Shown: positions 1-64,000 of the stretch, piece after piece
Layout of the letters: the number at the start of each line of letters is the position of its first letter
How positions within the stretch are numbered: the first letter of the stretch is position 1
Origin: Scenedesmus sp. PABB004
Lineage: Eukaryota
Assembly: GCA_014905635.1 (NCBI GenBank)
Contig: JABVCE010000007.1
Location: forward strand, 1,054,001-1,118,000
DNA length: 64,000 nucleotides
Reading direction: 5' to 3'
Notes under the pieces: model-generated
Database searches by the model: none
Told to the model about the DNA's origin: nothing
The model's input: only the letters and a program-made list of their open reading frames with translations
Translations under genes and position numbers: made by a program

Positions 1-3000
1 GAATTTAAAATCGGTGGGCTCTGGACCATACGTCCACTCACGATAGTGGCCAAGGCGCGCGGCGGGCAGGAAGCTGACTGGGCTGACTTTGTCGCGCCGG
101 TACCCAGCCACGTTTGCCCCGTCGCTCCAGGTGGGAAATATTTGGTAGTAATCAGAGATGTTGTACGCAGGAACCATGTAATCGCGGTTTATAGCGTTCC
201 CGTTGGCATCCACGTAGAACCCCTCACAGCCGTATGACCCCGTTCGGGTGTGGGCCATTCGGCCGTTCCCTAGGTCTGCTGCGTCAAGTGTATCAATGCA
301 GCCAAATGGCATAGCCCAAAAAGCCCAGCCTGGGTTGTAATAGGGCTTTGAGTCAACGCCAATGTAGCTGCTGCCATTGGCGTACGTAGAGGCATATGCA
401 GGGCCGGTGTTGTTGTTTTGCGAGGGGGTCACTATGTACGGAGCGTCGTACCGGACCAAAGACGCCCAGCGCGACTGGTTGCGCTTTTTATAACTGCCCC
501 AGTTGTCCCAAGTCTCAATGGACAAAACATCCACTTCCCACGTGGGGCGCAAGCTCTGCCACAGGTCTGCCACCCAAATGATTTGCTCGTCCATTACGTC
601 AGAGTCGTCCAATGATTTGTAGGGAACATAGTCCAACCCATATGGGTTTGATTTGGGTGATTGATCCCAATACTTCGCGTTGTATGTGGCAGAGATGAGC
701 GGATGACCAAGGAAGCTCCTGCAACGAATCAAGTGAGCGTGGCAGGCAGCGTACGTGAATTCCGCACGCGGCAAAGCTATTTTGGCGGCTGAGCTGCGCA
801 AACTCACATGTATGACAGTTTAGGAAGGCCAGTTATCCAAGTTAGCGGTATCGTGCCAAACAATTTGCCATTGCCAGACCAGTCCGTGAAGTCACTGCAT
901 TCGCGTTGCAAACGGAGGCGTGAGGTGAGGTGATTTTCATGGCGCAACGAGCGACCCCCAACCAACCACCCCAACCACGCACATAATCTCCAAGTTGTGC
1001 AGGGTAGACATATTCGTGTCAGGCTGCACTGTGCCCCAGGCAGCCGGCAGGGTTCCATACACAACTGCTGGCCAGCGGTCCGTTGGCGCAACACCAGCGG
1101 CTTGCAAGTGCGCTTTGAACGGAGCATTGCCTTGCTTGAAGAGCTCGTAGGTGCTGGGGTCCCTAAACAATACGCCCATAGACTGCTGAGGGGTGAAGGT
1201 AGAATTGTAGCCCAACGCGGTCAAGTTGAGCAAACCGGGCCACTCGGCAGTGGTACCATTGAACGGCATCACGGCTTGCTCTGATGCACGATCCTTCCAA
1301 CCCCACAGCACGTACCTCCCTGCATTCATGCTTTCAGGTACCATCGATGCATCACGCTCCCACTCCTCGGGCACGTCGGCGTCTTCCCAAACAATTGGAA
1401 ACGACAGGTTTCTTATAATTCTGCGTGCGGCACAGGCGCCGGCGAGCGAGGTGCCGGCGCGCGCACGCCGCCGCCGGCGCGGCGCGCGCTGCGGCTGCAG
1501 CCGCGAGCGGCCGCCTCGCTGGCCAGGCGCCGGCGAGCGAGGTGCCGGCGCGCGCACGCCGCCGCCCGCGCGGCGCGCGCTGCGGCTGCAGCCGCGAGCG
1601 GCCGCCTCGCTGGCCAGGCGCCGGCGAGCGAGGTGCCGGCGCGCGCAGGCCGCCGCCCGCGCGGCGCGCGCTGTGGCTGCAGCCGCGAGTGGCCGCCTCG
1701 CTGTCCAGGCGCCGGCGAGCGAGGTGCCGGCGCGCGCAGGCCGCCGCCCGCGCGGCGCGCGCTGCGGCTGCAGCCGCGAGCGGCCGCCTCGCTGGCCAGG
1801 CGCCGGCGAGCGAGGTGCCGGCGCGCGCACGCCGCCGCCCGCGCGGCGCGCGCTGCGGCTGCAGCCGCGAGCGGCCGCCTCGCTGGCCAGGCGCCGGCGA
1901 GCGAGGTGCCGGCGCGCGCAGGCCGCCGCCCGCGCGGCGCGCGCTGCGGCTGCAGCCGCGAGCGGCCGCTTCGCTGGCCAGGCGCCGGCGAGCGAGGTGC
2001 CGGCGCGCGCACGCCGCCGCCCGCGCGGCGCGCGCTGCGGCTGCAGCGGACGGCTCCTTTTCATTTGGGACCCACCTTATTTGTTTCACCCCTGCCCGCC
2101 ACTTTGTCACGGTAGATGTGCAGTCCTTCATAAACTGGTCATATGCGACAGCATGTTTGACTTGTCCCGGAATATTGAACCATGTGGAGACAGAGGCATT
2201 GGCTGCAAAGTATGTGCCCCAAATACGCTCACAAGGGTTGTCAAAATCGGGCAGGCTCTGTGTGTCACAGTTGGAATTGTTGTCGCCACGGCAGATTGGT
2301 CCAACATGAATGCTTTTGTTGAGATAGCTGGGTGCAGCATAGAATACATCAGCACCGGCACCTTTCTGCATAGCATAGCCAGGAGCCGTATCCCAATCAA
2401 TAATAGTCTCGTTGCCCAACCGATCGTCACTGTGATCAATGAATATGTGGTTGTTGTAGACCCTGGGGTGTTGAGTTCCATCCGTGAGTGCATGTTCGAT
2501 CGCTGCAGCCCAGGCAGCAAGGCGCTGAAATCCCTCCCTCCCCCCACCCACTCACAAGCCGCCGCATTGATGGCAGTTATTATCACATTGTTGGTGCGGA
2601 CGCTTTTTGTCAATGGTTTCTTGCAGCAAGTAGCACCTGTCAAACAGCACGTCAGTCCGAGTTCCAAACAGATGAAAGTACCAGTTCTCTTTTTGGCAAT
2701 TTGTGTGGCCTGTAATGTTACTAGTGATATTGCACTGCACTGTGCGAGGTGTCTTGCTGTAGTTGAAGTACCCGCCGTAGTCCCAGCCTGATGAGTGAAT
2801 AGTGGACTTATCAATCATTGTCCGGCGCCAGTAGTCGTAGTAGACGGGAGGGATAAAACGGTCTTGCAGCGGGTTGGAGAGGTTGGCAGGTGGACGTATG
2901 TAATTCTGTTTGGTCATGGCGCCAATGCAGTTCTCCTCAGTATAGAGGGGCAGAAGCTGCAGCTCATCAGCCAATCGCATGTAGCGTCCCTTGTTACTGC

Positions 3001-6000
3001 TTGGTTGGCTGCACTTGAATGGAAGGCGCGTCATGTTCCATGCGACGTGCACTTGCAGCACCTTGCGCCCGTCAGCGGTTGTGTGCACAGCAGTTGGATC
3101 CCAACCGCCGTGCCAAACGGCTGCTTGTTGAAACTGCACTCGCTTGTCTTCCATGTAAGGGCTGTACTCGCCTCTGTGCCGAAAACGCCAATCTGTGTTG
3201 GCGGTGACGTTGACATACCACTCGCTGTTGTTGCGACCAGCTGCGGGGATTGAACAACGGTGGGAACAGGGGGCAACAGTACCTGTCCGGCAGTTTCCCG
3301 ACCACTCACAACACGCAAGCATTATAGCTGCTCACCCATAAGGTGAATGATGAATGGCGTGTTGTCGTTGGACCATGCACACATGCCCACCTGTTGGTGC
3401 AAGTTTCTATGGGGCAGGGTTGCAGTGGGGCGTTTGTAAGATAGCAGCATATTGCTAACAACTGCTAGATGCCCATCCCCCACTTACAAGTATCTGAGCT
3501 TCGATAGAAGGCCCCAAGAACCAGGGATGCTGCCTTGAAGGCTGCTTGGAGCTGCACGCTCTGCGTAGCCCAGCAATTTGTCCTCCACACCAAAGTCGCT
3601 GCAAGCGGAAGCACGGATGTCACAAGTCTGGCGCGGCCAGCTTGCGTGCGGCAACCGCTTGCGGGCATTGCAGCCGTTTGCGGGGACTTACATTAATTCG
3701 ACGTTGGGGAAAACTTCTGCCCACTCGGGAGGCAGCGTTCCCTGGACAGGAGATAACCATTTGTTGTATGTATTCCAAGGCGTGAAGTCGGTTGCAGGAA
3801 TGTCACTCCTGCTGCTGTAGCCCCTGTCTTCTCCCTGGTACGCTCCACCCATGATGGGGACCTGTGAAGCAGTTGCATTCATCCTGCGCGCAGGCACGGG
3901 TGAGGCAGCGTAAAAGGTTGCAAGTGGAAGATGTACGTCGGCGATGAACATGCGATGGCCGATAGTTCAGCAAGCACAGCTGCTGCAGCCGCGAGCGGCC
4001 GCCTCGCTGGCCAGGCGCCGGCGAGCGAGGTGCCGGCGCGCGCACGCTGCCGCCCGCGCGGCGCGCGCTGCGGCTGCAGCCGCGAGCGGCCGCCTCGCTG
4101 GCCAGGCGCCGGCGAGCGAGGTGCCGGCGCGCGCAGGCCGCCGCCCGCGCGGCGCGCGCTGTGGCTGCAGCCGCGAGCGGCCGCCTCGCTGGCCAGGCGC
4201 CGGCGAGCGAGGTGCCGGCGCGCGCACGCCGCCGCCCGCGCGGCGCGCGCTGCGGCTGCAGCCGCGAGCGGCCGCCTCGCTGGCCAGGCGCCGGCGAGCG
4301 AGGTGCCGGCGCGCGCACGCCGCCGCCCGCGCGGCGCGCGCTGTGGCTGCAGCCGCGAGCGGCCGCCTCGCTGGCCAGGCGCCGGCGAGCGAGGTGCCGG
4401 CGCGCGCACGCCGCCGCCCGCGCGGCGCGCGCTGCGGCTGCAGCCGCGAGCGGCCGCCTCGCTGGCCAGGCGCCGGCGAGCGAGGTGCCGGCGCGCGCAG
4501 GCCGCCGCCCGCGCGGCGCGCGCTGCGGCTGCAGCCGCGAGCGGCCACCTCGCTGGCCAGGCGCCGGCGAGCGAGGTGCCGGCGCGCGCACGCCGCCGCC
4601 CGAGCGGCGCGCGCTGCGGCTGCAGCCGCGAGCGGCCGCCTCGCTGGCCAGGCGCCGGCGAGCGAGGTGCCGGCGCGCGCACGCCGCCGCCCGAGCGGCG
4701 CGCGCTGCGGCTGCAGCCGCGAGCGGCCGCCTCGCTGGCCAGGCGCCGGCGAGCGAGGTGCCGGCGCGCGCACGCCGCCGCCCGCGCGGCGCGCGCTGCG
4801 GCTGCAGCCGCGAGCGGCCGCCTCGCTGGCCAGGCGCCGGCGAGCGAGGTGCCGGCGCGCGCAGGCCGCCGCCCGCGCGGCGCGCGCTGCGGCTGCAGCC
4901 GCGAGCGGCCGCCTCGCTGGCCAGGCGCCGGCGAGCGAGGTGCCGGCGCGCGCACGCCGCCGCCCGCGCGGCGCGCGCTGTGGCTGCAGCCGCGAGCGGC
5001 CGCCTCGCTGGCCAGGCGCCGGCGAGCGAGGTGCCGGCGCGCGCACGCCGCCGCCCGCGCGGCGCGCGCTGCGGCTGCAGCCGCGAGCGGCCGCCTCGCT
5101 GGCCAGGCGCCGGCGAGCGAGGTGCCGGCGCGCGCACGCCGCCGCCCGCGCGGCGCGCGCTGTGGCTGCAGCCGCGAGCGGCCGCCTCGCTGTCCAGGCG
5201 CCGGCGAGCGAGGTGCCGGCGCGCGCAGGCCGCCGCCCGCGCGGCGCGCGCTGCGGCTGCAGCCGCGAGCGGCCGCCTCGCTGGCCAGGCGCCGGCGAGC
5301 GAGGTGCCGGCGCGCGCACGCCGCCGCCCGAGCGGCGCGCGCTGCGGCTGCAGCCGCGAGCGGCCGCCTCGCTGGCCAGGCGCCGGCGAGCGAGGTGCCG
5401 ACGCGCGCACGCCGCCGCCCGAGCGGCGCGCGCTGCGGCTGCAGCCGCGAGCGGCCGCCTCGCTGGCCAGGCGCCGGCGAGCGAGGTGCCAGCGCGCGCA
5501 CGCCGCCGCCCGCGCGGTGCGCGCTGCGGCTGCAGCCGCGAGTGGCCGCCTCGCTGGCCAGGCGCCGGCGAGCGAGGTGCCGGCGCGCGCACGCCGCCGC
5601 CCGAGCGGCGCGCGCTGCGGCTGCAGCCGCGAGTGGCCGCCTCGCTGTCCAGGCGCCGGCGAGCGAGGTGCCGGCGCGCGCACGCCGCCGCCCGAGCGGC
5701 GCGCGCTGCGGCTGCAGCCGCGAGCGGCCGCCTCGCTGGCCAGGCGCCGGCGAGCGAGGTGCCGGCGCGCGCACGCCGCCGCCCGAGCGGCGCGCGCTGC
5801 GGCTGCAGCCGCGAGCGGCCGCCTCGCTGGCCAGGCGCCGGCGAGCGAGGTGCCGACGCGCGCACGCCGCCGCCCGAGCGGCGCGCGCTGCGGCTGCAGC
5901 CGCGAGCGGCCGCCTCGCTGGCCAGGCGCCGGCGAGCGAGGTGCCAGCGCGCGCACGCCGCCGCCCGAGCGGCGCGCGCTGCGGCTGCAGCCGCGAGCGG

Positions 6001-8644
6001 CCGCCTCGCTGGCCAGGCGCCGGCGAGCGAGGTGCCGACGCGCGCACGCCGCCGCCCGAGCGGCGCGCGCTGCGGCTGCAGCCGCGAGCGGCCGCCTCGC
6101 TGGCCAGGCGCCGGCGAGCGAGGTGCCAGCGCGCGCACGCCGCCGCCCGCGGGGTGCGCGCTGCGGCTGGTGCCAGCGCACATGGTTTCACGCACCTGAT
6201 TGTCTTGATACTTTGTCCAAACTTAAGCCGCTTAGACTCGCACAGAGAGTATGGCATTGGTAGTTGTCCAGTAGCAGCTAGCCTTGAACAGGCGTACTTA
6301 AAGTCATTGAGACTCTGCGGCTGTCGACCTAGGAGAGCAGCATAGTCGGTTGCAGATATAATTCCATTTGTTGCCCAATCACGCCGTGTGTCTTGAAAGT
6401 CAACAAACGCAATGTCCGTAAAGCTCCTGTGGCGTGTTTAGTGGTGAGCAACAGTTGAGGTGCACATTTGTGTGCTTAAGCCTAGGTTAAGCAGCACTCA
6501 CAGCTCTTCAAGCTCTTCTAAGAACACCAACTGATCTACAAGCTTGGCAAAAGGCATCGATCCCGGGAACGTGCAGGGAAGTGTGTATGTGTCGTCATAA
6601 CCCTGCCCACTGGTGGTCTGGTCATCCATGCGCTTGTCCACCTGGCCTGGATATCTGAAACAACGGCCCTCCACCTCCCAATGTCTGAGCTTGTTGTCTG
6701 TGGCGTTGCCGTTGGTGGCGTTTGGCGCGTACAGTCCGCGGCCAGTGGACCACAACAGCCCTTCACTGGCACATGGGCTCATACGCCAGCTGTGAGCATG
6801 CCAAGCGTAAGCGTTGCTGGGGAGTGCGTCAGCCCTGCCAAGCTTATCTGTGCGGTGGTAACCCACATCATAATGCCTTATGCGTCTGCGAGCACGGGTG
6901 CGAGGTTCAGGCCTCGCAAGCGCATGATATCAGCTAGGGGCTTCATGCCCCAGCAGGACTCACATGTACGGCACCCGGTCATCCTGCTCTGCATCAACGT
7001 TAGCAGGGGCGCTCCATGTGCGTTCGCTGTCTGGTGTACTCGTGTTGTCTTTCCAACAACTGATCATGGGGCAGGTGGGACAGCCAGGACAAAACTCGCC
7101 ACATGACGGGTATGAGAGCCCTGCAGTTGGCCCAGCGGCAATTGTGGGCAGGCGCAGCAACTGCAAGTGCCAGCCAGCGGCGCCGGCCCACAATTGCCGT
7201 AAGCTCACCATAAACTTCTTTTGGGCTGGAGCTGTTGGTCAGTGTGCCGAGCTGGTCGGTGTCATTATAGCCGTTGTTGAAGTCGTCAAGGCAGCGTGGA
7301 CCTGAACCGGCTCCCATCTCGGGGCTGAAACAACGGAAAGTGAACGGGCACTGCAGATGACGGTTGGCAACCACACTGCAATTGGCAGTTACGTTGTGCA
7401 TGCTGCTGTAGTTGGTGTGGCATGCGATGGTTGTGTCGTTGTTGCTGAGGTGCGTAACATAGAGTGTGAAGTTGCCCCAAACGCGGTAGGTGGTGTTGTA
7501 TTGTTGTGTTTGGTTGAATGGCTGGCTTGCAAAGTAGAAGTTTTTGCTGGCTGAAGCGCCATCTGCACCGTACGTGTCAAAGAATGACGCGGTTTGGGGC
7601 CAAGCTGGTATGCTATAGCTGCCTGCCTCGCGGGTGATTGAAGTAAACTCTGCTCGCTTGCTGCCCATAGCCCAGAACTCGCCAGCAGTGCCGTTGGTGA
7701 TGTTGATCTCCTTGGTCACCAGGTTGGTCGCCCAACCGTCAGTGATGTTGTATTGTAGAATATGACGCGTGGAACCAAGCAACTCCCAAGCAGATGGCCA
7801 TCCAGTTGTGTTGGGCCAGCGAGGCAGCACATTTGCGGAAGGGTTGCTGCCTGACCAGGTCTGCACTTGAGGTTGTGGAGATGTTGGATGCTCACACTCT
7901 GGCACCTGCAGTGTCGGCAATGGCGGCCGTTTTGCGGCAGCACCTCAGGCAAGCCCGCCTAGCTGCAGCTACTGCCCCCGCAGCTGCCGCTGCTGCGCCG
8001 CTGCCACCACCAGCTGCCGCCGCTGCCACCACCAGCTGCCGCTGCTGCCGCTGGCGCCGCTTGCGCAGCGCCGCCTCTGCCGCACTTGGTTAGGGCAGTT
8101 GAATACACAGGGATTGTTGGGCCGCTTGTTGCACCACCAAGTATAGTGCCTGTCAACTTCTGCGCTGCAGTTGCCAATGAGCGGCGCACTGTCGTTGAAT
8201 GCAGTGACGTTCCAGCAGGCCTTGTCATCACGGAACCTGCTGTCAAACTGGTCCAGACCGTAATCGTGCATGTAGACAGCAAATGAGCCAATGGTACGGC
8301 ACACCCGGCTGGCGCGATTGTCTGTCCTTGGGCGCAGCGTGGAGCGATCAGGCAGGGTGCCAGAGCTGTCAACGGCCCCAAAAAAATGCATCAGTGCAAC
8401 ATCTGCGGGAGTGCGGCATCGTCGGCGGGGCGTCAGTCTGCTGACAGCATGCCCATGTGAGCAGAAGATAAAGTGCTGTGAAAATCGCCCTGCGCTCACA
8501 TCTGTAGAGGTGCTCGGTCGGCTGCTGCGCGTCGACTTTTGACATGTACGCACAGGTCACTCCAGGCGCAGAGCAGCACACCAGCGCCCCCAGAAACACG
8601 ATAGCGATGCTCCACGGCCGCAGCCGTGCCTCAGAGGCGCGCAT
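1..8644 (-). CDS. Giant secreted/surface leucine-rich-repeat (plant-type LRR, GP46/receptor-like) protein with very large inserts between LRRs; 3' end outside window (>=1540 aa)
   Basis: Manual splicing gives one open frame over exons 8644-8500, 8402-8086, 7905-7209, 7120-6964, 6885-6502, 6426-6196, 3883-3692, 3598-3488, 3406-3336, 3240-2556, 2462-2076, 1420-983, 894-808, 718-1 (4620 nt; all 13 introns GT-AG). Signal peptide MRASEARLRPWSIAIVFLGALVCCSA. LRR-type motifs GTLPPEW..VELIDF, GSIPGSWGLLSKLRYLNL, GTLPAAW..LEIIDF, GTIPLTW..LPKLSYMSF. Many N-x-S/T sequons and Cys clusters. Confidence 0.8.
1433..2047. repeat. 91-bp GC-rich tandem satellite, ~6.8 copies, in intron 2075-1421 of the LRR gene
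   Basis: CTGCAG recurs at 1495, 1586, 1677, 1768, 1859, 1950, 2041 (period 91). Unit gcggctgcagccgcgagcggccgcctcgctggccaggcgccggcgagcgaggtgccggcgcgcgcacgccgccgcccgcgcggcgcgcgct. Confidence 0.97.
3982..6169. repeat. Same 91-bp satellite, 24 copies, in intron 6195-3884 of the LRR gene
   Basis: CTGCAG from 3983 to 6076 in 91-bp steps (checked at 4438, 5348, 6076). Array bounded by GCTG at 3982-3985 and 6166-6169. Confidence 0.97.
7136..7199. repeat. 14-bp perfect inverted repeat spanning most of an 88-nt intron
   Basis: cggcaattgtgggc (7136-7149) and gcccacaattgccg (7186-7199) inside intron 7208-7121. Confidence 0.8.
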
Positions 8645-9051
8645 CTGGCCTTACGTGGCTGGCATGGCGGGCAGCAAAATTCTCGGGCTGCAGTGCCCGA
8701 TGTTGTGAGACGGCGTGCGCAGGTTCGCCTCTCCGGCGCAGATGTGCGGCTTGGTGGCATGTCGGCGAGGATCGGTGCGGAAACGCCCGTTGCTGCCTTT
8801 GACCGAAACAGTGTCCCTTCGTGGATTCGTGCGACAGCTGTGCGCTCGGCTCTGGCTGCACTCTCTCGACCCGCCCAGCAGCTCGCAGTCGCTTTTCTGA
8901 TGCGTGCGTGCCGGCACGTGACCCCGCTGGCTTGGCGCCGCCAGCCCGCGCATTGCTGCTGCCAGGCTGGCGCCGCGCGCCTGCCCAGGCCCGTGCGGGC
9001 GAGCAGCTCGCTGTGCCGGAGAGCGAGCGGCAGCGCGATGACGAGGATGTG

Positions 9052-9056
9052 TTACA
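9052..9056 (-). terminator. Putative chlorophyte poly(A) signal TGTAA for the aldolase
   Basis: TTACA on + strand, ~370 nt downstream of the aldolase stop. Confidence 0.45.
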
Positions 9057-9428
9057 CTGGCGGCACGCTGGGGCGGCGCCCCGCTACCAGCACCAGCGCC
9101 CGCGGCGGCGGGCGCGGCGTCAGGCGTGGCGGCTGGCGACCGTGGCTGGCCTAGCAAACGCGCTGGGCATGCACCGTCCACCATGCAAAAGCTCCCTTTT
9201 GAACGCAGGGGTGGGGGCGCGCCGGAGCGGGGCAGCATGAGCGCCACGCTGTGTTCGGACTGGCTGTGCGGGCAGCAGAAAGGGTGTCATGTCGCCAACA
9301 GAGCAGCCACATTGCCCGCGTCGCGTTCAAGGCAGTCGTGCTGGCTCCGCACCGCAACAACGCTCTCTGTTGCATTCAAGCGCGTGTGTGCTGGCCCGGC
9401 AGCCAGCTCTCCCTACATTGTCGCCACG

Positions 9429-11257
9429 TCACGCCCGCGGCGGGCGGTGGTCGCCCTCGCCCGGCTGCGGCGAGTACTCGCCGCGCGCCGCCGCGCTGGC
9501 CTTGGCCAGCTCCTGCAGGTACAGCGCCTCCATCTCCGGCAGCTTCAGCGAGCCCTGGCACAGCGCAAAGAGCGGCATCTGCGCGCGGCCGCGAGCGCAG
9601 CGGCACCGCGTGAGCGGCAGCGTCGCGCGGCGCCGCATGCCAGCGCCGCAACGGGCCCGCGCGCCACAGCCGCGGCCGAGGCTGGCCCAACCCGCGCCTC
9701 GCCCGTCGCCGTTTGCCACACGGCACGGCACGCACGCGCCACGCTGCCTTACCTGCAGCGCCGCCGACCAGCTGAACGAGAGGTTGACAGGGAACGTGCC
9801 CTTCTTCTGGTTGAGCGCACTCAGCCGAGCGCAAGCGTCACCCAGGCTCTGCCCGCCGGACAAGAAGTTGGCGCTGCGCACCGCCACGGGCATCACGCGG
9901 CGGAAGACGTCGATGTTGGCCTGCGCCGCCGCGCAGCAGCGCAGGGAAGAGGAGGGGTTCAGAAGGAGGTGACGCGCGGGCACGGCGGCGTGCAACGCAG
10001 CAGGGGGAACCCCGTCCAGGGCGCCCACGCAGGGCTGGGCTCGGGCGCGCCGCCGCCGCGCTGTCCTACCTGCGCAATCTCGTCCACGGTGTAAGCCACG
10101 GGGCAGGCCTTGCCGGGGTTGACCTGCGGCCGGGGTTGAACGGCGGGCGCAGCGGCGCTGCTGTGCGTGCAGCCGCGAGTGGGCTGCGCACCCGCGGGCG
10201 CGATGCTGCAGCCAGGTCGGGAGCGACAAAGACCTAGCTTTCAAGCTGCTAAACCCTCTCAAGCCCGCGCGCACCAGGTTGCTCTTGAGGACGACGCCCT
10301 CCATGAAGACGCCATGCTCCAGCAGCGCCCTGCGTGCGGCGGCGTGCAGCGGGGTGCGAGGCGCACAGCGCAGCACCTGCAGCGGCGCCCTGGCTCGCTG
10401 GGGCGCCTCGCTGCTGCACGGCGGGGCGCCTCGCTGCTGGCGCCCAGGCCCTGGGGGAGCCACGCACAAGCGGCGCAGGCGCCACCCAGGCCCCACCACC
10501 CGCTGCCGCCGGGCGCGCTTGGCGCGCCAGCGCCCGCGCCCGCCGACCACCGACCGCGGTGCCTGGCGAGGCGCACCGGTAGAGGACGGACTGAATTTTG
10601 GTGTTGATGGCCACCGCAGACTCCAGCGTGTGCGTGCCGGCCATGGAGACGTCGGGCTCGACAATCGGCACCAGGCCCACGTCCTGTCCCGAGTGCGTGC
10701 GTGGTGGTGTGAACGGTCAGCCAGGCGCGCGCGCGAGCCCAGCGCCGCCGCAGGTGTCGTGTCCCCGGTGGCGGCGCCGCCCAGCGCGGCCAGGCAGCCC
10801 GCATGCCCGCGAGCCGCGCAGCCAGCGCACGCGTGCCATGCTCCCCCAAACCCTGAGCCCACAGCGTCACGCCCGCTGCCAGCACCCACCTGGCAGATGA
10901 GCGCGTAGCGCGCCAGGTCTTGCATGTTGGCTTCAATCACAAAGTCGCTCGGCTGGCCGTTTGCCTCGTCGATGGCCAGCGGGCTGCGCCACTTGGCAAA
11001 CACCGCGCCGGCGGCCTTGTACTCAGCGAGCCGCGCCGCGAGCGAGTCGAGGCCCTGCGCCGCGCGGCGGCGGCAGGCGCGCCCCCCACGCAGCAGGCGG
11101 CGGCCGTGACCACGCGCAGCGCGGGCCCGGCGCGGTGCTGGCGGGGGAGCCTCGCCCCGCCCTGCCCGCGCGGGGGCTGCGCGGGCGCGCCTGCATGGTC
11201 GTCGACCCGCGCTGACCGGGCAGGGCGTAGACCTTGAGGTGGGGCTTCACGCCTGGC

Positions 11258-11290
<33 letters not shown>

Positions 11291-12352
11291 CGGCAGCGGC
11301 GGCAGCGGCGGCGCGTGAGCAGGCGCGGCGTTGGCGGCGGCCGCGGCGGCAGCGTGCGAGCGGGCGCAGCGGCTGCAGGAGCGCGCCCGGCACGCTGCCG
11401 GCTGCCCGTCTGCCACCCGCCCGCCCGCCTCGCTCGGCGCGGCGCGGCGCCGGCCCTCAGCGCAGCTCGTCCTCGGGCTCGGCTCGGCGCCGCCCAGGTC
11501 GGCTCACCGGGCAGGATGCCGAGCGCGTGCAGGCGCTCGGGGAACAGCGGCGTGCCCTCGCTGCTGGAGCGCTGGTAGAGGGTCTCCGGGTCCAGGATGG
11601 CAGCGCACAGGTACTGCACGGGAGGCCGGGCGGGCAGGGAAGGTGGGCCGGGCCGGCCGCGCGCCCGGGGGGCCGGCAGGGCGGGGGTTGTGTTGGAGCG
11701 GCGCGCACCTGGTTGGCGCTGGGCGCCTCAAACAGCATCTGCCGGTACGCACGGCGGTTCTGCGGGCGCAGCGGTGGGTGCGTCGCCGCCGCACTCCGAG
11801 GCCCCCGGCGCGCGCGCGCGCCCGCGGCCGTCCCGCGCCGGGGGCGTGCCGCGTGGCCGCAAGCGGCGGCCCCTGCCGCGGCCGCACCTCCTCGCTGTTC
11901 TCGATGCCATACTTGGCAAAGCGGTCGCCGATGGTGCCGGGGCCCTCGTCGCACGCGGTGATGCCCTTGCCGCGCTGCGCGATGTGCTCCGCGACGCCCT
12001 CGAGCTCCGCCTTGCGCGCCTTGCTCAGGTGCGCGCCGTTGTGGCAGCTGCGGGGCGCGCCGCGGCGGCGAGGGGCTCACGGGCCGCGCAGCCCGGCGCC
12101 AGCGCGCCGCGCAGGCCGGCGCGCAGCGCGCCCGCACCTGTGGAAGAAGGGCGCGGCGGCGGCGGCCCGCGCGCGCACGGCGACGCGTGCAGGTCGCGCG
12201 GCGCACGTGCGCTGCGGCGAGGGCAGCGGCGGGCAGCGCGGTGAGGGCGGTGGCGGCCGCTGCGCGCGGCGGCACCGGCGCCGGTGGCACCGGCGGTGGC
12301 TGCGCGCCTCAGCCCACACCTGAGCGCTGAAAGACCTGGCCTGAAGCTGCAT
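9429..12352 (-). CDS. FBA: Divergent class I fructose-bisphosphate aldolase-like protein with plastid transit peptide (multi-exon)
   Basis: Spliced motifs KGITACDEGPGTIGDRF, NRRAYRQMLF, AILDPETLYQ, FAKWR, LARYALICQ, GLVPIVEPD, EGVVLKSNLV (Schiff-base Lys), FLSGGQS, LSFSWSAALQ. N-terminus MQLQARSFSAQRTCAARPARVAVRA. Confidence 0.88.
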
Positions 12353-12978
12353 GGCGCTCGGTCGGACGCGGGCGGTGCCTGGCGCGGGGGCGGCCGGCAG
12401 CGCGGGCAGCGCGCCATCAGCGCGGGCCTGCGAAGCCCACGACCGCCCATTGACTGCGGGCGCGGGCCAGCGGGCCGGTCGTAGCGCAACGCGCCCACGA
12501 CCGCCGCGCGCAGCCGCACCGCGGCTGCGAACTGCCTGCCAGCAGCGGGCGGCGCTGCTGCAGTGGCGCTGGCGCGACGAGAGCGGCGGCGGGCCCAGTT
12601 GAGGTGAGGTGGGCACTCGCGAAGGCTGGCTGCTGAGCGGGAGGGCGGTCGATTGCCGCGGCGGCGGCGGCGCCGGCGGTGCGTGCGCCAGGGCTCAGCA
12701 GGTCCCCGCTGGTTGCCGATCAACGTGTGCCCGGTGGCCCGGCGGGCCGCCGCTACCCCGCTACTCCCGCCGGCTGCAACTCAGTTCAGCCCCAGCTGTT
12801 GCGTTGCGCTACTCAGTGCTGGCCGTTCGCATTGTGCGCCGCAGTGCCCTCGTGCCGCCGTGCAGGAAGTGTGCTGCGCCCCGCAGGTTCAAGTTCCCTC
12901 CACGCTGCGCCCCGCCCAGAAGGTCACAGACCAGACCCCCCGCCCCCGCTGCCACCCCTGCCGCGCCCGCGGCGGGTC

Positions 12979-19312
<6,334 letters not shown>

Positions 19313-19719
19313 GGCCGTCCCGCCGCGATCAGCCCATGGCCCGCCGAGCCGGCTGGTGGGTGTCGGGGCAGCTGCAGCACGCAGCGTTCACGGCGGCGCC
19401 GGTCTTGGGCGCGCGGGCTGTCCCAGCTGCTGCTGGAGTGTCGCTGCTGCCTGGCGGCAGTCTCCTAGAGGTCGTGTGTGATTCCGGGAACTGACGTGGC
19501 CCACGGTGGGAGGCGATGCAGCGCGGGCGGCGCGACTGCTCCGCGCTGACAGTGTCCAGGGCGTGCCACCTGCTGCACGAACGGGCTCCCGACACAATCC
19601 CCAAGCACGAGGACCTCGAGTTTCGTCACGGCAGCATCACGCAGCCGCACCACGCGCCGAGGGACGCACGGCCGACCGGAGCAGTGCCAGAGGCCCGGCA
19701 CCGCCGGGCGCGGCCGCAG
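19313..19719. promoter_or_regulatory. Probable bidirectional promoter between two secreted protease-family genes
   Basis: Divergent ATGs at 19312 (-) and 19720 (+), 407 nt apart. Confidence 0.45.
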
Positions 19720-21878
19720 ATGAAGCTTTCGGGACCCCCCGACATCTCTGGCAGGACGCCAACACGCCTGCGCGCCGCGGCGGCACTCGCGCTGCTGCTG
19801 CTGGCCAGCGCGGGCAGCAGGGCCGCCGGGGACGACGACGACGAGGGCCCTTGGGTGCGGGTGCCAGGCCGGCACCGCCTGGCCGGCCCCGCAGCTGTGG
19901 CAGGCCCGGTGGGCGAGAGCGTGATGCTGGTGGTCGCGCTGCGCGCGCGCAACCCCCTCGGCCTCGCCGCGCGCGCGCGCGCCGTGGTCGACCCGCGCAG
20001 CCGCCACTACCAGCGCTGGCTCACGCCGCGGCAGGTCGGCGACGCGTTTGGCGCGACCGCGGCGACCGTCGACGCGGCGCGGCGGCACTGGGAGCGCTGG
20101 TGCCGCACGGACCGCGGCGGTGATGTGTATGAGTACGAGTTTGACTTGTACAGCCGCCCCGAGCCGACCGCGCGGCTGTTCATGTGGGTCAACTGCGCCG
20201 TGGCGGCCGCCGAGGCGGCGCTCAACACCACGCTCGTCGCGGTCCAGGCCGACGGCGGCGCCGGCTTTTATGCGCCGGCGACGCCGCCGATGCTGCCGGC
20301 GGGCGTGGCGCGGCACGTGGCCGGCGTCGCCGGCCTGAACAACCTGCGCCGCCTGCGCGGCCGCAGCCTCTCCGCGCGGCGGCCTCCCGGCGCGGGCGCC
20401 GCCGCCGGCGCCGCGCAAGCGAGCGAGGCGCCGTGCGGGGAGCCGCCGGTGCCCAACCCCGCCGCGCGCGCGCACCACCTCACCGCGGCGCGGCTGCGCC
20501 GCCTTTACTCGCTCGGCGACGCGCGCGCGCTCAACGGCAGCGGCGTGCGCGTGGCCGTGGCGACGTTTGAGACGATTGACACGTGCGACCTGTCCAAGTA
20601 TGCGGCGCTGAACGAGCTCGACCCAGTGCCCGAGCCGGAGCTGGTGCACCCGCAGGCGCGCGGCGCCGCCCGCGCGGGCCGCCCCTGCGCTGGAGCCGAT
20701 GCAGCCGGCCGAGCCGGCTGACCGCTGACCGCCGCCGCAGATGGATGTGGTCCTGCCAGAGGGCGACTCGACCGAGACCGCGGTCAACGTGGAGCTGATC
20801 GCCGCTGTGGCGCCGCGGGCGCAGGCCGTGGTGCGCCGCCGCGCCGCGCCGCGCCGCGCCGCGGGCGCCCGCCCGCGCTTACGCGTGCCGCGCGCCGCCG
20901 CCGCGGCGCGCGCCCACGCTGCCGCAGGTGTACCAGCGGCCCGACAACAATGAGGCCGCTGAGCTGCTGCTGATGAACGCAATCGCCAACCGGAACAGCG
21001 AGGCCGTCGTCCTGGCCACGTGGGGCCACGGCGAGGAGCCCAACGACGGCGGGGACATGTTTGCCACCGTCCTCCAGCAGATGACCGTCCAGGCGCGCCA
21101 CGCGCGCTGCCCGCGGGCCGCCGGGATGCGGGCGGCGGGGCGGGGCCGCGCCCGGGCGCGGCGCCGGCCGGCTGCGGACGCCGCCCGCCCGCCGCGCCGC
21201 GCCGCGCTGCGCCGTGCCGCACTGCGCCGGCGCGCGCAGGGCCAGACCGTCATAGTCGCGTCGGGCAACTGCGGCCCCTGGGGAGAGACGCCGGACGGCT
21301 CCTGCCCGCAGCCGGGCGCGCCGGGCGCGGCGCGTGGCGTCGGCCACCCGCAGAACCAGCCGTGGGTCACCGCCGTCGGCGGCACCACGCCAACCCTCTG
21401 GATGAGCGACGCATGGGCCGGCGAGGCGGCGTGGCCGCGCTCGGGCGGGGGCGCGAGCCGATCCGTACCGCGGCCTCCCTGGCAGGCGCCGCTCCGGGGG
21501 CAGCTGGATGACCCTGCGCACCGCAGCGTGCCTGACGTCGCGGCCGCCGCCAACCCGGATGTGTGGCCGCACGAGATCGTCCGCGCCGGGGATCTCGGCC
21601 TCGCGGGCGGCACCGCGACGTCGGCGTCCGTGTGGGCGGGCTTTGCCGCGCTGGTCGCCCAGTGCCGGCAGCAGCGCGGGCTGCCGCGCATCGGGCTGCT
21701 CAACGGGCCGCTCGTGCGCGCGGCGCTCGCAGCGGCGGCGCTGCCGCCCGACGCGCGGCCGCTGCGAGACGTGGTCGCGGGCGGCGCGGGCGAGCACGCG
21801 GCGCGGCGCGGGTGGGACCCCGTGACCGGCGTAGGCTCGTTGCAAGGCGAGCGCTTGCTGGAGGTGCTCTGCCGCTGA
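19720..21878 (+). CDS. Secreted sedolisin/kumamolisin (peptidase S53) homologue with prodomain; catalytic residues substituted
   Basis: Signal AAAALALLLLASAG. Prodomain VVDPRSRHYQRWLTPRQVGDAFG. Catalytic-domain motifs ETAVNVE, LATWG, VIVASGNCG, PWVTAVGGT, GGGAS, RSVPDVAAAA, GGTATSASVWAG, GWDPVTGVGS. Introns start at 20656 (GC), ~20831 (GT), 21093 (GC). Confidence 0.85.
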
Positions 21879-22099
21879 GGGCGCGACCGGTCATGCAACC
21901 TCATGGTGTCACAACAGCCCTCCCGCGCGCCCGCCGGCAAGCCCGCCAGCGCTCGCTGCCTCGGCCGCCAGCAAGGCAAGGCCCGACGCACGCATGCAGA
22001 AGGGCCGATCCACGGCTGCAGCCTCAAGCTGGCAGCCAGCCGCTTGAGGCAGCGGCTCAGCCGGCTCCGCCCCTTGCCCCGCAGCGCGGCGCCGCTGTC

Positions 22100-23353
22100 T
22101 CAGGAGCCGCAGAGGAGGTCCAGGAGCTCGTCGTCGCTGTCGCCCGGCTCGGCGGCCTGCAGCGCGCACGCGCCGTGCTGCAGCACAGCGCCCACGCCCT
22201 GCCAGCGCGCTGCCGCGGCCGAGGCGCTCTTGGCGGCGCTGGGCGGCGCCGCCGCCTGCTGCAGGGGCGGCACCGCGCCGGCGCCCGCGGCGCGCGGCGC
22301 CAGCGGCGGCACGGCCGGCGCCGAGCCCTGCAGCTGCAGCTGCTGCCGCAGCCGGCTGCTGTCCACGGGCTGGCGCGCGGCGGCCAGCAGCGCCGCGAGG
22401 CTCGCGTCGGGGCCGATCGTCGGCCCGCGGGGCGCCGCCTGCGGCGCCGGCAGCGGCAGCGCCGCCGGCAGCGCCACCGGCAGCGGCAGCGCCGCCGGCA
22501 GCGCCGCCGGCAGCGCCGCCGGCTGGTGGAGGTATGGGGTCTGCTGCGCCGGCGCCGGCGCAACGCCGGCGGGCGGCAGCGCCGGCGCCGGCTGCTGCTG
22601 GTGCCAGTGCTGCCACTGCAGCGGTCTGGGCGCCGCGGGGGCGTGCTGGTGGGGGGGCAAGCGAGCGATGGCCGGCGCCTGCGGCGCAGCGGCCGGCAGC
22701 ACAAGCGCCTGGAAGGCAGGGGCCTGCTGCGGCGCCTGGAGGATCGGCGGCGCCAGGCTGAGCGGTGCCAGGCTCGGCGGCGCCAGGCTCGGCGGCGCCA
22801 GGCTCGGCGGCGCCAGGCTGGGCGGCGCCACGCTGGGCGGCGCGACGCTGGGCGGCGCCAGGCTGGGCGGCGCCAGCCTCGGCGGCGCCGGCGCCGCGGC
22901 CGCGGCGGCCGCGCCGACCACCATGGGCGGCGCGTAGCGCGCCGCCGGCGCGCCCGCAGGCAGGGCCGGCGGCGCCACCGCCGGCTGGCCGGCGCCGGCG
23001 CCGGCGGGCGTGGCGTCGACGATCAGGACCTCCGGCCGCGGGCTGGGCGCGGCCGCCGCCGGCGCGGGCACGTCGAACGGCGGCGGCAGCACCCAGCGGC
23101 CGGCGCTGCAGAACGCCGCCGCCGCCGCGGCGTCGGCCTCCTCCTCCTCGTCGTCGCCCCGGGCGTCGCCGGAGCTCCAGCCTGAGAGGTAATCCTCGCC
23201 GCTCGCGGCGGCGGCGCCGCCGCTGCGCCACGCGTCCTCGAGCGCGCCGCCGCCGTTGGCGTCGCTGCCGGGCGACGCCTCCAGCACGCCGCCGTCGGTG
23301 CCGCTGCCGGCCCAGGCGTCCAGCACGCCCCAAGCCGCTGCCGCGCCCGACGA

Positions 23354-23384
<31 letters not shown>

Positions 23385-24649
23385 CCCTCGCCGGCCCACT
23401 CGCCGGCCCACTCCCCGCGGACGATGACCAGCTCGTCGTCGCTGCCGCTGGCGTCGTCGCTGCCGCCGGTGTCGTCCGAGGGCGCGCTGCCCGGCGCGGC
23501 CGCGGCGGCGCCCTGCGCCGCGCGGCGCGCCGCCGCGCGCTTGGTGTTCTTTTTCGCGGCGGCCGACAGGGACGCGGCCGCGGGCGCGGCGTTGCGGCCG
23601 ATCGGGCCGGCGGCGGGCGCGGCGTCGAGGGAGGAGGGGCCGGTGGAGAGCCTGCGGGCGCGCGCACACGCGTGCGTGCGTCGGCGGCGGCGGCGCGGGC
23701 CGCCCCCCGCCCGCGCGGCGGCTGGGACGCGCGGCGCACTGCGGCTGGAGGCGCGGCCGCAGGGGCGGCACGCTGAGCGCGGGGCGGCGCGGCGGCTTGG
23801 CGGGCACCGGCTTGGCCGCCATGGCCGCCGGCGCGGGCTTGGCCTTGGGCGCGGCCGCGGCCTTGGGCCCCCTCGCGGGCGCGGCGGGCTGCGGCGCGGG
23901 GCGCGCGGCGCGCGGCGCGCGGTCGGCGGGCGCGCCCAGCGCGCCGCGCGCCGCGCGCCGCGCTGCGCGGCTGCCGCGCGCGCGCCTGCGGCGCCGGGGG
24001 CTTGGCGTCCTTGGCCTTGGGCGCGACGATGGCCTGGCTGCGCGCGACCTTGCCCGGGCACAGCGCGCGCACGCCGCGGCCTCGGCCGACAGGGCAGAGA
24101 AAGCCGGACTGCGAGCGGCGGACAGGTTGAGCCGCTGGAGGGCTTTAACGGCGCCAAGCGGTGAGAAGGGGGGCGAGGGGGGGGGGGGCGAGCAAGACCG
24201 GCGGCAGCCGCGAGCGGGGCCGGCGGCAGCCGCGAGCGAGGCGGGCAGCGCGCGCCGCGCGCCGCGCGCCTTGCAGTCTGCTTTGCCCATGTTGCGGCAG
24301 AAGCTGCGCAGGTACTTTCTCAAGCAGGCCTCATGAAACACGTTGGCGCCGTCGGGCTCGTGGCACGCCGGGCGCGACGTGCAGGTCGCGCTGACGCACT
24401 CCTGCGCGGCGGCGGCGGGCGGCGGGAACCGCGCAGCGCGCTGTCAGCGCAGCGCTGCCCCGCCAGCCTGCGCGGGGGAGCCGCGCGTGTCCACGGCTGC
24501 GACGACATGCCGCTGGATCGGCCGACGCCGCGGCGGCGCGCGGCGCGCGCGAGAGCAGCGAGCAGAGCGAGCAGCGGCGCCCCGGGCACGCGCGCCTCGA
24601 GCTCCGCGTTCGCGCCACGGCCACACAGATCGCATACGGGCGTCTCCAT
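22100..24649 (-). CDS. Hypothetical protein: N-terminal RING/PHD-like zinc finger, long Ala/Pro-rich tail
   Basis: Spliced METPVCDLC..ECVSATC..CH..FHEACLRKYL..DCK|SGFLCPVG..LCPGKV; ends DSDDELLDLLCGS*. Internal exon boundaries are uncertain. Confidence 0.6.
22748..22885 (-). repeat. Coding 15-bp repeat, (APPSL/APPSV) x~8-9
   Basis: ggcggcgccaggctc-type units in the last exon of the zinc-finger gene. Confidence 0.8.
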
Positions 24650-24830
24650 GCGCGCTGGCGCGTCGGCGAGGGCAGCAGCAGCGGCGACGAGGGCGGCAGC
24701 AGCGCGCCGCGCGCGGACGGGCGCTGCGCAGGGGTGCCCCCTGGGGCTGCCGGCGCCGGGGCGCACCGGCTGTGTCTGGAGAGTGCGCTGGAGGGGGCGA
24801 GGGCGGCTGGCGTGGGGCGGCGCCCTTGCG

Positions 24831-24835
24831 TTACA
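24831..24835 (-). terminator. Putative TGTAA poly(A) signal of the P450 gene
   Basis: TTACA ~70 nt downstream of the P450 stop. Confidence 0.5.
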
Positions 24836-24905
24836 CCGCGTGTGCGCGCTGTGCCGCCGCTGCGCGCCGCTGCGCTGAGCGGCGCGCCGCCGCTGCGCCG
24901 CTCAG

Positions 24906-27372
24906 CTAGCCGCGCGCCCTGATCCGCAGCGGCACGCCGTCGGGGCGCAGCGTGAGCATCGGCTTCGCGCGGGGGAAGCCGGCTGCGGGCGTGGCGGGCG
25001 CGAGCTCGTAGCGCGCGAGCAGCATGGCCAGCACGACGACCGCCTCGAGCATCGCAAACCCGCTGCCGATGCAGTTGCGCGGCCCGCCGCCAAATGGCAG
25101 GAAGGCGCCGTTGGGCCCGAGGTCGCGCAGCAGCAGCGCCATGACCGAGGCGCCGCCGCCGGCGCCGGCGGCCGTAGCGGCGGGGCAGCCGGCAGCGGCG
25201 GCGCCCGCGGCCTCGGCGCCGCCGGCGTCGTGCGCGACGGGGCAGCCGTCGCTCGCTGCTGGTGCCGCCGGCTCGCCCGACTGCTGCGACTGCTGCGACT
25301 GCTGCGACTGCTGCACCGGCTGCGGCTGCTGCGGCTGCTGCGCCGGCTGCGACTCGCCCGTCAGCAGCGGCAGCCAGCGCTCCGGCTTGAACAGCGTCGG
25401 CTGCCGCCAGCGGCTGGGCTCGCGGTGCAGCAGGAAGGGACTCACCTGTGCGCGGGCGCGCAGGAAGGGGCCACGCCCGGCGAGGCCCGCGTGAGGGGGC
25501 GAGGGCGCGTGGGGAGGGCGCGCGCGCGCGCCGCCGCCGCCGCACGCGCACCAGCACGGTCGTGCCCGCCGGCAGGCGGTGCCCGCCCGCGAGCGTGACG
25601 TCGCGCGACGCGCAGCGGCCGACCATGTAGGCGGGCGAGTGCAGCCGCAGCGCCTCGAGCACCACCGCCGTCAGCAGCGGCATGCGCGCCACGTCGGCCG
25701 CGTCCGGCGCGGCGCCGGCCGCGAGCACGGCCCGCGCCTCGGCCGCCGCCGCGGCCTGCACGTGCGGGTGGTGCGCGAGCAGCGCGGCCGCCCAGCCGAG
25801 CAGGATCGCGGACGTCTCCTGCCCCGCCACCAGCAGCGTCATCAGCTCGTCCCGCAGCGCCTGCGCGCCCCCGGCGGCGGCGCGGCGCGGCGCGGCGCGG
25901 CGCGCGTCGCCGCCGGGCGCGTGCGGCCCTCGGCCCGCGGCCGCGCCGCGCCGCGCCGCGCCCCCGCCGCCCCGCCGCGCACCTGCCGCGCCATGGGCGC
26001 GCCGGCCTCGTCCGTCGCGTCCAGCAGCGCCTGCAGCAGGTCGGCGCGGCGCGGCGCGCCGCCGCCGCCCGGCGCGTTGTCGGCGGCGCGGGCGTCGATG
26101 ATGCCGTACACGAGCGAGTCGAGCTCCGCGACCGCGTCGCGGAAGCCGACGTTGTCCGGCGTGGGCAGCCACTCGGGGACGACCATCGCCGACGCGCCGC
26201 GCGCCGCGAGGAAGGCAAACGCACGCTCCACCGCGCCGACGACGCGCGACGCGACGACGCCGCCGGCGCCGCCGGCGCCGCTGCCGCTGCTGCCGGGCTG
26301 CATGCCGAAGAGCGCCGCGAGCGTGATGTCGAGGGTGAGCGCGTTGAAGTCGGCGTACACGTCGCGCACGCCGCCGGCCGCCGCCGTGACCGCGAGCGGC
26401 CCGTCCAGCAGCGCGCGCGTGGCGGCTGCCATCTCGCTCGCATACCTGCGGCGCGCGGTTGCCCGGCGCGCGCGTTGAGGCGGCGCGGCGCGGGCGGGGC
26501 TCTGCCGGGGCGAGGCGGCCACGCGCACGCGCGCGCACCTCTCGACCGCCGCCTTGCGGAACGCGGGGTTGGAGAGGCGGCGCTGGCGCCGCCAGACGTC
26601 GCCGTCGCTGACCAGCAGGCCGTTGCCGGTGAGGGAGCTGCCGGGGAAGAAGGCGGTGCCGGCCTTCACAAACACGTCAGCCTGATCGACCAGCACCTGC
26701 GCCAGCACGGGCCGCCGCCGCGGCGGTGGGCGGTGGTGGGCGGCCGCGCGGCGCGCGGCGCGCGCGGCGGCGGCGCTGCGCGCCTGCTTGGCCGCCGCCG
26801 GCTCCGCGACCAGCACGACGCGCTCGCCGCCGAGCAGCATGCCGACGATCGGCCCGTGCTCGCGGCGCAGGCGCGTGATAAAGTCGAGCGGCCCCGCGAG
26901 CATCGCGACCGACTGGTCGCCGGGCGGGCCCGCCGGAAAGCCTGCGGCCCGTTCGCGGTGGCGGCGGCGGCACGGCCATCGGCGGGGCCTCGGGCGTCGA
27001 CGCCAGGCGCAGCGGCGCTGGCGGCGCGCCGGCGGCGCACCCGGCGGCGGCGACTGCACCAGGCGCTGCAGCCGGCTCACGGCGCTGCCGGCGGCGTCAG
27101 CGAGGGTCGCCAGCGACGGCTGCGGGGCGCGCGGCGGTGAGCAGCGGCAGCGCCCCCCCCCCCCCCCCCGGGCAATTGCGGCCAGCACCGGCCATGCCGC
27201 CCACCTGCGCGGTGTCCGACGGCCCTGCACGCGCCATCAAGACGCCAACGCCGCGCCTGCTGAGCCCTCGAGCGCCCGGGCACCGGCTGCGGCGGCCGCC
27301 GCTGCTCGCCGCGCGCCCGCACTCCTGCCGGCCCGCGCCCGCCGCGGCTCCAGCGCGTCCCGCAATCTGCAT
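24906..27372 (-). CDS. Cytochrome P450 (bacterial-like algal type, possibly CYP746-related) with transit-peptide-like N-terminus; alternative in-frame ATG at 27555
   Basis: GNGLLVSDGDVWRRQRRLSNPAF, I-helix LLVAGQETSA, EALR (ExxR), FKPERW, heme motif PFGGGPRNCIG. Family assignment is from recall and unverified. Confidence 0.92.
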
Positions 27373-27473
27373 GACGGCGAATCTCCTCCCGGCAGCAGCT
27401 GCGCGTCGCCTGCCGCCGCCGCTGCCGCCGCCGCTCGCCGGCCCGCGCAGCGCTGCTTCTAGCTTGCTGCAAA

Positions 27474-28197
27474 CAGATCGCGCACTGAAAGTTGCTGGGC
27501 GCGAGTGGGCATCGTGCCCCGCCTCGTCCTCCGCCGCCTCCAGCGCGCCCGTCATGACGGCGCCGCGCTCCCCCGCGTGCTCTCGTGCTCCCCCGGGGCG
27601 CCCCTCGGTCCGCGCGCGTCGGGCTGCCTGGTCGTGTGTGGCGTGTGCTCGTGCGTGGGCGTGCCTGGCTCGTCTCGGTGGCTGGGATTGCTCGCACTGG
27701 TGCGTCTCGGCGGCCGCGCGGGCGCTTGGCGTTGCGGCGCCTCACGAATCTGCTGCGGGGCGGGTGCGCTTTAACGTCTGTCACTCGCGCCCGGCCGCCG
27801 CGACGCGCCTCTGGGCCGCGGCGAGCCCCTCGTCCCTCCCCGCGCACAGCCGCCGCCCACTGGCGGGCGCGTTCGGCCTGGCGGGCACGCCAGCGCCCGC
27901 CGGCTGGGGCCGCGCCCTCGCGGCCGACCTGCACCCCACGCGCGCCCCCTCAGCAGGCTTCTCACTCATCAGACGCCAGCCGTGCGGAGCTGCGCCGCGA
28001 GACGCAGGCGGCGGCGCCGCCTCGGCTGCGCGGCGGCACCGAGCCACGCGGGCGCCGATCAGACGGCAAACCGCACGCCCGCGCGGCCGGCTGGCTGCTC
28101 CTGCTCCTGCAGCTGCCCCGCCGCCGCCTCGGCCGGCCGCGGTGCGGCCGGCCAGCGCGGAGCAGCCTCGGCGGGCCAGGGCGCTGCCAGCCAGCGC
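27474..28197. repeat. Left arm of a ~725-bp inverted duplication (partner 34036-34760)
   Basis: Reverse complement matches 34036-34760 with about 4 substitutions and one 1-nt deletion by eye. Confidence 0.95.
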
Positions 28198-29519
28198 GGG
28201 GCCCCCGGCGCGCCAGCTGGCTCCGTGCAGCTCAGCGCGTCCTCGCCAGCAATGGCGAGCACAACCTGCGGGTGTGCACGGCGCCGGCGTCAAATCAGGC
28301 AGGGCTGCGAGGCGCCCGAGGCACGAGGCGCCCCGCACCTGCACGCCGCCGGCCTGCTGCGCCGCGCCACCCTTGCCGCCGAGCGCCGCCGCCGTGCGCG
28401 GTGTGGACGTGAGGGCCGCGTCAAAGCCCTCCAGCGGCGCGGCGCGGAAGAAATGCTCGAACCCCCCGCCGGCCGCGGGCTTGGCCACGCGCGTGCGGCA
28501 CGCGAGGCAGGGGCTCAGCGCCACGCGGCGCCGCGCCGGCGGCTGCGCCGGCGCCGCCGCCGCGCCCGCCGCGGCGTCGCGCACGCGCGCGCCGCGCGCG
28601 CAGGGGGCGCCGCGGCGCGCAGCCGCCGTGCCGCACGCGCCACGCCGCGCGCGAGCGCCGACGGCTCGACCGCCGCGTCGCGGTTGGCTGTGATGTAATC
28701 CCACGTGCTGAGCCCCCGCGCCGCGAGCACGGCGTGCAGCAGCAGCAGCTCCCCGACCGGCCACATCACGCAGCCCGCGGCGGCGACGCACGCCGCGAGC
28801 GCGGCGAGGAAGGCGGCCGGCGCGGGGCCGCCCGCCGGGTAGGCGGCGGCAAGCGACGCGCGCAGCGCGCGGCGCGGCTGCCGCGCTGCCCACGCGGCGA
28901 GCGCCGCGCCGGCGCCGACCTGCAGCGCGAGCAGGGTGGCCGTTGCTGCCAGGAGGGCCAGGAAGGGCCGGTAGTTGGCGGCGCCGACGCAGCAGTTGAG
29001 CCAGATGCAGTGGTGGTCAAACCCCGACGTGCACGTCGCGCACGCCCTGCAGTGCTTGCTCCCGCGCGACACAAAGCGCTGCGGGCGCAGCCGCACGGCA
29101 TGTCGGGCGCGCGTCCGCCGGCTGCGCGCCGCGTGCTGCGCGCCGCGCGCTGCGCGCTGCCGACCGACCTGGCACTGGTCGCAGTACAGCGGCCGCGACG
29201 GCGTCGCCGCGGGGCTGCCGGCGTCGCTGGTGTCGGCCAGGCTGACGGCCAGGTAGCAGGCGATGGCCAGGAGCGCCGCGCAGCCGTAGAGCGCCGCCGC
29301 GGCGCTGCGGAGGCGCGCCGGCAGCAGCGGCACCGTAATCGCGAAGAAGCAGGCCACCAGGCCGAGGCCGGTGAGCAGCCCGCCGATCTGCGCGGCAGGG
29401 CGCGGGGCGTGGGCGAGAGGGGCGGGGCCGGCGCGCGGGCGGCGGCGCCGCCGGTCAGCGGGAGCCAGGCTCGCCTGCGCTGGCCGCCAGGGCGCGTGGC
29501 AGCCGTGACGGCGCCGCAT
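28059..29519 (-). CDS. DHHC palmitoyl/S-acyltransferase (plant PAT19-22-like), apparent 1-nt frameshift at ~28603-28607
   Basis: [16 protein letters not shown]-terminus, [56 protein letters not shown]; last exon ends RAGVRFAV*. Confidence 0.88.
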
Positions 29520-29845
29520 CGCGACGCCTAACCAGCACGGCGCGGTCTCCCCGCCGCTAGCAGCTACATGGCGGAGCAGCGCCGCGCGCCGCCCGGCGCT
29601 GTCGCGGCCGCGGGAGCGTGCCGGCCAGGCGCGCGGGCGGCGCCCGTCAAGGGCAGAGGGCCCGGCTTCACGGCGTTACCAGCGGTGGCAGAGGTGTGCG
29701 CCGCCGCGCGGCGCCGCCGGCGGTCTGCGCTGATTGACCCCCGCCCTGACGCCCAAGTCCCGCTGCGTGCGTGCGCACGGCACGCCCCCGGACCCCCAGC
29801 CCACACGCCTCCAAGCCCCAAGTCCCCAGCCCCCACGCCCCGCCC

Positions 29846-31198
29846 TCACGCCTGCTTCTCTGCCGCGCCGCCGCCGCCGCCGCGCTGGAGCTTCGCGCGC
29901 ATGCTGGCGAGCAGGTCCTCGGTCGTCTCCAGCAGCAGCTCCGGCGCCTTGTCGCCGGTGACCTCGGCAATCAGTGTCTCCAGCTGCTGCTGCCGCTTCA
30001 GCAGCTCAAACGCCTGGGCCCTGTGCGGGGGCGCGGGCGCGGCCGGCGTCGCACCGGCGCCGCGCCGGCGGCCCACGCAGCAGCGGCGCGCCCCGCGCCG
30101 AGGCCGCGGACGCCAGCCCCCACGCACCGCAGCGCGATGTTCTCTGCCTCCAGGCGGGCAATGTCGGCGTCCTCGCTCGCACCCATGCCCTGGTTGCCCC
30201 GCAGCTGCTCCTCGACCTGCGCCCCACGCAGCGCGGCGCCGGCGGCGGGCGGCGGCGCGCTCGGCGGGCGCGGCGCGGCGCGGCGCGGCGCTGCGCGGGG
30301 CGGCGCAGCGCCCCACCGCTGCCGCTCGCGGCCGCCCCCACCCCGCCCGGGCGCGCACCATGTCCAGGGCTTTGTTCGCCAGGTCGTCGGCCCGGCTGTA
30401 CGACGGCCGGCTGGGCGGCGCGATGCTGCTCGGCGACGCAAAGCTGCGGCCGCCGCCGCGGCCGCCGCCGCCGCCGCCGCCGCCGCCACCGCCGCGGCCG
30501 CCGCCGCCCCCGGACCAGCGGCTTGACCGGCCGGCCGGCCAGCTGGTCGTTCAGTGCCGAGATCTCAGCGCGCAGCGCCGCGACGTCGGACGCCTACGGC
30601 GCGGCGGCGCGGCGCCGGCGCCGGGCGTCGCCGCGCTGCGCGTGCGGGCCGCGGCGGCAGCGCTGCCGCGTGCGCGCCTCGCGCGCGCGCGCCGCGGCGG
30701 CCCGGGCCGGCCGCCGCGCACCCGGGGCATCGCGCGGCCGGACTCGAACATCGCGGCGAGCTCCGCCTCCTTGCGCGACAGCGCCGCCTGCAGCTCCGCG
30801 ACCGACGACGCGCCCTGCGCCGCCGCGGCGGGCACGACGCGCGGCCGCGGCCGCGGCGCTGCCGGCCACGCCGAGCTACGCACGGGCGCGGGGCGGGCGG
30901 CTGCGGCGGCGGCGGCAGCAGGCGGGGCGCGACAGCAGCGGGCGGCGGTGGGCAGCGGCGGGCGGGGCGCGCCGGCGCGCGCCCAGTACACCGCGGCGCC
31001 GCTGCTGGGGCTGGCCCGACACACTGTGAGGGCCGTGCGCCGCCTGGCGGACGCGGGCGCGGCGCCCTGGGCGCGCCGGACGCCCTGAAAGGCCGCTGCT
31101 GCTGCCGCGCCAGCCTGGCGCTCCGCGGCTCGACCGCGCGCGGGCGCGCCGCGCCACGCACCTGCCACGCCGCGCCGCATGGCCGCGCGGGCCTGCAT
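29846..31198 (-). CDS. Hypothetical plastid-targeted coiled-coil protein
   Basis: Arg/Ala-rich transit-like N-terminus. Heptad segments VAELQAALSRKEAELAAMF, IARLEAENIALRAQAFELLKRQQQLETLIAEV. Consistent splice sites. Confidence 0.65.
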
Positions 31199-31419
31199 TG
31201 GGCACCCCCGCCGGCGCGAGCGCGCAAAGGCTGCGCGTCACGCTCGTGATCGAAACGCTGATGAGACAACGGCGGAGCGGCGCGCGGGGCACGAGAGCGC
31301 AGTGGCGGCGGCGGCTGGCTGCGAGCGCGGCGCGGCGCCGCGTTTGAGCCCTGCGCCGCTGGTCAATTGGCCCCCGCCCGATCGGCAGTCCCCCACTCCC
31401 GCGCCCTCCAACCACGGCC

Positions 31420-34035
31420 ATGCAGCGCTGCAGCCAGCAGCTGCGGCCGGCGGCGCCGCGGGCGCCGCTGCCGCTGTCGCCGCTGCGGCGCGCCGCGGCC
31501 CGCCGCGCCGGTCCGCCGACCGCCCGCGCACGGGCGCGGGACGGTGCCGACGTGCCGCTGGCGCGGCGCGCCGTGGCCGCTGCCGCCGGCGCGGAGGGGG
31601 AGCCAGGCGCGGCGGCGTCGACGAGCCCGCTGCCCGCGCCCGCCCAGCCGGCGCCGGCAGCGGCCGCGTGGGTGTGGGAGGAGTCGCCCGACGCGGCGCG
31701 CGCGTATGCCGCCTTCTTCGCCTGGCTCGCGCTGGGCGCGCTGCCCGCGGCGCAGGGGCTGCACGCCGCCGTCGGTGCGCGTGCCGCAGCGCGCAGTGCG
31801 CAGCGCCATTTTGTTCGCGCCGAGCGAACGCACGCCACACGCTCCCGCACGACACACGCTCCCCCACACGCTCGCGCACGCGCGCGCAGACCTGCCGTAC
31901 TTCGTTGGCCTCTGCGTCCTCACTGTCTACATCGGCAGCCACCGCGGGCTGACGTCGCGGTCAAAGCAGCAGATCAACATGAAGGAGGCGCGCGCGCCCA
32001 CAGACACAGCGGCGGCGGCGGCGGCAGTGACGGCGGCGTGGCACGCCTGCCCCCCATGCACGCGCGCGCGCGCCGACCGCCGGCCGCCGGCCGCCGGGCG
32101 CAGGGCCTGCTCGCGCCGGTGCTCGCGTCGGCGTCGCTGTTTGGGCTGTACCTGCTGGCCAAGTACTTCCCCGGCTTCAGGTGCAGCGGGCACGCCGCGC
32201 CCGCACGCACGCACGCACGCCCGCACGCACGCCCGCCCCCCGCGCCAGCCCCCGCGGCGCCTGGCCGCACGGCCGCGCGCGCGAGCCGCCTGCCCGCCCG
32301 CCCGCCCTGCCCTGCCGAAGCGCAGCATCCAGACGTTCCTCGACCTCTACTTCTTTGCACTCGGCAGCGTCGCAATCTTCGGCGCCGCGAGGTGCGCCGC
32401 CGTGCCGCTGCGGCTGGCCGCGCCGCGCCGCGCCCGCGGCAGCCGGACGGCGCCCGCGCCTGCGGCGGCCGGACGACGCCCCGCGCCCGCGCCCGTGCCC
32501 ACGCCCGCGCGCGCAGCCCGCTGCTGCGCGCCGTCGGCGGCCCCCTCGGGTCGCGGAGCCTCAGCTTCGCGCCGCCCGAGGGCTGGCTGCTCGACGACGC
32601 CGGCGCGCCGGTGTTGCGCGTCGCGCTCGCGCCGACCGACCTCGCCGCCGCCGCGCTCGCGGTCGGGCTCGCGGCCGCGGAGCTCGCGAGCCACCACACG
32701 AGCTTCACGCTGAACAACCTCATCGCCTGCCTCGTCGCGACCGAGATCCTCGCCCTCGTCGGCCTCCGCAGCTTCAGGCGCGCGCCGCGCCGCAGCCCGC
32801 GCCGCGCCGCGCCGCGCCGCAGCCCGCGCCGCGCCGCGCCGCGCCGCCTGAGCCGCGCCCGAGCCGCCCCCGCGCCGCGCCCGTGCTTCCCCTGCCGCGC
32901 AGGACGGCCGCGCTGCTGCTCGCCGGGCTGCTCGCCTACGACGTTTTCTGGGTCTTTGGCAGCCCCACGGGTGCGCGCCGGCGACACACGCGCGCCGCGC
33001 CGCCGCTCGCTCCCCGCCCGCCGCTCGCCCGCCCGCCCGCGGCCGACCCGGCCGCCGCCACTCGCTCCCCGCCCGCCGCCCCCCGCAGTGGTCGGCGACA
33101 ACGTGATGCTCAAGGTCGCCACGTCCGACATGGTCGTCGGGCCCACGCGCCTCCTCTTCCCCGCGCGCCGGGCGGCGTCGGCGAGGCGCGCCGCGCCGCC
33201 GCCGCACTGCCGTCGCGTTGCCGCCGCCGCCGCTGCGACGCCGCCGCGACGTTGCCGCCTCCCTGCCGCCCCGCACCGCGCAGGCCGCCGACTTTCCCTT
33301 TTCGCTGCTGGGGCTCGGCGACGTCGCGATCCCGGGCCTGCTGGTGCGGCCCGGGGGGAGGCGCGCGGGCGCACAGGGGCGGCCCGCGGCTGCGCGCGGG
33401 CCGGGTGCGCTGCCTGCTGCCGCGCTCACGCCGTGCCCGCGCGCGTGCCGGCCGCGCGCGCGCCGCAGGCGGGTCTCGCGCTGCGCTACGACGCGTCGCG
33501 CCTGACCAACATGCAGGCGCGCGCGACCGCGGCGGCGGCGGCGATCCAGGGCGCGCTCGACGCGCTCGAGCCGGGCGCGAGCCGCGCCGAGATGGGCGAC
33601 GCCGCGGCGAGCGCGGCGGCCGAGGCGTACGACGCCGTGGCCGACCGCGAGCTGCGGCAGCGGGACAGCACGCAGGGCAGCGGCGCCGGCGGCGCGAGCG
33701 GCAGCGCCGACGACGCGGGCGGCGCCGGCGCCGGCGGCGGCGGCGGCGGCGGCGTGCCCGTGTCGGCGGAGGTGCTGCAGCAGCGGACCTACTTCACGCG
33801 CGTCGTCGTCGCGCACGTGGCCGGCCTGCTCAGCGCGTTTGCGGCCAACGCCGTGACGCACTTGGGCCAACCGGCGCTGCTTTACATTGTGCCCAGCACG
33901 CTGCTCACCGTCGCGGGCACCGCGGCGAGCCGCACCGAGCTCGGCCGCGTGTGGCGCTTCACGGACGTGCCCTCGTTCGGCCTCGCGGCGGCGCGGCCGG
34001 CGGACGACGGCGCGGCGGGGCCGCCCAAGCGCTGA
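31420..34035 (+). CDS. Signal peptide peptidase-like GxGD aspartyl protease (A22B) with transit-peptide-like N-terminus; apparent 1-nt frameshift at ~33159-33162
   Basis: LLAYDVFWVFGS (YD), LLGLGDVAIPG (GxGD), GQPALLYIVP (PAL), FTLNNLIA. Confidence 0.9.
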   Translation: MQRCSQQLRPAAPRAPLPLSPLRRAAARRAGPPTARARARDGADVPLARRAVAAAAGAEGEPGAAASTSPLPAPAQPAPAAAAWVWEESPDAARAYAAFFAWLALGALPAAQGLHAAVGARAAARSAQRHFVRAERTHATRSRTTHAPPHARARARRPAVLRWPLRPHCLHRQPPRADVAVKAADQHEGGARAHRHSGGGGGSDGGVARLPPMHARARRPPAAGRRAQGLLAPVLASASLFGLYLLAKYFPGFRCSGHAAPARTHARPHARPPPAPAPAAPGRTAARASRLPARPPCPAEAQHPDVPRPLLLCTRQRRNLRRREVRRRAAAAGRAAPRPRQPDGARACGGRTTPRARARAHARARSPLLRAVGGPLGSRSLSFAPPEGWLLDDAGAPVLRVALAPTDLAAAALAVGLAAAELASHHTSFTLNNLIACLVATEILALVGLRSFRRAPRRSPRRAAPRRSPRRAAPRRLSRARAAPAPRPCFPCRAGRPRCCSPGCSPTTFSGSLAAPRVRAGDTRAPRRRSLPARRSPARPRPTRPPPLAPRPPPPAVVGDNVMLKVATSDMVVGPTRLLFPARRAASARRAAPPPHCRRVAAAAAATPPRRCRLPAAPHRAGRRLSLFAAGARRRRDPGPAGAARGEARGRTGAARGCARAGCAACCRAHAVPARVPAARAPQAGLALRYDASRLTNMQARATAAAAAIQGALDALEPGASRAEMGDAAASAAAEAYDAVADRELRQRDSTQGSGAGGASGSADDAGGAGAGGGGGGGVPVSAEVLQQRTYFTRVVVAHVAGLLSAFAANAVTHLGQPALLYIVPSTLLTVAGTAASRTELGRVWRFTDVPSFGLAAARPADDGAAGPPKR

Positions 34036-34760
34036 GCGCTGGCTGGCAGCGCCCTGGCCCGCCGAGGCTGCTCCGCGCTGGCCGGCCGCACCGCGGCCGG
34101 CCGAGGCGGCGGCGGGGCAGCTGCAGGAGCAGGAGCAGCCAGCCGGCCGCGCGGGCGTGCGGTTTGCCGTCTGATCGGCGCCCGCGTGGCTCGGTGCCGC
34201 CGCGCAGCCGAGGCGGCGCCGCCGCCTGCGTCTCGCGGCGCAGCTCCGCACGGCTGGCGTCTGATGAGTGAGAAGCCTGCTGATGGGGCGCGCGTGGGGT
34301 GCAGGTCGGCCGCGAGGGCGCGGCCCCAGCCGGCGGGCGCTGGCGTGCCCGCCAGGCCGAACGCGCCCGCCAGTGGGCGGCAGCTGTGCGCGGGGAGGGA
34401 CGAGGGGCTCGCCGCGGCCCAGAGGCGCGTCGCGGCGGCCGGGCGCGAGTGACAGACGTTAAAGCGCACCCGCCCCGCAGCAGATTCGTGAGGCGCCGCG
34501 ACGCCAAGCGCCCGCGCGGCCGCCGAGACGCACCAGTGCGAGCAATCCCAGCCACCGAGACGAGCCAGGCACGCCCACGCACGAGCACACGCCACACACG
34601 ACCAGGCAGCCCGACGCGCGCGGACCGAGGGGCGCCCCGGGGGAGCACGAGAGCACGCGGGGGAGCGCGGCGCCGTCATGACGGGCGCGCTGGAGGCGGC
34701 GGAGGGCGAGGCGGGGCACGATGCCCACCTCGCGCCCAGCAACTTTCAGTGCGCGATCTG
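34036..34760. repeat. Right arm of the inverted duplication
   Basis: Starts at the base after the SPP stop codon and ends inside RING exon 1 (..CAIC). Confidence 0.95.
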
Positions 34761-36934
34761 CTTCGAGCTGCTGCTGGACCCGGTCGTAGGTGCGTGTCGC
34801 TGGTGGCCTCTCCGCGCGGCGGCGGGCCTGCAGGCGGCGCGGGGAGGTGGCAGCGCCAGGCGGGCTGGCGCGCTGGAGTCTTCTCGGCCGCTCCGCGGCC
34901 CGCCAGGCGCCGCGCGATCCACCCTCCGCGCTGGCGGCCGGGGATCAGCACGTCGCCGGGCCGGGAGGGCGGCGCCGGCGCGCCAGCGCGCGGGGGGGGG
35001 CAATCCCTGAGCGACGTGCTCCGCCCTTTTTGTCGCGCCTCGCCCGCAGGGTCCTGCGGCCACGACTTTTGCATGCACTGCATCTCGGCATGGAAGGAGG
35101 AGCGCCAGCGCTTCGGCCGGAGCATCCAGTGCCCCGTCTGCCGGGCGGAGCTCTGCTCGGCATTCCAGGCCTTCGGTGCGCGCCCCGCGGCGCCGGCCCC
35201 GCGCGCGCGGCCCCGGATTGCCCTGCCGCCGCAGCGCCCAGCCGCCCGCGCACGCCGCGCGGCGCCGGCTGGCGCGGCGCGCGGCGGCGGGCGCCCGGCG
35301 GCGCCGGCGACAGCAGCAGCAGCGCCGGCGAGCGCGCAGGCAGCAGCGGCGACGCCGCCGCGCGCCGAGCCGACCCCGCGCGCCCCGCGCGCCAACGCCC
35401 GCGCCGCAGGCGTCTGCATCCGGCTGCGGGAGACGATTGAGAAGCTCTTCCCGAAGCAGCTGGAGGCGCGGCGCCGCGACGTCGAGGCGGCCCGGCTCGC
35501 GGCGGCCGCGCACGCGGCGCAGCTCAACGCGACCGCGCAGTTTGGCGGCACGCCGACCGCGGCCGCGGCGGCCGCTGCCGCTGCGGCGGCCGCGGCGGCC
35601 GCCGCGGGTGCCGGCTTTGGCGCGGCCGACGCGGAGCTGCAGGCGAGCTTCAGCACGTACGCCGACGCGTACCGCCAGCTCAGCCAGAACCTCCTGGGGC
35701 TGATCGCGCGCCAGCAGGAGGTCGCGGTGGGGCAGCAGTTCCACGCGCAGCACCAGGCGCTCGCGCAGCACCAGCACATGCACAGCGCGGCGCTGCGCGC
35801 CAACCTGCAGGGCAGCCTGCAGACGCTGCTGCGCCCGCCCGCGCACCCGGCGAGCAGCACGACGAGCAGCAGCAGCACGGCGACCGCGCTCGCCGCGGCG
35901 CAGCAGGCCGCCGGCGGCGGCGCGGCGGCGCACGCGGCGCCGGGCGGCGGCGGCGGCGGCGGCGAGGATGCCATGCAGGTCGACGCGCCGGCGCAGCAGC
36001 CGCAGCAGCAGCCGCCGGCGCAGCAGCCATCGGCGGGCGGCGACGGCGCCGGCGGCGGCGGCGTCGGCGGCGACCCGGCCGTCGACGCGTCGCTGCCGCA
36101 GCACCACCCGCACATGCAGCCGCCGGCGCCGCTGCTCGACCAGTCGGCGAGCGTCGCGGCGTTCATGCTGCAGGTCGCGCAGCTGCAGCAGCAGCAGGCG
36201 GCCGCGGGGCGGCGCAGGGCGGCGGCGGCGGCGACGGCGCGCTCACCGAGCAGCAGGCCGCGCTGCTCTACCACCAGCAGCAGGAGGTCATGATGCACTG
36301 GTATGCCGGCGTGCTCGCGCACCAGCAGCAGGCCGCCGCGGCAGCAGCCGCGGCCGCGGCCGCGGCGGGCGGCGGCGGCGCGGCTGCGGCGCCCGCGCCC
36401 GCGCCCGCGCCGCCCGCGGCGCCCGCGGCGGCGCCCGGCGCCGCGCCGCGCGCGGTGCTGAGCAGCTGGATGGTGCCATCGGCGCTCACGAGCGAGGCGG
36501 ACCTGATGCGGCTCTATGCGAGCCTGCAGAGCCGCATCCAGACCTGCGAGCGCCTGCTGTGCATGAGCGGGCACAGCGACATGGTCGCGGCGCGCCAGGC
36601 GGCCGAGGTGCAGTCGGCGGGCGTGTCGCTCGCGGCCGCCGCGGCCGCGCCCGGCGCGAGCGCGGGCGCCGCGGCGGCGGGCGCGCCGTACCTGGCGTAC
36701 CTCGCGCACGCGCAGCAGGCGCAGGCGGCGGCCGCGGCAGCGGCGCTGTCGGGCCCGCAGCAGCAGCTCATCCAGGAGCGGCTGATGATGCAGCGCCAGA
36801 TGGCCGCGCAGCAGCAGCAGCAGCAGCAGCAGCTCTGGTGGCAGCGCAGCCAGCTCGTGGCGCAGGCGCAGCAGGCCGCCCAGGCCCAGCTCGCGGCGGC
36901 GCACGGCGCCGGCGGGGGCGGGCAGCAGTCCTAG
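34678..36934 (+). CDS. C3HC4 RING-finger protein (putative E3 ligase) with Ala/Gln-rich tail; apparent 1-nt frameshift at ~36206-36209
   Basis: Spliced CAICFELLLDPVVG|SCGHDFCMHCISAW..IQCPVCRAEL, then VCIRLRETIEKLFP. Confidence 0.85.
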
Positions 36935-37605
36935 GCGGCGCGCGCGCGCGCCGCGCGGCCGGCGCGGCAGACGCGCCGGCGGTGCGGCCGCGGCGGAGGC
37001 AGCCAGGGAGCCGGCGCGCGAGTGAGACGGCGAATGAGAGAGGCAGGGTGTGTGCGAGCGAGCGAGTGAGCAAATCGAGGGAGCGAGGGAGCACGGGGAG
37101 CGCGCATCCATGTACCTTCACACCACCGAGGCCTTGATTTGGTGACGCGGCCGCCGCCGCCGCCGCGCACGCACGGCGCCCCAGCGCCGGCGCGGCGGCG
37201 CGCGCACGGCGCGGTGAGGGCGAGCCTGCTGCTTGGCGAGAGCACGTGTGGGCGACTTGTGAGCGAGCACTGCCGGCTTGGTGGAGGGGCAGGCAGCCCG
37301 GCGCGCGCCTGCGGTCGACGACCGCCGCGCGCGCCGGGAGCCCTGCGGCGTGCGGGCGACTACGAGGCCCCGCGGCAGCCAGTTGCTGGCGCCGAGCCGC
37401 GCCGCTGCTGGCGGGCGCCGCCGCCGCCGGTCTTTGCACCGGCCCCCTGATTGAAATAATGACCTTCGTTTTGGCGCGATGCCCTGGAAAGGGAAGTGCC
37501 GCCCGCGGCTTTGCCACTGCCTGCCTGCCGCGCGCCGGCCGCCTCGGCGGTCGGCAGGGTAAGGAATCACATTGTTGGCGACGCGGCGGGACGAGGGCAG
37601 CACGT

Positions 37606-37610
37606 TTACA
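37606..37610 (-). terminator. Putative TGTAA poly(A) signal of the nardilysin-like gene
   Basis: TTACA ~40 nt downstream of the stop at 37649. Confidence 0.45.
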
Positions 37611-37648
37611 CAGAGCCGGCTGCCAGCGCGACAGCTCACAGCTCGCGC

Positions 37649-40600
37649 TCAGTCGCTGCCGTCCGCGAGCTGCGGCGTGCAGCCGCCGTACGGCGGCCAC
37701 AGCGGCAGCCCCGCCTTCGCCTCGTCGGGGCTGGCCGCCAGCTGCACGCGCACGCCCGGCGCCAGCGCAGGCACCGCTGGCCCCGCGCCCGCCGCGCCGC
37801 CGCCGCCGCCGCCGCCGACCGGCTGCTGGCGGCGCTGGCGCTTCGCACCCTTTGGGCTGGCCGGCACGGCGTCCGGCTCGGCGTCTGGCTCCGCGCTGGC
37901 GCCGCCGCCGCCCTCGCCGTCGCCCTCGCCGCCAGCGTGCACGACCGCCGTGCCTGGCACATGGTGCCCCGCCGGGTGCTCCGGGCGCAGCGCGCCGTGC
38001 TCGTGCGTCACGTGCTGCTGCGCCTGCGGCCGCTGCGCCGCCTGCGCCGGCTCCGGCTGCTGCCCCGCGGCGGCGCCGCCGCCGCCGCCCGCCGCCGCGC
38101 CCGGCAGGACCTGCACCGAGAGCTTGCGCCGCGCCGCGGAGCTGGGCGCGAGGTGGGCGTCGAAGAAGGCGGCGACCTCAGGCAGGCCCACGCCCCGCAG
38201 CAGCGCCGCCTCCTGCTCGCGGCACAGGAACTCGTAGCGCCCAGACGACACCTGGCGGCGGCAACAGCGGGGGCGGCGGCGGCGGCGGGGCGTTGCAGGG
38301 GGTGCGGCCCGGAGGGGCTCAGGGGCGGGGCGTTCGGGCGGCGCGCACGGGCGCGGTGCGCGCGGGCGGCGCGCGGCGGGCACCTGCTCCCACGCGCGGT
38401 CGCCCTCCTGGCCGAGGCTGGTGTCACGCTGGAGCTTGTTGCTCTCGAGCGCCGCCTTGTGGCGCTCGAACTCGTCCGCCGGCATCGCCTGAACGCGCGC
38501 GCGCGCGGCGCGGCGGCGACGGCGCGGCCGGACGTGGCCGGGGCGCGCGGCGCGGCCTGGGCAGAGGGGGCACGGAGTCCGGGCGGCATTCCCCGCGCGG
38601 CCGCCGCAGCGCGGCGCGGCGCACCCGCAGCGTGTCCGCAAAGGCGGCGAGGAACGCCTCCACGCGCGCGTCGACCTCGTCCGCCGCGAACGCGGCCGAC
38701 ACGACGACGACGCAGAAGCCGCTCACGCCGTGCGTCAGCCGCGCGCCGCTCGACACCGTGTAGCCGAGCTGCTGCTTCGTGCGCAGCGCGTCGTAGAGGG
38801 GCTCGAAGAGCAGCTGGTCCAGCAGGTCGGTCAGCACCCGCACGCGCAGGTCCGACGCGGGCCCGATCTGCGGCAGCGGCGGCGGCGGGAGTCGGCGGCC
38901 CCGGCGGCGGCGGCGGGGGCGGCGGCTGGGGCGGGCGGCCGGGGCGGGCGCCGCCGGCGCCCAACCGTACCTGGTAGTATGACTCGACCGCGCAGTTGGG
39001 CTCCTCCGGGTTGCGCGCGGGCGAGCGCTGCAGCAGCACCACGCCCGCGGGCAGCTCGACGCAGCGCTCGCGCGGCCGCGCGCCCGCGGGCAGCGCCGCG
39101 CCGCCGGCGGCGCCGCCGCGGAGCGCGGCGGCGAGGCCGCGCCCGAGCGACGTCGCCTCGGCCGCAGTGATGTTGCCCAGGAGCAGCGCCTCGAGGTGGC
39201 AGGAGGCGAGGAACTCCGCGGCAAAGGCCTGCGCGCGGCGCGGCGCGGGCAGCGGCGCAGGCAGGGGCCTGGGCAGGGGGCCTGGGCTGGCGCGCACTTC
39301 CCCGCCGGCGGCGGCCGCGGGGGCACGCGTGCCGTGCGCACAGCACGCACGGACGCGCGCACGCCAGGCGGCGCACCTGCACCTCCGCCACGCCCGCCAC
39401 GCCCTCGAGCGCGGCCGCGAGCGCGTCGTGCCCCCAGTGCGGCCCGCCCGACAGCGCCGCGAGCCGCGCCGCGCCCGCGGCCTTGGCGGGCGAGAGCAGC
39501 GCGTTGCGGTAGCGCCGCAGCAGCTGCTCGTGCACTGCGGGGAAGCTCCGCTCGCTGACCTGCGCGGCGCGCCCCGCCGCGCGCGCGGCGTCGGCGTTGG
39601 CGGCAGAAGCGGTGGCGGCGGCGGCGGCGGCGGCGGAAGCAGGCGGACGGCGCGGCGCGCGGAGCGCGCCTTGCAGCCGGCGAGGCAGTCAAAGATGCGG
39701 GCGGCGAGGACGGGCAGCTTGTGGCTGAAGCCGTCGCAGCGCAGCTCCAGGCCGGACATGCCCTCAGGGCTGCTCGACCAGTGCAGCCCCGCGACGTCTG
39801 CGCGGCGGCGGCGGCGCGCGCGCGCGCGCGCGCGCGTCAGGGCCCTCTGGCCGCGGGGCGCGCGGGCGCGCGGGCCAGCGCTCCGCCGGTGGGCGTGTGT
39901 GCGCACCAGCGAGGTAGGCGTCCTCGGCCAGCGCCTCCTCGACGAGGCGCAGCCACAGCGCGGCGAGCACCGCGGCGCGCGCGGTCGCCGCCGCAGCGGG
40001 GCTGGCGACCCGGAAGTAAGCCGCGGCGCGGGGCTGGCCGTACCCGACGGCGAGCTTGTGCCACAGCCGCAGGCCTGCGCGGCGCGGGCGCGGGGTGGCG
40101 CGCGGGGTCTGCGTGTGCGGGCGCGGCGACAGGCGCGGCGCAGCGCGGCGCGGCGTCGCCGGCCGCACCCGGCTCGTCCACCAGCATCGCCGGCGGCGCG
40201 GACAGCACCGGGCCGAGCTCGCGCGCGGCGGCGGGCCCGCCCACGAGCGCCCAGGCCGGCACGCCCGGCGGCAGGCCGCCGTTGGCGGCGCCGTTGGCGG
40301 CGTCGCTCCCGGGGCAGCATCCTTGAGCTCAAAGTCGGACGGCACGTAGGGGTTTGGCGGCGGCAGCGCGAGGTCGGGCGCCGCGGCGCCCCGCGCCCAG
40401 ACGTCGGTCAGCGCCGCCGGCAGCGGCAGCGCCGCGGCCTCCAGGCCAAACCACGGCTCCGTGAACGCGCGCGGCGCGCCCGCGCCTGCGAGCGGCCCGC
40501 CGCCGCCGCCGGCCGCCTGCGCCTGCTCCGCCAGCGAGGCCCTGAGCTCGGGGAAGGCCTTGGTCAGCAGGTCCACGCGGTACGCGCTGCGCTCGGGCGA

Positions 40601-43587
40601 CATGCACCCCAGCAGCTCCTCCACCTGGCCCCCGCGGCGGCAGCGGCGTCCGCACTCGGCGCCGCGGTCCTCGGCGCGGCGGCCCTCGGCGCGGCGCGCG
40701 GCGCGCCGCACCAGCTCCGGGCGCCAGGCCTCGTGCAGGTACTCGGCCGCGAGCAGGTCGGCGGGGGCGACCCAGGGCATGGCGCTCGCGAGGCGCGTGG
40801 TTAAGTCGAGCGGCTCCTCCTCCTCCACGAAGCGGAACTTCATGGCCGCGATGCCACGCAGCTCCTCCCACACCCAGCGCTGCGGGCCTGGCGCGGCGCG
40901 GCGCGGCGGCGGGCCGCGGCGGCCTTGCGCGCGCAGGCCGGCACGCGTGCGCCGGCGCGGCCGGGCTGCCGGCAGCTAAACCCTGGGGCGGCTGCGCGGC
41001 GCGCACCCGCGTCGCGCAGGAGGCGGAGGTACTGGAACAGCAGCCCCACGGGGCCGAGCCCCAGCCCCGGCGCCGCGGCGAGGCCGGCCTCGGTGAGCAC
41101 GATGTTCACCGTGAACAGGTAGGCCGCGCTGTTGGCGGCGTAGCCGTCGTCGTCGACGCCCGCGCTCAGCTCGACCGCCCAGCCGCGCGCCTTGAGCGCG
41201 GAGAGCAGCGAGCCGGGGCCCTCGTGCCCGACGAGGTGGCTGACGTACGCGTCCGGCTTGTCCCTGTGCGCGGCAGCCGGGCGGCCGGGGCGGGCGGCGG
41301 CCGCGGCGTCGTCGGCCACGCCGCGCCGCGCGCGCTGCGAGCCCCCCGCGAGGCCGTCAGGCCGCCCGTCCCCGTCCCCGGGTGCGGGTGCGGGTGCAGG
41401 CGCCGCGCCTGTAGTGCTCGCGCAGGCAGGGCAGCTGGAAGGTCACCGTCACCTCGTGGTGCTCCTTGACCGCCGGCGCGAGGTACAGCGTGCGGCCCTG
41501 CAGGGGTTCAGGGGGTTTAAGGTTCAGGGGAGTTGGGTTGGCCGGCGGTGCCCAAGCTGGCTGGCTGACTGGGCGCGCAGCCCCCCTGTGGCGATTGATC
41601 ACCGGGCGAGCGCGCACCTCAAACGGCGGCCCCGCGCTCGCGAAGCTCGGCGGCGGGCCCGCGGCGCTGCGCGGCACGGCGCCGAAGAGCTCGGACGCCC
41701 ACGCCTGCAGCGTGTCGAGCGGCTCGCCGCCCAGCACAACCAGGCTCATGCGCTCGGGGCCGTACTGCGCCCTGCGGGGCCGGCGGCGGCGGCGGCGCGG
41801 GCGCGGCGCGGGTGGGCACGGCGTGCGGCGGCCGCGCTCGCCCGCCGCCGCCGCACGCGCGCGCGCCGAGGCCCCCACGCGCCACCGCCAGCGCGCCGCC
41901 GCCGCCCCAGCACCCGCTGCGGCCACGCGCGCGCGCCCGCGCCGCAGCTGGCGCTGCAGCTGGCGGCGCGCCTGTAGTAGTCAACGATGCGCTGCCGCAC
42001 GTCCGCGCCGGCCGCGCGCGGCGCGTCCCACAGGCTCGCCGCGTTGCCCCAGCTGAACTTGTTGTACACGTGCCCCGGCCGCGCCTGCGCGGCGCGGCGC
42101 GAGGGAGGGAGGGACGGCCGCAGCGCCGTGGGCGCGCGCGCGCGCGGCACACCGCACAGCGCCGCCCGCGCAGCGGCGGGCGGCGGGCTGCGGCGCGGCG
42201 CGCGCAGCGGCGGCGGCGGCGGCGCCGGCGCGCACCGTGTGGCACATGAGCTGCGCGAGGCGGCTGTGGTCGCTCTGGCGCACGCCCTGGAACTCGCTGT
42301 CCACCGCCTGCACCTCGCGCTCCAGCGCGCCCGCCTGCGCGGCGCGGGCGCGGGGCACGCGGCGTCGCGGGGCGGTCCGCGGCAGGCGACGCGGGCCGGC
42401 GGCGGCGGCGGCGCGCACGTTGAAGCTGGGCGCCACGAAGAACTGCGCGAAGCGCTCCAGCGCGCCGCGCAGCGCGGCGGGCGCGACCTCAAAGTGATAG
42501 TTTGTGAACTCCTGCGCCGCAGCGCGCAGCCGGCGGCGGCGGCGGCGGCGGCTCGCACGCTGCCAGGGTCCGCCGCGCCGCCTGGCCACGCCGCCGCGCC
42601 AACGGAGCGCAGCGCGTGGGGCCGGGGGCGCCGCGCGCCGCGCGCCGCGCGCACGAGCTCCGTGAAGGCGTTGCTCGCGCCGCCGTGCGCAGTGAGGAAT
42701 GCGTCGTAGTCGTTCTCGTCTGGGAAGGCGGCGCTGCCCATGAAGAGCATGTGCTCCAGGTAGTGGCTCAGGCCCTGGCGGGGCAGGGTTCAGCAGGGTT
42801 CAGGGACGGGGCCCAGCAGCGGGGCTCGACGGGGCGGGGCTCAAGGGGCGGGGCCCGGCGGAAGGGCGCAGGGGTGCGGTGGGCCGTCCAGCGGCGCAGG
42901 CGGGCGGCGGCGGGCGGCGGCGGGCGGCAGCGGCGCGCCTGCATGTCGGGCGGGTCCGAGAAGCTGCCCACGCCGACGGCCATCGCGGCGGCGGCCTGCG
43001 GCGGCGGCGGCGGCGGCTCGCGCGCCGCGCCCGGCTGTGCGCGGCTGCGCGGGCGCGGCGCCGGCGGCGGCAGCTCGCGCGCCGCGCCCGGCTGTGCGCG
43101 GCTGCGCGGGCGCGGCGCCGGCGGCACGCACCTTTTTGGAGCCGCCGCCCGCCGGCTTCTTGCCCTTGCCCTTGCCCTTGCCGCCGCCGCCACCCTCGCT
43201 GCCCTCGGCGCTGTCGTCGTCCCCCGAGCCGCTGCCGTCGCTGCCGTCGCTGCCATCGCTGCCGTCGCCGCTGCCATCGCTGCCATCGCTGCCGTCCTCG
43301 CTGCCGTCGTCGGAGCCGCTGCCGTCGGAGCCGCTGCCGTCGACCTCCATCGCGCCGCCGCCGTCCTGCGAGCGCGCCGGCGTGAGCCGCGTGCGAGCGT
43401 GCCGAAGCGCCGCTCCGTCGCTCGCGCCGCTCGCGCGCCGCGGCCGGGCCCGCACCGCGCCGCCGGCGGCGAGCGCCTCCGCGACGTCCGGGTCGTGGAT
43501 GAGCAGCACCGCGAGGCCGTTCGGCAGCACCAGGTGCCGGTACGCCTTGCGGTCCGCCGGCGAGCGCACCAGCTCCACGCCGGCCAT
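37649..43587 (-). CDS. Nardilysin/insulysin-like M16A metallopeptidase; apparent 1-nt frameshift at ~40308-40314
   Basis: [14 protein letters not shown], acidic DGS-repeat insert typical of nardilysin, [14 protein letters not shown] (HxxEH, 42751-42765), [37 protein letters not shown]. Confidence 0.93.
43007..43125. repeat. 57-bp tandem duplication making up most of an intron
   Basis: ctcgcgcgccgcgcccggctgtgcgcggctgcgcgggcgcggcgccggcggc begins at 43017 and 43074. Confidence 0.8.
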
Positions 43588-44102
43588 GCTGCTGCCGTGC
43601 CTGGGTGAGGCCGCCTGCGCGGCCGGCTGCGGCGGTTGCGGCGCCGTGGCGCGCGCGGGCGGCGGCTGCTGCTGTCGCGGCGGCGGCGGCGCGTGCGGCG
43701 GCAAAAGGCGCGTGCTGGCAAGCTCGATCGCTCCTGCGTGACGCGTCCAACGTGTGGGAGGGGACGCGGCGCGCGGGGCGGGCCCAGGGAAGCGTGAGGG
43801 CGCAGCGCGGGTCTGCTGCCGAGTAACACGGCGCGCCGCGGGCCCGCATGACCTCCGCGCCCTCCGCGACACACAGACCAGCTAACGCTCCAGCCCGGAG
43901 ACCACCGACAGCGCCCGCTGCTGCGCCCGCCCGTGCACCAACAGCTCTCGCTCCCTCGCCTAGCAGCCGCCCTCCCGCCCCGTGGCGTGTGTCCCACCGC
44001 CGGGCCCCTCCACCCGCCGGGCGCGCAGGCGGCGCCGCCGGCGCGGCAGGGCGGGCGCCGCCGCAGCAGCAGCAGCGCGCGGCGGGCGCCCGGCCGCTCG
44101 CG

Positions 44103-45115
44103 ATGTGCGACTACCCGCTGTGCCAGGTGGTGGCCCTGCTCATACCGCCCTACGTCGTCCAGTTCTGGGAGGAGAAGGCGCGGCGCCGCGCGGGTGGCGG
44201 CGCAGCAGCGGCGGCGGCGCGCGCCCCGCGCATGGCGCGCCCCGCGGCACATGCGCCGACGCTGCGCCGCGCCGCGCGCCGCGCGCGCAGGCCAAGTCGT
44301 ACGGCCCCATCGCGTCGGGCGCGCTCTTTGGCGCGGGGTGGTGGTTCTGGGTCGACGCGGTCGTGTGCACGGGCCACAAGATCCCGGCGGACCAGTACAT
44401 CCCAGGCATCATCGCGACGCTCGCGCTGGTGATGATCAATTGCATCCGCAGGTGCGCGGCACGGCGCGGCGCGGCACGTGCAGCGGACCGCGCCGCGGAC
44501 CGCGCCGCGGCGGGCGCGCCGCTGCGCGCCGCGGCGCCGCTTTGCTTGCGCGCGGCGCGCGCCGAGCACTTGGCGCGCCGCTGCCGGCGGCGCCGCGCAG
44601 GGACGACCTGCAGGACTACGACCCCTTTGACGACGGCGGCTTCTGCAGGCGCGGAGCCGCGGCGGGGCGCACGCGGGGCCGCCGCCGCGCGCCCCGGCGG
44701 GCGCGCGCGGGCCCGGGCCGGCGGCGGCTGGCAGCGAGCCCCGCCGCGCCGCGCCACGCCGCCGCAGGTCGCGCTTCTGGCTGTTCCTCTCGTACGTCGT
44801 GTCGTTTGGCTCGGTCGTCGGCGCGGTGTGGGTGCTCATGCAGCACTACGGTGCGCCGCGCGGGGCCGGCCGCGCACGCCCGCGCGCTGGCCCCCCGTCC
44901 GCCCGCCCGCGGCGCCCGCTGAGGACCGCGCGCGGGCTGACCGACCGACCGGGCGCCGGCCGGCCGCCGCAGCTATGAACCCGGGGAGCGGCGGCGAGGT
45001 GTGGCCGGGCGTGGCGGGCGTGTTCCAGGTCGCGCTCATCCTCGCGAGCGGCATCCTCTTCTTCGTCTCGCGCACGCCCGTCGACGGCGCCGGCGGGGGT
45101 TACGAGGTCTTCTAG
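44103..45115 (+). CDS. TMEM50/Vps68 (UPF0220) membrane protein
   Basis: ASGALFGAGWWFWVDA, YIPGIIATLALVMINC, SRFWLFLSYVVSFGS, WPGVAGVFQVALIL; 5 exons. Confidence 0.9.
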
Positions 45116-45554
45116 CCACGCCCCATGGCGGGCGGTGCGGGGGGCCATCGGCGGCGGGCGAGGGCCGTGCAGTAAACGCAACACGCGGCGGCGGGGTCAG
45201 CGGCGGCAGCGGCGGCGGCGGCGGCCGCGGCACACACCGTTTGCGTGCCGGCAACAGCGCGGCTGCATGTGGCACCCCACCCGCAGCCGCTCCAGTGGCG
45301 ACTCTCGCAGCAGCAGTGCGACCGCGGCTCGAGCGGCGGCGTCGTTAGTAGCGCTGCGCCCCGGCGCGCAAATTTGGGGCCCCGCCGCGACAGCCCGGTC
45401 ACTCCCGCGAGCCGGAGTCGGTGCCGCAGGTCAGTCCGCGAGCCCGCGTCGGCCAGGCGACCCGCCCGCGCGGCAGCAGGGCCCTCGGCTTCAGCAGCAG
45501 CAGCAGCACCCCCGCATGCCGACCGCTTGAGCCCGCTTGCGCAACCCCGGCGTG

Positions 45555-48500
45555 ATGCCCGGCGATCCCGCCGCCGCTGTGGCGGCCCTGGCCGGCGCCA
45601 GGGACGCCGGCGAGCTGGGGGCGGCCGTTCAAGCCGCGCACTCGCACCTGCGCGCCGCGGGGGCCGCCGCCGGGCGCGAGCCCCCGGCCTGGCTGCTGCC
45701 CCTGCTCAAGGCCGCGCTGGCGCGGCTGGCGGGCGGCGGCGGCGACGCGGAGGCGGAGGCGCGCGCGCTCGCGCCGCTCGTCGACGCGGCGTTTTCGGCG
45801 GCGCGCGGCGCCGCGCGCGCCGCCGCACGGCAGGAGCTGCTGGCGCTGCGCTACAGCTACATGAAGCGCCTCTTCGCGCTCAAGCGTGTCGCCGACGCGC
45901 TCGCGCACGGGCGCGCGCTGCTCGACGAGCTGCTGCCGGATGCGGCGGACGGCGACGCGCAGGGGGGCCAGCCGCCCGGCGGCGGCGGCGGCGCGGCGTC
46001 CCAGGACCTGCTGCTGGGCACCGGCCTCAACGTCGTCATCTGCACCTGCCGGCTGCGCGCCGCGGTGCTCGCGCAGCTGCCGGGCGTGTCGCGCGCGGCC
46101 GCGGCGGTGCTGGGCGTGCTGCGGTGCGCGTGCGGCGGGGCGCGCGCCGCGCCCTCGCCGCACGCCCTCGTGCCCCGCATGCGCCGTCCTCCCTTTGAAC
46201 CGCTCGCCGCCCAACGCTCGCAGGCAGCGGCCAGCAGGCAAGGCGGCCGCACAGCAGGCGGACGTCCTGTGCGACCACCTGCTGCAGGTGGGTGGGCCGC
46301 CGCCGCGCCGCCGAGGCAGACGCCAGCAGCGCCGCCCGCGCTGACCCCTCCGCTTGCCCCCGCGCCCGCAGCTCGTGGCGCTGGCAGGCGATGAGGCGCG
46401 CAACGCCGGCGCCGCGGCGCAGCGGGCGGCGTTCGCCGACGTCGCGCGGCTGTGCGCGCAGCTGTGCGCGGCGACGGCGGTGTCGAGCCACCAGGGCGCG
46501 CTGCCGCAGGCGAGCGCGCGCTGCTGCTAGCAGCGGTCTCGCTGTCGCAGCGCGCGGTGCAGGCGGCTGCTCAGCGCGCGCCGCCCGACGCGACCGCAGG
46601 TGGCCGCCAAGGCGGTGCAGGCGCTGCCCGCGGGGCTGGGCGCGTGCGCCGTCGTGGGCGCGCTGGAGGCTGGCGGCCTGGGCAGCAGTCGCGACGGGAG
46701 CAGCGGCGGCGCCCTGCCCGCCGGCGCCGCCCTGCGCGCGCTGCAGGCGGCCGTGCAGGCGCTCGGCGCCAGCCCGGCGGCGGCGGCGACGGGCGTGCGT
46801 GCGCTGCTGGCGGCGCAGCACCAGCGCGCGTGCGCCGGCGCTGCTCTGGTCGCGGGCCTGCTCTGCTGCAGCTGCAGCACCGAGCTGGCCGCCAGCGAGC
46901 TGGAGGGCGTGGCCGCGGCGCTGGAGGCCAGGCCGCGCGCGGCGGCAGGCGCGGCGGACGTGCAGCTGCAGGGCCTGGTCGACCGGCTGGGCGCGGTCGC
47001 GCTGAGCGAGCCCTCGGCGGATGCCCGCGGGGGCGCCCGGCCGGCGAGCGGCAAGCGCGGCAAGGGGGGCGAGGCCGCCGCACGCGGCCGGGGCCGCAAG
47101 CAGGAGCAGCAGCCGTCGGGCGAGGAGGAGCAGGCTGCGCCAGACGCGGTGGCGGCGCAGGCGCCTGCAGGAGCCGGCGCGCGCCTCGCGGAGCTGGCCG
47201 CCTGGTGCCTAGGGGCGCTCGTCGACGAATGGCCTTCAGGTGCGTGCGCGGCCGCGTTGTCTGCTCAGCAGCGCGCCAATGCGGCGGCCGCCAGACGAAC
47301 GCTCGCTCACCGCACCGCGCCGCCGCTGCCCGTGCTGCGCGCCGCGCAGGCGACGCTGCGGCGGCCCTGCCCGCCGTGGCCGCTGTCACTGCGGCGATCG
47401 ACCTGCTCTGCTCGTGCGAGCAGCCGGCCGGCGCGCCGGTGGCGTGGAGCGCCGCTGCGGCCAAGGCGGTGGCGCTCGCTGCTGGTGCGCTGCGCAGGCC
47501 GCTAGAGCAAGGCACAGGTGGCAGCGAGCAGCTGCTGCAGGCGCTGTGTGCCGCGGGCAGGCGGCTGGTGGGCGTGACCGCGCAGGGCTGCGCTGCGCTG
47601 GCAGCCGGCAGCGGCGCACAGGTGGCGGACGGAAGCAGGCTGGGCAGCAAGGAGCTGCAGTGGCTGGCGTGGCAGCTGCGGGCGGCGGCGCTGGCGAGCG
47701 GCGGCGACGGCGACGATGGCAGCGAAACCTCGGCCGCCGCCGTGCACCCGGGCGCGGCGGAGCTGCTGCTGCTGGCCTGGGAGTGTGGCGCGTCGCATGT
47801 GGCGCAGCGGGCAGGCAGCGGGGACTGCGACGCCGCCGCAGCCGCCGCCCTGCTGCAGCAGGCGCAGGCGCTCCTCGGCCTGCTCTGGCGGCACGGCGCC
47901 GCGCTGGGCGCGGTGCAGGGCGCGGCGCAGCAGGTGGCTGCCGTGAGCGTGGCGGTCGGTCTGCAGCAGCTCGAGCGCGGGCCGCAGCAGGACAGCGGCA
48001 GTGGCGGCGGCGATCTTGAGCGGCAGCTCGAGCGCACGCTCAAAGCGTACAGCAAGCTGCGCTGCAGGGCGGACGCCGCCGGCGCCGGCCGCTCAGCGAG
48101 CTGCAGGGGCGCGGCGAGCGCCAAGCGGGGCTCGATGGCTGGTCTGGTGGAGTTTGTGCTGCAGGCCGCGACCGGGGCAGGCTCGGACGGCGGCTGGCAG
48201 CCGCCGGCCGACCGGCTGTGCTGGCTCGAGTGCCGCGCCCTGCTGGCAGCGAGCGGCGACGCCCGGCTCGCGCCGGGCGCGGCGCACGCGGCCGTTGCGG
48301 AGGCCCTGCAGCAGCTGTCAGACGCGCCGCTGCCGCCCGGCTGCAACGCGGCAGCGTTTGACGCGCAGCGGGCGACCGTGCGGGGCATGGTACTGGCGTG
48401 CGCCGAGGGCGACGACGACGGCGGCGACGCCTCGCGCCAGCCCGGCGCCGCGGCGGCCGCGCTTGCGGACGCGTGCAGGCGCTGGTCGGCGGTGCTGCTG

Positions 48501-51500
48501 CCCGAGGGCGGCGCGCCTGCGCCAAAGCCCAGCCGGGGCAGGCAGAAAGCAGGTGGCAAGCAGGGGCGGGCCGCCGCGCCGCCGGCCGCGACCGCAGCCG
48601 CGTATCGGGGCCTGGACCTGCAGCCGCTGGCGGCGCGGCTCGGCGGCGACGGCGCGGCAGCGGCGGCGCTGGGCTCGGCGGCGCTCAGCCACTGCCTGCT
48701 GGCGCTGGTCGAGGTCGGCAGCCTGCTGGGCGAGCCGGCGCAGCCGGGCGAGGAGCCACGCTGTGCGACCGCGCCGGCTGAAGCTGATGGGGCGCCGGCC
48801 GAGGGCCAGGGCGCCCGCGTCGACGACGGCGACGACGGCGAGGGCAGCGACGACGACGCAGGCGCCTGGGCGTCGGGCGACGCGCAGGCGCGCTGGGCGT
48901 GCGCGGCGGAGCAGCTGCACGACGGCGCGGCGGCGCTCGGCGCGTTTGCCGCGGCCGGCGGCGCCAGCAGCTTTACCGCGGAGCTGGCCGCGGCGGGGGT
49001 GCAGGCGTGGGACGTTGCCGGCCTGCAGGGCTGGCCCGGCTGCCAGCGTGCCTTTGCCGACGCGCTGGACGCGCTCGCGCCGCTCGTGGCGGCGCAGCAT
49101 GCGCAGCTGCTAGGGACGCCGGGCGGCCGCGAGCAGCCGTGGCTCGCGCTGCTGCTCGCGCCGCAGCTCGCCGAGGACGGCGTGGCAGCGGCGGCCGCCG
49201 CCGGCGCGGCCAAGGGCGGCGGCCGGAGCAAGGCCGCGCGGGCGACCGCGGCAGACGCGGCGCGGCCCTGCGCGTGCGCCGCGCTGCACGAGCGCTGGCG
49301 GGCCGCGGCCGCGGCCGAGCAGCAGCTGGACGTGGAGGCGGCGGCCACGTCGGCGGGGCCCTCCGACGCGCAGCTGCTGCGCCGCGCGGCGGCGGCGCTG
49401 GCCGCCGGGCAGGCGGCGGCCGCCGCGGGCGAGCCCGCCGCCGCCCTCGTCAGCGTGGAGGCCGCGCTGGACGCCAGCAGGGCTGCGCTCGCGGGCGGCG
49501 CTGGCGGGGGCGGCCTCGCCGCGCCCAGCGGCTGGCTGCTGCGGCCGGCGGTCGGCGGGCTGCGCTGGCGGGCGCTGGGGCTGTACATGGCTGGGCTGTG
49601 GCAGGTGGCGGAGCTGCTGGAGGCTTCTGGCAGCCCGGGGGACGCGCTGCGCGCCCTCAAGGAGCTCACCCGCCTGAGCGCCAGCTGCCGGGCCGCGGCG
49701 CTCGCAGCCGCTGCGCAGGCGGCCGCGGCCTGCATCCACGCCCGCAGCGGCGCTCCGGACAAGGCCGGCGCCGCGGCCGCCGCGGCGGCGCGCTGGCTGG
49801 CGCACTGGCGGCGCGCGCAGGCGGACGCGGACGCGGACGAGCTGGCGGTGCTGGCCGCGACCGCTGCGGCGCTGGTCGCGCAGGCGCAGGCCTCCTGCGA
49901 GCTGAGCTCAGGGCAGCACGCCGCCGCGCGGGAGCTGCTGGGCGGCGGCGTGCAGCAGCTTGCAGACGCGCTGGGGCAGCAGGCGCACGCGACGGGCATG
50001 CTGGCGTGGCGCGCCGGCGGGCTGCGCGCCCGCCTGCAGCTGCAGCTCGCGCACAGCCTGGCCGAGTGCGAGGGTGTGCACCCGGCCGCGCAGCAGCTGC
50101 GCGAGGCGCTGGAGCAGCTGGAGGGCGGCGCCGGCGCTGGCTGCAGCGCCTGCGGTGCCTGCGCCTGGCCGGCCGAGCGCGCGGCGCTGCGGCTGCAGCT
50201 CCTCGTGTGGGCGCCGCCCACGATGCCGCCCAGCCAGCCGCCGGGACAGGGGCTGCGGATCGTGGGCTTCGGCAGCGGCAGCGCCCACTGCGACCTGCAG
50301 GCCGAGTTCGCGGCCGCCGAGGACGGGGCGACCGCCGCAGGTGCGCGGCCGAGCGCGGCCGCGCCGCGCATGGCCGCCGGCAAGGCCAGCAGGGGCGGCG
50401 GCAGCAAAGCGGCGAGTGGCAAGGCGCAGGCCGCCGCCGGCTGCGATGATGGCGCCGCAGCGGCCGGCGAGCCCGCCGCCTGGCTCGCGGAGGTGCTGGC
50501 GCTGCTGCCGCAGTGCGCGGCGCAGCCGCTGCTGCTGAGGGACGCCTGCACTGCGCTCAGCGGAGTGCTGCAACGGCACGGCGGGCTGCACGGCGCGGCG
50601 CTGACGCTGCAGCTGTCGCTGGGTGAGGCCCGCCAGCTGCCGGCGCGCTGCGCCGCCGGCCTGCGCCGTTCGCCGCCGACCTGCGCCGCTTGCCGCCGCC
50701 ACCGCAGGCACGTCTGTCGGGCAGCAGCAGCTGCTGGCGGTGAGCAGTAAGCTGGCGCACGCGCAGCAGGGCGCCGCAGCGCGCGCAGACGCGCCCGAGG
50801 GCGCACCCGACGCCGAGCTTGCGGGGCTGTGGCGGCGCCTCCAGCAGCAGCTGGACGTCCGGCCGCTGCTGGCAGAGCTCGCGGCGGCGGCGGCCGACTC
50901 GGCGGCGGGCGGCCTGCACGCGCTGCTGCCAGCACTCGAGCGCGTCGCCGCGGAGCACCTGCAGCAGCAGCTGGCGGCCCTGCCGCGCGGCACGGCAGTC
51001 TGCAGCGTCAGCGCCGCTCCGATGGCGCTGACGACGGCGCTGGGCGCGCACGCCCTGCTCGCGCCCGCTGCGCCGCTGCCGGGGCGTGAGGCGGGCGGCG
51101 GCGACGGCGGCCTGCTGGTGTGCAGGCTGATCGTCGCGCCGCCTGGCGCCGTCGAGGAGGCGACCGTGCCTCTCATCGTGCGGCTGCAGCCCACCGACGC
51201 CAACAAGTGAGCGGGGCCCGCGGGGCAGGGCGCGGGGAAGCGCGCCCGCTCGCAGCGCCGCCCACGCGCCCACACACCCACGCGCTCGCCGCCGCGCCTG
51301 CAGGCCCGCGTCCCAGCCTGGCGACGCTGCCGCGCTCGTGGCTGAGCTGGCGAGCATCCTCGCCGACAGCGCGGCCAGCATGGCGGCGGTGCCGGAGGCC
51401 CTCGCGGCCGCCGCGTCCAGCAGCGGCGCCGGCGCCAGCTCGGCGGGCGCCAAGTGGTGGCGGCAGCGCTTCGCGCTCGACGCGCGCATGGCGGGCCTGG

Positions 51501-53934
51501 TCGCGCAGCTCGACGGCGCGTGGCTCGGCCCGTGGCGCTGCCTGCTCATGCAGCCGCGCGAGCCCGCGGTCGAGGCGGCGGCCGCGGCCGCGGCGGCGGC
51601 CTTCGTCGCCGACTGCTTTGAGTTTGTGTTTGGTGCGCCGCAGCGTGCGGGCGGCTGGGCGCTCGGCCGGCGCACCGCGCCGCTCCAGGGCTTGCCAGCC
51701 TCCCCGCTCGGGGGCTGCGCCGCCACCCCGCCGCCGCCCCGCCGCCCCGCCGCGCTGCCGCCGCCGCCGCCGCCGCAGAGGAGACGCCGCGCCGGCTGCT
51801 GTGCCAGCTCGCAGCGGCGCTGCTCGCGCGCCTCGAGGCGGTCAGCGCGGCGGAGCTGCAGCGCGCGGCGCGCGACCTCTGCCAGCTCACGCAGCAGCGC
51901 GTGGACGGGCTGCACCTCGCCCGGCTCGCCTCCGCGCTCACGGACGCGCACGCGGCCGTGGCCGCAGCCGCGGGCGGCAGCAGCAGCGATCGCGACGGCG
52001 GCGGCGGCGGCGACGACGCCGACGCGCCCCGCAGCCGGGGCGCCGACGCGCCCAAGCAGCCCGGCGCCGCCGGCGCCGGCGCGCCGTTTGTCACGCCCGC
52101 GGCGCCCAAGGCGCGCAGCCGGCTGGGCGCGATGCAGGCGAGCGCGAGCGCCAAGAAGCCGCAGTCGCGGCTCAAGGCGATGCAGCGCGACGGCAGCGCC
52201 GCCGCCACGGACGCGGCCGGCCTGGCGGGGCTCATGGCCCGGGCCCTGCAGCTCGAGGACGCGGCAGACGGCGGCGCTGACAGTGGCGGCGCGGGCAGCG
52301 GCGGTGAGGGCGAGGGCGGCGGCGCGCCGCCGCCGCGGCGCAGGCGGGCGGCTGCAGGCCAGGGCAGGGCGCCGGCGGGCCGGCCGCCGTCCGGAGCGGC
52401 GCGCGGCGGGCGGCGCGTGCGCTTTGCGCCCGCCGAGGCGGGCAGCGAGGAGGAGGAGCGCGACGACGACGAGGGCGGCCCGCAGCTGGTGGTGCCGCCC
52501 AGCCTCGCGCGCCACGCTGTTCGGCGCAGCCGGCTGCAGGGCGCGGACGGCGGCGCGGGCGGCGCGGCCGTCACGCCGATGGCTGTTGGCAGCCGGTCGC
52601 GGCTGGCGGTGCTGGACGACGAGGACAGCCCGCCGCGCGGCGGGGCCGGCCCCGCCGCGGCGAGCGCAGCGGCGGCCACGCCGGCGCGCGGCCGAGGCGC
52701 GCGCGCGCCGGCGCACGCGCCGCGCGCCCCCGCCGCCGAGTCCTCGCCGGGCCCCTGGGCGCCGTCGGTGGTGCTGCTGCTGGACGGCCAGATGCAGCAG
52801 CTGCCGTGGGAGAGCTGCGCGGGCCTGCAGCAGCAAGCCATCTACCGGTGCGAGCGCGCGCCCACGCGGCGGCGCGCGCGCAGGCCTCAGCGGCGGCGCG
52901 GCCCCCGTGGCCCCCGCTCACGCCTCGCCCCCGCCCTTGCCCGCCGGCGCGCAGGTGCCCCAGCCTCGCGACCGCCGCCGCGATCGCGGCGCGGTCGGCC
53001 GGCGGCGCGGGCGCGGGTGCAGGCGGCCCTGGCGGCGGCCCGGCGCCGCTGGCGCTCGGGTCGAGCTTCTTTTTGCTCAACCCTGACGGCGACCTCGCGG
53101 CGACACAGGAGACGTTTGAGGCGTGGCTCACGGGCCGCCTCGGCCTGCAGGTGCGCCCGCACGGCAGGGGCCTGGGTCGCCAGCCCACGCCGCCGCCGCC
53201 GCCCGCCGCCCGCCGCCCGCCCACGCCGGTCGGCGACCGCGCGCGCGCGCGCGCGCGCGCGCGCCGCAGGGCGTGGCCGGCGCGCGGCCCGCGCCCGGCG
53301 CGCTCGCGGGCGCGCTGGCGGCGCACGACCTGTACCTCTACTTTGGCCACGGCGGCGGCGAGCAGTACGTGCCGCTGCCGAGCCTGCGCCGCCTCGGGCG
53401 CTGCGCCGCCGCGCTGCTCATGGGCTGCAGCAGCGGGCGGCTGCGGCAGCAGGGGCTGTACGAGCCGGCCGGGCCGATCTGGGGCTACCTCACCGCAGGC
53501 GCGGCGCGCGCGGGGCGCTGGGACGGCGTGGGACGCTGGGCAGGGCCTTTGGCGCGTGGCCTGCCGCGCCGCCAACCGCGCCGTGCCGACCGTGCCGTGC
53601 GGGCCGCACGCCGCGCCGCGCAGGCTGCCCCGCGGCGGTCGCCAACCTGTGGGACGTCACGGACCGCGACATCGACCGCTTTGCGCAGAGCGTGCTCTCG
53701 CAGTGGGCGGGCGAGGAGCCGGGCGCCGACGCGCCGGGCGGCGCGCCGGGCGGGGGCGGCGGCGGAGACGCGCCGGGGCGTGGCCCGTCGCGCGACCAGG
53801 CGCCCGTCAGCATGAGCGCGGCGGTCGCGGCCAGCCGGCGCGCGTGCCGCCTGCCCGCCCTGATCGGCGGCGCGGCGGTGTGCTACGGCCTGCCCGCGAG
53901 CGTGAGCGCCGCCGGCGGGCGCGGCGCACGCTGA
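45555..53934 (+). CDS. ESP1: Separase (peptidase C50)
   Basis: Long helical N-terminus; WWRQRFALDARM..WLGPW, QLPWESC, LNPDGDL, YLYFGHGGGEQY (His 53348-53350), LLMGCSSG (Cys 53426-53428), ANLWDVTDRDID, GAAVCYGLP. Confidence 0.92.
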
Positions 53935-54228
53935 GAGGCGCGCGGCGGCGGCGGTGTGGGGGCAGCGGGCTGCGTGCGCGTGACCGTCGAGGGGTGACGC
54001 CCTGCCCGACGAGCGGCGCGCGCCTTGTGCCCTGGCCGCCGAGCCGCCACGCGCCGCCGAGCACCAGCCGCCGGCGCAGCCAGCCGCGCGACCCAGCGAC
54101 TACGCACACAAGCGCGCGTTCGTTGCCGCGAGGCCGCGCCCAAGTTCGCCAGGCAGCGCGTAGCAGCGGCCGCGCCGTCTCCCGCCGTCCTGCCCGCGCG
54201 AGCTCCACAGCCTCCCGCAGCGGCCGCC

Positions 54229-55616
54229 ATGGTCAAAGCATCTGGCCAACAAGCACACGGCAGCTCGCCGCCATCAGCGGGCGCAGCCGCCGGCAGCGAC
54301 GGTCTGGCGCTCGGCGGCTGCAGCGCCAGCGACTGCAGCGGCAGCAGCAGCGGCGGGGCGCGGTCGGAAGCTGCAGGCCGCGCAGAGCCGGAGGCGCCGC
54401 CGGCAGCGGACGGCGGCGGCGGCGCGGGGAGCGCGTGCCGGCCGGCCAGCGCGGCGGCGAGCTGCAGCGGGCGCGGCAACTGCTACGTGATCGTCTACAA
54501 CCTCAGCAAGCGCGCCAACATCGGCACGCTGCTGCGCAGCTGCACCGCCTTTGGCGTCAAGGAGGCGCGCCCCGGGGGTGGCGGGCCGGGCGCGCGGCGC
54601 GCAGCAGTCGCCGCGCTGGGCGCGACCAGCGGGCGGGGTCGCCGACGGCCGCGGCAGCGTGCGCCCCGCAAGGTGCTCTCTCCGGGCGCCCCACGCGCCC
54701 GCGCCCCGCGCCACGCAGGTGTGCCTGGTCGGCCCGTCGCGGCAGTACAACAGCTTTGGCAGCCACGGCGCCGACGTGCACGTCGCGCTGCGCCACTTTG
54801 CCACGCCCGAGGCGTGCTGCGCCTACCTCAAGGCCGAGGCCGGTGCGGCGGACACGGCCGCGCCGCCAGGCGGCGCCGGCGCCCCGGCAGCGCGCGCGCG
54901 GTACGTCGCAGCGCCGCCCACGCCGCGTCCGCCGCCGCGTCCGCCGCCGCGTCCGCCGCCGCGTCCGCCGCCGCGTCCGCGTCCGCCCCGCAGGCTGCCG
55001 CATCCTGGGGTTGAGATCGACCCCGCCGCGCTGCCGGTGCAGGGGCACCCCTTTGACGGGCACACGGCCTTTATGCTGGGGAACGAAGTGCGCGGGCGGG
55101 CACGGCGCGCGGGCGGGCGGGCACGGCGCGCGGGCGGGCGGGCACGGCGCGCGGGCGGGCGGGCGCGTACGACCCCCAGCCCTCGCGGCGGCGGCCGGCG
55201 CCGGTCGCGCGCGCGCGACGCCGCCCGCGCCGCGCCGCGCCGCGCCCGCCGCGCAGGGGCAGGGCCTGTCGCCGCGGCAGGCGCGGCTGTGCGACGGCTT
55301 TGTGTTCATCCCCCAGCACGGCCCCGGCACCGCGTCGCTCAACGTGACGGTCGCGGCGTCGATCGTGCTGCACCACTTTGCGGTGTGGGCGGGCTACGCG
55401 GAGCGCGAGCGCGCGGGCGCCAAGTACGTCGTCGACGCCCGCCCCCAGCGCACCGCGGCGCGCGGGTTTGTGCCGCTCACCGACGCCGCGCGCGCGGCCG
55501 CCGCCGCGGCGCGCGCCGCCGACGAGGCGTGGCTCGACGCCGCGATGGCGGCGGCGGGCGGCGCGGAGGAGATGCTCGCCGCCGCGGGCGGCGACGCGGT
55601 CGTCGGGCAGCCGTGA
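54229..55616 (+). CDS. SpoU/TrmH-family tRNA/rRNA methyltransferase
   Basis: NLSKRANIGTLLRSCTAFG, FMLGNEGQGL, FIPQHG..SLNVTVAASIVL. Confidence 0.92.
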
Positions 55617-55741
55617 ACACCTGAACCCCGCGCGGCGGCTCAGGCGCGGTCGCGGCCCGACGCCGCCAGCAGGCCGCCCTCAACTTGCTGCTGCAGGCCC
55701 CCTTCCCTCATTGCCCCGCCGCGATCGCGAGCAGCCGCCGC

Positions 55742-55743
<2 letters not shown>

Positions 55744-55782
<39 letters not shown>
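55744..55782. repeat. (CAG)~12 microsatellite upstream of SF3B4
   Basis: gcagcag run in the intergenic/5' UTR region. Confidence 0.8.
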
Positions 55783-55965
55783 CCCCGCCGCGCCGCCGCC
55801 GCCGCAGCCGCCGCGAGCAGCAGCCGCAGCCGCGGCGCCTTCCGCAACCCTCGCCACCCCGCACCGGCGCACCGGCGCGCCTGATCGGGCGCCTCCGTCG
55901 CCGGCAGCGCGGGGCATCGGCGCGCGCGGGCGCTTCCCGGGCCGCGGCGCGGCCGCAGGCCGGCC

Positions 55966-58132
<2,167 letters not shown>

Positions 58133-58203
58133 GGCGGCGCGCGGCGCGGCGCGGCGGTTGCTGCCCAGGTGGCGAGCGGCGGCGGGGGTTGCGGTGCTCA
58201 ATC

Positions 58204-58220
58204 TGTAACGAGAGGTTACA
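58204..58220. terminator. Back-to-back TGTAA poly(A) signals for convergent SF3B4 (+, 58204-58208) and UPF1 (-, 58216-58220)
   Basis: tgtaa-cgagagg-ttaca. Confidence 0.6.
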
Positions 58221-58647
58221 TCGCAGCACAGCCGCCGCGCCCGCACACCGCGCGCGCCGAGGCGGCGGCGGCGCCGCGTCGCTCGCTGCGCGAAGCCTTT
58301 GAAACAGCGGCTCGCCGCGCGACTCGCAGAGCTCGGGCCCGCGCGCGCTGGCAGCCACGCGACAGGAGCGCGGCCGGCCGGGGTGGGCCGCCGTCAGCCT
58401 GCCGGCTTGCGCAGCTCGGCAGGGGCGTCGCGCTCGGCCGCGTGCGGTGCCGCGGGCGGCTGCAGGGCTGACCAGCGCGCATGCGCAGCCGCAGGCGCCA
58501 GCGGCCAGGCGCCAGCCAGCGGCAGCGGAGCTGCTGGTGGCTGGCGGCCCACAGCATGCGCGCGCATGGGCAGCACGGCCAACACGCGCGCGCGCGCGCG
58601 CGCACGAGAGGGCGCTCTCAGCACAGGACGGTGCGCGCGGGCGCGCC

Positions 58648-64000
<5,353 letters not shown>

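Follow-up and report, generated by a model that had tools for sequence, protein, structure and literature searches.

Two introns of a single gene of Scenedesmus sp. PABB004 hold arrays of one and the same 91-bp minisatellite. From the comparison of their units, we propose that this intronic minisatellite was copied locally between the two introns, that the arrays have since exchanged sequence occasionally, each with a turnover of its own, and that the repeat has no RNA function; we regard the case for this whole account as evenly balanced. Most likely, the satellite is a passenger, presumably neutral for the gene that carries it.

Two arrays of one unit in a low-GC gene

The window analysed here is a stretch of 64,000 nucleotides (contig JABVCE010000007.1, positions 1,054,001 to 1,118,000). 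By using GT..AG junctions that keep the reading frame open, and by then adding an upstream exon, we built a gene model on the minus strand in which splicing is predicted throughout. The model has 14 exons and 4656 nt (1552 codons without a stop) and is truncated at window position 1; exons are numbered from the signal-peptide-like exon at 8644-8500. Its features, together with the arrays detected by TRF, are the following.

8500..8644, minus strand: exon 1, with its ATG at 8644 and the donor GTGAGC; its frame joins exon 2
8402-8086, 7905-7209, 7120-6964, 6885-6502 and 6426-6196, minus strand: exons 2-6, open across all junctions, with GT..AG introns
3884..6195, minus strand: intron 6, 2312 nt, phase 2, Arg codon split as AG/G, GC 0.85, contains array B
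3982-6169, no strand assigned: array B, period 91, 24.0 copies, 97% matches, 0% indels
3883-3692, 3640-3488, 3406-3336, 3240-2637 and 2537-2076, minus strand: exons 7-11, 1482 nt or 494 codons
1421..2075, minus strand: intron 11, 655 nt, phase 2, Arg codon split as AG/A, contains array A
1433-2047, no strand assigned: array A, period 91, 6.8 copies, 97% matches, no indels
1420-983, 894-808 and 718-1, minus strand: exons 12-14, exon 14 continuing past the window edge

Judged by eye, the N-terminus encoded by exon 1, MRASEARLRPWSIAIVFLGALVCCSAPG..., resembles a signal peptide. Exons 2-6 have a GC content of 0.47-0.57 and are separated by short introns, the last of them ending in ...KFGQSIKTI-R, and exon 11 ends in ...KWRAGVKQI-R. 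The junction at the 3' end of intron 7 is uncertain since its acceptor, AAG at 3641, is non-canonical. Apart from introns 6 and 11, the 11 introns of the model measure 51-180 nt.

In base composition, the gene stands apart from the DNA around it. Its exons have 47-58% GC (54% for the gene, with a GC3 of 0.60) and a CpG observed/expected ratio of 0.71, against 71-89% GC and a ratio of 1.19 in the remainder of the window. It thus forms a low-GC island in a genome of about 80% GC, and its neighbours are ordinary eukaryotic genes coding for a class I aldolase, a P450 and a signal peptide peptidase. The unit of the arrays, with 87% GC, resembles the host genome and not the gene.

The encoded protein has few relatives. 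By searching 1.84 billion representative proteins, we found four clear relatives of exon 14 (63-73% identity), and a search with exon 11 gave five (37-55% identity), all of them ORF-sized pieces from metagenome assemblies; by these searches, the gene family is very narrow. No relatives were found for exon 10 among longer proteins, nor for the exon 11 ORF when extended into array A, where the low-complexity words of the repeat crowded them out. A profile built from exon 14 and its four relatives (A1) gave 70 pattern matches in metagenome contigs and 17 in viral contigs, with 0 confirmed loci in either. None of the nine exon-frame translations exceeded the Pfam threshold, and no LRR family appeared at E<=1, each exon holding at most one repeat; the LRR label used below comes from motifs recognised by eye (GxLPxxW / GTLPxxW, GSIPGSW and LxxLxxL / LxxLxx[ILM]). 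The ESM Atlas pointed weakly to the NAGLU TIM barrel (0.90), a recognition below its benchmark, and the two AlphaFold models (mean pLDDT of 30.7 and 51.8) were too poor for a fold search. Any novelty of the 91-bp unit and of the gene family is therefore novelty as judged by sequence searches. With 54% GC, many introns, a predicted secretion signal and few database relatives in a genome of 80% GC, the gene is perhaps odder than the arrays it carries.

Both arrays are made of head-to-tail copies of a unit that lies within the 10-100 bp of minisatellites, with one consensus. The preliminary description of this DNA had reported that the arrays run in the same orientation and start 26-28 nt after the donor. 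TRF confirmed the common orientation and set the limits at 28 nt (A) and 26 nt (B) from the donor, and local alignment extended a degenerate part-unit of array B to 17 nt. The unique flanks are thus 17-26 nt (5') and 98 nt (3') in intron 6, and 28 nt and 12 nt, respectively, in intron 11. Read in transcript orientation, the start phase is nearly equal, at unit position 23 in array A and 19-27 in array B. Positions 1421 and 6195, between which the feature had been delimited, are exactly the last base of intron 11 and the first base of intron 6 in our model. Among its 13 introns, these two were also found, as had been claimed, to be the only ones that split the Arg of an 'IR' (KTI-AG/G and KQI-AG/A). 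In a third Arg-splitting intron (2636-2538) the Arg follows LFD and not I, and the other LRR-like introns lie one codon earlier, splitting I, L or M.

We rejected a coding reading of the arrays as improbable: their frames are open merely since the repeat is free of stop codons, and 2312 and 655 nt are not multiples of three. As to a structured RNA, the fold z-score was -0.72 against shuffled sequences and Rfam gave 0 matches in positions 1-9000. Given that the fold is no better than shuffled and that Rfam has no match, we assume that an RNA function is absent. In the other 56 kb of the window there are no further copies of the 91-bp unit, the longest matches being GC-rich and at most 32 bp long. 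A 33-mer of the unit had 0 matches in the JGI metagenome contigs and a 23-mer had 0 in viral contigs, collections that may lack the source organism. In prokaryote genomes, the 23-mer gave four single matches of 24-40 bp in GC-rich bacteria, which we ascribe to chance.

Age of the introns and arrival of the satellite

Family homology ends at the donor of intron 11. In all five relatives of exon 11 it stops exactly at QIR; two of these proteins end there and three continue into unrelated tails. The intron position is thus conserved in six of six family members and predates the satellite. Two tails are long enough to reach the satellite start, those of P0006 (36 aa) and P0009 (21 aa), and neither matches the satellite (best tblastn E 5.4); the tail of P0007, with 8 aa, is too short to do so. 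Together, the conserved QIR and the satellite-free intron starts of P0006 and P0009 show that the intron is old and that the satellite came later.

The preliminary description had treated introns 6 and 11 as paralogous parts of a diverged protein duplication, with flanking exons that share motif-level similarity only. The flanking exons are indeed alike at motif level at most: self-BLASTP of the spliced model returned the identity hit alone at E<=10. Paralogy of the two introns is plausible and has weak support. When the 60-nt exon ends were compared in 66 pairs, exons 7 vs 12 ranked first and 8 vs 13 joint second, so that the intron order 6/7/8 parallels 11/12/13. By using the profile of the exon 11 family, we also obtained a second, weak match in exon 6 (QSLNDFKYACSRL vs QSLPDFDNPCERI; 1.6 bits, conditional E of 0.022), and exons 6 and 11 both terminate in K[FW]xxx[IV]KxIR. 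However, the ends of exons 6 and 11 themselves ranked only 11th. These observations weakly suggest that an old module duplication underlies the parallel intron order. The first 28 nt of introns 6 and 11 ranked 43 of 66 intron pairs in similarity; such unlike unique 5' flanks indicate that the flanks were not taken along by any conversion tract.

If the satellite had already been present before the module was duplicated, concerted evolution would have had to hold its copies identical as the exons diverged. Such a history agrees with the equivalent positions and phases of the two introns, with their neighbouring introns in the same order, and with the similar donor distance and unit phase at which the arrays start. 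We nevertheless hold it to be improbable, as it has to reconcile exons that diverged past BLASTP detection with units that are 97% alike, and it also conflicts with the two relatives whose readable intron starts are without the satellite and with the unlike unique flanks of the two introns.

A later arrival could have happened twice, if the unit came from a genome-wide satellite family that often seeds introns. Tandem repeats have been described as dense in the introns of two green algae, mostly near intron ends (PMC3887541), and the limits and flanks of the arrays differ between introns 6 and 11, which would suit two independent arrivals. Yet the two arrays lie within 2 kb of each other, the remaining 56 kb, at 80% GC, contain none, they start at nearly the same unit position, and, as described below, multi-variant haplotypes are common to both. 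The unit is also absent from the JGI metagenome contigs, the viral contigs and the prokaryote genomes, though these may lack the organism. Independent arrivals are therefore unlikely in our judgement, and we favour a single arrival followed by a local copy.

Proposed exchange between the arrays, and exon number

We compared the units of both arrays with the consensus. In array A, the six full units carry 0-4 differences from it; in array B, the 23 full units carry 0-3, and there are 0 fixed differences between the consensus units of A and B. Array A has 6 variant types and array B has 10, four of which are common to both, namely G34, T60, T76 and T90 (hypergeometric P=1.3e-5 over 273 possible changes). 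G34 and T90 are transversions, T60 and T76 CpG transitions that could have arisen more than once. The combination T76+T90 is found once per array, and both arrays contain a T60..T90 unit with G34 in the unit after it. A rare-variant 23-mer that had been noticed in both arrays occurs exactly twice in the window, at 1687 and 5631. The mean distance per 91 nt is 2.35 between the arrays, 2.27 within A and 2.11 within B, and from array A the distance is 1.86 to the low-coordinate part of B and 3.11 to its high-coordinate part.

The donor-side part of array B (5286-6169) carries the variants A46, A24 and A25 in a recurring order. A46 is present in 10 of the 23 units of B and in none of the 7 of A (one-sided Fisher P=0.04), a distribution that speaks against frequent exchange and, together with the unequal distances of A from the two parts of B, points to a separate turnover of each array. 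In the best multi-unit placement of A within B, 10 mismatches remained in 615 nt, so that nothing points to a block having been copied very recently. The ongoing gene conversion between the introns that had been put forward thus stands in part. Some exchange between the arrays is moderately supported by the lack of any fixed difference, by the common variants, by a between-array divergence similar to the within-array one and by the satellite that, as described next, is found at intron 11 of a diverged strain; A46 speaks against frequent exchange.

A second, diverged strain was accessible through the freshwater-metagenome runs of one study, X1 (0.44 of words) and X2 (0.23), plus a run with a small share, X3, none of them an RNA run. 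Contigs were placed on positions 1988-4041, a stretch that excludes the long arrays. X1 and X2 both supplied contigs over the inter-array exons, with 95-99% identity. This stretch yielded no contig joints, and a join from array to array would fall outside it and so would not be visible there. In one X1 contig (697 nt), 54 nt of satellite are joined to a loose end whose first 27 letters agree at 26 positions with the exon-12-side flank of intron 11. The satellite is thus at intron 11 in the diverged strain too, with an array edge that differs by a part-unit. Another X1 contig ends 4 nt into array B, which hints at the presence of that array at intron 6.

These contigs also bear on the concern that one array might have arisen in assembly, for instance by the collapse or misplacement of a repeat. 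Such arrays are hard to assemble, and the copy numbers given here are as assembled. However, the first X1 contig independently links the satellite to its flank in intron 11, the second one ends at the edge of array B, and arrays A and B have different variant sets, so that we consider an artefact extremely improbable.

Compared with the window, X1 has 14 differences in 1220 exon sites and 16 in 424 intron sites (3.8% in introns). Independent evolution of the arrays at that rate would predict about 3.4 fixed differences per 91 nt, and 0 were observed (Poisson P=0.03), a clock argument which assumes that both arrays are older than the strain split, only the junction at intron 11 being directly visible in X1. 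Provided that array B is old, the 0 fixed differences would give modest support to exchange between the arrays, or else to constraint on the unit.

At 615 and 2188 bp, with 97% identity and a spacing of 1934 bp, the two arrays form direct repeats and as such a substrate for NAHR. It had been claimed that a crossover between them would delete or duplicate exons 7-11 in frame. As arithmetic, this is correct: introns 6 and 11 are both of phase 2 and exons 7-11 sum to 1482 nt, so that exon 6 would join exon 12 in frame. One may ask whether the paired arrays are selected as a recombination handle, with crossovers that would toggle the number of a module (two LRR exons plus a large domain) in a lineage-restricted, secreted glycoprotein evolving fast at the cell surface. 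The long, near-identical direct repeats, the coincidence of the module boundaries with the two introns and the in-frame product would suit such a maintained handle, as would a family so narrow and divergent that four and five relatives were found. But no deletion or duplication allele was seen in the short contigs placed on 1988-4041, the exons that separate the arrays are present in contigs of both X1 and X2, and on present observations selection is not separable from tolerance. We find this reading very improbable. Were it true, the locus would be a eukaryotic contingency locus for surface variation, in which exchange between the arrays keeps the handle intact.

Returning to the passenger account that we prefer, the events may have been as follows. 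A GC-rich minisatellite of the host type would have entered pre-existing, equivalent introns of a secreted modular glycoprotein gene, each located after a domain that ends in K[FW]xxx[IV]KxIR and before two LRR-like exons. One array probably seeded the other, 2 kb away, by a non-allelic copy, for which ectopic conversion, template switching or re-insertion of an excised repeat are candidate routes. Since then, occasional non-crossover exchange would keep arrays A and B alike, each of them growing and shrinking through its own unequal exchange, and the satellite would be removed from the transcript by splicing. As a by-product, the two direct arrays would offer a substrate for non-allelic recombination that deletes or duplicates exons 7-11 in frame.

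Comparison with known systems

Introner elements, found in Micromonas, Aureococcus and others, create new introns, and their whole sequence, ends included, is common to the copies. The present case is like them in that an intron of an aquatic eukaryote with GC-rich DNA consists mostly of repeats. We rejected an introner reading: the intron position is conserved in all six family members, the two introns rank 43 of 66 pairs for the similarity of their first 28 nt, and their 3' flanks measure 12 vs 98 nt. NAHR between intragenic direct repeats is known from Alu-mediated exon deletions and from changes in LRR copy number in plant resistance genes. The likeness here is that two introns of equal phase carry direct repeats, which would permit the in-frame loss or gain of the intervening exons, by arithmetic only.

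In the spidroin genes (Argiope MaSp2 and flagelliform), iterated introns are far more alike than expected and have been proposed to guide unequal crossing over (PMC9779670). There, whole introns are alike, with a mean of 97.6%, and the exons are homogenised too (PMC9779670). The common trait would be introns at equivalent places of a modular gene, an equivalence that our data weakly suggest. Unlike in the spidroins, the inserted satellite alone is common to the two introns described here, the intron ends differ and the exons have diverged past BLASTP detection. The survey of two green algae found the highest density of tandem repeats in introns, with an excess near intron-exon junctions, and was dominated by short motifs (PMC3887541). 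In contrast to what we found, the survey describes no long-unit satellite that is common to paralogous introns (PMC3887541).

As a process, this is akin to the way in which small euchromatic satellite blocks spread and turn over in Drosophila (PMC7403614). Short arrays of the complex satellites 1.688 and Rsp-like arise there at new loci close by, where they then expand through unequal exchange, higher-order repeats move, and microhomology-mediated repair and circular DNA have been proposed as routes of spread (PMC7403614). The difference is that here two arrays are known, both in introns of one gene and at equivalent positions of its modules. If the arrays exchange without loss of the intervening exons, they would make a compact case for the spread of a satellite between nearby introns, and for the extent to which repeats in introns put modular genes at risk of losing or gaining exons in frame. 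Compared with these systems, the locus illustrates a known process cleanly and within clear limits, and not a new mechanism.

Array variants and the intron position after QIR

In the donor-side part of array B (window 5286-6169), the larger array of the 91-bp satellite, the order of the unit variants repeats, running from A25 with A46 to A24 and then to A46. Because this order recurs, it suggests that the array has grown in multi-unit blocks, that is, several units at a time.

Database relatives of the gene's family are limited to four for exon 14 and five for exon 11. The phase-2 intron following ...QIR (window 2076-2078) is common to all six family members examined, namely the window gene and the five exon 11 relatives (P0006-P0010), which are ORF-length fragments of metagenome assemblies. 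Two of these relatives stop exactly at QIR, as would be expected if a GTGA donor were read through as a stop.

Intron 7 junction and metagenome variants

The only acceptor of intron 7 that keeps the frame is AAG (window 3641-3643), instead of CAG or TAG; a CAG lying 13 nt downstream of it would disrupt the reading frame. AAG is the putative acceptor at this uncertain junction.

Contigs from two freshwater-metagenome runs, X1 and X2, both carry a 9-nt insertion (TAAGTCCCC; window 3685), which duplicates part of the intron 7 donor region. In X1, 2 nt are also absent directly ahead of the intron 6 acceptor (window 3886).

Base composition and other repeats

Compared with window 9000-64000, the gene (window 1-8650) is a compositional island of 54% GC, with a GC3 of 0.60 and a CpG observed/expected ratio of 0.71. 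Outside the gene, GC is 71-89%, and it climbs immediately upstream of the ATG. Foreign origin and a low-recombination region are both candidate readings. Other repeats in the window include:

13254-13721, (GCC)n microsatellite, long and nearly perfect (156.7 copies, 99% matches)
7962-8049, tandem repeat in intron 2, periods of 22 and 30 bp

Intron 2 itself (8085-7906) has 180 nt and 74% GC, and its repeat bears no relation to the 91-mer.

Exon 14 domain

With recognition below benchmark and a placement that Pfam did not confirm, the nearest ESM Atlas clusters to the exon 14 domain (window 1-717) are those of the alpha-N-acetylglucosaminidase (NAGLU) TIM-barrel (score 0.90).

What the first reader, a model, noticed from the sequence alone, without database searches (positions are those of the whole stretch)
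1..8644. Giant exon-per-repeat LRR surface protein with huge hypervariable-looking inserts
Seen: LxxLxL strands (VPYIRI, LEELSF, IKTIRM, VELIDF, LRYLNL, VKQIRI, LEIIDF, LSYMSF) are each split by a phase-2 intron at position 4 or 5. The following GxxPxxW turn is separated from the strand by anything from a few to over 100 residues of Trp/Tyr/Asn/Cys-rich insert. A three-LRR cassette (xxIR | ..GTLPxxW..ExI | DF..GxIPxxW..KLxY |) occurs twice, in exons 7-9 and 12-14. Established: same-phase exon-per-LRR structure permits exon shuffling, and LRR 'island' inserts bind ligands in plant receptors. Inference: an undescribed modular recognition or adhesion receptor that could diversify by exon skipping or shuffling.
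Basis: partly seen in the sequence, partly recalled or inferred. Interest (0 to 1): 0.72.

Follow-up and report, generated by a model that had tools for sequence, protein, structure and literature searches.

The report
Green-algal agglutinin-like adhesion receptor gene
This is the front half of a large green-algal cell-surface protein built like the mating adhesion proteins of Chlamydomonas, and its unusually AT-rich DNA hints, without proving it, that only one mating type carries the gene.

Summary
The observation largely holds: a minus-strand gene has 8 LRR-type strands, each cut by a phase-2 intron at position 4 or 5, with 10-120 residues before the turn, and a duplicated three-strand cassette. 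But the window shows only half the gene. Extended into the genome it is one 19-exon, 2,960-aa frame: signal peptide, LRR head, Ser-Pro shaft (15 PPSPX), two Ig-like domains, multi-pass membrane tail. Tail and head both match proteins labelled SAD1/minus agglutinin in volvocine algae. A tree places it in a separate clade (strict SAD1 orthology rejected), so it is an agglutinin-family relative. Exon-shuffling diversification is poorly supported: two genes found, unequal exons, the same intron register in the paralogue. Two unexplained features: the gene is the only AT-rich island in 523 kb (GC4 0.55 against 0.94-0.97), bracketed by 1.7-kb inverted repeats, as expected of a mating-type-limited gene; and one 91-bp minisatellite fills the two equivalent introns of the duplicated cassette, so recombination between them would delete or duplicate it in frame. 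Expression, fold of this protein and function are untested.

The parts
8500..8644 (-). Exon 1: ATG and signal peptide
   Evidence: Hydrophobic segment 13-31, GTGAG donor, phase 1
6964..8402 (-). Exons 2-4 (8402-8086, 7905-7209, 7120-6964): ~390-aa Cys- and sequon-rich N-terminal cap ending in the first half of LRR strand 1
   Evidence: Model; 17 NxS/T sequons in residues 31-435; homologues P0029/P0078 have a ~190-aa Cys-rich region before strand 1. Reading it as an expanded LRR N-cap is inference from recalled consensus
6196..6885 (-). Exons 5-6 (6885-6502, 6426-6196): LRR 1 and 2 with 105- and 50-aa inserts and degenerate turns; end in first half of strand 3
   Evidence: strands correspond by inspection to strands 1-2 of P0029/P0078
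3982..6169 (.). Intron 6: 24 copies of a 91-bp, 87% GC minisatellite (intron 6195-3884, phase 2, strand position 5)
3488..3883 (-). Exons 7-8 (3883-3692, 3598-3488): first copy of the terminal LRR cassette (GTLPPEW, GSIPGSW turns)
   Evidence: head HMM of three homologues hits residues 724-754, 9.2 bits
2076..3406 (-). Exons 9-11 (3406-3336, 3240-2556, 2462-2076): 374-aa non-LRR segment between the cassettes; ends in first half of strand 6
   Evidence: no Pfam match; 11 sequons
1433..2047 (.). Intron 11: 6.8 copies of the same 91-bp minisatellite (intron 2075-1421, phase 2, strand position 5)
   Evidence: 97.6% identity to intron-6 units, shared variants
808..1420 (-). Exons 12-13 (1420-983, 894-808): second copy of the cassette, with a 120-aa insert and the family-type 10-residue loop DxxGxGxLxG
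   Evidence: Head HMM hit 1242-1298, 24.1 bits, best of 200 shuffles 1.4 bits; same loop length in P0029, P0078, P0069
1..718 (-). Start of exon 14: end of strand 8 and a ~270-aa post-LRR domain. Beyond the window (L002, G000:C67:1052081 down to 1049293) follow the Ser-Pro shaft, two Ig-like domains and the membrane tail in exons 14-19
   Evidence: Big_12 on exon 15, E 4e-7, above cut-off; shaft 485 aa, 42% Pro, 15 PPSPX
8773..10431 (.). One arm of a 1,675-bp inverted repeat (3' part of an aldolase gene); the other arm starts ~150 bp past the stop codon (L002 5041-3376)
   Evidence: 97.1% identity; aldolase PF00274 on neighbouring exons

Best explanation
An agglutinin-family (SAG1/SAD1-like) surface receptor of a GC-rich chlorophyte, most likely used for gamete recognition and adhesion. 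Shown: gene model, domain order, homology of head and tail to SAD1-labelled proteins, internal duplication. Inferred: the protein is secreted into the membrane; a short plant-type LRR stack (5 strands in relatives, 8 here through duplication of the last three) serves as a scaffold whose looped-out inserts form the binding surface; the hydroxyproline-type Ser-Pro shaft holds the head away from the membrane; the Ig plus ~9-helix tail anchors it and may signal on binding. The phase-2 introns are an old, fixed feature of this head. The low GC and flanking inverted repeats suggest long absence of recombination, as for mating-type-limited genes.
For: One 2,960-aa frame over 19 exons, all GT-AG. Tail profile finds 76 representatives; of 20 looked up, named ones include 'SAD1 protein' (Gonium, E 7.6e-9) and 'Minus agglutinin' (Edaphochlamys 3.2e-13; Volvox africanus 1.8e-4). 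Independently, a head HMM from P0029, P0078 and the V. africanus protein hits both cassettes (35 bits total against <=1.4 in 200 shuffles), with a shared 4-residue loop insertion relative to plant LRR receptors. P0029 has the same order: signal, insert-rich LRR head, Pro shaft, Ig, membrane tail. Shaft has 15 PPSPX, the motif reported for SAG1/SAD1 (PMC8777248, PMC11785195, passages). The genome has HAP2 and IFT46. GC4 0.55 is near MID 0.526 and FUS1 0.396 (10.1101/565275, passages), while HAP2 (GC3 0.92-0.94) and the paralogue (GC4 0.94-0.97) are host-like. SAD1 is mating-type-linked in volvocines (PMC8894339, passage).
Against: Strict SAD1 orthology is rejected (AU p 5e-40; group named after seeing the tree; one 156-column block); the gene sits with its paralogue and unnamed sequences in a separate clade (98/93). 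The family also occurs in Caulerpa and Ulva, so it need not be sexual everywhere. The SAD1 labels are database names; C. reinhardtii SAD1/SAG1 were not among the named hits and were not compared. Neighbours are housekeeping genes with normal GC; none of 4 RWP-RK matches is on this contig or AT-rich. In C. reinhardtii SAD1 is shared by both mating types and recombines (PMC3757049, passages), so low GC is not expected from SAD1 kinship alone. The fold of a homologous head was low confidence (pLDDT 36).
Confidence: 0.57

Rival explanations
1. Same family and architecture, but a vegetative adhesion or wall-sensing receptor (colony cohesion, attachment, wall integrity); low GC reflects acquisition from a lower-GC green alga or methylation-driven decay.
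For: Separate clade from the SAD1-labelled proteins; relatives in ulvophytes; the host-GC paralogue on C6 carries a different stalk (Cys-rich, Ig-like and EGF-like repeats, by inspection); CpG observed/expected 0.75 against 1.18 in the paralogue; HGT is reported in Scenedesmaceae (PMC13315243, passages).
Against: The only characterised relatives are gamete adhesins; splice positions in head and tail match the native paralogue, and most introns are 72-97 nt, which fits a resident gene; the shaft is PPSPX-type.
Confidence: 0.27
2. One reading: an immune-like receptor that generates a repertoire by skipping or shuffling same-phase LRR exons, as in brown-algal ROCO or Tetrahymena LRR genes.
For: Every join between phase-2 introns is in frame and stop-free. 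The cassette was duplicated once. Identical minisatellites in introns 6 and 11 could drive in-frame loss or gain of exons 7-11. Precedents exist (PMC11378527, PMC6564038, passages).
Against: Exons are 87-438 nt, not uniform 72 or 90 bp; no DNA similarity between cassette exons (best 12-nt hit, E 1.8); exon 12 and exon 14 queries find only themselves in the genome; two family genes found (lower bound); strand order and intron register are conserved in the paralogue; skipping exon 6, 7 or 12 shifts the strand by one residue (read).
Confidence: 0.09
3. A recently silenced or decaying gene: the rearrangement that made the inverted arms left only ~130 bp of its own 5' flank, and AT drift, a long branch and intronic repeat growth mark relaxed selection.
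For: ATG lies 129 bp from the repeat arm; long branch 0.62 against 0.2 for the paralogue; a frameshifted 3' fragment copy lies 26 kb away.
Against: 2,960 codons without a stop and 18 of 18 canonical introns; GC4 has fallen from ~0.95 to 0.55 while the frame stayed open, which needs long selection.
Confidence: 0.07

Closest known systems
Chlamydomonas/volvocine sexual agglutinins SAD1 (minus) and SAG1 (plus)
   Same: Signal peptide, globular N-terminal part, PPSPX shaft, multi-pass membrane C-terminus; sequence matches of tail and LRR cassette to SAD1-labelled proteins.
   Different: Separate clade; head of ~1,550 aa with 8 strands and a duplicated cassette, against 5 strands in P0029/P0078 and 3 in the possibly truncated V. 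africanus model; much shorter cytoplasmic loop; AT-rich island. Expression and location unknown.
Plant-specific LRR receptor ectodomains (GSO1, TDR, ERL1); island-domain receptors (recalled: BRI1, PSKR)
   Same: LxxLxL strand and GxIP turn; head profile matches GSO1 at E 5e-8.
   Different: Few repeats, most with inserts rather than one island; Asn at position 9 in 1 of 8 strands; multi-pass tail rather than single helix plus kinase.
Exon-per-LRR arrays of brown-algal ROCO genes (72 bp) and Tetrahymena LRR genes (90 bp)
   Same: Phase-2 introns at the repeat (PMC11378527, PMC6564038, passages).
   Different: No uniform exon length, no DNA-level similarity between exons, two genes rather than large families.
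PF06011 'TRP' proteins (fungal Pkd2/Flc type) and trypanosome DGF-1 C-terminus
   Same: Ig-like domain sitting before a ~9-helix membrane domain (model of homologue; Pkd2 description in 10.1101/2022.08.11.503631, passages); ESM feature hits 0.90-0.91; 10 of 40 family rows match PF06011 at E<=0.05.
   Different: This gene's own exons do not match PF06011; best family score seen is under the cut-off; huge ectodomain and a large cytoplasmic loop; channel activity unknown.

Membership tests
SAG1/SAD1 sexual agglutinins | Signal peptide, PPSPX-containing Pro-rich shaft, multi-pass membrane C-terminus | tested here: met
   485-aa shaft, 42% Pro, 15 PPSPX; 6 hydrophobic segments over threshold after the shaft
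SAG1/SAD1 sexual agglutinins | Sequence homology of head and tail to SAD1-labelled proteins | tested here: met
   tail, E 3e-13 to 2e-4; head, 35 bits against <=1.4; labels are database names
SAD1 (strict orthologue) | One clade with volvocine SAD1 to the exclusion of other family members | tested here: not met
   AU p 5e-40 on 156 columns; group named after the tree was seen
SAG1/SAD1 sexual agglutinins | Direct match to C. reinhardtii SAD1 or SAG1 | not tested
SAG1/SAD1 sexual agglutinins | Gamete- and mating-type-specific expression; ciliary location; cleavage into agglutinin and membrane parts | not testable with these tools
   No RNA holder listed; an RR(I/L)L motif in the tail of this gene and several relatives is only a lead
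SAG1/SAD1 sexual agglutinins | Linkage to the mating-type locus | tested here: inconclusive
   AT-rich island with inverted arms, but normal flanks, housekeeping neighbours and no RWP-RK on the contig
Plant-specific LRR domain | Repeated LxxLxL strand and GxIP turn | tested here: met
   8 strands, 4 clear and 2 degenerate turns; profile to plant LRR receptors E 5e-8; ESM LRR_1 clusters 0.93 for the homologue head
Plant-specific LRR domain | Asn ladder at position 9 and Pfam LRR match | tested here: not met
   Asn in 1 of 8 strands; 0 of 14 window exon pieces match (single exons cut every strand, which lowers sensitivity)
Plant-specific LRR domain | Solenoid fold with looped-out inserts | tested here: inconclusive
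   Homologue P0029 head: pLDDT 36, strands at all 5 predicted places; Foldseek best ERL1, E 0.61. This protein's spliced head was not folded
Exon-shuffling LRR repertoires (ROCO, Tetrahymena) | Phase-2 introns at repeats | tested here: met
Exon-shuffling LRR repertoires (ROCO, Tetrahymena) | Uniform exon length and many similar exons or genes | tested here: not met
   87-438 nt; no DNA similarity; two genes
Exon-shuffling LRR repertoires (ROCO, Tetrahymena) | Alternative splicing and positive selection | not testable with these tools
   No reads or alleles available
PF06011 TRP (Pkd2/Flc type) | Pfam match above cut-off | tested here: inconclusive
   None for this gene's exons; 10 of 40 family rows at E<=0.05, best 6.8e-6, 25.6 bits against cut-off 28.5
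PF06011 TRP (Pkd2/Flc type) | Ig-like domain followed by about nine membrane helices | tested here: met
   In the model of homologue P0018; Ig fold Z 9. Structural matches of the helical part were middling and mixed
PF06011 TRP (Pkd2/Flc type) | Ion-channel activity | not testable with these tools
   Needs electrophysiology or complementation

The most novel reading that the evidence does not exclude
The 14-kb AT-rich, inversion-bracketed island is a mating-type-limited agglutinin gene and marks a very small sex-determining or sex-linked region in a non-volvocine chlorophyte, a group for which (if it is Sphaeropleales) mating-type loci are reported as unidentified; recombination between its in-register intronic minisatellites switches the head between 5 and 8 or more LRR strands and so changes mate specificity; and the agglutinin tail is a Pkd2/Flc-type membrane module that turns adhesion into a signal.
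Probability: 0.15. Interest if true: 0.85.

Novelty: new variant of a known kind. Interest (0 to 1): 0.55.

Why it matters
Gamete adhesins are characterised in Chlamydomonas only. A relative outside that clade gives a direct handle on cryptic sex in another green-algal lineage, where flagellate gametes are rarely seen (PMC13315243, passages). The AT-rich island gives a one-PCR test for a sex-linked region; PMC8894339 (2022, passage) states that Sphaeropleales mating-type loci had not been identified. The comparison also suggests that the SAD1-type head is an insert-laden LRR and the tail a PF06011-like module, which bears on how agglutinins bind and signal; I did not find either point in the held library, but the primary paper (Ferris 2005) was not held.

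Tried and rejected
Word-based homologue searches with exon 19 (509-2,000 aa proteins) and exon 14 residues 1-265 (1,295-3,695 aa) found nothing; weak evidence. Pfam on 20 exon pieces gave only Big_12 above cut-off. No RNA holder was listed for window 6200-8644, so no reads were laid. The fold of the P0029 head (5-row alignment in which window exon 12 was misaligned) was low confidence and Foldseek gave no match at E<=0.001. The tail model gave no Foldseek match at E<=0.001; VIA rows for the helical part (Hrd1 Z 8.6, rhodopsin phosphodiesterase 7.1, GABA-B 6.9) do not stand out, so 'adhesion GPCR' is neither shown nor excluded. 'Low GC is general to gamete genes' rejected: HAP2 GC3 0.92-0.94. 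'A broad low-GC mating locus' rejected: 514 of 523 1-kb bins are >=0.66. A weak third paralogue on C8 (E 0.33) was not supported. The minisatellite as a dispersed element: other matches were partial and <=79% identical, 40 of 182 candidates scored. A beta-helix reading of exons 10-11 rests on recalled motifs only and was not tested. Earlier scan findings: none. PMC548829 not held. No supplements were read; gene tables in supplements of algal genome papers may already list such homologues.

Full report
Gene model. The window is G000:C67:1054001-1118000. Reading the minus strand gave 14 exons from ATG 8644 to the window edge, with GT-AG at all 13 introns and no stop in 1,540 codons (one search was a first pass with boundary slips). 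Fetching the continuation extended it to 19 exons and 2,960 codons, again all GT-AG and stop-free; the donor of intron 18 has an in-phase alternative. Order: signal peptide (13-31); ~400-aa cap; LRR region 436-1303; post-LRR domain; Ser-Pro shaft of 485 aa, 42% Pro, 15 PPSPX; two Ig-like domains (Big_12 on exon 15, E 4e-7; the first is by likeness to relatives); membrane tail with 6 segments over the hydropathy threshold. No cDNA supports the model.

Observation. Eight of the 9 phase-2 introns among introns 1-13 fall at position 4 or 5 of a hydrophobic-x-x-hydrophobic-x-hydrophobic pattern, against 3.2% expected per intron; 0 of 4 other introns do. Strand-to-turn distances are 105, 50, 46, 19, none, 120, 10, none. 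Four turns are GxxPxxW, two degenerate. The cassette is duplicated (32% over 72 columns). Inserts do not differ in composition from the rest of the ectodomain, and 3 of 6 lack Cys. No Pfam LRR model matched single exons. LRR consensus positions are a small part of the protein, so the title overstates the repeat character.

What it is related to. The genome holds one paralogue on C6 (49% in exon 19; 60% in exon 16) and a frameshifted 3' fragment 26 kb away. A two-sequence profile of the last membrane exon found 76 representatives. I looked up 20 of the 76, chosen mostly for length: 12 carried a source name or genome id, among them Gonium 'SAD1 protein', two 'Minus agglutinin' entries, a Gonium 'TRP C-terminal domain' protein, other volvocine, Sanguina, Caulerpa and Ulva proteins; the strongest hits looked up (P0001, P0003, P0018) are unnamed. 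P0029, an unnamed full-length hit, and its relative P0078 from Chlamydomonas sp. UWO 241 have an insert-rich N-terminal head. An HMM of these two heads and the V. africanus 'minus agglutinin' head hits both cassettes of this protein, 35 bits in all, best of 200 shuffles 1.4 bits. All four share a 10-residue strand-to-turn loop, DxxGxGxLxG, four residues longer than in plant LRR receptors, which the head profile matches at E 5e-8 (that alignment included two exons of this gene). ESM features of the P0078 head point to LRR_1 clusters at 0.93. P0029 and P0078 have five strands by hand anchoring; this protein has those five plus a second copy of the last three. Outside the cassette the head alignments are weak and rest on inspection.

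Membership. In a tree of the last membrane block (61 of 80 matched rows; 19 dropped for short coverage, Caulerpa among them; 156 columns) both own genes group with unnamed sequences (98/93) and the volvocine proteins group apart (98/92). Forcing this gene into the SAD1-labelled clade is rejected (AU p 5e-40, group named after the tree was seen). So it is built like an agglutinin and belongs to the same wider family, but is not a one-to-one SAD1 orthologue. That P0028 and P0033 are SAG1-like is recalled, not shown by a call. SAG1 and SAD1 are multi-pass gamete adhesins whose binding raises cAMP (PMC8777248, 10.1101/2021.09.03.458889, PMC8835621, PMC11603280: passages); SAG1 is cut into an agglutinin and a membrane part (PMC4362204, passages).

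Structure. AlphaFold of the P0029 head was poor (pLDDT 36) but put strands at all five predicted places; Foldseek ranked plant LRR receptors first, none significant. The model of P0018's tail had a confident Ig domain and nine long helices; the Ig fold matched at Z 9, the helical part was inconclusive. Ten of 40 alignment rows match PF06011 weakly, and ESM gave DGF-1_C/TRP clusters at 0.90-0.91 for this gene's exon 19. Fission-yeast Pkd2 is predicted as Ig plus nine helices (10.1101/2022.08.11.503631, passages); that Pkd2 is a PF06011 protein is recalled. A channel role is a hypothesis.

Exon shuffling. Phase-2 exon-per-LRR genes are known from brown algae and Tetrahymena, with uniform 72- and 90-bp exons (PMC11378527, PMC6564038, passages). 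Here exons are 87-438 nt, the two cassettes share no DNA similarity, and the C6 paralogue has phase-2 introns at positions 4, 4, 5, 4 of its first four strands, as this gene does. The register is old and fixed. All joins between phase-2 introns are in frame, but only joins between same-position introns keep the strand (read). One real route to change exists: introns 6 and 11, the two position-5 introns, carry the same 91-bp minisatellite. Among 23 and 5 full units, identity between arrays (97.6%) equals that within (97.7, 98.0%), 11 of 115 cross pairs are identical and four variants occur in both. The arrays therefore shared sequence long after the exons diverged. Crossing over between them would remove or repeat exons 7-11; the exon 6-12 join is in frame and leaves a five-strand head like that of P0029. 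Whether this happens is unknown.

Composition and context. Of 523 1-kb bins on C67 (mean GC 0.79, sd 0.04), 9 are under 0.66: 8 in this gene, 1 in its fragment copy. GC4 is 0.55, against 0.94-0.97 in two paralogue exons; HAP2 and IFT46 exons have GC3 0.92-0.99. Introns without the repeat are 0.49-0.79, so this is not only codon choice. The gene lies between inverted 1,675-bp arms, 97% identical, from the 3' part of the adjacent aldolase gene, the pattern recalled for inversions with staggered breaks. Mating-type-limited MID and FUS1 have GC4 0.526 and 0.396 (10.1101/565275, passages). Against a mating locus: flanks are normal, neighbours are housekeeping genes (41 chosen exon pieces scanned), four RWP-RK matches lie on other contigs with GC3 0.95-0.97, and C. 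reinhardtii SAD1 is shared and recombining (PMC3757049, passages). Transfer from a lower-GC alga or methylation decay (CpG ratio 0.75 against 1.18) remain open.

Print status. Ten library searches (listings seen) showed no paper on agglutinin homologues in Sphaeropleales, on LRRs in SAD1, or on SAG1 with TRP; PMC13315243 has no 'agglutin' in its main text. The library lacks most subscription papers, including Ferris 2005, and no supplement was read.

Verdict. A real, intact gene; a new variant of the agglutinin type; gamete adhesion the likeliest job (0.57). The exon-phase story is ordinary; the AT-rich island and the paired intronic minisatellites are what deserve follow-up. Interest 0.55.

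Noticed in passing
G000:C6:108340-124360, minus strand (L009-L011): Paralogue with host-like GC: LRR head with one long insert, then Cys-rich repeats, tandemly duplicated near-identical Ig-like exon blocks and EGF-like exons (by inspection), and the same Ig-Ig-membrane tail. Could be the partner agglutinin.
   Followed up: partly
window 3982-6169 and 1433-2047: Each 91-bp unit, read on the gene's strand, holds a donor-like GTGCG and an acceptor-like CTGCAG, so the arrays offer many cryptic splice sites.
   Followed up: no
L012/L004, G000:C67:1022741-1023971: Inverted 1.2-kb copy (97.6%) of the gene's 3' end and flank, with a frameshifting gap.
   Followed up: partly
G000:C67:998821-999899 and 1046442-1047451; 892448-894005 and 941935-943494; window 27474-28197 and 34036-34760: Several other recent 0.6-1.6-kb duplications (94-99%), some inverted, in this part of C67.
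   Followed up: no
window 9470-12046, minus strand: Class I fructose-bisphosphate aldolase gene (PF00274) whose 3' part is the duplicated arm; its 3' flank now abuts the start of the agglutinin-like gene.
   Followed up: partly
window 13254-13721: Perfect (GCC)n tract of about 157 copies inside or next to a predicted exon of a PAN/EGF surface-protein gene (13253-19163, minus strand).
   Followed up: no
G000:C76:98050-99557 and C5:303452-304369: HAP2/GCS1 and IFT46 genes are present, so gamete fusion and cilia genes are retained.
   Followed up: partly
L002 7165-6791 (exon 17): RR(I/L)L motifs in a sequon-bearing loop of the tail, also in 6 of 9 relatives checked at about the same place; possible processing site.
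   Followed up: partly
window 19909-63680: Housekeeping neighbours by Pfam: S53 propeptide protein, cytochrome P450, DHHC, M16 peptidase, UPF0220, separase, RRM protein, AAA_12 helicase; Tra1 and Sec24 lie on the other side (L003, L004, L013).
   Followed up: partly
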